Part shown: positions 1 through 64,000 of the stretch, piece by piece
Layout of the letters: every line of letters begins with the position of its first letter
Position numbering within the stretch: the first letter of the stretch is position 1
Assembly (NCBI GenBank): GCA_963798845.1
Contig: CAWCUS010000001.1
Coordinates: 448,001-512,000, forward strand
Direction: 5' to 3'
DNA length: 64,000 nucleotides
DNA from: an uncultured Gemmatimonadales bacterium
GTDB lineage: Bacteria > Gemmatimonadota > Gemmatimonadetes > Longimicrobiales > RSA9
Position numbers and translations under genes: made by a program
The notes under the pieces: model-generated
Database searches by the model: none
What the model saw: only the letters and a program-made list of their open reading frames with translations
Told to the model about the DNA's origin: nothing

Positions 1-378
1 CCCTTCCGCCTCGAGGCGCACCGGCTGCCCGTCGAGGTCGAGCGCCTCGACCACCGCCGTGGTCGGACGCTCCACCACGTCCCGCACGCCGGGGATGCTG
101 AGGCAGCCCTCCTCCACCCTGTCGGTCTGCTTCCCGCACTCGACCACACGAGGATTCACCAGCGCCACAGGCTCCACCCCCTCCTCGCGCGGGTCCACCA
201 CGATCAGCCGCGTCAGAATCCCTACCTGCGGAGCGGCCAGCCCCACGCCGTCCGCCTCGTACATGGTGTCGAACATGCTCCTGGCCAGGCGACGCACCTC
301 CTCCGTCACCGTCTCGACCTCGGCCGATTTCTTCCGCAGCGCCGGGTCGCCCATGAGCAGGATCTCAAGCGACGCCAT
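1..378 (-). CDS. def: peptide deformylase (3' end beyond window)
   Basis: Manual translation from ATG at 378: MASLEILLMGDPALRK...GVGLAAPQVG...EGCLSIPG (deformylase motifs 1 and 2). Confidence 0.95.
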   Translation of the reverse strand, partial: MASLEILLMGDPALRKKSAEVETVTEEVRRLARSMFDTMYEADGVGLAAPQVGILTRLIVVDPREEGVEPVALVNPRVVECGKQTDRVEEGCLSIPGVRDVVERPTTAVVEALDLDGQPVRLEAEG

Positions 379-386
379 CCGTCCTC

Positions 387-2973
<2,587 letters not shown>

Positions 2974-3080
2974 GGCGGGCGAAAGAAAACGAGGAGTGCG
3001 GCAAAAGGCAAAGCGCGCCGGCGCCATCGCGGCCTCGCGACCTTTGGCGCGAAACGGGGTTTCTAGGCGCGGTCCGCGCC

Positions 3081-4124
3081 TCAGCCGGCCCCGAAGAGGT
3101 TGATCTGCCCCCGTTCGCTCAGGTCCTCGGGCACCGCGTAGCCGAAGCGCTGGAAAGCTCGCCGCGTCGCCACCCGGCCGCGCGGCGTGCGCATGAGGAA
3201 GCCGTTCTGGATCAGGAAGGGCTCGTAGACTTCCTCGATCGTGCCCGGATCCTCGCCCACCGCCACGGCCAGCGTGGTCAGGCCCGCCGGGCCGCCGTCG
3301 AAGTTCTCGATCAGGGTCTTGAGGATGCGACCGTCCATCTCGTCGAGCCCGTACTCGTCGACATCCAACATCTTCAGCGCGTCGTCGGCCACCGGTCCCG
3401 TGATCACCCCGTTCGCGCGTACCTGGGCGAAGTCCCGCACCCGCCGGAGGAGCCGGTTCGCGACGCGCGGTGTGCCCCGGCTCCGCTTCGCGATCTCCTC
3501 CGCGCCCTCGGCCGTAGCGCGCACGTCCAGGATCTCCGCGCTCCGGACCACGATTTCCATCAGCTCATCAGCCCCGTAGTAGTTGAGCCGCTGGACGATT
3601 CCGAAGCGGGCGCGCATCGGAGGCGTGAGCAGACCGAAGCGCGTCGTCGCCCCCACCAGCGTGAAGTGCTCCACCGGCATGGTGATGGTCTGCGCCTTCG
3701 GCCCCTCGCTGAGCCGGATGTCGATCCGGTAGTCCTCCATCGCCGGATAGAGGAACTCCTCGATGATCGGGCGCAGGCGATGGATCTCGTCGATGAAGAG
3801 GAGGTCCCCCTCCTCCAGGTTCGTGAGCAGCCCCACCAGGTCCGCCGGCTTCTCCAGAACCGGCCCGGACGTGGTCTTGATCTGGAAGCCGAGCTCCCGC
3901 GCCATGAGCAACGCCAGCGTCGTCTTGCCGAGCCCCGGCGGCCCGTGAAAGAGCGTGTGGTCCAGCGGCTCGCGGCGCTGCTTCGCCGCGTCAATGGCGA
4001 TGCGCAGCGACTCCTTCACCTTCGACTGGCCGATGAACTCCTCCAGCCGCTGCGGCCGCAGTGAGAGCTCGACGTCCTGGTCGCCGGTGATCGCTTCCGG
4101 GGTGGTGATCTCGGGTCGGTTCAT
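3081..4124 (-). CDS. ruvB: Holliday junction branch migration helicase RuvB
   Basis: [43 protein letters not shown]. Confidence 0.98.
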
Positions 4125-4154
4125 CGTCCCCGAAGGTACCACACCCGCCGCCCC

Positions 4155-4170
4155 TTCGGCCAGTCTTCGG
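4155..4170. promoter_or_regulatory. candidate DNA-damage operator TTCGG-N6-TTCGG upstream of ruvB
   Basis: TTCGG CCAGTC TTCGG on + strand, 30 nt upstream of the ruvB ATG; same motif as at dnaE2 and imuA. Confidence 0.5.
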
Positions 4171-4341
4171 TGGCCTCCTTCGCGTCCTTCGTTTCCCTTT
4201 CTTCTTTCGTGTGTTCCCGTGCTCGTGTCGGCCGCCGTCTCCGCGCGAGCGCGAAACCAACCCCCTTGCCCCCGAACATCCGCTCGTGAATCTGTGTACA
4301 ATGCTGCGGACACAACCATCCCTGTCCCTGGAGAAAGAGCA

Positions 4342-4953
4342 ATGAACGGTTCCGGCAGAGCGATTGGAGTGCTGCTCGTGGCGCTCCTGGCCGTCGGGGG
4401 CACCGCTTGCGCCAAGCGCGTCTCGCGCATCGACCCATCCAGCGTCACTGACCTGTCGGGTCGCTGGAACGACACGGATTCCCGGCTCGTGGCGAACGCG
4501 CTCATCGAGCAGACGCTCGGCGGCGGCTGGGCGGCGCGGTACACGGGCGCTCACGGAGGAGAGTCGCCGGCGGTGATCGTGGGCAGCTTCCGCAACCGCA
4601 CGCTGGAGCACATCCCGGTGAACACGTTCATCAGCGACCTGGAGCGGGCGCTGATCAACTCGGGTGCCGTGAAGATGGTGGCGAGCCCGGTGGAGCGGGA
4701 CGAGATCCGGGCGGAGCGGACGGACCAGCAGGAGAACGCCCGGGCCGATACGCGGGCGAGGATGGCGCAGGAGCTGGGTGCGAACTACATGCTCCAGGGC
4801 GACATCACGGCCATCGAGGACGAGGAGGGCCGGGAGAAGGTGGTCTACTATCAGGTGGACGCGACGCTCACGGACCTGGAGAGCAACGTGAAGGTCTGGG
4901 CCGGTCAGCACCGGATCAAGAAGTACATCGAGCGGCCCCGGATCGGGTGGTGA
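4342..4953 (+). CDS. penicillin-binding protein activator LpoB-like lipoprotein
   Basis: Lipobox [43 protein letters not shown]...W, typical of the LpoB/COG3417 family. Confidence 0.85.
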
Positions 4954-4964
4954 GGAGGCTCCCC

Positions 4965-5783
4965 ATGAGAAAGACGACCATGAAGACGCTGCCGCTGCTG
5001 TCGCTGGCCGCGCTCGTGACGGCGGCGGGATGCGCGCCGAAGCGGGTGAACCAGGCGCCGATCCTCGAGAACGATGACCGGGTGCCGGAGGCGAGCACGG
5101 CTTCCGCGGCCGCGGAAGCGGCCAACCAGCAGGCTTACCAGCAGATGGACCGCGACTCGCTCGCCGCGGAGGCGCTCGCGACGTGCGCCGGCGAGATCTG
5201 CGCGGCGGTGACCCGCGGTGAGCTGGCCCTGGGCATGAACGAGACGCAGGTGCTGGCCGCGACCCGGACCACCTACGACGCGTGGACGGTACGCCGTGCC
5301 GGCGCCAGCGCGGTGCTGGTGCCCCGGAGCGCGCAGTACGCGCCGAAGGACGCCACCGGCGAAGTCGCCTTGGTACAGGTGGCCGAAGGGCGCGTGCGCT
5401 CCTACAGCTACCGTGAGCCGCAGGGGATCCGGGTGGTCAGCACGCCGGCGGAAGCCACGACGGCGGGGCGTGCGGCCGCCATGGCCGACATGCTGGTGCG
5501 CGAGGGCGACGACTACATGGCGCGTGGCGAGTTCGACCTGGCGCTGAACCGGTACGACCGCGCTTCGGTGCTCAAGGTGGACGACCCGGAGGTCACGTAC
5601 CGGATCGCCACCACACTGGACAAGGCGCTGCGGCCGATGGAGGCCCAGATCCAGTATCAGCTGTTCCTGCACCAGATGGAGCTGGAGAAGATCGAGGCGT
5701 ACGGTGACGCCTACGCGAAGATGGCCGACGCCATCGCGCACGCACGCGAACGGCTCATCGTCCTCGAGAAGCGAAACCCCTGA
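4965..5783 (+). CDS. lipoprotein with SmpA-like and TPR-like segments
   Basis: GGAGG RBS, lipobox AAGC, LGMNETQV, TPR-like EGDDYMARGEFDLALNRYDRA. Confidence 0.8.
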   Translation: MRKTTMKTLPLLSLAALVTAAGCAPKRVNQAPILENDDRVPEASTASAAAEAANQQAYQQMDRDSLAAEALATCAGEICAAVTRGELALGMNETQVLAATRTTYDAWTVRRAGASAVLVPRSAQYAPKDATGEVALVQVAEGRVRSYSYREPQGIRVVSTPAEATTAGRAAAMADMLVREGDDYMARGEFDLALNRYDRASVLKVDDPEVTYRIATTLDKALRPMEAQIQYQLFLHQMELEKIEAYGDAYAKMADAIAHARERLIVLEKRNP

Positions 5784-5805
5784 GCGGGTGACGCGTGTGC
5801 GCCTG

Positions 5806-7257
5806 ATGCGTGCAGGGAGGGTCGCGGTCCTGGCCGCGGTCCTCCCGCTCTCCGGCTGCGCCGCCATGGTCGGCGGCTACGACCTCGCGCCGAACGGGCT
5901 GACCGGCCCCGAGGATGCCCTCCGGCGCGACCTGGCTACACGTGCGCCAGTCACCTACCGGAGCATCACGGAGGGGAAGCGGGAGCTGCCCGGCGACGAC
6001 CTCCTCCGCCTCCTCTACGCCGGCATCGCGGGACGCTACGCCGGAGCGTACGAGGAGAGCAGTCACCTGCTGGACGTCGCCTCGTACCTGGCCGAGGACC
6101 GGGTCACCACGAGCGTGAGCCGGCAGCTGGCCAGCTTCATCACGAACGACCGCGCGCTCGCCTACGTCCCCGGCCGCACCGAGCGCCTCATGATCCCCTA
6201 CATCTCCGCTGTCAACTACCTCGCGGCCGGCGACGCCGACGGCGCCGCGGTGGAGGCGCGCCGGATCGAAGCGCTTCTCGACAAGTTCGACGAAGACGAG
6301 GACCGGGAGGACGCGCCGGCGGAGAGCCGGTTCCTCCACTACTTCGCCGGGACCGTGTTCGAAGCCGCGCGCGACGTGAACGCCGCCGACGTGGCGTACC
6401 GTCGCGCCGGTCCGCTCGCGGAGGCGGTGTCGCCGGGGCAGCCGGAGAAGGCCGCGAACGCCGATTCGCTGGGCGATGTCGTGGTGCTGGTGGAGCGGGG
6501 ATTCGTGCCCCACCGGGTGGAGCAGTCCGTGGTCGTCGTGATCCCGCCGTTCGAGGTCGACCACCTGACCGGAGGATCACCGGGAGAACGGGCGACCGTT
6601 GCAGGCGAAGCGGCGGTCCGCATCCTGGCGACGGCGGCCGGGCTGTACGGGGACCGCAGCAGCTTCTATCACGACCGCGGCTTCGAGCGCGGCATCCGGC
6701 TGGCGCCGTGGGCCGACGCGTGCGCGGACGGCGGCCAGTGCGGCGACGACGACGATGATGAAGACTCCGCGCCCTACCTGCTCCGCATCTCCTGGCCGGT
6801 CCTCTACCAGGAGATGTGGCCGCCGTCGCAGGTGCGCGTGCGATCCGGCGATTACGCCGCGGACGGCGTGGCGTGGCTCGACCTGAGCGAGGCCACGCGC
6901 GCCGATTTCGACGCGGAGCGGCCGACCATGCTCGCCCGCACTGTGGTCCGGGCGGCCGCCAAGGTGGCGATCTCCGCCGGCGTGAAGGAGGCGGTGTCGA
7001 AGAAGGACGAGACTGCCGGCGAAGTCGCCGGCATCCTGACGAACCTCGGAACCATGCTGACCGAGCGGGCGGACACGCGCTGCTGGCAGCTGCTGCCGGG
7101 CTCCATCACCATGGTGCGCATGCGGCTCCCGGCGGGCACCCACGAGCTCACGCTCGAGGCCGGCGACGCCGGCACCCCCGACAGCTCGGTCTACCTGGGC
7201 CCCGTCGAGGTGCGGCCGGGGGAGATCGCGTTCGTCGCCACCCGCCTCTGGCGCTGA
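5806..7257 (+). CDS. COG3014-like TPR lipoprotein
   Basis: Lipobox LSGC; AAVEARR, ERADTRCWQLLP motif of the COG3014 family, which is often found next to lpoB. Confidence 0.8.
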   Translation: MRAGRVAVLAAVLPLSGCAAMVGGYDLAPNGLTGPEDALRRDLATRAPVTYRSITEGKRELPGDDLLRLLYAGIAGRYAGAYEESSHLLDVASYLAEDRVTTSVSRQLASFITNDRALAYVPGRTERLMIPYISAVNYLAAGDADGAAVEARRIEALLDKFDEDEDREDAPAESRFLHYFAGTVFEAARDVNAADVAYRRAGPLAEAVSPGQPEKAANADSLGDVVVLVERGFVPHRVEQSVVVVIPPFEVDHLTGGSPGERATVAGEAAVRILATAAGLYGDRSSFYHDRGFERGIRLAPWADACADGGQCGDDDDDEDSAPYLLRISWPVLYQEMWPPSQVRVRSGDYAADGVAWLDLSEATRADFDAERPTMLARTVVRAAAKVAISAGVKEAVSKKDETAGEVAGILTNLGTMLTERADTRCWQLLPGSITMVRMRLPAGTHELTLEAGDAGTPDSSVYLGPVEVRPGEIAFVATRLWR

Positions 7258-7380
7258 ACCGCCCTTTGCCCCTGCCCGCCGTTCTGATAGCTTTCCCGTC
7301 CACGGTCCCTCGAACTCGCCGGAGCATGGCGCGCCTTCAAAGCCAAGGGCACACCACTCTATCCCACCGGCTCCACTGAC

Positions 7381-9141
7381 GTGGTGACCGGCACGGCCAG
7401 ACCGCTCCCCGTCTACCCGTCCGTGCCGCCTCCGCGCGGCGACCTGACGCGCGCCCCTCTCCTCGGTCGCTTCCTGCGCTGGAAGCACGCCCGCACCGCG
7501 GTCCAGGTCCCGCTGCTGCTGCTTGCGGCGGTGATCGTGGCCGACGGGCTCTTCGGGCCGCAGGTGGCGCCGGAGAACGCGGCGGGCGTCGGACCCTGGG
7601 TGCAGTGGCGGGGGCTGGTCGTGCTGGCGCTCCTCGTCGCCGGAAACCTCTTCTGCATGGCCTGCCCCTTCATGCTCCCGCGCCGCCTGGCCAAGAAGCT
7701 GTTGCCCGGGAGCCGGAGCTGGCCCGCGTGGCTGAAGGGGAAGTGGCTGGCGCTGGGCCTGCTCGTCGCGTTCTTCTGGGCGTACGAGGGGTTCGACCTT
7801 TGGAACAGCCCATGGCTCACCGCCTGGCTCGTGCTGGCCTACTTCGCCAGCGCCTTCGTGGTGGACGGGTTCTTCAAGGGGGCGGCGTTCTGCAAGTACG
7901 CATGCCCCATCGGGTCGTTCAACTTCGTGAACGCGCTGGCGTCGCCGGCGGAAGTGCGCGTGCGGGACGCCGGCGTGTGCGCGGCGTGCGAGACCAAGGA
8001 CTGCATCACGGGCCGCCGCGAGATCGACCCGCGCTCCGGTGAGCGGCGGCTCGTGCAGTCGGGCTGCGAGCTCTGGCTCTTCCAGCCGCGCAAGGCCGGG
8101 AACATGGACTGCACCTTCTGCCTGGACTGCGTGCAGGCCTGTCCGTACGACAACGTGGGCATCATCGCCAGGATGCCGGGCGCCGAGCTGGTCCTCGATC
8201 CCCGGCGCTCCGGCATCGGACGCTTCACGGAGCGGCCCGACGTGGTCGCGCTCCTCATGGCCGTCGTGTTCGCTTCGTTCGTCAACGCGGCCGGGATGAT
8301 CGGGCCCGTGCAGCCGCTGCTCGAAGGGATCGGTCGCGCCCTGGGCACCTCCAGCGAGTGGATGATCTGGACCGTCTTCCTCGTCGCGACGATGATCGTC
8401 GCCCCCGCCCTGCTGCTCACGGCCGCCACCGCATCCAGCCGCTGGCTCACCGGCGGGGCCGTGCCCGCCCGGCGGCTCGGACTGCGCATGGCCACCGGCC
8501 TCGTTCCGGTCGGCTTCGGCATGTGGGTCGCCCACTACGGGTTCCACCTCCTGGCCAGCGGGCTCACCCTGGTCCCGGTGCTGCAGCGCGCGGCCGGCGA
8601 CGTCGGGCTCGCCGGCGCAGCGCCGGACTGGTCGCTCGGCGCCCTGGTCCCCGCGGCGTGGCTCCTGCCGATCGAGCTCGCAGCGGTGGAGGGCGGGCTC
8701 CTGGGGAGCATCCTGCTCCTCCATTACATTTCGCGCGCCACGCTCGGGTCGGCGCGCCTGGCAAGGCGCGCGTTCGCCCCGTGGGCCGTGCTCGCCCTCG
8801 GCCTCGGCGGCCTGGGAGGTTGGATCATGTCGCAGCCGATGGCCATGCGCGGCATGATGATGCCGGGTATGGGCGCTGAAGGGGGCGTGCCCGGCATGGT
8901 GGATGGCGCGTCAATGCCCGGGATGATGGACGGCGCGCCAATGCCGGGAATGGAGCATGCGGGCGAGGCGCCGGCGGCGACGGGGAGCGCAGCCCCGGAT
9001 CCGGACGGGGACCGGGTCACCCCGCAGCCGTCGACGCAGGGAACGGAACAGGAGAACGGGATGGAAGGAAGGCGGGGAGAGACGCCCCCGGTCGCGCCGG
9101 CGGCCGGCGGAGACCCGGGTGGCGGGAGCCCTCATGGGTGA
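7381..9141 (+). CDS. polytopic 4Fe-4S membrane protein (FesM/NapH/NosR-like) with Met-rich C-terminal tail
   Basis: FCMACP and FCKYACP motifs, CAACETKDC, CTFCLDCVQACP ferredoxin motif, many TM segments. Confidence 0.85.
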   Translation: MVTGTARPLPVYPSVPPPRGDLTRAPLLGRFLRWKHARTAVQVPLLLLAAVIVADGLFGPQVAPENAAGVGPWVQWRGLVVLALLVAGNLFCMACPFMLPRRLAKKLLPGSRSWPAWLKGKWLALGLLVAFFWAYEGFDLWNSPWLTAWLVLAYFASAFVVDGFFKGAAFCKYACPIGSFNFVNALASPAEVRVRDAGVCAACETKDCITGRREIDPRSGERRLVQSGCELWLFQPRKAGNMDCTFCLDCVQACPYDNVGIIARMPGAELVLDPRRSGIGRFTERPDVVALLMAVVFASFVNAAGMIGPVQPLLEGIGRALGTSSEWMIWTVFLVATMIVAPALLLTAATASSRWLTGGAVPARRLGLRMATGLVPVGFGMWVAHYGFHLLASGLTLVPVLQRAAGDVGLAGAAPDWSLGALVPAAWLLPIELAAVEGGLLGSILLLHYISRATLGSARLARRAFAPWAVLALGLGGLGGWIMSQPMAMRGMMMPGMGAEGGVPGMVDGASMPGMMDGAPMPGMEHAGEAPAATGSAAPDPDGDRVTPQPSTQGTEQENGMEGRRGETPPVAPAAGGDPGGGSPHG

Positions 9142-10102
9142 CGTGAAGGCGTTCCTGCTCTCCTGGGAGCTCGAGCCGACCATCATCATCGGCATCGTGA
9201 TGGCGGCCGGACTGTACATACGCGGATGGCGGCGGCTCAGGAAGCGGGGACGCGGAGGCAGAATCCTGCGGCCGTGGAGGGCGTGGTGCTTCGCCGGCGG
9301 CCTGGCCTCGGTGGCGCTGGCGCTCCTCTCCCCGATCGCCACGTTCGACTCGATCTTCTTCTTCATGCACATGATCCAGCACGTTCTGCTGATCATGATC
9401 GCAGCGCCCCTGATCTGGCTCGGCGCGCCCATGCTCCCGACGCTCTGGGCGTTCGACCGCCCCACGCGGCATCGGCTGGGGAATCTCTTCCGGCGGCGGA
9501 ACCCGGTCCACCGCGTGTTCCATTTCCTGACGCGGCCGGTCGTGGCGCTGCCGATCTTCGTGCTGGTGCTCCTGGGATGGCACTTCCCGCCACTCTACGA
9601 CGCCGCGCAGGGCCGAACCTTGCTCCACGACCTCGAGCACCTGTTCTTCTTCGGCACCGCGCTGCTCTTCTGGTGGCCGGTCATCCAGCCGTCCGGAGGG
9701 AAGCGGCGCCTGAGCTACGCCGCCGGCATCCTGTACATCTTCCCCGCCAAGCTGGCAGGTCTGATCCTCGGCGCCGGGCTCTCGCTGGCGAGGGAGCCGG
9801 TATACGACTTCTACGCCCGGCAACCCCGCGTCTGGGGGATCTCCGCGCTCGCCGACCAGCAGGCGGGCGGGCTCATCATGTGGGTGTTCGTGGGCGTGCT
9901 CTTCATCATCCCGCTGCTCGCGCTCGTGCTCATGATGATGCGGGAGGACGAGGGCGACCTGTGGACCCCGCAGGCCGTCCGCGATGCCGAGGCTGCCGCG
10001 CGCACCGGCGTCGGGCCGGGCGCCAACCGCCCGGCGGCGGCTGCCGTCTCGCGCAGCGGGGCAGTGAAGACCGCGACACCGGTGGCCGAGCCCGGGCTGT
10101 GA
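9134..10102 (+). CDS. cytochrome c oxidase assembly factor, CtaG (caa3) family
   Basis: HMIQHVLL, WHFP, HDLEH, DQQAGGLIMW. Confidence 0.9.
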   Translation: MGDVKAFLLSWELEPTIIIGIVMAAGLYIRGWRRLRKRGRGGRILRPWRAWCFAGGLASVALALLSPIATFDSIFFFMHMIQHVLLIMIAAPLIWLGAPMLPTLWAFDRPTRHRLGNLFRRRNPVHRVFHFLTRPVVALPIFVLVLLGWHFPPLYDAAQGRTLLHDLEHLFFFGTALLFWWPVIQPSGGKRRLSYAAGILYIFPAKLAGLILGAGLSLAREPVYDFYARQPRVWGISALADQQAGGLIMWVFVGVLFIIPLLALVLMMMREDEGDLWTPQAVRDAEAAARTGVGPGANRPAAAAVSRSGAVKTATPVAEPGL

Positions 10103-10131
10103 GCAGGCGGGACGGAAGAACCCGCCGGTCC

Positions 10132-10614
10132 ATGGTCGTCGCGGCGGCGCTCCTGGTCGGCGGGACGGCTCCGCTGCTGGCCAACGGGGGAAAGGTGCGC
10201 GTCTCCCGCGCCCCAGTCGGCCCGTATTTCGTCTCCGTCTACAGCAGCCCGACGCCTTCGCGGACGGGTGGGCAGGACGTGAGCGTGCTGGTGCAGGATT
10301 CGGCCGACCGACAGGTGGACGTCCCGCTCACGCTCGAGGTGCGCCGCGCGGGAGAGCCGGCGGGCTCCCGCACATTCGCCGTCACGCGCGGAGCGGCCAC
10401 GAACAAGCTGTTCAAGGCCGCGAAGTTCGCGCTGGAGGAGCCAGGGGAATGGGATTTCACGGTACGGGTGGGCGACCTGGGGCAGGTCTCGTACCGGGCG
10501 ACGGTGGAGCGCTCGACCCTCCTGGACCACCCGTACCTCATCGCCATGCTCGTCCTGGTCCCCGTCCTGCTGGTCGGCTGGCTGGCGAGTCGGCGGGGGG
10601 ACGCCTCTGGCTGA
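10132..10614 (+). CDS. exported Ig-like (YtkA/FixH-like) protein with C-terminal membrane anchor
   Basis: Signal peptide, beta-rich GPYFVSVYSSPTP...ATNKLF...PGEWDFTV, C-terminal TM; alternative GTG start at 10099. Confidence 0.7.
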   Translation: MVVAAALLVGGTAPLLANGGKVRVSRAPVGPYFVSVYSSPTPSRTGGQDVSVLVQDSADRQVDVPLTLEVRRAGEPAGSRTFAVTRGAATNKLFKAAKFALEEPGEWDFTVRVGDLGQVSYRATVERSTLLDHPYLIAMLVLVPVLLVGWLASRRGDASG

Positions 10615-10621
10615 CCGGCGC

Positions 10622-10981
10622 TCAGTCGCGCAGCGCCGCCACGATGTACCCGGCCACGAACGCTATGGCCAACGAGCGCCACGGCTCGCGGGTGACGGCG
10701 TGGCGGAAGTCCTTCAGCGTCGCCTTCCCCCATAGCTCGTCCTTCTTCCGGCTGAGCTCCGCTTTCTCCCGTCCAAGCCGCACCTCCAGCGTATCCAGCG
10801 TCGCTGACATCCTGGCCCGCGTGCGCTGGATCTCCCGTCGCATGGCGTCGGGAGTGTCCGCGGGCGATGCCGAAGGGCCGCCATCGGCCGCTCCCCTGCC
10901 GTCCATTGCCCGCTCGGCGCGCGTCGAGCGAGGAAGCGCGTGGCTCGGATCCGGATTGTTGAGTTCGATGGAATCGGCCAT
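10622..10981 (-). CDS. DUF3618-like protein with tail anchor
   Basis: PDAMRREIQRTRARMSATLDTLE; C-terminal PWRSLAIAFVAGY. Confidence 0.8.
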   Translation of the reverse strand: MADSIELNNPDPSHALPRSTRAERAMDGRGAADGGPSASPADTPDAMRREIQRTRARMSATLDTLEVRLGREKAELSRKKDELWGKATLKDFRHAVTREPWRSLAIAFVAGYIVAALRD

Positions 10982-11018
10982 GGCTCATCGTGGTGAGAGT
11001 TGTGCCGGCGCAATCGGT

Positions 11019-11034
11019 TGCAAGAGCCGCGCCC
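11019..11034 (-). promoter_or_regulatory. sigma54-type -24/-12 promoter for the DUF3618 gene
   Basis: Minus strand GGGCGC-GGCTC-TTGCA (GG-N10-GC). Confidence 0.5.
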
Positions 11035-11066
11035 CTCGCCCGCACCTTTCCACGGCCCCTCGCGGG

Positions 11067-11082
11067 CGGCACACGCATTGCA
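11067..11082 (+). promoter_or_regulatory. sigma54-type -24/-12 promoter for the holin-like operon
   Basis: CGGCAC-ACGCA-TTGCA, near consensus TGGCAC-N5-TTGC. Confidence 0.65.
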
Positions 11083-11129
11083 CCGTTCGCGGGTACTGAT
11101 CCGAGCCCCGACCTCCCCGGAGGAAACGC

Positions 11130-11645
11130 ATGGCTGCCACGGAACCGACGACCCGAGCCCCATCCCGCTGGCGCTCGCCACCCCCGGACCACCCGCTGCC
11201 GCGCGGGCAGCGGCCCCCCCGCCGCCCCGCCGTGGAGGAGCAGGACGCCGGCGTCACCGACCTCCTGCGGAGCCTCGCCGACGACACCCGCACGCTGGTC
11301 CGCCAGGAGCTGGACCTCGCGCGCATGGAGGTCGTGCGCACGGCCCGGCACCTTACGGTCGATGGGATCTGGATCGCCGCGGGGGCCGGCATCGCGGCGC
11401 TGGGCGGGGTGGTGGTGGTCCTGGGGCTGGCGCTCCTGGTCGGGTATTTCCTGGACTCCTACTGGCTGGGCACCCTGATCGTCGGCGGGTTCCTCCTGCT
11501 GGTGGGCGCGGTGGGAGCGCTCGTGGGCGTACAGCGGCTGCGGTCCCGGGAGCTGGCGCCGAAGCGGACGGTGGACTCGCTGCGGGCCGACGCCACCTGG
11601 GCCCGGACGGAGGCGGATGACTTCAAGCAAGCACTGAAGGAGTGA
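11130..11645 (+). CDS. phage holin-family / YqjE-like membrane protein
   Basis: LVRQELDLARME, two TM helices, LAPKRTVDSLRAD. Confidence 0.85.
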   Translation: MAATEPTTRAPSRWRSPPPDHPLPRGQRPPRRPAVEEQDAGVTDLLRSLADDTRTLVRQELDLARMEVVRTARHLTVDGIWIAAGAGIAALGGVVVVLGLALLVGYFLDSYWLGTLIVGGFLLLVGAVGALVGVQRLRSRELAPKRTVDSLRADATWARTEADDFKQALKE

Positions 11646-11647
11646 CC

Positions 11648-12157
11648 ATGGCGGAATTCACTGATCGGCCGCAGCGGGACACCCCCGAGCACCGGGAGCC
11701 GGAGCGGCACGGCGAGCACCGTGCGCCGGAGCGGCACACCGCCGACTACCCCGAGCACGAGACACGCCGTGCCACGGGGATGGGCAACCCTGGCCGGTTC
11801 CCGGATGAGCACCCAATGGAGGGGGAGCACGGCGAGGAAATGCGGGCGTTTCAGCAACGGCGGAGCGACGGTGCCGCGGAATCTCGCGTGCGCCTCGCCG
11901 CCGGCGACCGGATCTCAGACGTGTCGAGTCGAGTCCGCCACCTCGGCGAGGCGGCCGCCGACCGGAACCGCTTCCTCGCCCCCACACGGCCGCTCGCCCG
12001 TGGCGCGGCGGAGGGGCTGGACACGGCCGCGGAGTACGTCCGGACGCACCCGGTCAGCGAGATGCGCGGGGACCTCGAGTCCGAGGTGCGGCGCCACCCG
12101 CTGGCGGCCATAGCCGTGGCGTTCCTGGCCGGCTATACACTGCGTCGGATCTTCTGA
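11648..12157 (+). CDS. ElaB/YqjD (DUF883)-like tail-anchored protein
   Basis: AAEYVRTH...VRRHPLAAIAVAFLAGYTLRRIF; AAGGAG RBS. Confidence 0.75.
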   Translation: MAEFTDRPQRDTPEHREPERHGEHRAPERHTADYPEHETRRATGMGNPGRFPDEHPMEGEHGEEMRAFQQRRSDGAAESRVRLAAGDRISDVSSRVRHLGEAAADRNRFLAPTRPLARGAAEGLDTAAEYVRTHPVSEMRGDLESEVRRHPLAAIAVAFLAGYTLRRIF

Positions 12158-12182
12158 GCCGGTTCCCCGAAACGTCGTAGGG

Positions 12183-12222
12183 CGCGGCCCTGCCGGTCCG
12201 TTCCGGGTCCGGCAGGGCCGCG
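12183..12222. terminator. hairpin between convergent genes
   Basis: CGCGGCCCTGCCGG ... CCGGCAGGGCCGCG 14-bp inverted repeat; no U-tract. Confidence 0.6.
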
Positions 12223-12226
12223 TGCG

Positions 12227-13096
12227 CTAGTGGATGACGTCGCCGATCCGACCCGGGCGGATGTTGCGCAGGAAGGCGAAGGGGCGGCGGTGCTGGGGAT
12301 CGTACGAATAGTAGACCACCGTGGCCTTGCCCCGCAGGCGCCACCCGGCGAGGAACCCCCAGTAGCGGGAGTCGACGCTGTCGTCCCTGTTGTCGCCCAT
12401 CATGAAGTAGTGGGCCGGCGGCACGACCAGCGGGCCCCAGTTGTCTCGCGTCGGGTGGCAACCCGGTTGGAGGCTCTCGTCCTCCGGCACCCGGTAGGCG
12501 CCGGAGATGTCGGGGCTCAGGTGCACCGGCTCGCCGCACTGCCACCGCATCCACGGGTGGGCCACGTCGCCCTCGTCGTCGGTGTGCTCCACGTACGGCT
12601 CGTCCTGCCGCACCCCGTTGATGTAGAGCACCTTTTCCTTCATGAGCAGCGTGTCCCCCGGAACGCCAATGATCCGCTTCACGACGTCCAGGCCGGGATC
12701 GTGTGGCGGCCGGAACACGGCTACATCGTGCCGCTTCGGGTGGCTGTAGCCCGGGAAATGGTCCTGCGTGAACGGGATCAGCGGGCCGTATCCCAGCTTG
12801 TTGAGTATCAGGAAGTCGCCCACCAGGAGCGTGTGCTCCATCGACGACGACGTGATCACGAACGTCTGGACCAGGAACGTGCGCAGCACCAGGAACAGGA
12901 GAAGCGCCGCGATCGCCGACTTCGTCCAGTCCATGGCGACCTGACTGCGCGTGCGCGGGCGTCCCAGCCCCCCCGGTCGCACAGGCGGGCCATCCGCAGC
13001 CGCCGCCGTCGCCACCTCGTCCCGATCGCTCATCTCCGCCTCCGCCCCTCCGGCACCGCCGGCGGCGCTCCGTGAACCCTTACGCTTCTTCGCCAC
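12227..13096 (-). CDS. lepB: signal peptidase I
   Basis: SSSMEHTL (Ser), VVKRIIG (Lys), MGDNRDDSVDSRYWG. Confidence 0.95.
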   Translation of the reverse strand: MAKKRKGSRSAAGGAGGAEAEMSDRDEVATAAAADGPPVRPGGLGRPRTRSQVAMDWTKSAIAALLLFLVLRTFLVQTFVITSSSMEHTLLVGDFLILNKLGYGPLIPFTQDHFPGYSHPKRHDVAVFRPPHDPGLDVVKRIIGVPGDTLLMKEKVLYINGVRQDEPYVEHTDDEGDVAHPWMRWQCGEPVHLSPDISGAYRVPEDESLQPGCHPTRDNWGPLVVPPAHYFMMGDNRDDSVDSRYWGFLAGWRLRGKATVVYYSYDPQHRRPFAFLRNIRPGRIGDVIH

Positions 13097-13177
13097 GCTC
13101 CGTCCCCGATCCTGTGTACTCAGCCGCTCACTACGCGGTTCGCGTCCCCCGGGTTCCGGCGGCCGCCGCTGCTCCGC

Positions 13178-13771
13178 TCACCTGCCGGCACGCGCCAGCG
13201 CTTTCCGGATGAGCGCCTTCGCATCCTCTTCGGGACCGTCGTCCTCGATGCTCCGGCGGACGGCCGCGCCCGCATCCATCGCCGAATAGCCGAGCGCCAC
13301 CAGCGCACCGACCGCCTCCTGCGCCGCCGCGCCTTTCACCGACGGACCGGCCGCGCCCAGCGCCAGGTCGTCCAGCTTGTCACCGAGCTCGAGCGCGATG
13401 CGCTCCGCGGTCTTCTTGCCGACCCCCGGGACGCGAACCAGCGTCGCCAGCTCACGGTTCGTGATGGCGCGCACCAGCGCTGCCGGAGTGAGCGTGGACA
13501 TGAGCGAGAGCGCCAGCCGCGGACCGACGCCGGACGCCCCCAGGAGGCGGCCGAAGAGGACCCGCTCCGCATCACCCAGAAAGCCGAACAGCAGCAGGTC
13601 GTCCTCGCGCACCACCTGGTACGTCAGCAGCTGCACCTCCTCGCCCACCCGCGCCAGCTTCTCGAACACCGACAGCGGGATCTCGATCTCGTACGCCACG
13701 CCGCCCGCCGTCATGACCTCCACCTGCGCCGGATCGCGGCGCAGGAGCGTGCCCCGGATTCTGCTGATCAT
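13178..13771 (-). CDS. ruvA: Holliday junction DNA-binding protein RuvA
   Basis: MISRIRG, VREDDLLLFGF, SGVGPRLA, VPGVGKKTAERI. Confidence 0.97.
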   Translation of the reverse strand: MISRIRGTLLRRDPAQVEVMTAGGVAYEIEIPLSVFEKLARVGEEVQLLTYQVVREDDLLLFGFLGDAERVLFGRLLGASGVGPRLALSLMSTLTPAALVRAITNRELATLVRVPGVGKKTAERIALELGDKLDDLALGAAGPSVKGAAAQEAVGALVALGYSAMDAGAAVRRSIEDDGPEEDAKALIRKALARAGR

Positions 13772-14274
13772 CGACCGACCACCGCCCGCCCGAGCGCGGA
13801 CAGACGCCCGGTGTGCAGGTGACAGAGCGCCACGGCCACGGCATCCGCCGCGTCGGAGGGAGACGGCGGCTCCTTCAGCCGCAGCAGCTTCTTGACCATG
13901 AACTGCACCTGCTCCTTGGTGGCGCGTCCCGTGCCGGCAATCGCGTTCTTGATCTCCGCCGGCGAGTAGTCGGCCACGGGCAGGTCCAGGAGTCCGGCAG
14001 TCAGCAGTATGGCCCCGCGCGTCTGGCCGAGGAGGACCGTGGTCCGAACGTTCTTCCCGTAGAAGATGCTCTCCACCGCCACCACATCCGGGCTGTGACG
14101 CGCCAGTACGTCCCCGAGCCCCTCGTGGATCTGGCGGAGCCGCTCCGGCAGCTCCGCCTGCGACCGAGTCCGGATCACGCCGCATTCCAACAGCGACACG
14201 GCGCCGCCGTCCCCGCGGACGACGACGCCGTATCCCGTTGCGGCCGTTCCCGGGTCGATCCCGAGAACCTTCAA
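13768..14274 (-). CDS. ruvC: crossover junction endodeoxyribonuclease RuvC
   Basis: LGIDPG, VAVESIF, GRATKEQV, DAADAVAVA; TTG start overlaps yebC stop. Confidence 0.97.
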   Translation of the reverse strand: MKVLGIDPGTAATGYGVVVRGDGGAVSLLECGVIRTRSQAELPERLRQIHEGLGDVLARHSPDVVAVESIFYGKNVRTTVLLGQTRGAILLTAGLLDLPVADYSPAEIKNAIAGTGRATKEQVQFMVKKLLRLKEPPSPSDAADAVAVALCHLHTGRLSALGRAVVGR

Positions 14275-15020
14275 GCGTCCACCTCGCTCAGCACCTTCTC
14301 ATCAATGTCCGCGTTGGTGTGGACCTTCTGGATGTCGTCCACGTCGTCCAGCGCATCGAGGAGCCTCAGCAGCTTCTCGGCGTCGTGACCCTCCACGCGG
14401 ACGGTCGCCTTCGGGATCATGGCCAGCTCGGCCTCGTCGAACTCGATACCCTGCGCCTTCAGCCCATCCTGCACCGCGTGGAAGCTCGCCACGTCCGTGA
14501 GCACCTCGAACGCCTCGTCCTCCCGCGTCATGTCGTCCGCCCCCGCCTCCAGCGCCGCCATCATCGTGGAGTCCTCGTCGTAGCGGGTTGCGTCCACGTA
14601 GATCCGGCCCCGCCGCTCGAACTGCCACGCCACCGAGCCGCTCTGGCCCAGGTTGCCGCCGTGCCGCTCCAGGACGTGGCGAAGCTCGGCGACAGTGCGG
14701 TTCAGGTTGTCCGTAAGCGCTTCCATGTACAGAGCCACACCGCCCGGTCCGTACCCCTCGTAGGCGATTTCCTCGTAGTTCACCCCCTCCAGCTCGCCCG
14801 TGCCCCGTCCGATGGCACGGTCGATGTTGTCCTGCGGCATGTTCGCCGCCTTCGCCGTGTCCACCGCCAGCCGCAGCCGCGGGTTCATCTCCGGATCGCC
14901 GCCCGCCTCCCTCGCCGCCACCGTGATCTCACGGATCAGCTTGGTGAAATGCTTGCCCCGGCGGGCGTCGTTGACCGCTTTCTTGCGCTTGATCTGCGCC
15001 CACTTCGAATGTCCAGCCAT
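14271..15020 (-). CDS. yebC: YebC/PmpR (TACO1) family protein
   Basis: MAGHSKWAQIKRKK, YEGYGPGG, DDVDDIQKVHTN. Confidence 0.97.
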   Translation of the reverse strand: MAGHSKWAQIKRKKAVNDARRGKHFTKLIREITVAAREAGGDPEMNPRLRLAVDTAKAANMPQDNIDRAIGRGTGELEGVNYEEIAYEGYGPGGVALYMEALTDNLNRTVAELRHVLERHGGNLGQSGSVAWQFERRGRIYVDATRYDEDSTMMAALEAGADDMTREDEAFEVLTDVASFHAVQDGLKAQGIEFDEAELAMIPKATVRVEGHDAEKLLRLLDALDDVDDIQKVHTNADIDEKVLSEVDA

Positions 15021-15244
15021 GGATCCTCAGCTCTCCGCGTTCAGCACTCGCTCACGACGCGGGCCCCGCGCGGGACCCGCCCGACGCCGGCGCGGGGCCT
15101 ACCGCCCCGCTGTGACGCAGTCCACGGAGGCGGGGTCCAGAGGATGGTTCCGGCCGCGCGATCACGCGCGGACTTCATGCTGTGCTCGAGGCGTTTCATT
15201 GGGAGTAACCCGGGGAACGGGGCGGACATCGGCTCCAGCCGCGG

Positions 15245-15272
15245 AATATACCGGCGGTTCTGGGTGAATCAA
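15245..15272 (-). promoter_or_regulatory. sigma70-type promoter for yebC-ruvC-ruvA
   Basis: Minus strand TTGATT-N16-TATATT. Confidence 0.5.
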
Positions 15273-15280
15273 AGGCCGCG

Positions 15281-15537
15281 ACGCGGCTCGTGGCGCAGTT
15301 CGACGGCGCGGCTCGGAACGCGGCTCGTGGCGCAGTTCGACGGCGCGGCTCGGAACGCGGCTCGTGGCGCAGTTCGACGGCGCGGCTCGGGACGCGGCTC
15401 GTGGCGCAGTTCGACGGCACGGCTCGGAACGCGGCTCGTGGCGCAGTTCGACGGCACGGCTCGGAACGCGGCTCGTGGCGCAGTTCGACGGCACGGCTCG
15501 GAACGCGGCTCGTGGCGCAGTTCGACGGCACGGCTCG
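15281..15537. repeat. tandem repeat, 37 bp x 7
   Basis: Unit ACGCGGCTCGTGGCGCAGTTCGACGGC(G/A)CGGCTCGGA at 15281, 15318, 15355, 15392, 15429, 15466, 15503; no spacers. Confidence 0.95.
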
Positions 15538-15667
15538 CTGCGCTCGCCGACGCCGCCCGCGCTGCGGGATTCGAACCGTGGGCTCGCTTCAGCTCCCCCA
15601 CGGCCGGCAAAGCCGGATTCGAGCCGCCGCCCCCTGTCACCTCTCGCGGCCGCCCGTCCTCGAATCC

Positions 15668-15988
15668 GAATCCCCCGAAGGGGTGGCCGCGAGCGCAGCG
15701 AGCCGGCCATCGAATCCCCCGAAGGGGGTGGCCGCGAGCGCAGCGAGCCGGCCATGAATCCCCCGAAGGGGGTGGCCGCGAGCGCAGCGAGCCGGCCATC
15801 GAATCCCCCGAAGGGGGTGGCCGCGAGCGCAGCGAGCCGGCCATCGAATCCCCCGAAGGGGGTGGCCGCGAGCGCAGCGAGCCGGCCATCGACTCCCCCG
15901 AAGGGGGTGGCCGCGAGCGCAGCGAGCCGGCCATCGACTCCCCCGAAGGGGGTGGCCGCGAGCGCAGCGAGCGGGCCATCGACTCCCC
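15668..15988. repeat. tandem repeat, 45 bp x 7, palindromic REP-like unit
   Basis: Unit GA(A/C)TCCCCCGAAGGGGGTGGCCGCGAGCGCAGCGAGCCGGCCATC at 15668, 15712, 15756, 15801, 15846, 15891, 15936. Confidence 0.95.
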
Positions 15989-16009
15989 GCGTAACGCGCA
16001 CAGCGAGCT

Positions 16010-16038
16010 TTGACACGCACCGCCTGTGGCGGTAGATT
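16010..16038 (+). promoter_or_regulatory. sigma70 promoter of rpsU
   Basis: TTGACA-N17-TAGATT. Confidence 0.75.
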
Positions 16039-16074
16039 GGTGTGCTTTTGTAAACACGAGCGAAGGGAGTACCA

Positions 16075-16272
16075 ATGGTCGAGGTTGTACTCGGCGAAAA
16101 CGACCGCCTGGACTGGGCGCTCAAGAAGTTCCGGCGCAAGATGTTACGGTCCGGCCGGTTCAAGGACATGAAGAAGAAGCGGTACTACGAGAAGCCCAGC
16201 GAGGCGAAGAAGCGGAAGGCTGCCGCGTCTCGTCGCCGCAACGCGCGGGCTCGCCGTCGCCGGTCCCGTTGA
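16075..16272 (+). CDS. rpsU: 30S ribosomal protein S21
   Basis: ALKKFRRK...KKRYYEKPSEAKKRK; GGGAG RBS. Confidence 0.95.
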   Translation: MVEVVLGENDRLDWALKKFRRKMLRSGRFKDMKKKRYYEKPSEAKKRKAAASRRRNARARRRRSR

Positions 16273-17561
16273 CGGCCACCCATCCCGACGACCGTACCCC
16301 TGACACAGCTGCCGAGGCGCCGAGGTCGTTCGAGGACCTGACGTCTTCGCCGGCGCTCCTGAGCGCCGTCCGCCATCTCGGGTGGACGGTTCCGACACCG
16401 ATTCAGCTCAAGGCGATCCCCGCAGCGCGGGCGGGTCGTGACGTCGTCGGCATCGCGCAGACGGGTACGGGTAAGACCGGCGCGTTCCTGATTCCGACCA
16501 TGGAGCGCCAGGAGGACCGCGAGGGGCTGCACACGCTGGTGCTATGCCCGACGCGGGAGCTGGCGCAGCAGGTGGCGGCGGATGCCCGGGACCTGTGCGC
16601 CGACACGGAGTTGTTCGTGGGGGAGATCTACGGCGGCGTGCCCTACGAGCCGCAGATCCGCGACCTGCGCGCAGGCTTCGATATCCTGGTAGCCACGCCC
16701 GGGCGGCTCATCGACCACATGGAGAAGGGGAACGTGGACCTGTCCCATGTGGAGGTACTGATCCTGGACGAGGCGGACCGGATGCTCGACATGGGCTTCC
16801 GTCCGCAGATCGACAGGGTGCTTGCGCGAGTGCCGCGGGACCGGCAGACGCTGCTGTTCAGCGCGACCATGCCGCACGGCGTGCACGCGCTCGCGCTGCG
16901 GATCCAGGATGACCCGGTCTGGCTGGAGGCCACGCCGGACCTCACGGCCGCCGAGACCGTCTCGCAGGTCGTGTACTCGGTGAGACCCGACCGGAAAGTC
17001 GACCTGCTGCTCTATCTCATGGGCGACCCGGATTGGGACCAGGTGCTGGTCTTCACGCGCACGAAGCGTGGGGCGGACCTCCTGTACCACAGGCTCCGCT
17101 CTGCCGGGATCGCGGTGGACGTGATCCACGGCGATCGGAACATGAAGCAGCGTGGCGGCGCCATGGAGGCGTTCGCCGATGGGCACGCCCAGGTGCTGGT
17201 CGCCACGGACGTGGCGCAGCGCGGGCTGGACATCGAGGGGATCAGCCACGTGGTCAACTACGACGTTCCGAAGGACCCGGAGGACTACGTCCACCGGATC
17301 GGGCGCACCGGACGAGCGGGCGCGAGTGGCCAGGCAGTGACGTTCATGACGGCCGCCGAGCTGGGACAGGTGCGAAGCATCGAGCGGGTCCTCGGCTACG
17401 CCGTTGCCCGCGTGTCGCTCGAAGGCTTCGACTACACCGGCGCGCCGGCCGAAGCCAGCAGCGTCGCCAGTCGCTGGAATCGCAGCGGCCGGCGACTCGG
17501 CTCCCGCAGCACCGCGGACCTCTCGCCGGAAGAGCTCCAGCGGCTGCTCGACGTGGGCTGA
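16269..17561 (+). CDS. DEAD-box RNA helicase (RhlE-like)
   Basis: PTPIQ, AQTGTGKT, PTRELA, DEAD, SAT, HRIGRTGR; start uncertain (TTG overlapping rpsU stop). Confidence 0.93.
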   Translation: MTATHPDDRTPDTAAEAPRSFEDLTSSPALLSAVRHLGWTVPTPIQLKAIPAARAGRDVVGIAQTGTGKTGAFLIPTMERQEDREGLHTLVLCPTRELAQQVAADARDLCADTELFVGEIYGGVPYEPQIRDLRAGFDILVATPGRLIDHMEKGNVDLSHVEVLILDEADRMLDMGFRPQIDRVLARVPRDRQTLLFSATMPHGVHALALRIQDDPVWLEATPDLTAAETVSQVVYSVRPDRKVDLLLYLMGDPDWDQVLVFTRTKRGADLLYHRLRSAGIAVDVIHGDRNMKQRGGAMEAFADGHAQVLVATDVAQRGLDIEGISHVVNYDVPKDPEDYVHRIGRTGRAGASGQAVTFMTAAELGQVRSIERVLGYAVARVSLEGFDYTGAPAEASSVASRWNRSGRRLGSRSTADLSPEELQRLLDVG

Positions 17562-17563
17562 CC

Positions 17564-19333
17564 GTGGCCCGCCTGGTCGTGACGCGCCGCCGGCGCGTCT
17601 CGCCTCTCCCCCTCCCCCTCCCCCTCCCCCTCCTCCTCCTGCTCGGCGCCGCCGCGTGCGGCACGGACGTGAGCGGGCCGCCCGCGACGCTCGTCTCGTG
17701 CGTGTTCGCCGACCCGACGCGGCTGGAGCCCGGGGGCGTGCTCCAGGTGCGCGGAGAGGGACACCGGGACGTCTGCCTCACGCCCGGCGACGAGGGGGCC
17801 GGGCTCTTCCTCTACGTCCCCTTCTACGCGTCGCCGGCGCCGAGCGGGGACACTCCCGCGCCCCGGCTTCAGCTGGACATCCGGACTGCGGGCACCACGG
17901 CAGTAACCGGGTCCGCCCTTCCTGCGCCCGCCCGCGAGCCCGTGCTGCTGGGCGCCGAGCGCGTTCCCGGCTGGCGGCCGATCGATCAGGGCTTCGACAC
18001 CCGCCTTCGGCTCCGGGAGATCCGGGAGCTGCAACCGCTGATCCACACCGCCGGGACGGCGCCCGCCGCCCCCGGCGGGTCCGCCACCGGCCCCGTCGCG
18101 GCGACACCGTCGCTGGCGGACCCGCCGCACACGGGCGACCTGGTGGACTACAACGTCGCCATCAGCTGCACGAACGAGAACGTTCGCACGGGACGGGTCG
18201 GTTACATCTCCCAGCACGCGATCGTGGTGGCGGACACCGGCAACCCGGTGGCGCTGAGCCAGGCGGACCTCGCGTCGATTGCCGCGACGTTCGACACGCT
18301 GGTCTACCCGGTGGACACGGAGAACTTCGGCGAGTCGACGGACATCGATGGCAACGGCCGCGCCATCATCTTCTTCACGAGGGCGGTGAACCAGCTGAAC
18401 GCGCACCAGTCGGGGTCGGTGACGGTTGGCTTCTTCTGGTCGGGTGACCTCTTCCCGGCGGAATCGACCACGCGCCTGGAGGCGTGTTCGGGCGGGAACC
18501 GTGCGGAGATGTTCTACATGATCGCGCCGGACCCGGACGGCGCCTACGGCCCGTCCATCAGCACGGACGAGGTGCTGCGGCGCTCGGTGGGGATCATCGC
18601 GCACGAGTACCAGCACCTGATCAACGCCGGACGCCGGCTGTACGTGAACGAGGCGACGGTGTTCGAGGAGCCCTGGCTGAACGAAGGGCTCAGCCACACC
18701 GCCGAGGAGCTCGTGTTCTACCACGTCACCGGACTTCACGCGGGCATGAACCTGACCGCCGACGCCCTGCGCTCGACCACCGGCGGCGTGGAGGCGTTCA
18801 ACCGCTTCGTCGCTCCGGACTTCGACCTGCTGCGGTCGTACCTGGAGGATCCGGACACCACGTCGCTCATGGGGGTGCCCGGGCTGTCCACCCGCGGTGC
18901 GGTCTGGGCCTTCCTCCGTTACGCCGCCGACCGGAGCGGCCGCACCGACGCGGTCTTCTTCCGCGACCTCGTGAACTCGACCACATCCGGCCTCGACAAC
19001 GTCTCGGCGGCGCTCGGCGCATCGGCGCTGGCGTGGATGCAGGACTGGACCGTGGCCGTGTTCGCCGACGACGCGGTGCCCGGTGTGGACGCGCGCTTCA
19101 CCCAGCCGAGCTGGGACTACCGCGACGTCTTCACCAACTCCACCGTGGGCGAATACCCGTTGAGCACGCGCACCCTCTCGCCGGAAGGCGACCACACCTT
19201 CTCGCTCCTCCCGGGAGGCGCCGCGTTCCCGCTCTTCCAGGTGAGCGGCGGGGAACGCGCGACGCTTCACGCCCAGTCCGGCGACAGGGCACCGCCGGAC
19301 GCGCTGCGGGGCTCCTTCCTGCGCGTGCACTGA
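17564..19333 (+). CDS. zinc metallopeptidase lipoprotein (M30/hyicolysin-like)
   Basis: Lipobox AAAC; DIDGNG, IAHEYQHLI, WLNEGLS. Confidence 0.8.
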   Translation: MARLVVTRRRRVSPLPLPLPLPLLLLLGAAACGTDVSGPPATLVSCVFADPTRLEPGGVLQVRGEGHRDVCLTPGDEGAGLFLYVPFYASPAPSGDTPAPRLQLDIRTAGTTAVTGSALPAPAREPVLLGAERVPGWRPIDQGFDTRLRLREIRELQPLIHTAGTAPAAPGGSATGPVAATPSLADPPHTGDLVDYNVAISCTNENVRTGRVGYISQHAIVVADTGNPVALSQADLASIAATFDTLVYPVDTENFGESTDIDGNGRAIIFFTRAVNQLNAHQSGSVTVGFFWSGDLFPAESTTRLEACSGGNRAEMFYMIAPDPDGAYGPSISTDEVLRRSVGIIAHEYQHLINAGRRLYVNEATVFEEPWLNEGLSHTAEELVFYHVTGLHAGMNLTADALRSTTGGVEAFNRFVAPDFDLLRSYLEDPDTTSLMGVPGLSTRGAVWAFLRYAADRSGRTDAVFFRDLVNSTTSGLDNVSAALGASALAWMQDWTVAVFADDAVPGVDARFTQPSWDYRDVFTNSTVGEYPLSTRTLSPEGDHTFSLLPGGAAFPLFQVSGGERATLHAQSGDRAPPDALRGSFLRVH

Positions 19334-19998
19334 TGAGCGCGCGAACGGCGTTCCGCCCGATGCTGGTCGCCGCGACGTTCACGGCGGGTGCCCTGGTGCC
19401 GGGCCACACCGCCGCGCAGGTGTGTGGCCCGACCGGGCTGGCCGTCGGCGGATCGGTGGCGGCCGTGCGTTACGACATGGCCGGCGGCGTGAGCGGAACG
19501 GAGGTGGACGCGCGGCTGCGGGGCAGCGCGGGGAGCCTCGGGATCGAGGTCGCCTACGGTCGTCTGCTGCTCCAGCAGGGGGTGGCCGATCCGAACGTGG
19601 CGAGGGTCACGGTGCGGGCGCCGCTCGCGTCGCTGCTGGGGCTCCATTTCTGCTTCGCAGGACACGGCGCCACCAGCTGGTTCAGCGCGAACGGCGACGA
19701 TGGACGCGTGCTCGCGGGCGGGGTGGGTCTGGTCGCTCGCCTCCCGCTCCCGCTCGGCGGGGTCCGGTTGACGCCGTTCGTCGAAGGGCGCGCCCTGGCC
19801 GCGCACAGCTCGGGCAGCATCCTGGGGTTGGACGCGAGCGCCACAGGGGAGTCGCTGGGGGGCGAGGCGGGTGCGGACCTCGTGCTCGGTCACTTGCTCG
19901 TGCGCGGCGGCGCGGCGTTCGACGGGCTCGCCGGCGGACTGGGCGCCACGCCGTACCCGACGCACGCCTTCCGTATCGAGGCGGTCTACCGCTTCTGA
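19333..19998 (+). CDS. putative outer-membrane beta-barrel protein
   Basis: Signal peptide, alternating amphipathic strands, C-terminal VYRF; coupled to the upstream gene. Confidence 0.6.
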   Translation: MSARTAFRPMLVAATFTAGALVPGHTAAQVCGPTGLAVGGSVAAVRYDMAGGVSGTEVDARLRGSAGSLGIEVAYGRLLLQQGVADPNVARVTVRAPLASLLGLHFCFAGHGATSWFSANGDDGRVLAGGVGLVARLPLPLGGVRLTPFVEGRALAAHSSGSILGLDASATGESLGGEAGADLVLGHLLVRGGAAFDGLAGGLGATPYPTHAFRIEAVYRF

Positions 19999-21053
19999 TC
20001 CTTTCCGGCCGCGCGGAGGACCCACAGCGCGCCGCTCCCCTCCCGCTCAAGCTGCTGGTAGGTGCACTGGCGCGGGTCCTTGTCGGGCCGCCAGCGCACG
20101 AGGGAGGTGCCGTGGCGGAACCGGCCGTCGGTGAAATGGTCGTAGGTGACCTCGACGACGAGCACCTGGCGCAGCGGCTCCCACTCCGACGACCGTTCGG
20201 TCGCCCAGCGACTGGGCCCCCCCGGCCGCGAGCCGGTGAATCCGGGCTCCTCGACGAGCGGTTCGACCACCTCCCGAAGCCGCTGGCGGTCGCGGTCTGA
20301 GAAGCTCGAGCAGAACCCCACGTGGTCGAGGCGCCCGGCGTCGTCGTAGAGTCCGAGGAGCAGCGAGCCGATGCCCTTTCCAGAGCGCGAGTAGCGGAAT
20401 CCGCCCACGACGCAGTCCGCGGTGCGCCGCCGCTTGACCTTCAGCATGGCGTCCCGCGATCCCGCGAGGTAGGGACGGCCGGGGTCCTTCGCCATCACCC
20501 CGTCCACGCCGGTGAGCCCGCGCAGCCACTCCGCGGCCAGATCGGCGTCGGACGTGGCGCGGGAGAGGTGTACGGCGGGCGCGTCGTCGAGGTACCGGGC
20601 GGCGAACGCTTCCAGCGCGTCACGACGATCCCGGAGCGGTTGCTCGAGGAATGAGCGGGTCGAGCCGCGGGCGAGCAGATCGAACACCACCAGCCATGCC
20701 GGCGTCTCGGCCGCCAGCCGACGAACGCGGGTCTCGGCCGGGTGGATGCGCTGGAGCAGGAGGTCGAAGGCGACGTCGTCGCCCCGGGGGACGAGGAGCT
20801 CGCAGTCGAGCACGAACTGGCGAGCGCCCACGCCGAGCACGGCCTCCACCACCTCGGGGAAGTAGCGAGTCAACGGCTTGCACGCTTTCGACTGCAGCTC
20901 GACGGTCCCGTGGTTGCGGAACACGAGGCAGCGGAACCCATCCCACTTCGGCTCGTAGAGCCACTGCCCCTCCCGGGGGATGGCGTCGGTGCTGCGGGCT
21001 TCCATGGGCGCGAGCGGCGGCTCCACCGGAAGACCCAGCGGGGCGAAGGTCAC
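19986..21053 (-). CDS. ligC: ATP-dependent DNA ligase (LigC type)
   Basis: YEPKWDGFR, GVMAK, KVKRRRTADCVV, RWRPDKDPRQC. Confidence 0.9.
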   Translation of the reverse strand: MTFAPLGLPVEPPLAPMEARSTDAIPREGQWLYEPKWDGFRCLVFRNHGTVELQSKACKPLTRYFPEVVEAVLGVGARQFVLDCELLVPRGDDVAFDLLLQRIHPAETRVRRLAAETPAWLVVFDLLARGSTRSFLEQPLRDRRDALEAFAARYLDDAPAVHLSRATSDADLAAEWLRGLTGVDGVMAKDPGRPYLAGSRDAMLKVKRRRTADCVVGGFRYSRSGKGIGSLLLGLYDDAGRLDHVGFCSSFSDRDRQRLREVVEPLVEEPGFTGSRPGGPSRWATERSSEWEPLRQVLVVEVTYDHFTDGRFRHGTSLVRWRPDKDPRQCTYQQLEREGSGALWVLRAAGKDQKR

Positions 21054-21095
21054 GGGGCTGCTCCTGGTGCGGTTCTGAGGCTGTGAGCGTCGTGC

Positions 21096-21110
21096 GCAAG
21101 GAGCCCGCCA
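21096..21110 (-). promoter_or_regulatory. sigma54-type promoter for ligC
   Basis: Minus strand TGGCGG-GCTCC-TTGC (GG-N10-GC), 43 nt upstream of the start. Confidence 0.45.
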
Positions 21111-21264
21111 CCGCTTCGCCAGTGCCGCTGCGGAGCGCGTGGGAATGCGCCTGCGGCGCGCCCGCGACCGAGCCGGGCGACGGCGTGCGGTGGCGCCGGA
21201 ACGGACCCGCCCGCATATTCGGCCCCGATTCCTTCCGACCGCATCCACCACCGGAGGTTGGACA

Positions 21265-23754
21265 ATGCACCGACTGCTTGCCGGCGCGCTGCTGCTCGGC
21301 TCCCTCTCAGGCTGCGCGCACGCCGGAGGCGGCGCCCCGACGGCCCCCTCGGCACCGAAGTCGCTGCCCTCCATCGCCTCGAAGACCGCGGGGCTGCAGC
21401 AGCTGCCCGGGTTCCTTCCCCTTTACTGGGACGAGGCGGAGGGGAAGCTCTGGATGGAGGTGCCGGAGCCGGGCACGGAGCTGCTGTACGTGGAAGCGCT
21501 CACGGCGGGCGTCGGGTCCAACGACATCGGCCTGGACCGCGCGCAGCTCGGCCGGACTCGCGTGATCCGGTTCGACCGCATGGGCCGCAAGCTGCTGGTC
21601 GTCGAGCCGAATTACGAATACCGCGCGGTGAGCGAGAACCCGGCGGAGCGGCGGGCAGTGGAGGATGCATTCGCGCGCTCGATCCTGTGGGGCTTCCCGA
21701 TCGCAGCGGAGACCGATGGCCGGGTGCTGGTGGACGCCACGGACTTCCTGATCCGGGACGTCCACGGCGTGGCGCAGCAGCTGAAGCAGACGCACCAGGG
21801 GAGCTACAAGCTCGACAGCGCCCGCAGCGTCATCGACCTGGACCGTACCCGCGCGTTTCCGCGCAACACCGAGGTGGAGGTCATCCTCACCTTCGAAGGC
21901 GAGCCCACGGGCGGCTGGATCCGCTCGGTCACCCCTTCGCCGGAAGCGGTGAGCGTGCGCGAACGCCATTCCTTCGTGCACCTGCCCCCGCCCGGGTACC
22001 AGCCGCGCCGCTTCGACCCGCGCGCCGGGTACTTCGACGTCACGTGGAAGGACTACGCCGCGCCGCTTGGCGAGCCGCTGGAGCAGCGGTTCATCGCCCG
22101 CCACAGGCTGGAGAAGAAGGACCCGACGGCAGCCGTGAGCGAGCCAGTGGAGCCGATCGTCTACTATGTCGACCCGGGTGTGCCGGAGCCGATCCGCTCC
22201 GCGCTCGTGGAAGGCGCGAGCTGGTGGAACCAGGCGTTCGAGGCGGCCGGGTACCGTAACGCGTTCCAGGTGAGGGTGCTGCCGGACACGGCCGACGCCA
22301 TGGACGTCCGCTACAACATGATCAACTGGGTGCACCGGTCGACGCGCGGCTGGAGCTACGGCAGCTCGGTCACCGACCCGCGCACCGGGGAGATCATCAA
22401 GGGGCAGGTCCTGCTCGGCTCGCTGCGCGCGCGACAGGACTACCTGCTGGCCGAGGGGTTGCTCTCGCCGTACGACTCCACGGGTGATGTCCCGCCCGCC
22501 ATGCGAGAGCTGGCCCTGGCGCGCATCCGGCAGCTTTCGGCACACGAGGTCGGCCACACGCTCGGGCTGGCCCACAACTACATCGCCAGCACGGAGGGCC
22601 GGGCTTCCGTCATGGACTATCCGCACCCGCTGGTCAAGCTCGCGCCGGACGGCACCATCGACCTGTCCAATGCGTACGACACCGGAATCGGCGAGTGGGA
22701 CAGGGTCACCATCGCCTACGGCTACTCGGATTTCCCGGACAGCACCGACGAGAAGGCTGCGCTGAAGCAGATCATCTCCGACGCCCGGGCGCGCGGGCTC
22801 ATCTTCCTGACCGACCAGGACGCGCGGCCGGCGGGGAGCGCGCACCCCCAGACGCACCTGTGGGACAACGGCACCGACGCCGCGAGCGAGCTGCGCCGCA
22901 TGCTCGCCGTGCGGAAAGCCGCGCTGGATCGTTTCGGAGAGCGGGCCATCCGCATGGGGATGCCGCTGGCCACCATGGAAGAGGCGCTCGTTCCGCTCTA
23001 CCTGCACCACCGCTACCAGGTCGAAGCGGCCACCAAGGTGATCGGGGGGAAGTACTACACGTTCGCCATGAGGGGGGACGGACAGGCCCCGGTTCGCCGC
23101 GTCCCGGCCGCCCAGCAGGAGGCGGCGCTTTCGGCGGTGCTCGAGACGCTAGCCCCCGCCGTGCTGGCCCTCCCGACGCGACTCGTGGACCTCATCCCTC
23201 CGCGGCCCGCGGGGTTCCCGTCGCACCAGGAGCTGTTCGACCGGTACACGGGGATCACCTTCGACGCCGTTTCCCCCGCTGCGGCCGCCGCCGACCTCAC
23301 GCTCACCTTCCTCCTCGATCCCGAGCGAGCAGCCCGTCTGGTGGAGCAGCACGCGCTCGACCCGTCGCTGCCAGGGCTCCAGGACGTGCTCGGACGCCTC
23401 GAGCGCGCCTCCTTCGGCGCCGCCACCGGCAGCCCGTACGAGGCGGAGATCAGGCGTGTGGTGGAGGAAGCCGTGGTCGAACGGCTCATGCGGCTCGCCG
23501 CCAGCGCGCCCATGCCGCAGGTCCGCTCCGGAAGCGAGCTGGAGCTGCGGGGTCTCCATGACCGGCTGCAGGCCCGGGGCCGCGGCGCGCCCGTCGAGGA
23601 GCGGGCCACCGACCTCCGGCTCGCGGGCGACATCCAGCGCTTCCTGGACCGCCCCGCGGCCCCGTGGTCACCCGCTCAGCCGGTCCCGGCGCCACCAGGC
23701 AGCCCGATCGGGGGCGGGAGCGACTTCATTCAACTTCCGGACGGAACGCCATGA
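21265..23754 (+). CDS. zinc-dependent metalloprotease lipoprotein (DUF5117/DUF4953 Met-zincin type)
   Basis: Lipobox LSGC; DPRTGEII, HEVGHTLGLAHN, SVMDY Met-turn. Confidence 0.92.
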   Translation: MHRLLAGALLLGSLSGCAHAGGGAPTAPSAPKSLPSIASKTAGLQQLPGFLPLYWDEAEGKLWMEVPEPGTELLYVEALTAGVGSNDIGLDRAQLGRTRVIRFDRMGRKLLVVEPNYEYRAVSENPAERRAVEDAFARSILWGFPIAAETDGRVLVDATDFLIRDVHGVAQQLKQTHQGSYKLDSARSVIDLDRTRAFPRNTEVEVILTFEGEPTGGWIRSVTPSPEAVSVRERHSFVHLPPPGYQPRRFDPRAGYFDVTWKDYAAPLGEPLEQRFIARHRLEKKDPTAAVSEPVEPIVYYVDPGVPEPIRSALVEGASWWNQAFEAAGYRNAFQVRVLPDTADAMDVRYNMINWVHRSTRGWSYGSSVTDPRTGEIIKGQVLLGSLRARQDYLLAEGLLSPYDSTGDVPPAMRELALARIRQLSAHEVGHTLGLAHNYIASTEGRASVMDYPHPLVKLAPDGTIDLSNAYDTGIGEWDRVTIAYGYSDFPDSTDEKAALKQIISDARARGLIFLTDQDARPAGSAHPQTHLWDNGTDAASELRRMLAVRKAALDRFGERAIRMGMPLATMEEALVPLYLHHRYQVEAATKVIGGKYYTFAMRGDGQAPVRRVPAAQQEAALSAVLETLAPAVLALPTRLVDLIPPRPAGFPSHQELFDRYTGITFDAVSPAAAAADLTLTFLLDPERAARLVEQHALDPSLPGLQDVLGRLERASFGAATGSPYEAEIRRVVEEAVVERLMRLAASAPMPQVRSGSELELRGLHDRLQARGRGAPVEERATDLRLAGDIQRFLDRPAAPWSPAQPVPAPPGSPIGGGSDFIQLPDGTP

Positions 23755-24137
23755 GCAACATCCTCTTTCACGCCCACTCCGGGCTGCGCTACCTCGTCCT
23801 GCTGAGCGCCGTGGTCGCGTTCGGCTACGCCCTCGTACGCTGGATTCAGCACGCGCCCGAAGCCGGTGCCGGACGTGCGCTGACCGCCGCGTTCGTCGGC
23901 GTTCTCGATCTCCAGATACTGCTCGGGATCACGCTCGTCTTCTTCCGCCCCTGGTTCCCCGCCCTGGCCGGCCACATCGCCATGATGGTCCTCGCCGCCG
24001 GGGCGGCGCACTCCACGAGCGTCCTCGCTCGGCGGACGACCGGCGAAGGAGCGCACCGGATCGCGGCGATCGGCATCGGCGTGACGATCCTGCTCATCGT
24101 GGCGGGAATCCTGTCCATCGGCCGCGCCGTGGTCTGA
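23751..24137 (+). CDS. small four-TM membrane protein
   Basis: HAHSGLRYLVL, DLQILLG, GHIAMM; ATGA overlap. Confidence 0.8.
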   Translation: MSNILFHAHSGLRYLVLLSAVVAFGYALVRWIQHAPEAGAGRALTAAFVGVLDLQILLGITLVFFRPWFPALAGHIAMMVLAAGAAHSTSVLARRTTGEGAHRIAAIGIGVTILLIVAGILSIGRAVV

Positions 24138-24157
24138 GGGTCTCGGGGCCGATGCAG

Positions 24158-24190
24158 AGCGCCCCGCCGGCAGCGTGCCGGCGGGGCGCT
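24158..24190. terminator. intrinsic terminator-like hairpin between convergent genes
   Basis: AGCGCCCCGCCGGCA-GCG-TGCCGGCGGGGCGCT perfect 15-bp stem. Confidence 0.75.
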
Positions 24191-24215
24191 TTCACTGCCT
24201 CCCGCTCGACGCCCG

Positions 24216-25586
24216 TCAGTGCCCACCGCCGCCATCGCCGCCACCACCCGGCTTGGACGGCTTGGAGGAAGGCTTGGGCGTCGAAGGTCGCGGCGCCGGC
24301 GTCGCCCGAGGCGGCGGCGAGGACCGCTCCACTCGCGGCGGCGAGGAGCGGGGCTCCGTCGACGGCGAGGCCGCGCGCTGCGGCTTGGGCTTGCTCCGCT
24401 CCACGCGCGGCGTGACCGCGCGGGGCTCGGCTCGTGGCTCCGACGGGCGGTCCACGCGTGGCGGCGCTTCGACCGCCGACGGGGCCGCCTTCTCACCTCG
24501 CGACGGGAACATGTCCGGCAGGGTGGGACCGGCTCGTTCCGGCGTGTCGGGATCTCCGAGCGTGCGCCGGCCAGCGGCGTCGTCCGCCGAGCCGTCGTCG
24601 GCCCGCTTTGGGACCGGACCGCGGAGCACCGGTCGCTCCTTGCTCACGCGCTCTCCGGCGCCTGGTAGCAGCGAGCCTCGATCCCCGAGCGTGCCCGTCC
24701 TTTCTTCGGTGCCGCGCAGCGGGGGCCGCGTCTTCTCCGTGCCGTCCCTGCCGCCGTTCCGATCGATCACGCCGCCCACGCGACGCGCGGGCACGCCGTC
24801 GTCGCTGGACCCTTCGGCCACCCAGCCGGGCGGGACCCCCGGGCGCTTGGGCAGCTTGTCCTTGATCCTGGGCAGCGGCCTGGTGCTGTCCGCCGGCGGC
24901 TGCGTCCGGTCCTGCTTCGGGCACACCACCCAGCCGGCGTAGTAGGCGTCAGTGGGCACGGAGAGGATGATGCCGTTGCCGCAGTTCACCCAGACGTACT
25001 GGCGCTGCATGCCGTACGGGCTGTACCACAGGTTGGTGGGCCAGACCACGTGGTACGCCACGGTCCAGTCCGTGACGCCGGGGTTCGGCACGATCTCCTG
25101 CGCCAGCAGGTCCGCCGCGTGGTACGGGCTCATGGTGGCGAGCCGGTGCTGGAGCCACGGCGCGTACCCCGTCGCCATGAACGCCGCCACGTCCATGGCT
25201 CGCTCCGAGGCGATCAGGACGATGTACGTGGGTCCCGCCCCGTAGACCAGCGACTGGTTGCTGGCGAATCGCATCGACGACGTCGCGGTCCGGACATCGT
25301 GGCGGCCGCTGGCGAAGCGCTGCTGGCCGCCGTAGCCGATGGCCGGGTAGATCATGCGCAGGCTGCTGCCCGGCTGTATTGCGAAGATGGCCACGTGGGC
25401 GGGGCGGTTGACGTCAAACGACGCAAAGCCGTTGTACTCGTCGTACCAGATGGACGCTTGCAGCGGCATGTCGTAGCCGCCGACGCCGTACGCCGGGGTG
25501 GCGTAGCCATCCGGGCCCGCGCCAACGGTGCGCGGCGCATAACACGCGGACACGCCCAGGAGGAGGAGCGGGAGCATGGTTCGCAT
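24216..25586 (-). CDS. lipoprotein with DUF4384-like domain and long Pro/Arg-rich disordered tail
   Basis: Lipobox VSAC; FDVNRPAHVAIF...LRMIYP; low-complexity C-terminus. Confidence 0.7.
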   Translation of the reverse strand: MRTMLPLLLLGVSACYAPRTVGAGPDGYATPAYGVGGYDMPLQASIWYDEYNGFASFDVNRPAHVAIFAIQPGSSLRMIYPAIGYGGQQRFASGRHDVRTATSSMRFASNQSLVYGAGPTYIVLIASERAMDVAAFMATGYAPWLQHRLATMSPYHAADLLAQEIVPNPGVTDWTVAYHVVWPTNLWYSPYGMQRQYVWVNCGNGIILSVPTDAYYAGWVVCPKQDRTQPPADSTRPLPRIKDKLPKRPGVPPGWVAEGSSDDGVPARRVGGVIDRNGGRDGTEKTRPPLRGTEERTGTLGDRGSLLPGAGERVSKERPVLRGPVPKRADDGSADDAAGRRTLGDPDTPERAGPTLPDMFPSRGEKAAPSAVEAPPRVDRPSEPRAEPRAVTPRVERSKPKPQRAASPSTEPRSSPPRVERSSPPPRATPAPRPSTPKPSSKPSKPGGGGDGGGGH

Positions 25587-25676
25587 GGGATTCCTCCGGG
25601 TCAGGTTCATCGAAACTACATCTCCTCCCGTCGGATGGTTCCATCTGTCATGAAATATAGGGCATCGCCGCCCGGA

Positions 25677-25692
25677 CGGCAGGGTCGTTGCA
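25677..25692 (+). promoter_or_regulatory. sigma54-type promoter for the cold-shock protein gene
   Basis: CGGCAG-GGTCG-TTGCA (GG-N10-GC). Confidence 0.5.
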
Positions 25693-25766
25693 GCGATCGT
25701 CAGATGCGGGCGGGGTCGCGCGGAGGCGGGCCCGCCCGGCCCAACCGACACGGAGGAGGTCCCCCA

Positions 25767-26048
25767 GTGCCACGGGAAAGCGGCAAGGTCAAATGGTTCT
25801 CGGACGCCAAGGGCTACGGCTTCATCGAGTCCGAATCCGGCGACGACGTCTTCGTCCACCACACGTCCATCGAGGGCAACGGGTACAAGACGCTGAGCGA
25901 AGGCGAGCGCGTGGAGTACGAGGTGGTGGAGGAGCCGAAGGGGCGGAAGGCGCGGGACGTGGTCCGGCTGGACGCCGCGGGCGACGCATCCGATCCCCGG
26001 CGGGACCGGGCGATCCAGAGCCCCATGGACCACAAGCCGCGGCGCTAG
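25767..26048 (+). CDS. cspA: cold-shock domain protein with C-terminal extension
   Basis: GKVKWFSDAKGYGFI, DVFVHH; GGAGG RBS. Confidence 0.93.
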   Translation: MPRESGKVKWFSDAKGYGFIESESGDDVFVHHTSIEGNGYKTLSEGERVEYEVVEEPKGRKARDVVRLDAAGDASDPRRDRAIQSPMDHKPRR

Positions 26049-27156
26049 CGCGAGCCCGGGTCGGCGGCGTCGAAGAGCCCGAGCTGGCCGTCGGTACGGG
26101 GGCGCCGGAACGCCGTCGCGTCCAGCTCGATCCGGCCGTCCTCCAGGCCGCAGCGCCGGAGTGCGGCCCGGAACAGCTGGTGCAGCTGCTCCGCGTACGG
26201 CCCCTCTCCCTTCATGCGTGAGCCGAAGCGCGGGTCGTTGAGAGCGCCACCGCGGACTTCGCGGATGCGGTGCAGAACGCGTCCCTTCCGGTCCGGGAAA
26301 TGTGCCTCCAGCCAGTCGGCGAACAGCCCCTTCACCCCGTGCGGCAGCCGGACCACGAGCATGGAGGCGGCCACGGCGCCGGCCGCCGCGGCCGCCTCCA
26401 CCAGCGCGGGCACCTCCTCGTCCGTCAGGCCGGGGATCACAGGCGCGATCATGGCGCGCACGGGGACGCCCGCGTCGGTGAGCGCCCGCATGGCCTCCAG
26501 GCGGCGGGCGGGCGAAGACGTGCGCGGCTCCATCACCCGCTGGAGCTCGGGCCGTAGCGTGGTCAGCGACAGCGCCACGGTCGCGGCGCGGTGCGTCGCC
26601 AGATCGCCAAGCAGGTCAATGTCGCGGGTGACCAATGGTTCTTCGTGATCACGGAGACCGGGTGACGGAACTCCGCCAGCACTTCCAGGCAGGCGCGCGT
26701 GAGGCGTAGCCGCCGTTCGACAGGCTGGTACGGGTCGGTCACGCCGCTCAGGCCGATGGGGGACGGCTCCCAGCGCGGCGACGCGAGCGCCTTCCGCAGC
26801 AGCACCGGCGCGTCCTCCTTCACCAGGATCCGGGTCTCGAAGTCCAACCCGGCCGAAAAGCCCAGGTACTCGTGCGTGGGACGAGCGTAGCAGTAAATGC
26901 AGCCGTGCTCGCAGCCCCGGTACGGGTTCAGCATCCAGCTGCACGGCACGTCTGGGCTGTCGTTGCGGTTCAGGATGGAGCGCGAGGCGTCCCGAAAGAA
27001 CAGCGTGCGCGGCGCCGGGCCGTCCGGGTCCGTCCACGACTCGGTGGCCACCACGTGGAGCCGCTCGAAGCGGTTCGCCGGGTTGTCCGTGGCGCCCCGC
27101 CCCCGGAGCGCGCGGTCGGCCGCGGGCTGCCCCTCGGGCGCGCCGGTGCCCGTCAC
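26045..27156 (-). CDS. PA0069/Rv2578c-family (SPL-like) radical SAM protein, interrupted by a 1-nt frameshift near 26634
   Basis: NPYRGCEHGCIYCYARP, TDPYQPVE in one frame; LVTRDIDLL...APVIPGLTD...QLGLF in the other frame. Confidence 0.88.
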
Positions 27157-30100
27157 GAGCGCGCCCCCGACACCGCCGGAGGGGCCGCCGGGCGCTTGCG
27201 CGGCTCCATCTCACGGAATCGACTCGCCACCACGTTCAGCACGCGGCCCTCGCGCTCGAAGCGCCCCTGGACCAGAAGGAACGGCGAGTTGTTGATCGCC
27301 TCCCGGTATGCCTGGTACACGGGTGGCGGGATGATCACGTTGATGAAGCCGGTCTCGTCCTCCATCAGGATGAACACCGTGCCGTTGGCAGTGGCCGGGT
27401 GCTGCCGGGCGACGACCAGCCCCGCCACCACCACGGGCGCCCGGTCCGGCACGTCCGGCAGCTCGGCGGAGCCGACCACGCCATAGTCCTTCAGCCGCGG
27501 CCGGATGTGCTCCATCGGGTGACCGGCCACGGAGATGCCGGTGGCCAGGTAGTCGAGGAAGATGAGGTCCTCGTCGTCCATCTCATCGGGCCGGAACGGG
27601 AGCCGGCGGGCGGGAGCCAGCGGGAGCGTGTCGCCCGCGGCGCGCAGCGCTTCCCACGCCGCCTTCCGACGCCCCGGCTCGAAAGCCTCGAACGCGCCGG
27701 CCCTCGCCAGGTGCAGCGCGTCCGCGCGGGTGAGGCCGGCGCGCCGGACCACGTCGGCCACGGAAGTGATCGGGCCACCGGCGCCCGCCCGCTGAAGCCG
27801 GTCCCGGGCCTCCTCGCCCAGCCCCCGGATGTGCTTCCAGCCGATGCGGACGGCCGGCTGGCGGTCCGCGGAGCCGCCGACGCCGCCGACGGACGCCCGA
27901 TCGGCCCGGTGGGCGGCCGTGGCCCAGTCGCCGGCGGCACCGTCGTCGCCCGGCTCCAGCGTGCAGTCCCACTGGCCGTGGCGGAGGCAGGGCGGGCGGA
28001 CCTCCACGCCGTTGCGGCGGGCCTCGTGGACCAGCGTGGCCGGCGGGTAGAAGCCCATGGGCCACGCGTTCAGCAGCGCCATGAGGAAGTCGGCCGGGTA
28101 ATGCGCCTTCAGGTACGCGGTGGCGTACGCGATGAGGGCGAAGCTCCAGGCGTGGCTCTCGGGGAAGCCGTAGTTGGAGAAGGAGTAGAGGTCGTCCGTG
28201 ATCCGCTCGGCGTTCTCCGGCGACACGCCGTTCCCGGTCATCCGCTCCTTCAGCCGCTGGATGGCCGCGTGCAGCTTCGGCAGCTTGCGACGGTGCCCCA
28301 TGGCGCGCCGGAGCTCGTCCGCCTCCGCGGCCGTGAAGCCGCCCAGCGCCATGGAGATGGCCATGGCCTGCTCCTGGAAGATCGGGATGCCGTACGTGCG
28401 CCGGAGGATCGGCTTCAGCCGCTCGTCCAGGTACTCCACCTCCTCCAGCCCGAGCCGGCGACGCGTGTAGGGGCGGACGAACCGGGCCTGGATCGGACCC
28501 GGGCGGATCAGCGCCACCTGGACCACGATGTCGTACAGCCGCCGCGGCTGCGTCTGGAGGATGGACTGGATCTGCGCCCGGGACTCGATCTGGAACGTGC
28601 CCAGCGTGTCCCCGCGGCCGATCATGTCGTACGTGGCCGGATCGTCCACGGGGAGGTCGTAGAGCGCCATCTCCCGGCCGGTGCGCGCGCGGATGGCGTC
28701 GAACGCCTTGTGCACGACGCTGAGGCCACCCAGCCCCAGGAAGTCGAACTTCGGCACGCCCGCGGCGTCCAGGTCGTCCTTGTCGAACTGGAGGATGGTG
28801 CGCCCCATCGTCGTCTCCTCGATGGGGAGGAACTCGCCCAGTGGCGCGCTGGACAGGACGAAGCCGCCCGGGTGCGTCGAGCGGAGCCGCGGAACGTCGT
28901 CGAGCGAGCGGAGCGCGGACAGCAGCGCCCGCCCCTTCGGCGACGCCGTGTCCACCCCGAACTGCGCGGCCAGCCCCGCGGTCAGCTCCTCCGCCGCCTC
29001 CGCCGGCTCCCGGCCGTGCAGCCGCTTGCTGAGATTGAACGCCGTCTCCGCCGGCCAGCCCAGGGCCCGCATGCAGTCCTGGATGGCCGTGGGCGCGTGG
29101 AAGACCTGCGTCACGGCCGTGATGGCGGCGTGCTGCCGGCCGTAGCGCGTGTACATGTAGTCCAGGACCTCCTCGCGCCGGTGCATCTCGAAATCCACGT
29201 CAATGTCCGGCGCCTCCGTCAGCCCGTCGGTGCGCACCTCGCTGAGAAAGCGCTCGAAGAGCAGCCCGTGGCGCACCGGGTCGACCGCGGTGATCTCGAG
29301 GCAGAAGGCCACGGCGGAGTTCGCCGCGCTCCCCCGACCCTGGCACAGGATCCCCCGCGACCTCGCCTCCCGCACCGCGTCCCACATGACCAGGAAGAAG
29401 CCCGAGAAGCCCAGCCGGTCGATCACCCCCAGCTCGTGCTCCAGCTGCGCCCGCTGGCGCGCGTCCAGCTCACCCCAGCGCTTCTCCGCGCCCCGGAACG
29501 TCAGCTCCCGCAGCCACGAGCCGTCCGTCTGGCCTCGGGGCACCGGAAACTTCGGCAGCGGCGGACGCACCCACCTCAAGTCGAACGCGCACGCCTCCGC
29601 GATGGCCGCAGAAGTCTCCAGCCCCGCTTCCCGCCCCTTCCACAGCGTGCCCATCTCCGCCGGGCTCTTGAGCCGCCACTCCCCGTTCGGGTGCAGCACC
29701 CCCCAGCTCGCCGCCGTGTCGATGTCCAGGTCGGCCCGCAGCGCCGTGAGGAGGTCGTGCACCAGGCGGGTGCCGCCGTCCACGTAGCGCGGGTCGTTCG
29801 TCGCCACCCACGGCACCCCCTGCCGCTCCGCCAGCTCGATCAGCGCTCCCACCAGTGCGCCCTCCTCCCCCGACACGTGGTGCAGCCCCACTTCCACCGC
29901 CAACCGTCCCGGGAACAGCTCCCGCAACCGCGACAGCAGGAACACCGCCTCCTCCGGCCGACCCTGCCGCAGCATGCTCGCCAGCTCCCCCTCCGCGGGG
30001 CCCGTCAGCAGGTGCAGCCCACCGGTCCGCCCCTCCAGATCCGACAGGGTGAGAAGCGGCTGACCGCGCGGAGGGATCGGATCCCCCGCCTCCATGCCCG

Positions 30101-30760
30101 TGCGAGTGCCGTGCCAGCGCCCGTGCGAGTGCCCGTGCTCGTGCGGGTGCGTGCCCCCGCCCGGCTACCGCCGCGGGTGACGGCCCGGGCATCGCCGCGG
30201 GTGCCGGCCCGGCTGGCGCCCGGCGAGGCGGCGAGCGGTCGTCGCCGAGAGGTCACCGCCGTCGCCCGCGTGCGAACCCGCCCGTCCCGGTCCAGGTGCA
30301 GACCCGCCCCCGGTGCCCGCCTCGCGCTCCCGGAATCCGGGTACCACCCCGACCCGGAAGCGGAGCTCGACCCCGGAGCGGAGCTCGACCCCGGAGCGGA
30401 GCCGTCCCCCTCCTCCGCATAGATCGCTACCCGCTCCGCCTTCTCCGCGAGCCACGCCCCCCAGTCCCCCATGCGGCTCCGCGTCACCAGCCCCGCCAGG
30501 TTGCGGAATCCCTCCCGGTCCGAGGCCAGCAGCGCCAGCGGATGCCCGTCCACCACCAGCTCTGCCCCCACCACCGGCCGGATTCCCGCGCTCCCCGCCG
30601 CCAGTGCGAAGCGGATCACTCCGCCCAGGTCCGAGCAGTCCGTCAGCCCGAGCGACCCATGCCCTTGCCCGGCCGCCGCCCGGACCAGCGTCTCGGGTGT
30701 GGCCGAGCCATCGCCGAAGGAGAAGGCGGAGTGCGCGCGAAGCTCGGTGAATCCGGTCAT
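27153..30760 (-). CDS. dnaE2: error-prone DNA polymerase DnaE2 (ImuC), interrupted by a 1-nt frameshift near 30109
   Basis: N-terminal [16 protein letters not shown] (30760-30110); [32 protein letters not shown] fold (27153-30095). Confidence 0.92.
30361..30401. repeat. 18-bp in-frame tandem repeat inside the dnaE2 insertion
   Basis: CGGAGCTCGACCCCGGAG x2 plus partial, encoding SAPGSS repeats. Confidence 0.8.
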
Positions 30761-30907
30761 GGCCTCCCCTGCACCGGCTGCGCGCCCGCCCGTGCCGGGA
30801 GGCTGCGCCTGCGATTGGCGGCTCCGGAACGACGCACCACGCCATTCCCCCGCGGGGATGGAGGGCTTGGCCGATACGAAGGCCGCCGGCGAGCGGCGGC
30901 CCCGAAG

Positions 30908-30963
30908 CCGAAGGTTTACCGAAACAAAGAATGGCATCACCCAGAACCGAAAACAACCCGAAA
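30908..30963 (-). promoter_or_regulatory. dnaE2 promoter with two TTTCGG-N6-TTCGG boxes
   Basis: Minus strand TTTCGG GTTGTT TTCGG (30947-30963) and TTTCGG TAAACC TTCGG (30908-30924) around TTGTTT-N17-CATTCT with an extended TG. Confidence 0.65.
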
Positions 30964-31094
30964 GGCGGCGGCGGGGTCTTTGCCCGGAATGCCGCGCGCG
31001 TTATGCTAATCGCACCGCGGTCTGGAGGCCGCGGCACCCATCATCCACGCCGCAGGTCGTCCCGCAGGCGACGCAACATCCCGGAGGTTCTTGC

Positions 31095-32201
31095 ATGACG
31101 CAGCATTCGAGTCGGGCCGGTCACCCCGTTTTCCGCGCGGCGCGTTTCGGCCCGGTACTGGCCGCAGCGCTCTTCCTGGTCCCGACGGGAGCGCGGGCGC
31201 AGGGCGTCACGTACAGGGAAGTGAGCCGGACCGAGCTGAGCGGCACGGCGGGCAAGGTGCTGAAGGTGCTGAGCGGGGGGATGAAGTCCGAGCAGACCGT
31301 GAGCATCGGGGACGGGAAGATGCGCACCGACAGCGAGGGGTCCTCGACGATTCTGGACACGCAGGCGAAACGCTGGATCTTCCTGGACCACGAGAAGAAG
31401 CAGTACTACGCCATGTCGCTGGACGACATGATGGAGTCCATGTCGCAGATGGGGGCACAGATGAAGGAAGCGGCAGCCCAGCAGCCCGCGCAGGCGCAGC
31501 GGGGCACGGCGGCGGATTCTTCCGGCATCGAGTGGAGCTTCGATCTGGCCGTGGATCGCACGGGCCGCAAGGAGCAGGTCTCCGGCTACCCCGCCGAGGA
31601 GGTCCTGCTGACCCTCAAGATCCAGGGCAAGGGAACGGACCAGGAGACCGGCGACACCGCCAGCATGAACATGGTCCTCCTCAATGACCTCTGGATGAGC
31701 ACCGACGCCGCCCTCACCAGCGCCATGAAGGAGTTCGGCGCCGGGATGAGCGAGGCCGCCCGGGAGAGCGGGGCCTCGATGACGGCAGGAATGGAGGAGG
31801 CCTTCGGCCAGGACCCGCGGATCAAGGCCGGGATGGAGAAGGCTGCGAAGGAGGCCGCGAAGCTCGAGGGGATCCAGCTCAAGGGCACCACCTACGTCGT
31901 CCTCCTGCCTCCCGGCACGGAGTTCGATCGTCAGCTCGCCCTCGAGGGCCCCCGAAAGAAGGAGGGCAGCGGCGCTTCCGACGCCGCCAAGAAAGCGGTC
32001 TCCAACAAGCTGGGCGGACTCCTCGGCCGCAAGCCGAAGGAGGAGCCGACAGAAGAGACACCGGCTGCCCCTCAGCAGGCCACGCTCATGACCACCACCA
32101 CCGAGGTCACGAGCATCGATGTCGGCCCCGTGCCCGCCGACCGCTTCGCCGTTCCGGCCGGCTACACCGAGGTGCATCCCCCAACGGCCACGGGCGGCTG
32201 A
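31095..32201 (+). CDS. secreted protein (DUF4412-like)
   Basis: Signal peptide ARA-Q; KMRTD...STILD...LDHEKKQY; FAVPAGY C-terminus; GGAGG RBS. Confidence 0.75.
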   Translation: MTQHSSRAGHPVFRAARFGPVLAAALFLVPTGARAQGVTYREVSRTELSGTAGKVLKVLSGGMKSEQTVSIGDGKMRTDSEGSSTILDTQAKRWIFLDHEKKQYYAMSLDDMMESMSQMGAQMKEAAAQQPAQAQRGTAADSSGIEWSFDLAVDRTGRKEQVSGYPAEEVLLTLKIQGKGTDQETGDTASMNMVLLNDLWMSTDAALTSAMKEFGAGMSEAARESGASMTAGMEEAFGQDPRIKAGMEKAAKEAAKLEGIQLKGTTYVVLLPPGTEFDRQLALEGPRKKEGSGASDAAKKAVSNKLGGLLGRKPKEEPTEETPAAPQQATLMTTTTEVTSIDVGPVPADRFAVPAGYTEVHPPTATGG

Positions 32202-32214
32202 TCCACCGCCCGAC

Positions 32215-32252
32215 CGACGGCAGCCGGCGCGCGCCTCGCCTCCGCTGCCGTC
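32215..32252 (+). terminator. hairpin after the secreted protein gene
   Basis: CGACGGCAGC ... GCTGCCGTCG inverted repeat. Confidence 0.5.
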
Positions 32253-32448
32253 GGGCTCCCCAAGCCCCTGACTGCCGCCACCTCCTTCGACGCGCTCAGG
32301 CGCACTGCGGACTCGAACGGCGCACCAACCCTGCACCAGCGCGCGCCTGGGCAGCCTTCCGTGGCCGCGCCCCCCGGGGATTGACGGGCCGACGGCCGCT
32401 GTGTAATGGTTAACCCATACACCAGGACACCGCGCCACCGGAGACTTC

Positions 32449-33666
32449 ATGACCGCCGTGCTGCAGTCGCTGAACGCCGCAGTCGAAAGCCTGAGGAGCA
32501 ACCCGCTCCGGACGGTGCTTTCGACGCTCGGCGTGATCATCGGGGTGGCCTCTCTGGTTGCGATTCTGGCGCTGGGCGACGGGCTGGAGCGGTACAGCCG
32601 TGCGCAGATCGCGGAATCGACGGACCTGCAGACGGTGGTCGTGACGCCGAAGACGACGGACCGAGAGGACGGGATCCTGGTACGTCGGCAGCGAGTGGAG
32701 CGGCTGGACCGCGAGGCGGTGGCGGGGCTGCAGACGCGCCTGGGGGAACGGGCGGATGCCATGCTGTTCGTGATGGGGGCTGCACGCATGGAAGCAGCGC
32801 GGGACACGGAGCAGCATGCGGTGCTGCTCACGGCGACGGAGCCCGCCGCGGCGCTGCAGCTGAGGGAGGGGGTGGTGGCGGGGCGGTTCCTCACCGCGGC
32901 CGACGTTTCCGGCGACTCTGCGGTCGCGGTGGTGCCGCTGGAGGCGCTGGGAGCCGATGCCCGGGCCGGCGGCGTCGGGGAGAGCGTCAGGATAGGTGGC
33001 GACGTGCTTCGGGTGATCGGGGTGACGCAGGAAACGGGGCCGATCCTGCGAGTCTACGTCCCGCTGAGCGACGCGCGGCGTGAGCAGCTCGAGGGGCCGG
33101 ATCGGCCGACGTCGCTCGCGGTGAGGGCGCGCCGGGTGGAAGATGTGGAGCGGGTGCGAGCGGCTACGGAATCGTGGCTGGCGGAGCGGTACGGGGCTGC
33201 GGACGGGTTCGCCGTCGCCAGCAACCAGGCGCGGGCCGCGCAGGCGCGACAGGGGATGCTCGTGTTCAAGCTCGTGATGGGGGCGATCGCGGGGATCTCG
33301 CTCCTGGTCGGCGGGATCGGGATCATGAACATCCTGCTGGCGAGCGTGTTGGAGCGTACGCGGGAGATCGGGATCCGGAAGGCCTCCGGTGCGCGGCAGC
33401 GCGACATCCTCGTCCAGTTCCTGGCCGAAGCGGTCACCATCACCGGCGTGGGCAGCGTGCTGGGGGTGGTGGTGGGACTGGCGGGTGCGTTCGGCATCAC
33501 CGCGGCGATCCGCCACTACACGGATGCGCCGCTGTTCGCGGCCTTCACGTGGGGGTCCGTGCTGGTGGCCGCGGGAGCGGCGCTGGTGGTCGGCCTGGCC
33601 TTCGGGACGTACCCTGCGCGCCGTGCCGCGAAGCTGTCGCCGATCGAGGCGATCCGCCACGAGTGA
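32449..33666 (+). CDS. MacB/FtsX-like ABC transporter permease
   Basis: LRTVLSTLGVIIGVAS, GGIGIMNILLASVLERTREIGIRK, PARRAAKLSPIEAIRHE; no adjacent ATPase. Confidence 0.93.
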   Translation: MTAVLQSLNAAVESLRSNPLRTVLSTLGVIIGVASLVAILALGDGLERYSRAQIAESTDLQTVVVTPKTTDREDGILVRRQRVERLDREAVAGLQTRLGERADAMLFVMGAARMEAARDTEQHAVLLTATEPAAALQLREGVVAGRFLTAADVSGDSAVAVVPLEALGADARAGGVGESVRIGGDVLRVIGVTQETGPILRVYVPLSDARREQLEGPDRPTSLAVRARRVEDVERVRAATESWLAERYGAADGFAVASNQARAAQARQGMLVFKLVMGAIAGISLLVGGIGIMNILLASVLERTREIGIRKASGARQRDILVQFLAEAVTITGVGSVLGVVVGLAGAFGITAAIRHYTDAPLFAAFTWGSVLVAAGAALVVGLAFGTYPARRAAKLSPIEAIRHE

Positions 33667-33682
33667 CGGGGGCGGAGCTCGC

Positions 33683-33920
33683 CTATTCCGGGTGCACCTC
33701 CCGCATGAGGCGGACGTATCGCGCGAGCACGGTGCGCGCCGTCTCGGTATCGCCGAGTCCTGCCCGCGCGGCCGCCAGCATCGCCAGAGCCGGGAGGGGG
33801 TAGTCGGGGCCGATGCGGAGAGCGGTCCCGGCGTCGCGGGCGGCGCCCTCCGGATCGCCGGTCTGCGGTCGAACAGCGGCGCGGGCCGCGAACGCATAGG
33901 GCACGGTGTCGCTCGGCGCA
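33683..33920 (-). pseudogene. C-terminal TPR-like gene fragment
   Basis: YAFAARAAVRPQTGDPEGAARDAGTALRIGPDYPLPALAMLAAARAGLGD is TPR-like; no credible N-terminus. Confidence 0.5.
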
Positions 33921-34320
33921 CTGCTCTCCGCCACCGCTATCGTGACCGGATGCGGCGACGGCGGCACGCCGACGGCGCCGGCCCTCGGGGCGCCGGGCTC
34001 CGACGCTTCCAGGGCGCCGGGCGTGCTCCCGGCCGACCACTGCATGAACTTCTCGTACACGACGCGTGGCGACCTCGGGCTGTACGAGGATCCGCTGCAC
34101 CCTGGCCAGTACCTGTTCGGCGCCATGCCCACGTATCCGTTCTACGTCGGTGCCGGTTCCCGGAGACGGCTGCCTCGTCAATGACCAGATGCGCATCGCC
34201 GAAGGGGGCGGCGCGTGCGCCGAGGCGGAAGGGCGGATCTTCAACCACGGCATCGTCAACATCCCCGAAGGCTGGCTCGATCTCGACATGGAGGCCGGGT
34301 CTGCGGCGCCGGGATCCTCG
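33906..34320 (+). pseudogene. degraded lipoprotein gene (frame switch near 34150)
   Basis: Lipobox VTGC-GDGGTPTAP in ORF 33906-34184; continuation CLVNDQMRIAEGGG...GRIFNHGIVNI in another frame. Confidence 0.5.
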
Positions 34321-34439
34321 GGTGGGGCGCGCCATGACCGCGACCACCACGCGACCACCACCATGACCGTCGCAGATCACCTGGCGGCGCGCCGCGGCGC
34401 CGCCGGGCGCGCTTCCGGGTGGGGGGTCGTACGCGTCGT

Positions 34440-35978
34440 TCAATCCCAGTAGCCGTGGACGTACCAGCCGCCGTCCACGCCGTCGCGGAAGATCCACAGA
34501 GGGACGCCCTCGTCGGTGACGCAGCGGTAGTACTCGCGCGCATACGGCGAGGGCTCCCACTGTCCGCCGGAGATACGGTCCGGCCCGGCCGCCACGACCA
34601 GCTCCCGCCAACCCCCGCGGTCGCGAATCCGCACCGGGGCTTCGTGGTCGCGGCGACGGACGGTCTCCACCATGACCGCGCGGGGCGGGTCCAGGAGCTG
34701 GAGGACCATGTCGGCGCCTTCGCCCGACGCGGCCCCCGACAGCGTCGCCGGGGCGGACGCTCCGGCGGCGGGCACCGGCTTCGGGCCCGCTGCCACGCGC
34801 TCCAGGCTCACGGGCGTCCAGTCGGCGCGCCGCTCCACGAGCGGGTGGGCGCCGGATCCCGGGGCAAGGGGGAGCGCCTCCCGCTCGGCAAGGCGGGCCA
34901 CGGCGGCCTCCACGGCGGACGCGGTGGCGAAGCCACGGTCGAAGAGGTCGCCCTGCTGAACGGCGGCGGCTTCGGTAGAGACCACCTCGAGGCCCATCCC
35001 GGCCACGGCATCCGGGACGGTGAGCCGGTCGAGGAGGCCGCGCAGGAGCCGGAGCCACGTCTCCCGGCTCGCAGTAGGACGCGCCGGCCGGAGCGTGCGC
35101 GCCCACTCGTCGCCGTTGGCCAGCGGCAGCGTGAGGCGCAGCGCCCGGGCGTGCTCGCCCCGCGTCGCCAGTCCATCGCACACCGGCCCCAGGAGCGCGT
35201 TGGCGGTGAACAGGAGCCGGGACGGGTCCGTGAGGACATAGTCCACGAAGTCGATGGAGCCGTGGGGTCGCTCGGACGGGACCGGCCGGAACAGGCGACG
35301 CCGGTCGTCGCCGCGCGCCAGCCGCCAGAGCCCCACCGCGCTTGCTCCGAAGCGCACCTCCACCGCCTCCCGCTCCAGCGCCGCCAGCTCACCCACGCGC
35401 GCCACACCCACCCCGTCGAGGAGCGCCCGCAGCCGGTCGTCCGGCCCCAGCGCCGCGACCGGGAGGGTAGCCATCCACGCCGCCTCCCCACCCCGCTCCA
35501 CCGCCACGACGGCCCCGGATGCGCCGCTCCCTCCCATCCCCGCCCCCACCCCCTTCCGCCACCCCCACCCGGTGCGCTCCTTCACCAGGAACGGCGTGGG
35601 ACCGGCAGGACGGCCGGCCTCCGCGCCGAAGCGCGCCGCCAGCTCCGCGGCCACGGGAACGGCGGCCACGCCCGCGCGCACGATGGCGCCTCCACCCCCA
35701 CTCCCATCCGGCGGCGCCGCCTCGGCCCCCGCCGCCTCGGCCCCCGCCGCCTCGAGCCGCGCCACCAGCGCGCCGGCCAGCGCCCGCGCGTCCAGCCCAC
35801 GGGCATCGGCCCAGACCACCTCGCGCTCCACCCGCACCCGGGGCGCCAGCTCCGCCACGATGGGACCGGCCTCCCGCGGAGATGCGAGCGGCGAGGAGGA
35901 GTCGGCGGGGCCGTCGCCTTCAGCGGGAAGAGACGCCCCGGCGGTCGACCAGCCGGGGCTCCAGACACAGACGTACAT
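34440..35978 (-). CDS. imuB: ImuB-like Y-family polymerase homolog
   Basis: LPVAALG...GVARVGELAAL...RFG thumb, QGDLF clamp motif, C-terminal AGPDRISGGQW...REYY...WIFRD...WYVHGYWD. Confidence 0.85.
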   Translation of the reverse strand: MYVCVWSPGWSTAGASLPAEGDGPADSSSPLASPREAGPIVAELAPRVRVEREVVWADARGLDARALAGALVARLEAAGAEAAGAEAAPPDGSGGGGAIVRAGVAAVPVAAELAARFGAEAGRPAGPTPFLVKERTGWGWRKGVGAGMGGSGASGAVVAVERGGEAAWMATLPVAALGPDDRLRALLDGVGVARVGELAALEREAVEVRFGASAVGLWRLARGDDRRRLFRPVPSERPHGSIDFVDYVLTDPSRLLFTANALLGPVCDGLATRGEHARALRLTLPLANGDEWARTLRPARPTASRETWLRLLRGLLDRLTVPDAVAGMGLEVVSTEAAAVQQGDLFDRGFATASAVEAAVARLAEREALPLAPGSGAHPLVERRADWTPVSLERVAAGPKPVPAAGASAPATLSGAASGEGADMVLQLLDPPRAVMVETVRRRDHEAPVRIRDRGGWRELVVAAGPDRISGGQWEPSPYAREYYRCVTDEGVPLWIFRDGVDGGWYVHGYWD

Positions 35979-36627
35979 CGTGATGCTTCACTCCCAGTCG
36001 GAACCGGACCCGCCGGTCCAGCCCCAGCGACTCCAGCCTCGCCCGCACCGCCACGGACTCCAGCGCTACCGGCTCTCCGAACGGGCCCCGCCGCCAGCGG
36101 AACCCCTCCGGTTCGAATGATGACGACACCCTCAGGTGCGACAGGGGCGCCCCCGCCGCCACCGCCACGAACGCGCTCCCCCCTTCCCTCGCCGCCCGCC
36201 CCAGGCGCACGCCCTCGCCGTCGCCCAGCACCCCACCATCCCCCGCCAGGACGACGAGGGCGAAGCCGCCCGAGCGCAGCAGCTCCTCCGCCACCAGCAC
36301 CGCGTCCGCCACACCGGGGCGGAAAAACAGCGGTCCCTCCTCCCAGTACGCTCCCGCCGCATCACCCCGCCCGTCCACCCACGCCGCGCGCTCTCCAGCC
36401 GCCACCCGCTCCCGGCTCGCCGCACGCAGCACCGCCGTGCTCCCGCCCCCCGGCCGCCAGAGCGTCATCCGCCCCCGTGGCAGCCCCCCCGCCGGCAGCG
36501 CCGCGTCCAGCGCACCCACCCCGGTCGGCACCGCCCCGGCAAGCCCCGTCCGCACGGGCTGGGCGTCGGGAAAGCGACGCTCCAGCTCCCTGCGGAGCTC
36601 CAGGACCTCGGCGGGCAGTGCGGCCAC
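35920..36627 (-). CDS. imuA: ImuA-like RecA-fold protein
   Basis: VPTGVGALDAALPAGGLPRG, AAWVDG, EELLRSGGFALVVL; degenerate Walker A; upstream of imuB. Confidence 0.82.
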   Translation of the reverse strand: MAALPAEVLELRRELERRFPDAQPVRTGLAGAVPTGVGALDAALPAGGLPRGRMTLWRPGGGSTAVLRAASRERVAAGERAAWVDGRGDAAGAYWEEGPLFFRPGVADAVLVAEELLRSGGFALVVLAGDGGVLGDGEGVRLGRAAREGGSAFVAVAAGAPLSHLRVSSSFEPEGFRWRRGPFGEPVALESVAVRARLESLGLDRRVRFRLGVKHHDVRLCLEPRLVDRRGVSSR

Positions 36628-36671
36628 GGACGTGTCTCCTCCGGTCGGGTGATGCGATGCCAGGGGCCCGT

Positions 36672-36701
36672 AGTGTAATACCGAAGATAAACCGAAATCA
36701 A
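36672..36701 (-). promoter_or_regulatory. imuA promoter with TTTCGG-N6-TTCGG box in the spacer
   Basis: Minus strand TTGATT-N18-TACACT; box TTTCGG TTTATC TTCGG at 36681-36697. Confidence 0.7.
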
Positions 36702-36983
36702 GGGTCGAAGAGGAACCGTGACACGAAGGACTCGAAGGGTCGAAGGGCTCGAAGGGGGCAGCGCTGAGCCCCGGGTCGAAGCGGGGGTCCGCGGGGGTGG
36801 AAGCGATCCGGGTTCCGGGACTGAAACTGGACTCCCGGTGAGCTTCGGGTCACCGGCGAACCAAGCTCCGGACCATGCTCTGCCCGTGAGCGTCGGGGTC
36901 CCCCGGGCACCTCGGGTCGCCCGGCATGACTTCGAGCCCTTCGACCCTTCGATCCCTTCGTGTCAAGAATTTCTTCGACCCTT
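36700..36983. mobile_element. MITE-like element with about 55-bp imperfect terminal inverted repeats
   Basis: Left AAGGGTCGAAGAGGAACCGTGACACGAAGGACTCGAAGGGTCGAAGGGCTCGAAG vs reverse complement of right end AAGGGTCGAAGAAATTCTTGACACGAAGGGATCGAAGGGTCGAAGGGCTCGAAG; no TSD seen. Confidence 0.55.
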
Positions 36984-37037
36984 CCCGCCGGCCCTTCGAC
37001 GCTTCCGCTGGCAGGGCGGTTGCGGAGGGTCACGGCC

Positions 37038-37772
37038 ATGAAGCTCACGTTCCTTGGAACGCGCGGTGAGATCGAGGCGCGGACGCCTCTTCACCGCATG
37101 CATACGTCGCTGCTGGTGAGCTACGGTGGCGCGCGGGTGATGATCGACGCGGGGACGGACTGGCTGGAGGCGGTGCACGACCTGCGTCCGCGCCCTCACG
37201 CGCTGGTGATCACGCACGCGCACCCGGACCACGCGTGGGGGCTCGAGCACGGGTCGCCCGCGCCGGTCTGGGCGACGGCGGCGGCGTGGGACGGGATGGC
37301 GGAGTACGCGATCCCGGCCGAAGCGCGGCGCATCGTCGTGGACCGGGAGCCGTTCGAGATCGGCGGGATCCGCTTCGAGGCGTTCGTGGTGGAGCATTCG
37401 ATCCGGGCGCCGACCGTCGGCTATCGGATCAGCGCGGGAGAGGTGACCGTCTGGTACGGGCCGGACCTGGTGTACATCGCGGAGCGGGCGGAGGCGCTCC
37501 AGGGCTGCCGGCTCTACATCGGCGACGGGGCCACCATGACGCAGTCGTTCGTGCGCAGGCGGGGCAAGCGGCTGGTGGGCCACACGCCGGTGCGGACGCA
37601 GCTGACCTGGTGCGCGAAGGAGGGGGTCCCGCGCGCGGTGATCAGCCACTGCGGGAAGGAGATCGTGGAGGGCGACGAGCGGGTGCTCGGCGCCGAGCTG
37701 CGGGCCATGGCGGAGGAGCGGGGCGTGGAGGCCGAGTTCGCGCGGGACGGGCTGGAGATCGTGCTGCGTTGA
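37038..37772 (+). CDS. MBL-fold metallo-hydrolase
   Basis: MKLTFLGTRG, THAHPDHAWG, VEHS, ISHCG. Confidence 0.9.
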   Translation: MKLTFLGTRGEIEARTPLHRMHTSLLVSYGGARVMIDAGTDWLEAVHDLRPRPHALVITHAHPDHAWGLEHGSPAPVWATAAAWDGMAEYAIPAEARRIVVDREPFEIGGIRFEAFVVEHSIRAPTVGYRISAGEVTVWYGPDLVYIAERAEALQGCRLYIGDGATMTQSFVRRRGKRLVGHTPVRTQLTWCAKEGVPRAVISHCGKEIVEGDERVLGAELRAMAEERGVEAEFARDGLEIVLR

Positions 37773-37834
37773 CGGGCTCGCGGAAAGGGTAGCCTCGCAG
37801 ACAGGCGTTCGGGCGCGTGCCGGGAAGGAGCGCC

Positions 37835-38220
37835 CGCTGCGCTCGCTGTCGAAGCGGCGGTGGGGCGCCACCCGCCGGAGGCGGATTCGAAGCGGCGGTG
37901 GGGCGGCGCCCGCCGGAGGCGGATTCGAAGAACCCTCGTGGGAGAGGCGGATCGGCGCGCCGGGAAGCTTCGGCTGCCGAGGTTTTTCGAATCTCCGCAG
38001 CGCGGGGTCGAGGAGGCCGCCCCGGCCGACGAGATCGAATCGCCGCTTCGCGGCGCCGCGGCGTCCGGCCGCCGCGGTTCGAATCCGCGCCTCGCGCGGT
38101 CGCGCGAGCGAAGCGACGCGCGATCGAACCTCGTCATGGCCCCTGCACTTCGAGCCCAGGGTTGCCGGGGCGAGCCACGGCGGCGCATCCTCCTCACCTT
38201 CCGGGGCAGAGACAATCGAA
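37835..38220. repeat. TCGA-punctuated hairpin cluster including a 38-bp tandem duplicate
   Basis: TCGAAGCGGCGGTGGGGCG(CCA/GCG)CCCGCCGGAGGCGGAT at 37849 and 37887; further TCGA-flanked hairpins up to about 38220. Confidence 0.7.
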
Positions 38221-38231
38221 CGAGGAAGACC

Positions 38232-39173
38232 ATGGACCGGGTGACGGCGGCGGTGGTCCAGGCGGAGCAGCCGGGGACGCTGGCGGAGGGGCTGGAGCTG
38301 GCGAGAGCGCTCGTGACGGAGGCGGCGGCGAAGGGCGCGTCCCTCGTCGTCTTCCCGGAGACGTGGCTCCCGGGGTACCCCGCGTGGATCGATTACACCC
38401 GCGATGCTGCGCTGTGGGACCACGCGCCGGTGAAGGCGGTGTACGCGCGGCTGGTGGACGAGAGCGTGGTGGTGGACGGCGAGTCGGGCGCGGCGCTCGC
38501 GTCGCTGGCGAAGGATGCGGGCGTGACGCTGGTCATGGGCGCGAGCGAGCGCGTTCTCTCCGGTCCCGGGCGTGCGACGCTGTACAACGCGCTGCTGGTC
38601 TACGGCCCGGACGGCTCGCTGCTGAACCACCACCGGAAGCTGACGCCCACGTACACGGAGCGGCTGGTCTGGGGCCCGGGCGACGCGTCGGGGCTGAAGG
38701 CCGTGGACACGCCGGCGGGTCGGCTGGGCGGGCTGATCTGCTGGGAGCACTGGAACCCGCTGGCGCGCCAGGCGCTGCATGACAGCGGCGAGGACGTGCA
38801 CGTGGCGGTTTGGTCGGCGGTGGTGGGGGTGAACGGGATGCACCAGGAGGCGAGCCGCTGCTACGCGTTCGAAGGGCGCTGCCACGTGGTGGCCGCGGGG
38901 CAGCTCATGCGCGCGGCCGCGCTGCCCGCGGAGCTGGAGCCGAGCCCGGCCAAGGTGTCGGGGCCGGACCAGTGGCTGCTCCGGGGCGGAAGCGCCATCA
39001 TCGGTCCGGACGGATCGTACCTGGCCGGCCCGCTGTACGACGAGCCTGGCGTGCTCGTGGCGGAGCTGGCGTATCGCCGGAACCGTGAGGAAGCCATGAC
39101 CCTGGATGTGAGCGGCCACTATCAGCGTCCGGAGCTCTTCGAGTTCCGTGTGCGCGAAGGCGGCCGCAGGTAG
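38232..39173 (+). CDS. nitrilase (carbon-nitrogen hydrolase)
   Basis: Catalytic triad VFPET, HRKL, ICWEH; DVSGHYQRPE. Confidence 0.93.
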   Translation: MDRVTAAVVQAEQPGTLAEGLELARALVTEAAAKGASLVVFPETWLPGYPAWIDYTRDAALWDHAPVKAVYARLVDESVVVDGESGAALASLAKDAGVTLVMGASERVLSGPGRATLYNALLVYGPDGSLLNHHRKLTPTYTERLVWGPGDASGLKAVDTPAGRLGGLICWEHWNPLARQALHDSGEDVHVAVWSAVVGVNGMHQEASRCYAFEGRCHVVAAGQLMRAAALPAELEPSPAKVSGPDQWLLRGGSAIIGPDGSYLAGPLYDEPGVLVAELAYRRNREEAMTLDVSGHYQRPELFEFRVREGGRR

Positions 39174-39212
39174 CTCGGCGCGCGAGCACGAATCACTGGC
39201 GGAGGAGATCGG

Positions 39213-41021
39213 ATGCGCGGAAGTCTGAAGGGCGGCGTGGCCCTCGGCCTGCTCTGGACCGTGGGCCTGGCGGGGTGCTCGATGGAGCGGAACCGGCAGG
39301 TGATGCGACTGGCCGGAGGGGTGGACGAAACGGCACTGGAGGAGAAGGTGGAGGATTTCGAACCGGCGGAGATCTCTTTCGACGAGACCGCGCTGGCCGA
39401 CTGGGAGAAGGCGGTGCTGGCGAAGCTGGTCGAAGCGTCGGACATCATGCACCAGCTGTTCGCGCGCCAGGTTTCGCGCCGCAACCCCGACTGGCGGGCG
39501 CAGGTGGCCGCCCGGGGCGCCGACGACCCGGCCGCCATCTACTACGACATCATGGTGGGGCCGTGGGACCGGCAGTCGGAGCAGGCTCCCTTTCTCGACG
39601 CTGGCCCGAAGCCGGCGGGCGCCGGCTTCTACCCGGAGGACATGACGAAGGAGGAGCTCCGCTCCTGGGCGGAGGCCCATCCCGAGCAGAAGGAGGCGCT
39701 GGAGAGCCCGTTCACGATCATCGAGCGACAGGGCGACAGCCTCGCGGCCGTGCCGTACTCCGAGGCGTACCATCCCGAGCTGGAGAAGGCTGCGGCGCTC
39801 CTCCGGGAAGCCGCGGCGCTTGCGCAGAACAATTCGCTGTCCGACTACCTGGACAGCCGCGCTGCGTCGTTCCTGTCGAACGACTACTACCCCAGCGACG
39901 TGGCTTGGATGGACATCGCCGGAACGAAGATCGAACCGACCATCGGCCCGTACGAGGTGTACGAGGACAACCTGTTCGGCTACAAGGCGGCGTTCGAGAG
40001 CTTCGTCACCGTGGCGGACTCCGCGGCCAGCGCCGAGCTGGATCGGCTGAAGGAGTCGCTGCCCATGCTCGAGGAGAAGCTCCCCGAGCCGCCGCAGTAC
40101 CGCAACATGGACCGCGGCTTCGAGAGCCCCATCCGCGTGGTGGACGTGGTCTACACCGCGGGCGACACGCGCGCGGGGGTGCAGACGCTGGCGTTCAACC
40201 TCCCGAACGACGAGCGGGTCCGGCAGGCCAAGGGCTCCAAGAAGGTGATGCTGCGGAACGTGAGCCACGCCAAGTTCGACAAGATCCTCGAACCGATCGC
40301 GCACCAGCTGCTCGACCCGTCCCTGATCGGCGAGGTCCGGTTCCAGCCGTGGTTCACCAGCACGCTCATGCACGAGCTGGCGCACGGCCTCGGCCCGGGG
40401 TTCATCTCCCGCGACGGCGAGCGGACCACGGTGAACCAGGCGCTCCAGGACCGCTACAGCGCCATAGAGGAGGCCAAGGCCGACGTGGTCGGGCTCTACA
40501 ACCTGACCGTGCTGCGCGACCAGGGCGTCTACGACGACGACTTCGTCCGCGCCGCCTTCATCAGCAAGCTCCCCGACCTGTTCCGCGGCGTGCGGTTCGG
40601 CGCGGGCGAGGCGCACGGGAAGGCCAACCTCATCCAGGTCAACTGGATGCTCGAGCACGGCGCCCTGCGCTTCGATGACGAAGGCAGGATCACGGGCGAC
40701 CTCCCCGCCATGGAAGCCGCCGTGAAGTCACTGGCGACGGAGATCCTGACGCTCGAGGCCGAGGGCGACTATGACCGCGCCGGCCGGCTCCTCGACACGT
40801 ACGGCCATCTCACACCCGAGCTCCAGGCGGCCGTGGCCCGAATCGGCGACGTCCCCGTGGACATCCGTCCCGTGTTCGAGGTCCGGGACCTCCTCCCCGA
40901 GTGGGACGCCATCGCCAAGCGCCTCTACGCCGGGGAGGACGCCGCCGCGCAGCTCTCCGCCGAGGGCGGGCTCGACGCCGCTGCAGACGGCGGTGGACAC
41001 GCCGCCGCCGGGAGCGACTGA
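39213..41021 (+). CDS. peptidase M49 (dipeptidyl peptidase III-like) lipoprotein
   Basis: Lipobox LAGC; GPYEVYED, AFNLPND, HELAH, EEAKAD. Confidence 0.88.
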   Translation: MRGSLKGGVALGLLWTVGLAGCSMERNRQVMRLAGGVDETALEEKVEDFEPAEISFDETALADWEKAVLAKLVEASDIMHQLFARQVSRRNPDWRAQVAARGADDPAAIYYDIMVGPWDRQSEQAPFLDAGPKPAGAGFYPEDMTKEELRSWAEAHPEQKEALESPFTIIERQGDSLAAVPYSEAYHPELEKAAALLREAAALAQNNSLSDYLDSRAASFLSNDYYPSDVAWMDIAGTKIEPTIGPYEVYEDNLFGYKAAFESFVTVADSAASAELDRLKESLPMLEEKLPEPPQYRNMDRGFESPIRVVDVVYTAGDTRAGVQTLAFNLPNDERVRQAKGSKKVMLRNVSHAKFDKILEPIAHQLLDPSLIGEVRFQPWFTSTLMHELAHGLGPGFISRDGERTTVNQALQDRYSAIEEAKADVVGLYNLTVLRDQGVYDDDFVRAAFISKLPDLFRGVRFGAGEAHGKANLIQVNWMLEHGALRFDDEGRITGDLPAMEAAVKSLATEILTLEAEGDYDRAGRLLDTYGHLTPELQAAVARIGDVPVDIRPVFEVRDLLPEWDAIAKRLYAGEDAAAQLSAEGGLDAAADGGGHAAAGSD

Positions 41022-41476
41022 TGCGGCAGGCGTCGGACCGCGCGTACGATCTGGGGATGCTGCTGCTGCGCCTCGGGTTCGGGCTCGGCTTCCTCTACTT
41101 CCACGGCTGGGCCATGCTCATGGGCGGCCCCGAGCGGTGGGCCGGCACCGGCGCGGCCATCGGCCGCCTGGGTGTTCCGTTCTGGCACACGTTCTTCGGG
41201 TTCATGGCCGCGCTGGCCCAGAGCCTCGGCGGCCTCCTCATCGCCGTCGGCCTTTTCTTCCGGACCGCTGCCGTGTTCCTGGGCTTCACCATGTTCACCG
41301 CCTGGACCATGCACGTCCGGACGGGTCAGGGGACTCCCGCGAACGCGTTCAAGAACCTCTGGGTGGCCATCGGCATTTCCTTCATGGGACCCGGCCGCTA
41401 CAGCCTTGACTGGTGGCTCGCGAACCGCAACCGCCCGCGCGGCCCCACCATTGAGCTGGAGCGCACGGAGGAATAG
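41021..41476 (+). CDS. DoxX family membrane protein
   Basis: LLLRLGFG...HG, GPGRYSLD. Confidence 0.88.
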   Translation: MRQASDRAYDLGMLLLRLGFGLGFLYFHGWAMLMGGPERWAGTGAAIGRLGVPFWHTFFGFMAALAQSLGGLLIAVGLFFRTAAVFLGFTMFTAWTMHVRTGQGTPANAFKNLWVAIGISFMGPGRYSLDWWLANRNRPRGPTIELERTEE

Positions 41477-41565
41477 GAGGCGCGAGGTCTCACGCGGAGG
41501 CGCGAGGTCTCACGCGGAGGCGCGTGAGCAGGCTCCGCGGCTCCGCGCGAGGCGCCCGCGAGGCG
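41476..41565. repeat. 20-bp tandem REP-like repeat with hairpin between convergent genes
   Basis: GGAGGCGCGAGGTCTCACGC x2; CTCACGCG-GAGG-CGCGTGAG stem; CTCCGCGG CTCCGCGC. Confidence 0.7.
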
Positions 41566-43674
41566 CTAGACGTGCACTTCCTCGTCGGCCCCTTTCCTGG
41601 CCTCGGCGATGACGTGCTCGGCCACGTGGCTCGGCACTTCCTCGTAGCCGTGGAAGACGCGCCGGTGGACGGCGCGGCCGTGGCTCATGGAGCGCAGCGT
41701 GGTCGCGTACTTGTACAGCTCCGCTTCGGGCACCAGGGCGCGGATGATGGTCTTCGACCCTGCGCTGTCCATCCCCTGGATCCTGCCGCGGCGCTGGTTC
41801 AGGTCGCCCATGATGTCGCCCATGAAGTCCTCGGGCGTCGTGATCTCCACCTCCATGACCGGCTCGAGCAGCACGGGGGCGGCCTCCTGCGCAGCCTTCT
41901 TGAAGGCCATCGACCCGGCCACCTGGAACGCCACGTCGCTCGAATCCACCGAGTGGTAGGAGCCGTCGTAGCATTCCGCCTCGAAGTCCACCACGGGGTA
42001 GCCGGCCAGGATCCCCCGGCCCGAGGCCTCCTGGATCCCCTTCTCCACGCTCGGGATGAACTTGTTCGGGATCACGCCGCCGGTGACGGCGTCGGTGAAG
42101 ATGTAGCCGCTGTCTCGGGGACGCGGCCTGAGCCGGACGTGGCAGTCGCCGAACTGGCCGCGGCCGCCCGTCTGCTTCTTGTAGCGCCCCTGCGCCGCGG
42201 CCTCCTTGCGGATGGTCTCGCGGTAGCTGATGCGCGGCTGCTCGGTCTCCACCTCGACGCCGTACTTCCGACGCAGCCTCTCGATCTGGACTTCCAGGTG
42301 CAGCTCGCCGAGTCCCCGGATGATGGTCTGGCGTATCTCCGGCTCGTACCCGCTCTTGAACGTCGGGTCCTCCTCGTGCAGCCGGGTCAGCCCGGTGCCG
42401 ATCTTGTCCTCGTCGCTCCGGCTCGCCGCACGGATCGCCACGGAGATGTCGGGCTCCGGGAACTTGATCGGCTCGATCACCAGCAGACGGGACGCGTCGC
42501 AGAGCGTGTCGTTGGTGTGCGTGTTCTTCAGCTTCGCCACCACGCCCAGGTCGCCGGCGTGCAGCCGATCCACCTCCAGCCGCTCCTTCCCCTGCGCGAC
42601 CGACACGTGCGTCAGCTTCTCGGGCGCCTCCCGGTTGGCGTTCAGCACCTCCTTCCCGTTCTCCACCGTGCCGCTGAAGATGCGGAAGAAGCTGAGCTCG
42701 CCCACGTGCGGCTCGTTCACGGTCTTGTAGACCAGCGCCGCCAGCGGCTGGTCGTCCGCCGACCGCAGCTCCACGACCTGGTCGATGTTCGGCCGCTGCG
42801 CCAGCTCCGTGGCCGCGTCCGCCGGGCTCGGCATCAGCTCGACCAGCTTCTTGAGCAGCGCGCGCGTCCCCCAGGTCTTCTGGGGCGCGCCGCAGAACAG
42901 CGGGAACACCTCGCCCCGCAGCATCGCGCTCTTCATCGCCTCCAGCGCCTGCTCACGGTCGATCTCACCACCCTCCAGGTACGCTTCGAGGAGCGCGTCA
43001 TCCGTCGTGGCGATCGTCTCCATCAGCTCCGTCCGCCACCGATCGTACTCTGCCTGCTTGTCCTCGGGGACTTCCGTTTCGTCATACTCCCCGCTGGCGC
43101 TTCCCTCCTTGTAGATGTGCGCCTTGCCGCTGAACAGGTTGATGATTCCGCGGAAATCCTCACCCGCCCCGATCGGGATCTCCACCGGGATCACCTTGTC
43201 CGCCAGGCGCTCCTTGATGTCGGAGTAGACACGGTCGAAGTCCGCGTTCTCCTTGTCCATCATCGACACGAAAAAAAGTCTGGGAATCCCGCGGTCCTCG
43301 CAGTATTCCCAGACTTTCTCCGTCCCCACCTCGACGCCGGTCGTGGCGCCGAGGACCACTACAGCGCCGTCGCTGACCCGGGTGGCCGCGACCGCTTCGG
43401 CCGTGAAGTCTATGTAGCCCGGCGTGTCGAGCAGGTTGACCTTGGTCCCTTCCCACTCGGCGAACGCCGGCGAGGTCTGCATGGAGATCCCGTGCGAGAT
43501 CTCCTCCGGCGTGTACATGGTCAGCGCCGTGCCGTCCCCGACGCTCCCGTGCCGACGCGTGGTCCCGGACACGAAGCAAAGCGCGTCCACCAGCGTCGTC
43601 TTCCCGGAGCCGCCGTGCCCAAGCACGGCGACATTCCGGATCCTTTCCGTGGTGTATTCACTCCCGGTGGCCAT
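41566..43674 (-). CDS. fusA2: elongation factor G paralog (EF-G2)
   Basis: GHGGSGKTT, DTPGY, GLGELHLE, KKQTGGRGQFG, DGSYHSVDSS, LLEPVM. Confidence 0.93.
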   Translation of the reverse strand: MATGSEYTTERIRNVAVLGHGGSGKTTLVDALCFVSGTTRRHGSVGDGTALTMYTPEEISHGISMQTSPAFAEWEGTKVNLLDTPGYIDFTAEAVAATRVSDGAVVVLGATTGVEVGTEKVWEYCEDRGIPRLFFVSMMDKENADFDRVYSDIKERLADKVIPVEIPIGAGEDFRGIINLFSGKAHIYKEGSASGEYDETEVPEDKQAEYDRWRTELMETIATTDDALLEAYLEGGEIDREQALEAMKSAMLRGEVFPLFCGAPQKTWGTRALLKKLVELMPSPADAATELAQRPNIDQVVELRSADDQPLAALVYKTVNEPHVGELSFFRIFSGTVENGKEVLNANREAPEKLTHVSVAQGKERLEVDRLHAGDLGVVAKLKNTHTNDTLCDASRLLVIEPIKFPEPDISVAIRAASRSDEDKIGTGLTRLHEEDPTFKSGYEPEIRQTIIRGLGELHLEVQIERLRRKYGVEVETEQPRISYRETIRKEAAAQGRYKKQTGGRGQFGDCHVRLRPRPRDSGYIFTDAVTGGVIPNKFIPSVEKGIQEASGRGILAGYPVVDFEAECYDGSYHSVDSSDVAFQVAGSMAFKKAAQEAAPVLLEPVMEVEITTPEDFMGDIMGDLNQRRGRIQGMDSAGSKTIIRALVPEAELYKYATTLRSMSHGRAVHRRVFHGYEEVPSHVAEHVIAEARKGADEEVHV

Positions 43675-43724
43675 GACCCCTCCATTCCCGATGGCCCAGA
43701 TGCGCGCGGATTGCGGAGGATCGG

Positions 43725-43754
43725 ATGGTAGGGCCGCGGCAACGCGGGTGTCAA
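43725..43754 (-). promoter_or_regulatory. sigma70 promoter of the fusA paralog
   Basis: Minus strand TTGACA-N18-TACCAT. Confidence 0.65.
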
Positions 43755-44029
43755 TACGTCGAGACCCCCCGCCGCACCCGACCTCGCCTCCTCCACCCGC
43801 CGCTGCCACACACGCGCTCGCTCCGGCTGTGCGCGCTCGGGCATTCAACGGTCAAAGTAAGCTCAAGACCGGAAATGGTCATGTCTAACAGGTGTGACAC
43901 CAATCCTATTTCGTCAAACCACGCCTTCAAGGGTCGCGGATGACTGCGTCCCTGGTTGCGCGCCCACTGCCCTGGTCGGGGCAAGGGACCGCGCCTCGTG
44001 CAGCCGGCTTGAACGCAGGGGTTCGCCGC

Positions 44030-44863
44030 TCAGTTCTGACGATAGCGCTTGCTGACCTCGTCGAGGATGCGGAGCTCCTCGGGGGAAAGGCTCTGCAGGC
44101 CGGATCGGCTGATCTTGTCGAGCACCTTGTCGACCTCGTCGAGGGCGCGGTCCTCATCGCGGCGACGGGGGCGTTGGGGGGCCCTTGCCCCGCCGCCACC
44201 GGGGACGACGTTGGTCTTGCGACGGCCGACGAACTTCCTGAGGCGCTTGAAGCGGCTGGTGAGGTCGCCCTGGATCTTGAGGTAGACGAAAGCGGCCGCG
44301 AAGCCGCCGAGGTGGGCGAAGTGGGCGATGTGGTCGCGGGGCGCGCCGCCCATGGTCTGGCCGGCGATGCTGAGGAAGGAGATGGCGAAGGCGAAGATGA
44401 CGAGCCACTTCGCCTTCACGGGGAGGATGCCCCAGATATAGATGGGCATGTTCGGCCAGTTCATGGCGAAGGCGAGCATGACGCCGTAGATGGCGGCGGA
44501 GGCCCCGATCACGCCGGCGTTGAAGGCGAAGAGGTAGGAGAAGAAGGCGCCGCCGAGGCCGGACACCAGGTAGAATCGGAGGAACTCGCGTCCTCCCCAC
44601 ATGCTCTCCAGCGGCGGGCCGAAGAAGAAGAGCACGAGCATGTTGAAGAAGAGGTGGAAGAACCCGCCGTGGACGAACATGTAGGTGACGATGGTCCACG
44701 GTCGCACGAGGGTGAGTGCGGGGATGAAGGCGAGCCATTGGCTGATGGCGGGAAGGGCGAGGGAGGCGAGCCAGACGACGGTGTTGGCGATGATCAGCCG
44801 GAGGACCCACGGCGTGATGCCATAGCCGAAGGCCAGGCCGGCGGTGCGGTTGCGGTAGGCCAT
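44030..44863 (-). CDS. rhomboid intramembrane serine protease
   Basis: HLFFNM, GASAA, AHFAHLGG, C-terminal VDKVLDKISRSG. Confidence 0.93.
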   Translation of the reverse strand: MAYRNRTAGLAFGYGITPWVLRLIIANTVVWLASLALPAISQWLAFIPALTLVRPWTIVTYMFVHGGFFHLFFNMLVLFFFGPPLESMWGGREFLRFYLVSGLGGAFFSYLFAFNAGVIGASAAIYGVMLAFAMNWPNMPIYIWGILPVKAKWLVIFAFAISFLSIAGQTMGGAPRDHIAHFAHLGGFAAAFVYLKIQGDLTSRFKRLRKFVGRRKTNVVPGGGGARAPQRPRRRDEDRALDEVDKVLDKISRSGLQSLSPEELRILDEVSKRYRQN

Positions 44864-44869
44864 GGCGGT

Positions 44870-46501
<1,632 letters not shown>

Positions 46502-47893
46502 TCAGCCCGTCAGTTGCCGGACCAGGTCGTAGCGGGTGATGATGCCGGTCGGAGCACCATCCTGCCGCACGATCACGGCGGGGTTGGAGCGGGTCAGGAG
46601 CCGGGCGATGTCCTCCATCCCCGCGCTGCTCTCGACGCTGGGGAACGGCGCCTCCATGAGGTCGCGGACCGACCGGTCGAGGACGAGCGGGTCCTCGATG
46701 ACGGCGGCCATGATCACCTCCTCGGCGAGCGAGCCGATGGCGTCGTCGCGATCGAACACGGCCAGCTGCGAGATGCCGTGGCTGGTGATGAGCGAGAGCG
46801 CCTCACGCACCGTCTGGTCGGGCGCCACGACCACGAGGGCGGGCGTGCCCGGGCTCTTGCTGGCGAGGAGGTGGGCGGCGTCCATGTGCTCGGGCTCGAT
46901 GAGCTGGTTCTCGCGGAGCCATTCGTCGTTGTAGAGCTTGGAGAGGTAGCGCTCGCCGGTGTCGGGGAGCATACAGACGATCAGGGCTTCCGGGTCGTCG
47001 AGCCGCTTCGCCAGCTCTGCGGCCAGGTGGACGATCAGCCCGGCCGAGCCGCCCACGAACAGCCCCTCCTCGCGCGTGAGCCGGCGGGCCATGTGGAACG
47101 CTTCCCTGTCGCCCACGACGTGGAGCTCGTCGATGACGTCGAACCAGAGCGTGGACGGGAGCTTGTCGTTGCCGATCCCCTCCACCTTGTACGGCGCCCC
47201 CTCCCCCTTCTCTCCCGTCCGGAAGTAGTGTGCGAAGATCGACCCCACCGGGTCCCCGGCCACCACGCGGATGTCGGGGTTCTGGTCCTTGAGGAAGCGC
47301 CCCGTGCCGCTGATGGTGCCGCCCGTCCCGGCGGACCCGACGAAGTGGGTGATCCTGCCCTCGGTCTGCGTCCAGATCTCCGGACCGGTGGTGGCGCGGT
47401 GCGCCTCCGGGTTCACCGGGTTGTAGAACTGGTCCGCCAGGACGGCGCCGGGCGTGCTCGCCACGATTCGCCTGGCGGTCTGGACGTAGTTGTCCGGATG
47501 GTCCGGCGGCACGGCGGTGGGGGTGACGATGACCTCGGCGCCGAACGCCTTGAGCAGCCGCACCTTCTCCTGGCTCATCTTGTCGGGCATGGTGAAGATG
47601 CAGCGGTAGCCCTTGAGCGCGGCGGCGAGAGCGAGACCCACCCCCGTGTTGCCGCTCGTCCCCTCCACCACCACGCCGCCCGGCTTCAGCGTTCCCTCGC
47701 GCTCCGCGGCCTCGATCATGGCCAGCCCGATCCGATCCTTCACCGAGCCGCCCGGGTTGAAGAACTCGGCCTTCCCGAACACGGGCGTCCTGGCGCCGTC
47801 GGTGACCCGGTTGAGGCGGATCAGCGGGGTCCAGCCGATCGTGCCCAGAACGCTCTCGTACGGCCGCGCGTTGCGCGGGGCCTGCTCGGTCAT
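46502..47893 (-). CDS. cbs: cystathionine beta-synthase with CBS domains
   Basis: NPGGSVKDR, TSGNTG, GTGGT, RYLSK, two CBS domains. Confidence 0.93.
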   Translation of the reverse strand: MTEQAPRNARPYESVLGTIGWTPLIRLNRVTDGARTPVFGKAEFFNPGGSVKDRIGLAMIEAAEREGTLKPGGVVVEGTSGNTGVGLALAAALKGYRCIFTMPDKMSQEKVRLLKAFGAEVIVTPTAVPPDHPDNYVQTARRIVASTPGAVLADQFYNPVNPEAHRATTGPEIWTQTEGRITHFVGSAGTGGTISGTGRFLKDQNPDIRVVAGDPVGSIFAHYFRTGEKGEGAPYKVEGIGNDKLPSTLWFDVIDELHVVGDREAFHMARRLTREEGLFVGGSAGLIVHLAAELAKRLDDPEALIVCMLPDTGERYLSKLYNDEWLRENQLIEPEHMDAAHLLASKSPGTPALVVVAPDQTVREALSLITSHGISQLAVFDRDDAIGSLAEEVIMAAVIEDPLVLDRSVRDLMEAPFPSVESSAGMEDIARLLTRSNPAVIVRQDGAPTGIITRYDLVRQLTG

Positions 47894-48279
47894 GGGCTCT
47901 CTCCGGGGAGCGAGGAAGCTGGCTCCCCCGGTGTGGAGTCGCGCCGGAAGCGGACGGGGAGCTTCGTCCACATGGCGATCCGGCGGTCCCCGCGGCGACC
48001 GGGGGAGAACTTCAGCGCGCGTGCTCCCTTCAGCGCCGCGGAGTCGAAAGCGGCGTGCCCGCTCGGCTCCAGGATGTAGACGCTGTCCACGCCACCCCTG
48101 TCCGTGACGTGCACCATCAGGACGGCTACGCCCTGCTCGCCCGCGTCCCAGAGCTGCAGCGGATAGTGGAACGGGGACTCGACCGAGATCGCTTCCGGGT
48201 TGGTGACGGGGTCGGAGTCGCGCTCGCAGCCTCCGAGCGCTGCGGCGGCGACCACGAGCGCGAGGACGGGGGTCCTCAC
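47890..48279 (-). CDS. TonB C-terminal domain lipoprotein
   Basis: Lipobox LGGC; YPLQ...GEQG...SGHAAFDSAA...LPVRF. Confidence 0.85.
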   Translation of the reverse strand: MRTPVLALVVAAAALGGCERDSDPVTNPEAISVESPFHYPLQLWDAGEQGVAVLMVHVTDRGGVDSVYILEPSGHAAFDSAALKGARALKFSPGRRGDRRIAMWTKLPVRFRRDSTPGEPASSLPGESP

Positions 48280-50888
48280 GATGCTCCTCCGCGCGCCTCG
48301 TCGCGGAGCGACGCCAGCCGGTTCAGCGCTTCCAGCGGCGTGAGCCGCTCCACGTCGACGTCGCGGAGGCGCTGCACCACCGGGTGCTCCTGCGCACCGA
48401 AGAAGGAGAGCTGGTCGGGCGGCGAGGTGCTCGGCGGGCGGCGTCGCCCGCGTCGGCCGAGCCCTTCGCCGTGGTGCGTGTGGCTCCCCTCCAGCTCGCC
48501 CAGGATCTCCCGGGCCCGCTCGACCACGTCGGCAGGGAGCCCGGCGAGGCGGCCGACCTGGATCCCGTACGAGCGGTCGGCCCCTCCCGGCTCCAGGCGT
48601 CGCAGGAAGACGATGTCGTCGCCGGTCTCCCGGACGGCCACGTTGGCGTTCACCAGCGCGGGGAGCAGGTCGGCAAGCTGGGTGAGCTCGTGATAGTGCG
48701 TGGCGAACACGGTCTTGGCCCCGATCCTCTCGTGCAGGAACTCCGTGACGGCCCAGGCAATGCTGACGCCGTCGTACGTGGCGGTGCCGCGGCCGATCTC
48801 GTCGAGCAGGACGAGGGAGCGGTCCGTGGCGTTGTGGAGGATGGATGCCGTCTCGCTCATCTCCACCATGAAGGTGGACTGCCCGCGGACCAGGTTGTCG
48901 GATGCGCCGACGCGGGTGAAGATCCGATCGCAGATCGGGATGCGCGCGGCGTCCGCGGGGACGAACGCGCCGACCTGCGCCAGGAGCTGGATCAGCCCCA
49001 CCTGGCGCAGGAGAGTGCTCTTCCCCGCCATGTTGGGCCCGGTGAGGATCATCACCCGTGCATCCGCGTCGAGCCGAACGTCGTTCGGGATGAACTCCTC
49101 GGTGGGCATCATGGTCTCCACGACCGGGTGCCGCCCGGCGCGGATGTCCAGCTCGTAGCCGGTGTGCACCTCCGGCCGGACGTAGCGACGCCGCTCCGCC
49201 AGGCGACCGAGGCCCGCCAGCACGTCGAGCGCCGCGACCCCGGCGGCGGTCTCCAGCAGGCGGGGCACCGCTTCCCCGACGTCACGCCGCAGCGCGCCGA
49301 AGAGGCGGGCCTCCAGGTCGGTGATCCGGTCCTCGGCCCCCAGCACCTTCGCCTCCCATTCGTCCAGCTCGTCGGTCACGAAGCGCTCGGCGTTCGCCAG
49401 CGTCTGCTTGCGACGGTACTCCTCCGGGACCCGCTCCACGTTCGAGCGCGTCACTTCGAGGTAGTAACCGAACACCTTGTTGTATCCCACCTTGAGCGAC
49501 CCGATCCCGGTGCGCTCCCGCTCCCTCGCCTGGAGCGATGCGATGAAGTCTCGGGCGCCATCGCGCGTCTCGCGCAGGTCGTCGAGCTGCGTGTCGAAAC
49601 CGCTCCGGATCACGCCCCCCTCCCCCAGCGCCGGCGGCGGCTCGTCGGCCAGGGCGGAAGCGATCTTCTCCCGCACGTCGTCCAGAGGGTCGAGCCCATC
49701 ACGGAGTGAGGAAAGGAGCACGGATTCGGCCTCTCCGAGCGCCTCAGCGAGCGCCGGGAGCCGGGCCAGCGACCACGCGAGCGCCGCCATCTCGCGGGGA
49801 TTGACGCGTCCGGTCCCGACCTTCCCTGCCAGGCGCTCGAGGTCCCGCACCTGCTTCAGTCCCGTGCGCAGCGCGCGCCGCAGCGCCGGCCGCTCCACCA
49901 GCTCGGCCACTGCCTCCTGCCGACGCCAGATCGCCTCGGGCGCGACCAGGGGCCGGAGCAGCCACTGGCGCAGGAGCCTCGCGCCCATGGCCGTGACGGT
50001 CTCATCCACCACTTCGAGGAGGGTGGCGGCGGCGCCGGCCGGCGCGTCGGGGCGAAGCGGCGCGGTCAGCTCGAGGTTGCGCCGCGTCATGTCGTCGAGC
50101 GCCATGGCCTCGCCCGGGCGCTCGATGCGAGGGCGGCGCAGCCCGGAAGCCGACGCGGGCTGCACTTCCCGGATGTAGGCGAGGAGGGCGCCCAGCGCGC
50201 CGACCAGCGGCTGGTCGCCATCCTGGAACCCGAGCCCGTCCAGGGCGTGGAGCGTGAAGTGGCGCCGGATCTCGTCGGCGGCGAGCTCCGGGTCGAAGAA
50301 CCAGTCGGGGCGGTAGGTGACGCTGGGGCCGTCCAGGACGAAATCCCCCTCGCGCGCCCGGGGCAGGAGCACCTCCGACGGCTCGAAGCGGGCCAGCTCG
50401 GAAGCCAGCCGTTCGGCCGCGACTCGCGTGCCGAGGAACTCGCCGGTGCTCACGTCGACGGCCGCGAGGGCGACATCGCCGTCGCCGTCCAGGATCGCCA
50501 CGAGCCAGTTGTTGCGACGCGCGTCGAGGAGAGGGTCGGCGGTGATGGCGCCGGGCGTGACGGTCTCCACGACCTCCCGTCGAACGATGTCCGTGGCCTG
50601 AGCCGGGTCTTCCACCTGCTCGCAGATGGCGACGCGGCGGCCGAGGCGGACCAGGCGCTCGAGGTACTCGTTCCTGGCCTTGACCGGTATCCCGGCGAGC
50701 GGAACGTTGGCCGCGCCGCCGTTGTTTCGGGAGGTGAGGGTCAGGCCGAGGAGGCGGGCGCCCTCCTCGGCGTCCTCGTTGAACATCTCGTAGAAGTCGC
50801 CGACGCGGAAGAACACGATGGCATCGGCGTGGCGCGACTTGGCCTCACGCCACTGGCGCATCAGGGGGGTGTCTTCCTGCTTCGGCAT
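48276..50888 (-). CDS. mutS: DNA mismatch repair protein MutS
   Basis: TPLMRQW, GDFYEMF, GPNMAGKST, DEIGRGT, SYGIQV, QLSFF. Confidence 0.98.
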   Translation of the reverse strand: MPKQEDTPLMRQWREAKSRHADAIVFFRVGDFYEMFNEDAEEGARLLGLTLTSRNNGGAANVPLAGIPVKARNEYLERLVRLGRRVAICEQVEDPAQATDIVRREVVETVTPGAITADPLLDARRNNWLVAILDGDGDVALAAVDVSTGEFLGTRVAAERLASELARFEPSEVLLPRAREGDFVLDGPSVTYRPDWFFDPELAADEIRRHFTLHALDGLGFQDGDQPLVGALGALLAYIREVQPASASGLRRPRIERPGEAMALDDMTRRNLELTAPLRPDAPAGAAATLLEVVDETVTAMGARLLRQWLLRPLVAPEAIWRRQEAVAELVERPALRRALRTGLKQVRDLERLAGKVGTGRVNPREMAALAWSLARLPALAEALGEAESVLLSSLRDGLDPLDDVREKIASALADEPPPALGEGGVIRSGFDTQLDDLRETRDGARDFIASLQARERERTGIGSLKVGYNKVFGYYLEVTRSNVERVPEEYRRKQTLANAERFVTDELDEWEAKVLGAEDRITDLEARLFGALRRDVGEAVPRLLETAAGVAALDVLAGLGRLAERRRYVRPEVHTGYELDIRAGRHPVVETMMPTEEFIPNDVRLDADARVMILTGPNMAGKSTLLRQVGLIQLLAQVGAFVPADAARIPICDRIFTRVGASDNLVRGQSTFMVEMSETASILHNATDRSLVLLDEIGRGTATYDGVSIAWAVTEFLHERIGAKTVFATHYHELTQLADLLPALVNANVAVRETGDDIVFLRRLEPGGADRSYGIQVGRLAGLPADVVERAREILGELEGSHTHHGEGLGRRGRRRPPSTSPPDQLSFFGAQEHPVVQRLRDVDVERLTPLEALNRLASLRDEARGGAS

Positions 50889-51083
50889 CCGGGTCGACGT
50901 GGTGGCGGTCCGTCCGGGCGATCGTGCGGAACGATAGCGGCGGCGCGGCGGTGGCTGCAACCGCCTTGACCATCCCCATCCCCGCCGGTTAGCATGCCTC
51001 CGTCGCCAGCGCTCCGACGCCGGAGCAGGCCCTGCCTGCCCGACCCGGAGCGCCTTCTTTTTTCTGCCCCCCTCCCGCGGAAC

Positions 51084-53138
51084 ATGGCCGTCAAGCAGGA
51101 GCCGGACGCCGCCGAAGCCGCCGAGCTGGGATTCGCCGCGCTGCCGGACGCCTTCGACGTCGCTCTTCGAGCCGCCGTTCTGGATTCCGCCGGAGAGGCG
51201 GTCGTGGCCGTGGACCGGGAGGGGCGGATTCTGTCGTGGAACGCCGCCGCAACACGCCTTTTCGGGGTACGCTCCCGTCACGTGGTGGGCCTGTGTGTCT
51301 TCGACCTGCTTCCGCCGGGGGAGCTGCGCGAGCGTGCGGCTGCGCTCATGGAGCGAACGGAGACGGGGCGGTCGTGGCAGGGCGAGCTGACCGTCCCGGG
51401 CGGTGACGGCCGAAGCTTCGCGGTGCACGCCACGATCTCGCCGCTCCGCGACGAGGGTGGCACCATCGCGGGGAGCGTCTGTGTCGCCCGGGACGCGAGC
51501 GATCGGCACGCGGCGGCGGAAGCGCTGCGCGAGTCGGAGCAGCGGGCAGCAATGGTGCGCGCCGCCGCCGACGCGGTGATCTGGGAGATGGACTTCCGGA
51601 CGGGCGAAGTGCGCTGGAGCGACGCCATGACCACCACGTTCGGGTACCCGCCCGACACGGTGGAGCCGACCACGGCGTGGTGGCACGAGCGGGTGCACCC
51701 GGACGATCGCGCGCGCGTCGCGGATCGGTTCCGGGCCGCCGTCGCGGAGGGAGCCCGCCTGTGGACGGAGGAGTACCGCTTCCGCCGGCACGATGGCGGG
51801 TACGCGCTGGTCTTCGATCGGGCGCACGTTGCCCGCGACGCGCACGGGCACGCGGTGGGCGCGGTCGGGGCGATCGTGGACCTGACCGAGCGACGGCGGT
51901 TGCGGGAGGAGCAGCGTTTCCTTTCCCAGGCCAGCATGATCCTGGACCTCTCCCTCGACTATGAGGCCACGCTTCCCACCATCGCGCGCCTGGCTACCAC
52001 CACGCTGGCGGACGTCTGTTTCGTGCGCGTGGAGCCGGGCGACGGGTCGCCCCCGTTCAGTGCCGCATCCCACTCCGACCCTCGGCTCCAGCCCGTCGTG
52101 GACGAGATCCGCAGCTTCTTCGACGGCGGCAGCGTCCGGCCTGCGCTGCTCGACCGGATTCGACGCTCCGGCGAGCCCCTGCTCTTCTCCCGCCTCGCCG
52201 ACGACCTGGGGGACCGGCTGGAGCTCGGGCGCCACATCGGCGGCCTGGCGCGCTCGCTGGGCGCCCGAACCGCCGTGGCCGTGCCGCTGCGGGCGAAACA
52301 GGAGCTGGTGGGCGTGCTGGTGGTGGCGCGGACATCGGAAACCGACCGCTACGACGAAACCGACGTCCAGATGCTGGAGGAGCTGGGTCGGCGGATCGGG
52401 CTCGCCGTCGACCACGCCCGCCTCTTCCAGCAGGCGCAGCTGGCGAACCGGGCCAAGTCCGACTTCCTCGCGGTGATCAGCCACGAGCTGCGCACTCCGC
52501 TCACCGCCGTGGTCGGCTACGCGGACCTCCTCTCCGCCGAAGTGTCCGGGCCGCTCAACGAGCAGCAGAAGCACCAGGTGGACCGGATCCGGGCAGGATC
52601 GGACCGGCTGCTCCACATCATCGAGAGCATCCTCGCCTTCGCTCGCCTGGAGACTGGAACCGAGCGGGCGTATCGCGTACGGGTCGAGCTCGCGACGCTG
52701 CTGGCACGGCTCGAGGAAGTGCTGGGTCCCCGCGTGCGCGAGGACGGGAGCCGCCTGGAGATCGACGCCACGGCGGCGCCCGACGTCGTGGTCACGGATG
52801 GGGAGAAGGTCCTCCAGGTCCTCCTGGGGCTGCTGCTCAATGCCATGAAGTTCGGCAAGGGCGGAGCCATCCGCCTGCGCGTATCGGGAGGGGATGGTCG
52901 CGTCGCGTTCGACGTGAGCGACACCGGCGCCGGCATCGCGCCCGAGCACCTTCCTCACATCTTCAATCCGTTCTGGCAGGCGGAACAACCCGCGACGCGA
53001 CGCGCGGGTGGCGCCGGGCTCGGGCTGAGCGTGGCGAGGCGTACGGCGCGCCTTCTTGGGGGCGACGTGTCCGTCCTCGAGAGCTCTCCCGAGGGTACCA
53101 CGTTCCGGCTGGAGATTCCGCAGGACGTGGCGCCCTGA
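51084..53138 (+). CDS. PAS-PAS-GAF sensor histidine kinase (no adjacent response regulator)
   Basis: WNAAA PAS, VHPDD PAS, GAF, SHELRTPL, NAMKF, DTGAGI, GAGLGL. Confidence 0.93.
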   Translation: MAVKQEPDAAEAAELGFAALPDAFDVALRAAVLDSAGEAVVAVDREGRILSWNAAATRLFGVRSRHVVGLCVFDLLPPGELRERAAALMERTETGRSWQGELTVPGGDGRSFAVHATISPLRDEGGTIAGSVCVARDASDRHAAAEALRESEQRAAMVRAAADAVIWEMDFRTGEVRWSDAMTTTFGYPPDTVEPTTAWWHERVHPDDRARVADRFRAAVAEGARLWTEEYRFRRHDGGYALVFDRAHVARDAHGHAVGAVGAIVDLTERRRLREEQRFLSQASMILDLSLDYEATLPTIARLATTTLADVCFVRVEPGDGSPPFSAASHSDPRLQPVVDEIRSFFDGGSVRPALLDRIRRSGEPLLFSRLADDLGDRLELGRHIGGLARSLGARTAVAVPLRAKQELVGVLVVARTSETDRYDETDVQMLEELGRRIGLAVDHARLFQQAQLANRAKSDFLAVISHELRTPLTAVVGYADLLSAEVSGPLNEQQKHQVDRIRAGSDRLLHIIESILAFARLETGTERAYRVRVELATLLARLEEVLGPRVREDGSRLEIDATAAPDVVVTDGEKVLQVLLGLLLNAMKFGKGGAIRLRVSGGDGRVAFDVSDTGAGIAPEHLPHIFNPFWQAEQPATRRAGGAGLGLSVARRTARLLGGDVSVLESSPEGTTFRLEIPQDVAP

Positions 53139-53261
53139 CGCGGATTTCAGGTGGATTAACCTACCGGTGGCCTCTATCTTGATGCGCCCTGAAGGGCGCC
53201 GGGCGTCGCAGCGCGGCCACCCGGGACCTGACACGAGCACAGAGCGCATCGACTCGACGCC

Positions 53262-56006
53262 GTGAGCAACGAAAAGAAGAGCCTCGCTTTCGATTCATAC
53301 AACGCGGGGTACGCGCAGGCGCTGTACGAGGACTACGTGCGGGACCCCTCGTCCGTCGACCCGCGCTGGGACGCGGTGTTCGGCATGGACCCCGCCGGAA
53401 CCGGCCTGATCCCCGTGGCCAACGGCAGTGGCGTCCCCTCGCGGGCCCAGCTGCGCGCGGCCATGGCGGCCGCCGGCCTGGTGGACGCCTACCGGCTCCA
53501 CGGCCACAAGGCGGCGCGCCTCGATCCGCTGGGCGGCGCGCCGCCCGGTCACCCGATGCTGTCCCCCGAGTTTCACGGCATCCTCGCCGCGGACCTGGAC
53601 GGGATCCCTGCTTCGCTCCTGGGGCTGGGCGACCCGGGCGTCAGCATGCAGACCGTGCTCGGCTGGCTGCGGAGGACGTACACGGCCACCATCGGGTACG
53701 AGTACGAGCACCTGGAGGACCCGACGCGCCGGGAGTGGCTGCGTCGCCGGATCGAGTCCGGTGAGCACCGGGAGCCGCTGGACCGGGAGGCGCGGCTCCG
53801 GCTCCTGCGTCGCCTGACCGAAGTGGAGTCGCTGGAGCAGTTCCTCCACCGGGCCTACCTGGGGCACAAGCGGTTCAGCGTGGAGGGGAACGACATGCTC
53901 ATCCCCATGCTCGACCACGCGATCGAGCAGGCCGCGCAGACCGGCGCCCGTGAAGTCGTGCTCGGGATGGCGCACCGGGGGCGGCTGAACGTGCTCGCCC
54001 ACGTCGTCGGCCGGCCGTACGAAAAGATCCTGGCCGAGTTCGAAGGTCAGCAGCTCGGGAGTGGCACGGGGGACGTGAAGTACCACGTGGGCGCGGACGG
54101 GACGTATCGCACCGCTGACGGGCAGGAGCTGCCCGTCACCATGGCCCCGAACCCCAGTCACCTGGAGTTCGTGAACCCCGTGGTCGAGGGCATGGCCCGG
54201 GCGAAGCAGACGGACCGGGCGGGGACGCGCATCGCGCAGGATGTGTCGTGCGTCCTCCCCGTCCTCATGCACGGCGACGCCGCGTTCGCCGGGCAGGGGA
54301 TCGTCGCCGAGACGCTCAACCTGGCCCGGCTCGCCGGCTACGAGACCGGCGGGACGCTGCACATCATCGTCAACAACCAGATCGGCTTCACCACGGAGCC
54401 GAAGGAGGACCGCTCCACCAGCTACGCCAGCGACCTGGCCCGCGGCTTCGACATCCCCGTCTTCCACGTGAACGCCGACGACCCGGAGGCGTGCCTGGCC
54501 GTGGTTCGCCTGGCCATGGAATACCGCACGGCCTTTCAGGCCGACGTGCTCATCGACCTGGTCGGATACCGGCGCTACGGCCACAACGAAGGCGATGAGC
54601 CGGCGTACACGCAGCCGCTCATGTACGCGAAAGTCGCGGAGCACCCGACCGTGCTGAAGCAGTGGGGTGACCTGCTGGTGGCGAACGGGACCCTCGAGGC
54701 CGAGGAGCGCCGCAGCATCTGGGACGACGCGTACGAGAAGCTCGCGGGCATCCAGGCGGAGGTGAAGGAGCGGGCGGCGAAGGAGCAGGGGGAGTCTGCC
54801 ACGCCGCCCGTGGAGCCGGCCACGCTGGAGGCTCCAGTGGACACGGCAGTGGAGCGGGAGCGGCTCGTCGCCTACGACCGCCAGCTGCACAGCTGGCCGG
54901 GGGACTTCCACCCAAACCCCAAGCTCGAGCGCCAGCTGAAGCGGCGCGCCCGGACGGTGCCGGACAACAATGGCATCGACTGGGCCCACGCCGAGTCCCT
55001 CGCCTTCGCATCCCTCCTCGCAGAGGGGACGCCGATCCGGCTCTCCGGCCAGGACTCCGTGCGCGGGACCTTCAGCCAGCGACACCTGACGCTGCGCGAC
55101 GTGGAGAACGGCGGCGGCTACACCCCGCTGGCGGCGCTGGAGGAATCGAAGGCGCCCTTCGAGGTCTACAACAGCCCGCTCTCGGAGGCCGGCGTCCTGG
55201 GATTCGAGTACGGCTACAGCACCGCCACGCCCGCGTCCCTCATCCTGTGGGAAGCCCAGTTCGGGGACTTCGTCAACAGCGCGCAGGTGATCATCGACCA
55301 GTTCATCGTGGCGGGGCGCGCGAAGTGGGGACAGGAGAGCCGGCTCGTCCTGCTCCTGCCCCACGGCTACGAGGGGCAGGGCCCCGAGCATTCCAGCGCC
55401 CGGCTGGAGCGCTTCCTCCAGCTCGCGGCCGAAGACAACATCCGAGTGGCCAACTGCAGCACGCCGGCCCAGTACTTCCACCTCCTGCGTCGCCAGGCTC
55501 GACTCGAGGAGCTCCGGCCACTGGTGGCCCTCACGCCCAAGAGCCTCCTCCGCCACCCGAAAGCCGTTTCCACGGTGGACGAGCTGACCCAGGGGCGCTT
55601 CCACATGGTCCTCGACGACGCCGACGCGCGCGAGCGGGCCGACGGCGTCCGCCGCATCGCCATCTGCACGGGGAAGGTCTTCTACGATCTGGTGGGGAGC
55701 GACGAGCGGAAGAGCGCCGGCGCCGTGGCGGTGCTCCGGGTGGAGCAGCTGTATCCGTTCCCCGTGGAAGAGCTGGCCGAGATCCTGGCCGGCTATCCGC
55801 AGGCGGAGGAGCTGGTCTGGGTGCAGGAAGAGCCCGCCAACATGGGCGCGTGGAGCTACATCCGGCCCCGGCTCGAGCGCCTCGCGGGCGATGGTCTCCA
55901 CGTCAGCTACGCCGGCCGCCCCGAGCGCGCCAGCCCCGCCGAGGGCTACAAGAAAGCCCACGACGACCAGCAGGCGCGCATCGTCCGGGAAGCGTTCGGC
56001 CGCTGA
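53262..56006 (+). CDS. sucA: 2-oxoglutarate dehydrogenase E1 component
   Basis: GMAHRGRLN, NPSHLE, HGDAAF, GHNEGDEP, WEAQFGDF, LPHGYEGQGPEHSS. Confidence 0.97.
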   Translation: MSNEKKSLAFDSYNAGYAQALYEDYVRDPSSVDPRWDAVFGMDPAGTGLIPVANGSGVPSRAQLRAAMAAAGLVDAYRLHGHKAARLDPLGGAPPGHPMLSPEFHGILAADLDGIPASLLGLGDPGVSMQTVLGWLRRTYTATIGYEYEHLEDPTRREWLRRRIESGEHREPLDREARLRLLRRLTEVESLEQFLHRAYLGHKRFSVEGNDMLIPMLDHAIEQAAQTGAREVVLGMAHRGRLNVLAHVVGRPYEKILAEFEGQQLGSGTGDVKYHVGADGTYRTADGQELPVTMAPNPSHLEFVNPVVEGMARAKQTDRAGTRIAQDVSCVLPVLMHGDAAFAGQGIVAETLNLARLAGYETGGTLHIIVNNQIGFTTEPKEDRSTSYASDLARGFDIPVFHVNADDPEACLAVVRLAMEYRTAFQADVLIDLVGYRRYGHNEGDEPAYTQPLMYAKVAEHPTVLKQWGDLLVANGTLEAEERRSIWDDAYEKLAGIQAEVKERAAKEQGESATPPVEPATLEAPVDTAVERERLVAYDRQLHSWPGDFHPNPKLERQLKRRARTVPDNNGIDWAHAESLAFASLLAEGTPIRLSGQDSVRGTFSQRHLTLRDVENGGGYTPLAALEESKAPFEVYNSPLSEAGVLGFEYGYSTATPASLILWEAQFGDFVNSAQVIIDQFIVAGRAKWGQESRLVLLLPHGYEGQGPEHSSARLERFLQLAAEDNIRVANCSTPAQYFHLLRRQARLEELRPLVALTPKSLLRHPKAVSTVDELTQGRFHMVLDDADARERADGVRRIAICTGKVFYDLVGSDERKSAGAVAVLRVEQLYPFPVEELAEILAGYPQAEELVWVQEEPANMGAWSYIRPRLERLAGDGLHVSYAGRPERASPAEGYKKAHDDQQARIVREAFGR

Positions 56007-56213
56007 CCCCTTCAGCGTGCAGCCTTCCCGGTCGCGCTGCTTCCCGCCCCCCCACACGGGACCCAGTGGGTTCCAGCCACCGGCCGAGCGGTCGGGAGCA
56101 GAAGGTCGGATGCGGGGGAGAACCCGCGGCGTACAGTCGGGTATCACGACCCTGTTGCCCGGCTGGATGGCGGGTTGAATGTTGACAGGACAAGCACCCG
56201 TGCCCGGAGAGCG

Positions 56214-56783
56214 ATGGAGCATCTCGTCGTCGTCCCGCACCCCACACCGATCGAGCTGGAGGCCCGCTCGATCCGCCACAATGCCGTTCCGGAAGGGGCG
56301 GTGGGGCTCGGCTATTACTACGGCGGGCGGCTGATCGCGCGGAGCGTGGTGGCAGCGGCGGCGCTGGAGACGATCCAGGCGCTGCTGTCGTCGCCGGTGT
56401 CGGTGGCGCTGGCGGCGCGTGAGGACCAGGAAGGCAACATCGACGGCCGGATCTGCCTGGTGCTGCCGGTGGAGCCCGACGGAGACGGGATGCCGGGCTC
56501 GGAGGACGAGGAGGAAGCGTCGGAGCCGTGGCGGGCCAGCGTCCCCCGCCCCCCGTCCGAGGTGGAGAGCGGGTACGCGTCCGGTGCGGACGACGAGGAA
56601 GACGACGACGACGAGCCGCAGTACGCGCTGCTGCCGATCGGGAACGTCGTCCGCCCGGCCTCGGACCGGCACCACCCGGGCCAGGTGGCGGGCGACGTGA
56701 AGGAGATGCTGGAGAACCTGCTGTCGGGCGGGGCGCAGGACGCCGTGCAAAAGGCGATCGACGACCTTTTGCGGAGCATCTAG
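56214..56783 (+). CDS. acidic hypothetical protein
   Basis: GGAG RBS, coding-like codon use, acidic tracts; no recognised family. Confidence 0.75.
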   Translation: MEHLVVVPHPTPIELEARSIRHNAVPEGAVGLGYYYGGRLIARSVVAAAALETIQALLSSPVSVALAAREDQEGNIDGRICLVLPVEPDGDGMPGSEDEEEASEPWRASVPRPPSEVESGYASGADDEEDDDDEPQYALLPIGNVVRPASDRHHPGQVAGDVKEMLENLLSGGAQDAVQKAIDDLLRSI

Positions 56784-56827
56784 GGGCGCGGCCCGGGGCG
56801 CGCCCGGGCGCCGAACCCGGAAGCCGC

Positions 56828-58111
56828 CTACATGGCTTCCAGGGCCTGCGTGAGATCGGCGATCAGGTCCTCGGGGTGCTCGACTCCCACCGAGATCCGG
56901 ATCATCGCGGGCGTGATCCCGATGGCGGCCTGGTGGTCCGGCTTCACGTCGGCGTGGGTCATCGTGCCGGGGTGTTCCATGAGCGTCTCCGTCCCGCCCA
57001 GGCTGACGGCGAGCCTGGCGAGCTTCAAGGCGTCCAGAACGCGGAACGCCTCGGCCTCGCCGCCATCCACTTCGAACGAGAACGTGCTTCCCGGGGCAAT
57101 GCACTGGCGCTGGTAGATCCGACGCTGCGGGTCGTCCTCATCGAGGAAGCCCAGGTAGTGGACGCGCCGCACCTTCGGGTGGTCGGCCAGGAACTCGGCC
57201 ACGTAGCGGGCGTTCTTCATCTGGCTGGTCATGCGCAGCTTGAGCGTCTCGAGCGAGCGCATGAGCAGCCATCCCGTCCAGGGGTCGGCCATGGTGCCGA
57301 GCATCGTGCGCATGCCGGCCACCTGCTTCACCCGCCCCTCGTCGCCGAGCACCGCGCCGGCGATGAGGTCGCTGTGCCCGCCCACGTACTTCGTCAGGGA
57401 GTAGATGACCAGGTCGGCGCCGTGCTCCAGCGGACGCTGCCAGAGCGGTCCCAGGAACGTGTTGTCCACGGCGACGACGGGCCGGCGTCCCTCGTCGTCC
57501 GCGACCGACGCCGACAGCTCCGCGCAGCGCTCGATGTCCACCAGGGCGTTCGTGGGGTTGGCCGGCGTCTCCACGAAGATCACGGCGATCCTGCCGGCCT
57601 CGTTCGCGTCAGCGACTGCCGCTTCCAGCGCTCCGTCCTCGCCCGCCGGGAACCCGAAGCGCTGGATACCGAACTGCGGCAGGATGTTGAGGAGGAGGAA
57701 CTCCGTGCCACCGTAGACGGGCTCGCTGTGCACGATGCAATCGCCCGGGCGCAGGAACGTGAAGAAGGTGGTGGCCAGGGCGGCCATCCCGCTGGAGAAG
57801 ACGAGGGCGCCCTCGGCGCCATCCCAGAGGGCCAGCCGGTCCTCCAGGATCTCCAGATCCGGGTTGTTCAGGCGCGAATAGATCAGCCCCGGCTGCTCCG
57901 CCGGGTGCGGCTCGCGGAGGCCGTAGGCGAGCTCGAAGAAGGCCTTCCCCTCCTCCGCGCTCTTGAACACGAACGTCGAGGTCTGGAAGATCGGGCACTT
58001 CACCGAGCCCTCGGAGAGGTGGGGGTTGTAGCCGTACCCCATCATCAGGGTCTCCGGGTGCAGGTCGTGGTCCCCGATCCTGCGGTGCTTGATATCGTTC
58101 GATTCGCTCAT
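56828..58111 (-). CDS. cystathionine gamma-synthase / methionine gamma-lyase family PLP enzyme
   Basis: YSRLNNP, ETPANP, DNTF, SLTKYVGGHSD, VSLGG. Confidence 0.93.
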   Translation of the reverse strand: MSESNDIKHRRIGDHDLHPETLMMGYGYNPHLSEGSVKCPIFQTSTFVFKSAEEGKAFFELAYGLREPHPAEQPGLIYSRLNNPDLEILEDRLALWDGAEGALVFSSGMAALATTFFTFLRPGDCIVHSEPVYGGTEFLLLNILPQFGIQRFGFPAGEDGALEAAVADANEAGRIAVIFVETPANPTNALVDIERCAELSASVADDEGRRPVVAVDNTFLGPLWQRPLEHGADLVIYSLTKYVGGHSDLIAGAVLGDEGRVKQVAGMRTMLGTMADPWTGWLLMRSLETLKLRMTSQMKNARYVAEFLADHPKVRRVHYLGFLDEDDPQRRIYQRQCIAPGSTFSFEVDGGEAEAFRVLDALKLARLAVSLGGTETLMEHPGTMTHADVKPDHQAAIGITPAMIRISVGVEHPEDLIADLTQALEAM

Positions 58112-58207
58112 GGTCGGCTCCGGTGGCATTGCTAAGGCTTCGCCCGGTAGCCTAGCACGTTCCCGGCGAGCTTGCGAGCCGCGCGGCCGGTCCTCAGCTT
58201 CGGCCGC

Positions 58208-59143
58208 GTGAGCGAAACGAGAGAGGACGAACGGTTCCGCGCCATCCACCGGCGCATCCACGCCGAGCACCCGGACTGCCGCGAGGACGAGTGGCTGTCG
58301 AGCCCGTGTCGCCTCGCGGACGGACGACCGGCGGAGCGGCCGATCGCGTGGTCCCGGCGGAACGGGCGATGGCGCAGGGTCGACGTGCTCTGGGTCGGGG
58401 CGGCGCCGGGCAACGCGGGGGGTCGCGGGAGCGGGAGCATGGGCGCACACGCCACTCGCATCCCGTTCGGCGGAGACATCGCGGGCGGCAACCTGGACGT
58501 CCTCCTCTCGGCCGCGGGTCTGGACCGGAACCGGACGTTCATCGTGGCCGCGCTGAACCAGCTGCCGGAACGAGGCGGCGGCGAGCCGCGCGTCGCGGAG
58601 CTTCGCGCGCCGGCAGGCGATTATGCCTCCAGCCTCCACGTGCTGCGGGACACTCTGATAGCGGCGGGGCCGCGCCTGGTGGTGGCGCTCGGCAACGTCG
58701 CGGTCCGCAGCACCGTGGCGGCCGCGCGGCTGGAGGACGGAGCCCGCCTCACCCTCCCGACGCTGCCGAAGCTGGAGCGCGCGGGCCTGACGCGCGGGAC
58801 GGCGCGATCGTGGCCACGCACGCTGGCGCCGGATGCCGCTTTCGACGCGGCGTGGCGAGAGGCCTGGGACGAGCGGTCGTACCCGCGTCTGCTGTGGCTC
58901 CTGCACCCGAGTGCTCAGAACATGAGCCCGTACGCCGGGGAGGAAACGGTCTTCCACCGCCGGATGGTGGAGACCGTGGCCCAGCTCAGGACGGCGATCC
59001 GGGACGTGCTGGGGGAGATCCCGCCCGACCCGCGTCCCGGCCCACCGGAGGGCGGCGGGATCTACGCGCTCCCGGAATGGCGGGAAGCTGTGGGTCCCCG
59101 GCATGCCGAGCTGGAGAGGCTCTGGCGCGACAAGGGGGTGTGA
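58208..59143 (+). CDS. uracil-DNA glycosylase superfamily protein, atypical
   Basis: Motif A VLWVGAAPG, IPF, VVALGN, motif B LHPS. Confidence 0.75.
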   Translation: MSETREDERFRAIHRRIHAEHPDCREDEWLSSPCRLADGRPAERPIAWSRRNGRWRRVDVLWVGAAPGNAGGRGSGSMGAHATRIPFGGDIAGGNLDVLLSAAGLDRNRTFIVAALNQLPERGGGEPRVAELRAPAGDYASSLHVLRDTLIAAGPRLVVALGNVAVRSTVAAARLEDGARLTLPTLPKLERAGLTRGTARSWPRTLAPDAAFDAAWREAWDERSYPRLLWLLHPSAQNMSPYAGEETVFHRRMVETVAQLRTAIRDVLGEIPPDPRPGPPEGGGIYALPEWREAVGPRHAELERLWRDKGV

Positions 59144-59229
59144 CCCGGTCGGGTCGCGCATCTGGAACCGGTTTTGACCCGCTTGTCAAGCGGTTGATAG
59201 GTGCCGCGCGAGCGTTTACCGTTCAGGCC

Positions 59230-59529
59230 ATGATCTATCCCAGGCGACAGACGCTTCTCCGGCACCGGATCCCAATGGTCCGCGTCCGTCTCGCCACCGA
59301 CGACGGCGAGACGACGCTGCGGGTGCGCTGGCGCGACCGCCCCATCGATCTCCAGCGCCGGATCCTGTACCTGTTGCGGGAGGGAAAGCCGATCTGGCTC
59401 GAGGACGAGTGGGGTCACGGCGTCTGCTTCAAGCCCGAGTGCGTGTGGGGAGCGGCCGTGGACGGCCGTCCCGAGACACCGGTGGACCTCAGCCGCCGGG
59501 TGCCTCCGGCGCGCGCTCGGGCACGCTGA
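59230..59529 (+). CDS. small hypothetical protein
   Basis: MIYPRRQ...VRWRDRPIDLQR...IWLEDEWG; overlaps the 3' end of the opposite gene. Confidence 0.6.
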   Translation: MIYPRRQTLLRHRIPMVRVRLATDDGETTLRVRWRDRPIDLQRRILYLLREGKPIWLEDEWGHGVCFKPECVWGAAVDGRPETPVDLSRRVPPARARAR

Positions 59530-60172
59530 AGACCACCGGGATCCGAACGATCACACGCACCGCCTGATCGCGGTTCCGGGCCGGCCGGAAGCGCATGTGC
59601 TCGGCGACCTGGAGCGCCAGCGAATCGAGAGCCGGGTGTCCGCAGGAAGACGACAGGACCCCGCGCACCACCCTCCCCTGCTCGTCCAGCCACAGCCGCA
59701 GCACCGACTCGCCCGCAACGCCCCGCGCCGCCAGTCCGGGCGGATAGCGCGACTTGATCAGCGCCTTGACCTCGGCCGTGTTCATCAGCGCGGGGAGCGT
59801 GTACTCCACCTGGAACGGCTGGAAGTCCGCCAATGGAGCCGGCGCGGGTCCGGGTACGGCATCCAGGGTGATGTCGAGCCGAAGCACCCGCCCACCCGGA
59901 ACGATCACGTCCACGTCCACCGAGTCGTGCCCCGGGTGGGCCACGCGCAGCCGCCAGCGCCCTGGCTCCAGCCCGTCGAGCCGGTAGCTGCCGTCGGCGT
60001 CCGTCCAGTCGGACACCGAATCGTCCAGCACGCGGACGTGCGCGTACGCGATCGGGCGGCCGTCATCCGAGCTCCGTACCACTCCCGTCACCGCAGCCAC
60101 GGTGCCCTGCCCGGCCGCGGGCGTCGCCCACGCCACCGAGAGGAGCGCCGCGAGCAGGGGGATCACGGCCAC
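59489..60172 (-). CDS. exported protein with carboxypeptidase-regulatory-like domain and TonB C-terminal domain
   Basis: Signal peptide; GRPIAYA...TDADGSYRLDGL; YPP...GES...HPALDSLA...RPA...IPVVF. Confidence 0.85.
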   Translation of the reverse strand: MAVIPLLAALLSVAWATPAAGQGTVAAVTGVVRSSDDGRPIAYAHVRVLDDSVSDWTDADGSYRLDGLEPGRWRLRVAHPGHDSVDVDVIVPGGRVLRLDITLDAVPGPAPAPLADFQPFQVEYTLPALMNTAEVKALIKSRYPPGLAARGVAGESVLRLWLDEQGRVVRGVLSSSCGHPALDSLALQVAEHMRFRPARNRDQAVRVIVRIPVVFSVPERAPEAPGG

Positions 60173-60912
60173 ACGAGGTCTCCGCCGCGCTCCTGCGCCG
60201 GGACCCTCGCCTCCATCCGCCCGTGCACCACGTCCGCGTACAGCCGGCCGTTCACCAGGAGACGGGCCGTGGTCAGTGTTTCCGGAAGCTCGACGATCAG
60301 CTCGCCACCGGATGCGCCTCTGAGCGCAATGCGGCCCCGGCCGCTCTCGAACGCGGGATCCACCGCCGAGCCCGCGGCCGAAACCGTCGCCTGCTCCGCC
60401 CCCGACCGGCGCAGCCGGATTGTGACGTCGCTCACGTCCTCGAGCACGATGTCGAGCGTGTCGCCGGAGGGCACCACGGCGAGCCCCACCGGCATGGCCA
60501 CCGGCGGCGCGGGCTCCTCGTCCGGCGCGTCCACCGGGGCGGCCGCGGGCTCCGGATCATCGCGCGCCACGATCCGCTCCACCCAGACCCGCACGGGCGA
60601 CCCCGGCACTCCTGCGGAGGCCGCGGCGGCCACCACCAGGATCAGCCCCGCGGCCTTCACCAGTGACCCAATGCCGCCTCGGCGGGCGCGACCCTCTCCC
60701 CGGCCGACCGCCGTTGCGGCCGCAGGCGCCGCCTCCCCGTCGAGCAGCGATACCGCGTACGAGAACAGAGCGCCGGCGCGCCGCAGGTCGTCGTGGGCGC
60801 CGCGGCACTGCTCGCACACCAGCATGTGCTCCGCCGCGCTCGCCCGCTCGCCCGCGGGCAGCTCCTCGTCCAGGAACGCCTGGAGCGTCCCCTCATCAAG
60901 ATGTGTCGTCAT
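60163..60912 (-). CDS. zinc-finger (zf-HC2) transmembrane anti-sigma factor
   Basis: HLDEGTLQAFLDEEL...HMLVCEQC; single TM; follows an ECF sigma. Confidence 0.85.
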   Translation of the reverse strand: MTTHLDEGTLQAFLDEELPAGERASAAEHMLVCEQCRGAHDDLRRAGALFSYAVSLLDGEAAPAAATAVGRGEGRARRGGIGSLVKAAGLILVVAAAASAGVPGSPVRVWVERIVARDDPEPAAAPVDAPDEEPAPPVAMPVGLAVVPSGDTLDIVLEDVSDVTIRLRRSGAEQATVSAAGSAVDPAFESGRGRIALRGASGGELIVELPETLTTARLLVNGRLYADVVHGRMEARVPAQERGGDLVWP

Positions 60913-61403
60913 GTACCGCTCACTTGCGCGCGCGTGCCGCCGAACACCTGCTCGAACCGCTTCGCGGCCCTCGCCAGCAGCGTCCCCACCGAGCCCGGCG
61001 CCACGCCGACAGCCCGCGCGATCTCGTCGTATTTGAATCCTTCTTCCCGCATCAGCAGCATGGTCCGGTCCCGCTCCGGCAGTCGCTCGAGGGCCGCCCG
61101 CACCGCCGCGACCCGCTCCCGCCGCTCCACCGCTTCCTCCGGCCCCGGCAGCCGCCCGGGGCGCGGGACGTGGATCTCCAGGCGACGATGGCGCTGCGCC
61201 TTCCTCGCCCGGTCACGCACGAGGTTCGTGGCCACCGTGAACAGCCACGGCCTCACCTCGTCCGTCGGCAGCGACTGATCCGTCAAACGCACGAACGCCT
61301 CCTGTGCCGCATCCTCCGCCGCGTCCGGATCGCCGGTAAGTCGGTTGAGATACCGGATCAGCGACGGATAGAGGTCACGGAAGAGCGCATCAAAGTCCGT
61401 CAT
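60909..61403 (-). CDS. ECF sigma-70 factor
   Basis: AEDAAQEAF, WLFTVATNL, YDEIA...GSVGTLLARA. Confidence 0.93.
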   Translation of the reverse strand: MTDFDALFRDLYPSLIRYLNRLTGDPDAAEDAAQEAFVRLTDQSLPTDEVRPWLFTVATNLVRDRARKAQRHRRLEIHVPRPGRLPGPEEAVERRERVAAVRAALERLPERDRTMLLMREEGFKYDEIARAVGVAPGSVGTLLARAAKRFEQVFGGTRAQVSGT

Positions 61404-61432
61404 CCGCGCCTCCTCCGGCTCTCCGGCAACAG

Positions 61433-61459
61433 AACGCGTGGACCCCGGGGTGTGTGACA
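61433..61459 (-). promoter_or_regulatory. candidate autoregulatory ECF promoter
   Basis: Minus strand TGTCACA-N16-CGTT, 30 nt upstream of the sigma ATG. Confidence 0.55.
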
Positions 61460-61461
61460 CA

Positions 61462-63000
61462 TCAGCGGCCGCCGCGCAGCACACCCCAGAGTCCCCGGAC
61501 GCGCGCGGCGGGCCCGGAGCCGTGGAGAAGGCCGACGAGGGCGACGGCGCGGCGGACCCCGAAGCGGCGGAACGGGAACCCGCCCACGGGCTCGCGGGCG
61601 ACGCCTGCCCGGTCGACGAGGACGGAGCGGGTCTGCGTCATCTCGCGCAGCCCCTCCTCACCGTGGACGCGACCGTAGCCGCTGTCACCCATGCCGCCGA
61701 AGGGAAGTCCGGCTACGGCGCCGTGGTAGAGGACGTCGTTGACGGAGACCATGCCGGCGCGGAGCCGACGGACCATCTTCTCGCCGCGTCGGCGGGTGGT
61801 CCACAGGCTGGCCGCGAGCGCGTAGACGGAGTCGTTGGCAAGGCGGATGGCCTCGTCGGCGTCGGCGACCTTCATGATCGGCATGACCGGGCCGAAGCTC
61901 TCCTCGCGCATGATGGCCATGGAATGGTCCGCGTCGGCCACGACCGTGGGAGCGAAATGGCGGCCTGGCCCCGGGAGCCGGTGGCCGCCGGCGAGGATCC
62001 GGGCTCCCCGCTCGCGCGCGTCGTCGAGCTGGCGCTCGATCCGGGTGATCTGCGCCTCGGTTGTGACAGCGCCGATGTCGGCGTCCGGGTCGGAGTGGTT
62101 TGCCACGGTCAATGACCGGGTCTCGGTCACCACGCGCTCGACGAAGCGATCGTAGATCGGAGCCTCGGCGTAGACGCGCTCAATGGCGATGCAGATCTGG
62201 CCGGCGTTCCAGAACGCCCCCTGCACGCCGAGGTTCACGGCGCGCTCCAGGTCGGCGTCGGCGAGCACGACCATGGCGTTCTTGCCACCGAGCTCGAGCA
62301 CGACGGGGATCAGTCGCGCGGCGGCGGCTTCCGCAACCCTCCTGCCCGTGGGGACGGAGCCGGTGAAGCTGATCTTGTCGACGTCGCCGTTGACCAGGGC
62401 GGCGCCGGTGGAGCCGTCGCCGGTGGCGATGAGGAAGACATCCTGCGGGAAGCCGGCCTCCAGGGCGATCTCGCGCATGAGCACGGCGGAGAGCGGAGAC
62501 ATCTCCGACGGCTTGAGCACCACGGTGTTGCCGGTGACGAGTGCGGCCATCACGGCGCGCATCGGGTTCACCACGGGGAAGTTCCAGGGGGAGATGATGC
62601 CGATCACGCCGAACGGCTCCCGCTCGACCAGCCCCTTCTTGGTCACGATCCAGGAGCGGACACGCTCGGGACTCATGACGTTCTTCACGCGCCTGGCATA
62701 GAAGCGGGCCAGGTCGAGGGTCGGGAGGACGTCCCCTACCAGCCCCTCGTACACCATCTTGCCGGACTCGCGGCTGCTGAGTGCGGCCGCCTCCTGGGCC
62801 CGGTCCGCCAGCTTGCGGCGGAAGCGGTCGAGCAGATCGGCCCTGACGGCCGGCCCACGGGCGGCCCATGCCGGCTGGGCACGGCGGGCGCGGGCGAGCA
62901 GATCGCGAACGGCGGCTTCGTCGAGGTTCGGGACACGCCCGATGACCTCACCATCGGCAGGGGCGATGACCTCGATCTCCGACGCCCGCCCGGTCGTCAT
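61462..63000 (-). CDS. aldehyde dehydrogenase
   Basis: PWNFP, KPSE, FTGS, LELGGK, NAGQIC, EESFGP. Confidence 0.95.
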   Translation of the reverse strand: MTTGRASEIEVIAPADGEVIGRVPNLDEAAVRDLLARARRAQPAWAARGPAVRADLLDRFRRKLADRAQEAAALSSRESGKMVYEGLVGDVLPTLDLARFYARRVKNVMSPERVRSWIVTKKGLVEREPFGVIGIISPWNFPVVNPMRAVMAALVTGNTVVLKPSEMSPLSAVLMREIALEAGFPQDVFLIATGDGSTGAALVNGDVDKISFTGSVPTGRRVAEAAAARLIPVVLELGGKNAMVVLADADLERAVNLGVQGAFWNAGQICIAIERVYAEAPIYDRFVERVVTETRSLTVANHSDPDADIGAVTTEAQITRIERQLDDARERGARILAGGHRLPGPGRHFAPTVVADADHSMAIMREESFGPVMPIMKVADADEAIRLANDSVYALAASLWTTRRRGEKMVRRLRAGMVSVNDVLYHGAVAGLPFGGMGDSGYGRVHGEEGLREMTQTRSVLVDRAGVAREPVGGFPFRRFGVRRAVALVGLLHGSGPAARVRGLWGVLRGGR

Positions 63001-63599
63001 GGGACGGGCTCGATGGGGATGAGGACCCGGCTGTTCTGCCATTCGAGGACCACGCCGGGCGGCGCGGCCCGGAGCGTCAGCTGCTCGACGGCCGGCTCGA
63101 TGCGGCCGGCCTGTACGTCGGCCCGGCCCACTTCCTGTGCGCGGACCTCCGGCGTGTAGTTGGACTCGTGCCCCCACTGCGACGTGGAGCGGTTGACGAT
63201 CAGCGTCCAGTGGTCGCCCTGATGGGGCACGGTGTAGATCGAGTAGGCGCCCGGCTCGATCTCCATCCCGGCGATGCGGACCGGGACGGTCACGTGCAGC
63301 GTGGTGGGCTCGTTGGCGCCGGTGCGCCAGAGCGTGTCATAGGGCACGGACTGGCCACCGATCATCAGTCGCCCGCGGAGCGAGGGGCGGCCGTAGCAGA
63401 TCTTGGCCTTGCCGTCGCCCACGTCGAAGGTGATCGAGTCGAACGGGCTGGGTCGCCCCTCCAGCGGCATGCGGTCCGAGGGCTCACAGGCGGGCAGGAG
63501 GCCGACCTGCTGCGACGTGTCGTTGGAATTCTCTCCGCCGGCGTTCCCGCACGCCACGGAGGACAGGGTGATCAGCACGGCCCACATGCTCTTCGACAT
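62997..63599 (-). CDS. DUF2911 family lipoprotein
   Basis: Lipobox SVAC; YGRPSLRGR, VPYDTLWRTGANEPT, QWG. Confidence 0.88.
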   Translation of the reverse strand: MSKSMWAVLITLSSVACGNAGGENSNDTSQQVGLLPACEPSDRMPLEGRPSPFDSITFDVGDGKAKICYGRPSLRGRLMIGGQSVPYDTLWRTGANEPTTLHVTVPVRIAGMEIEPGAYSIYTVPHQGDHWTLIVNRSTSQWGHESNYTPEVRAQEVGRADVQAGRIEPAVEQLTLRAAPPGVVLEWQNSRVLIPIEPVP

Positions 63600-63612
63600 C
63601 GGCCCTCCTCCA

Positions 63613-64000
63613 TCATCCACGGTAGTACGTCAGACCCATGGCGCCCCGCACCGTGGCCATGGTGTCACTCGCGACCGCGCGCATCCGCGCGTTGCCGGCG
63701 TGCAGGATGTCCTCGACCATCCCCTCCCGCGCTGCAAGCTCTCGTCGCCGCTCGCGGATCGGGTCGAGGAAGGCATTCAGTGCGCGAGCCAGCTTCCGCT
63801 TCACTTCCACGTCCCCCACCCTGCCCTCGCGGTAGCGGGCCTTGAGGTCGTCCACCTCCGCCACGTCCGGGTTGAAGAGGTCATGGTAGATGAACACCGG
63901 GTTGCCCTCCACCGTGCCCGGGATGTCCGCGCGCACCCGCTTCGGGTCCGTGAACATCTTCATCACCTGCGCGTTCACGGTCTGCTCGTCATCCGAGAGC
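63613..64000 (-). CDS. trpS: tryptophanyl-tRNA synthetase (5' end beyond window)
   Basis: MFTDP...PGTVEGNPVF...GRVGDVEVK...PIRERR. Confidence 0.9.
   Translation of the reverse strand, partial: LSDDEQTVNAQVMKMFTDPKRVRADIPGTVEGNPVFIYHDLFNPDVAEVDDLKARYREGRVGDVEVKRKLARALNAFLDPIRERRRELAAREGMVEDILHAGNARMRAVASDTMATVRGAMGLTYYRG

Follow-up and report, generated by a model that had tools for sequence, protein, structure and literature searches.

TTCGG-N6-TTCGG as a predicted LexA operator in the class Gemmatimonadetes

Results

Genes and boxes in the window

The window, a 64-kb stretch of the source genome (G000), which belongs to Gemmatimonadota, contains an imuA-like and an imuB-like gene, dnaE2, a radical SAM gene and ruvB (Table 1). 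The imuA-like gene lacks a Pfam match, and its assignment is aided by its orthologues, which precede imuB and dnaE2 in relatives. In the window itself, three unrelated genes lie between imuA-imuB and dnaE2, and the latter is frameshifted in the G000 assembly. The radical SAM gene that follows dnaE2 is probably co-transcribed with it. An Rfam search of the window returned no matches, and the sequencing runs listed included no RNA run and none matching more than 0.17 of the sequence words.

Table 1. Predicted operators, putative promoters and genes in the window (strand in brackets).
Feature	Position	Strand	Remarks
Predicted LexA box, imuA-imuB	36681..36696	(-)	Fills the -35/-10 spacer of the putative promoter
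Putative imuA promoter, TTGATT-N18-TACACT	36672..36701	(-)	Hexamers read by eye (TTGATT 36696-36701, TACACT 36672-36677, 18 nt between); absent from strict scan
Predicted LexA box 1, dnaE2	30947..30962	(-)	Overlies putative -35; retained in same-genus genome G054
Predicted LexA box 2, dnaE2	30908..30923	(-)	4 nt 3' of putative -10, over expected start site; retained in G054
Putative dnaE2 promoter, TTGTTT-N17-CATTCT with TG extension	30928..30956	(-)	Hexamers read by eye (TTGTTT 30951-30956, TGn-CATTCT 30928-30933, 17 nt between); absent from strict scan
Predicted LexA box, ruvB	4155..4170	(+)	31 nt before ruvB start; orientation inverted relative to ruvB
imuA-like (RecA-like, 235 aa)	35920..36627	(-)	Weak NF033429 match (E 2.4e-4), under cut-off
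imuB-like (Y-family polymerase-like)	34440..35978	(-)	Weak Pol IV and IMS_C matches; start uncertain, 35858 by gene model
dnaE2 N-terminal (PHP) frame	30005..30760	(-)	NF004225 positions 4-106; stop after frameshift
dnaE2 main frame (error-prone DNA polymerase)	27153..30095	(-)	NF004225 (E 4.7e-287), above cut-off; Pfam match
PA0069/Rv2578c-like radical SAM gene	26045..27214	(-)	NF033668 (E 1.1e-67), under cut-off; immediately 3' of dnaE2
ruvB	3081..4124	(-)	TIGR00635 and NF000868, above cut-off

Four exact copies of TTCGG-N6-TTCGG (hereafter a box, exact unless mismatches are stated) occur in the window against 0.16 expected, and across 100 dinucleotide shuffles the mean was 0.16 and the maximum 1, such that no shuffle reached four. 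All four copies had been reported in an earlier note on this DNA, at the right sites but with one extra 5' T included in each of the three given with coordinates; this leading T, which the note wrote in brackets before the motif, is present at only 53 of 212 sites and is not conserved. The note's placement of one box in the spacer of the imuA promoter, and of two over the -35 and just 3' of the -10 of dnaE2, was confirmed by eye, while a strict sigma-70 scan of 30700-37100 gave no promoters, so that both pairs of hexamers rest on this visual reading. The layout of the putative imuA promoter is that of the lexA promoters of relatives. The fourth copy does precede ruvB, as claimed, but it is inverted relative to the gene and its spacer is not AT-rich, as the note had described the spacers to be; the identical 16-mer is found in three further genomes (G054, G006 and G033). 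Finally, the imuA-imuB-dnaE2 set named in the note is split here by the intervening genes, and its dnaE2 is frameshifted in this assembly.

Genome-wide placement and predicted regulon

Across G000 there are 15 exact matches at N6, the other spacers in the range N0-N15 giving 5-38 each, and the bare 16-mer is not over-represented. As the N6 count is unremarkable, the signal lies in placement rather than in number. Specifically, all eight intergenic copies are upstream of repair genes, namely lexA (two), recA, a uvrC-like gene, imuA, dnaE2 (two) and ruvB. The remaining 7 of the 15 fall within coding sequence, one of them ranking second by matrix score. When a matrix trained on the lexA sites of relatives was applied to 3642 upstream regions of G000, imuA ranked 1, recA 3, the uvrC-like gene 4, lexA 5, ruvB 8 and uvrB, which has a site with one mismatch, 10.

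Other candidate members gave little. Neither uvrA gene, nor dinB or recN, has an upstream site in G000 at two or fewer mismatches, the two ssb genes have upstream sites with two mismatches only, and no sites were found for uvrD, radA or ruvC. The earlier note had proposed a test for enrichment before lexA, recA, uvrA, recN and ssb; boxes do precede lexA and recA, but those expected at uvrA, recN and ssb were not found. Spacers N3 (7 of 16 matches intergenic) and N11 (7 of 13) were considered as competing signals and rejected, being mostly 8-bp tandem repeats at two loci; their other intergenic matches are scattered single ones or arise from the interval that separates the paired boxes at lexA.

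Conservation in relatives

The G000 lexA gene has its two boxes directly upstream, and this arrangement is typical of the class Gemmatimonadetes, in which (counting genomes that are not independent samples) at least one exact box precedes 106 of 107 non-redundant lexA genes and two boxes precede 99. The spacing in these regions is strict, with 205 matches at N6 and none at N2-4 or N7, and palindromic layouts give at most two matches per spacer against the 205 direct repeats. In the two-box promoters the first box is preceded by TTG in 98 of 99 cases and followed by TANNNT in 88 of 99, whereas the second lies 3' of the -10 at a variable distance (gaps of 5-21 nt).

Beyond lexA, an exact box was found upstream of 28 of 31 imuA orthologues and in none of 29 control stretches, a result that rests mainly on one family (f1), since a class-wide search found imuA in only 4 of 61 genomes. 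For recA, a box at one or fewer mismatches precedes 26 of 29 orthologues compared with 1 of 26 control stretches; most of these sites have one mismatch, and the exact box is seen in 6 of 29. An exact box also precedes 13 of 20 dnaE2 orthologues: where dnaE2 is split from imuB it has its own box (13 of 13), and where it directly follows imuB it does not (0 of 7). The motif is thus present, as the earlier note had anticipated, before lexA (twice) and recA in G000 and before the orthologous lexA, recA, imuA and dnaE2 genes. Sites before ruvB orthologues across the order are patchy (2 of 29 exact, 8 of 29 at one or fewer mismatches), and ruvB is probably a weaker regulon member. Both orientations occur before recA and ruvB. 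On the Acidobacteriota side, the two genomes with sequence upstream of recA have no box there.

These data bear on two alternatives to a repressor site. That the boxes are chance or compositional repeats of a 70% GC genome would fit the ordinary N6 count, and 11-bp tandem repeats containing TTCGG are indeed common in unrelated viral contigs, where the 118 loci picked up in a double-box scan were mostly 11-bp tandem arrays and included no lexA or recA match. Set against the shuffled windows, the exclusive placement of the intergenic sites at repair genes and the orthologue comparisons with control stretches, which contradict it, we regard this explanation as having a negligible probability. The motif could instead be the site of a DNA-damage activator or alternative sigma factor of the PafBC/DriD type, as the first box of lexA and imuA promoters has a fixed place in the -35/-10 spacer, much like a promoter element. 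However, the variable position of the second box and the use of both orientations at recA and ruvB fit an occluding repressor rather than a sigma element, and the motif tracks a LexA helix residue across phyla, leaving an activator or sigma factor very improbable.

Canonical LexA as the predicted binder

With respect to the repressor itself, G000 encodes a canonical LexA, P0001 (G000:C4:126104-126727), that scores 207.8 bits against TIGR00498 (cut-off 110.95) and retains the Ala-Gly cleavage site, Ser and Lys; RecA is encoded as well. The recognition helix of P0001 is SLATVHEHL, and the motif varies together with the recognition helix of canonical LexA. Where the sites lie, how they are conserved and that the LexA of G000 is intact are direct observations; on this sequence evidence, the canonical, cleavable LexA (P0001 in G000) very probably has TTCGG-N6-TTCGG as its operator in class Gemmatimonadetes.

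A second candidate is the non-cleavable LexA paralogue P0002 (G000:C5:228897-229571), which, or another repressor, might bind the motif alone or together with canonical LexA. The DNA-binding domain of this paralogue is of the LexA type and carries Glu where E. coli LexA has E45, and several Gemmatimonadetes families have conserved the protein. Nonetheless, a search with P0002 as query recovered orthologues from 13 of 46 genomes of the class and from 0 of 30 in family f4, yet f4 lexA promoters have the box. Moreover, none of 12 promoters of P0002-type paralogues has a site at one or fewer mismatches, the helix (STKSVSELL) differs from that of P0001 outside the shared Glu, and the box is located at canonical lexA and varies with its helix. 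We therefore rejected P0002 as the binder, given that this search found no orthologue in f4, where the box is present, and that the 12 paralogue promoters lack such sites, and consider involvement of a paralogue or other repressor highly unlikely. Of the two repressors that the earlier note had allowed, LexA or a non-canonical regulator, the reading as an SOS operator stands with canonical LexA as the likely binder, and the non-canonical regulator is unsupported.

For canonical LexA, a dimer would occupy the two head-to-tail half-sites 11 bp apart, and a box so occupied would block RNA polymerase, whether it lies in the -35/-10 spacer or covers the start site. Upon DNA damage, RecA filaments would stimulate self-cleavage of LexA at Ala92-Gly93 by Ser126/Lys164, releasing lexA, recA, imuA-imuB, dnaE2 (with the radical SAM gene), uvrB and the uvrC-like nuclease, and probably also ruvB. 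In G000, dnaE2 would need operators of its own, being cut off from imuAB by three unrelated genes.

Discussion

Relation to known LexA boxes

The closest parallel is found in another phylum. Sanchez-Osuna, Barbe and Erill (2017) reportedly described the LexA-binding motif of Patescibacteria as a direct repeat. A direct-repeat structure is also implied in PMC7739468, and Table S2 of PMC8565304 lists the Patescibacteria LexA KKW01361.1 as experimentally validated, attributing this to PMID 28618189. One locus (L383) encodes a protein identical to KKW01361.1, and the promoter of this gene carries an exact TTCGG-N6-TTCGG between its -35 and -10. Although KKW01361.1 comes from a different phylum and is 41% identical to P0001, the two share the recognition helix SLATVHEHL and the same box, and the Gemmatimonadetes motif is therefore most likely the LexA box published in 2017 for Patescibacteria, the match being to a consensus that we infer. 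The same promoter layout precedes a recA of a Kerfeldbacteria cluster as well as small ORFs with Amesbacteria and Blackburnbacteria names. The systems differ in the lexA -35 (TTGCGY in Gemmatimonadetes, TTGAC in Patescibacteria), in the two boxes at Gemmatimonadetes lexA and in the inclusion of imuA-imuB-dnaE2 in the Gemmatimonadetes regulon.

The motif most likely belongs to the group of LexA boxes, known from Alphaproteobacteria and Acidobacteria, that are direct repeats with an 11-bp period. Acidobacterium capsulatum is said to have the alphaproteobacterial type, GTTC-N7-GTTC. This alphaproteobacterial box is given in PMC8565304 and PMC3323433, and the Caulobacter form as (T/A)TGTTC-N6-TGTTC in PMC13384398. 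Its 11-bp period is shared by our motif, as the earlier note had pointed out, along with the direct repeat, the TTC core and a similar regulon; the second Gemmatimonadetes half-site, often TGTTCGG (the two preceding bases are T at 142 and G at 95 of the 212 sites), also resembles the alphaproteobacterial half-site. In contrast, G precedes TTC in only 31 of 212 first half-sites, the GG after TTC is nearly invariant, and GTTC in both halves, as the alphaproteobacterial box has it, was matched in only 12 of 77 lexA regions. The right half-site of the Gram-positive box GAAC-N4-GTTC (PMC3323433), (G)TTCG, has the same sequence and orientation as ours, but the Gemmatimonadetes motif is a direct repeat and palindromes are essentially absent from its lexA promoters. 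LexA-regulated imuA-imuB-dnaE2 cassettes may be contiguous or split (PMC3919608); G000 has the same three genes with a LexA box in split form, and differs in the two predicted operators of dnaE2 itself and in the frameshift of dnaE2 in this assembly.

The earlier note had presented the motif as undescribed, which does not hold as stated: a validated Patescibacteria LexA has the identical motif in its promoter, and the finding broadens the range of a switch that was already known. It is the occurrence in Gemmatimonadota that seems unreported in the literature searched, which held no Gemmatimonadota SOS box and no TTCGG-N6 string, most subscription papers and bioRxiv supplements falling outside its scope. 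Likewise, Table S2 of PMC8565304, a 2021 list of 44 validated LexA proteins, includes none from Gemmatimonadota.

A possible helix code

Base 5 of the half-site tracks one helix residue, with Glu accompanying TTCGG and Lys or Arg accompanying TTCGC, over only about 3-4 lineage changes. An independent-pairs test of this link was not significant (3 changes, 1 supported pair); its FastTree phylogeny kept the trait's own columns and included 23 of the 107 rows from Gemmatimonadetes and 9 of the 27 Vicinamibacteria-like ones. We lean slightly towards a single, widespread direct-repeat operator family, TTC-R-S-N6-TTC-R-S, spanning Gemmatimonadota, Acidobacteriota, Patescibacteria, Krumholzibacteriota and some Spirochaetota, with a helix-3 code in which Glu, Gln or Asp at the E45 position would specify TTCGG, Lys or Arg there TTCGC, and Asn at the N41 position TTCAC (fourth base A).

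Implications

While the regulatory logic of the system is ordinary, these results predict both the SOS box and a small regulon for a phylum that is common in soils and sediments, and indicate that direct repeats of the Patescibacteria type also occur outside Patescibacteria. The class Gemmatimonadetes has cultured members, which would allow in vivo tests of a motif known to date from uncultured bacteria. If the helix code is true, single substitutions would switch SOS-box specificity, the SOS box of uncultured phyla would be predictable from two residues, and head-to-tail LexA binding would be testable with a clean mutant pair. The Glu/Lys switch would offer a direct test of how LexA motifs change and of the way in which a symmetric dimer recognises half-sites arranged head to tail.

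Boxes in the window and their genes

The three minus-strand copies of the direct repeat TTCGG-N6-TTCGG that an earlier note had assigned to the imuA and dnaE2 promoters were located as claimed, and its fourth copy, ahead of ruvB, was also found. The chance expectation of the exact box in the window has a mean of 0.16, and 0 of 100 shuffles reached four copies. The promoter hexamers described in the same note are present by eye, but none was called by a strict promoter scan.

Exact boxes in the window and the genes around them
Feature	Position	Strand	Basis or remark
Box at imuA	36681-36696	minus	sequence
Box at dnaE2, first	30947-30962	minus	sequence
Box at dnaE2, second	30908-30923	minus	sequence
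Box at ruvB	4155-4170	plus	31 nt ahead of ruvB, inverted relative to ruvB
imuA-like gene			neighbour of boxes; weak NF033429 match
imuB-like gene			neighbour of boxes; weak Pol IV and IMS_C matches
dnaE2			neighbour of boxes; NF004225 above cut-off
PA0069-like radical SAM gene			behind dnaE2

Three unrelated genes (window 31095-34060) separate imuB from dnaE2, encoding a DUF4412-like secreted protein (plus strand), a MacB-like permease (plus) and a small TPR-like protein (minus). The DUF4412-like gene is divergent from dnaE2, and both predicted dnaE2 operators are common to the two. The dnaE2 gene is frameshifted at window 30077-30158 (minus), within a low-complexity, repeat-rich insertion 3′ of the PHP domain. 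It is one open frame in the same-genus relative G054, and the region is open in 19 of 20 other orthologues; the frameshift is either an assembly error or a recent inactivation. Numerous short, inversely arranged TCGAAG/CTTCGA words lie upstream of the imuA promoter (window 36720-37000) and may form a REP-like or structured element.

Conservation ahead of orthologous genes

At least one exact box lies within 400 nt upstream of lexA in 106 of 107 non-redundant Gemmatimonadetes-type genes, and two boxes in 99; this set includes the genome of the window (G000) and four loci (L015, L031, L044, L068) placed by LexA sequence rather than record title. Spacing in these regions is rigid, with 205 matches to the direct repeat at N6, none at N2-4 or N7, and at most two palindromes per spacer. 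Among the 99 two-box promoters, TTG precedes box 1 in 98 and TANNNT follows it in 88, which places box 1 in the promoter spacer and box 2 over the start region.

Because the relatives are not independent, these lexA figures and the tallies that follow are conservation counts rather than statistical tests. For imuA, in a set drawn mostly from the window's own family, an exact box precedes 28 of 31 orthologues (29 with at most one mismatch; one has no upstream sequence), compared with 0/29 and 1/29 control stretches. For recA the counts are 6/29 exact and 26/29 with at most one mismatch (controls 0/26 and 1/26), the first half usually being TTCGC. In a dnaE2 sample covering 20 of 30 relatives having a match, 13 carry an exact box, and imuB ends directly upstream of all seven boxless genes, which are thus served by an operon promoter. 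Sites at ruvB, all inverted, are scarce (exact 2/29, at most one mismatch 8/29; controls 0/29 and 1/29), making it a patchy regulon member.

Genome-wide placement

G000 contains 15 exact boxes, a count not above those at other spacer lengths. By gene calls made in this analysis, seven lie inside coding sequence and eight are intergenic, and all eight intergenic boxes precede repair genes, namely lexA (2), recA, a uvrC-like nuclease, imuA, dnaE2 (2) and ruvB. The nuclease matches UvrC structures (E 3e-5), and a Pfam search with it returned no match. A weight matrix trained solely on relatives' lexA sites, scored against 3642 upstream regions, ranked imuA 1, recA 3, the uvrC-like gene 4, lexA 5, ruvB 8 and uvrB 10. 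Rank 2 is a coding match within a glyoxalase gene; the genes at ranks 6, 7 and 9 have their sites in common with lexA, dnaE2 and ruvB, from which they diverge.

Thus the motif occurs ahead of lexA and recA, where the earlier note had suggested looking. Its further suggestions of uvrA, recN and ssb did not hold: no site within two mismatches precedes either uvrA or recN, and the two ssb genes have two-mismatch sites only. No site within two mismatches lies upstream of dinB. The predicted regulon of G000 is compact.

The predicted lexA operators (G000:C4:126740-126793) sit within the 65-nt gap between lexA and a divergently oriented gene, trpC-like by eye, whose start they touch; this layout is found again in many relatives.

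The likely binder

P0001 scores 207.8 bits with TIGR00498 (cut-off 110.95), which identifies it as the canonical LexA of G000, and it keeps Ala92-Gly93, Ser126 and Lys164. Its closest LexA relatives are from Gemmatimonadota, mostly Longimicrobiales (at most 79% identity), followed by Acidobacteriota of the Vicinamibacteria (about 60%). The paralogue P0002, lacking Ala-Gly, Ser and Lys, was also considered as binder. With P0002 as query, orthologues were found in 13 of 46 genomes of the class and in none of 30 from family f4, whose lexA promoters nonetheless have the box, and 0 of 12 promoters of such paralogues carry a site; P0002 is not needed to explain the motif. The P0002 gene (L002, G000:C5:228897-229571) lies directly behind a tRNA-like sequence, and some orthologues (L591, L592, L594) retain the Ala-Gly and Ser motifs.

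Recognition helix and box base

E. coli LexA E45 contacts DNA (PMC3091678, in part), and the Glu of the P0001 helix SLATVHEHL aligns with it. This position is Glu in 106 of 107 class Gemmatimonadetes LexAs (one not parsed). It is Lys in 11/11 from other Gemmatimonadota classes and in 27/27 Vicinamibacteria-like proteins (26 titled Acidobacteriota, one Deltaproteobacteria); both groups have no TTCGG box and carry TTCGC-type boxes at the same promoter position. In a further Acidobacteriota sample (40 of 62 matches, chosen regardless of motif), the sole Glu LexA has an exact TTCGG-N6-TTCGG in its promoter, while the 35 Lys/Arg LexAs have none, with a TTCGC-type box in 14 and TTCAC-N6-TTCAC in four. 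One Lys LexA has a mixed TTCGT/TTCGG site, and 21 of the 40 promoters have no box by the patterns used. All four TTCAC variants (L451, L454, L456, L461) have Asn at the N41 position, as do five other Acidobacteriota LexAs with no box. Among the metagenome matches listed, the 20 LexAs encoded downstream of a TTCGG box, a set selected by the motif, carry Glu in 13 cases, Gln in four, Asp in three and Lys in none.

The observed pairing fits the expected chemistry, in which an acidic residue would read C and a basic one would read G on the opposite strand. On a 96-row tree, from which a promoter filter had removed the Glu acidobacterium, both traits change only three times and a single independent pair is supported; the association is not significant. 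We hypothesize that the helix residue determines the box base.

Relation to described boxes

The earlier note had called the motif undescribed. Neither a Gemmatimonadota SOS box nor a TTCGG-N6 string was found in the literature searched, and the phylum is absent from the 44 validated LexA proteins in Table S2 of PMC8565304. However, scanning metagenomes for TTGAC-N0-3-TTCGG-N6-TTCGG-NTA gave at least 118 loci, with lexA the first downstream gene in at least 20. Of ten proteins looked up, four had no taxon name; the clusters of the others were named from Kerfeldbacteria/Parcubacteria (LexA, RecA), Amesbacteria, Blackburnbacteria, Spirochaetota and Krumholzibacteria. Locus L383 encodes a LexA identical to the Patescibacteria protein KKW01361.1. 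The promoter of this lexA reads TTGACAC-TTCGG-N6-TTCGG-C-TATACT, and the protein shares the recognition helix of P0001, with 41% overall identity. A 2017 study of Patescibacteria LexA reportedly describes a direct repeat. KKW01361.1 is listed as experimentally validated (PMC8565304 Table S2, pointing to PMID 28618189), and a direct-repeat box is implied in a passage of PMC7739468. Since both box and helix match, the motif is most likely the published Patescibacteria box, here seen in another phylum. In period and core it also agrees with the boxes GTTC-N7-GTTC of alphaproteobacteria (excerpts of PMC8565304, PMC3323433) and (T/A)TGTTC-N6-TGTTC of Caulobacter (excerpt of PMC13384398), but only 12 of 77 lexA regions match the alphaproteobacterial consensus.

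The metagenome loci include a family of 73-88 aa ORFs whose starts lie, in most members, some 10 nt downstream of a TTCGG-box promoter (L310, L320, L327, L336, L337, L340, L348, L354, L361-L363, L380 and others); two are named from Amesbacteria and Blackburnbacteria, and the family is likely a small SOS protein of Patescibacteria. Radical-SAM-like proteins of about 420 aa directly behind such promoters on GC-rich contigs (L307, L343, L375, L419) are likely further regulon members. Low-GC lexA genes under TTCGG boxes (L306, L315, L325, L331, L355, L379) continue in frame into long C-terminal extensions, DNA methyltransferase-like by eye. Many viral contigs (L157-L274) contain 11-bp tandem arrays with TTCGG, replication-origin iteron-like by eye, which are a source of false positives for the box.

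Proposed mechanism

LexA is a repressor whose self-cleavage is set off by RecA filaments (PMC3091678, PMC7739468, each in part). Given the site placement, conservation, rigid spacing and intact LexA/RecA pair observed in G000, TTCGG-N6-TTCGG is very probably the operator of canonical LexA, acting by repression and damage release, in keeping with the SOS repressor site that the earlier note had proposed for this lineage. A LexA dimer would bind a pair of half-sites arranged head to tail at a distance of one helical turn and would block RNA polymerase; DNA damage would then release the mutagenic cassette together with the repair genes.
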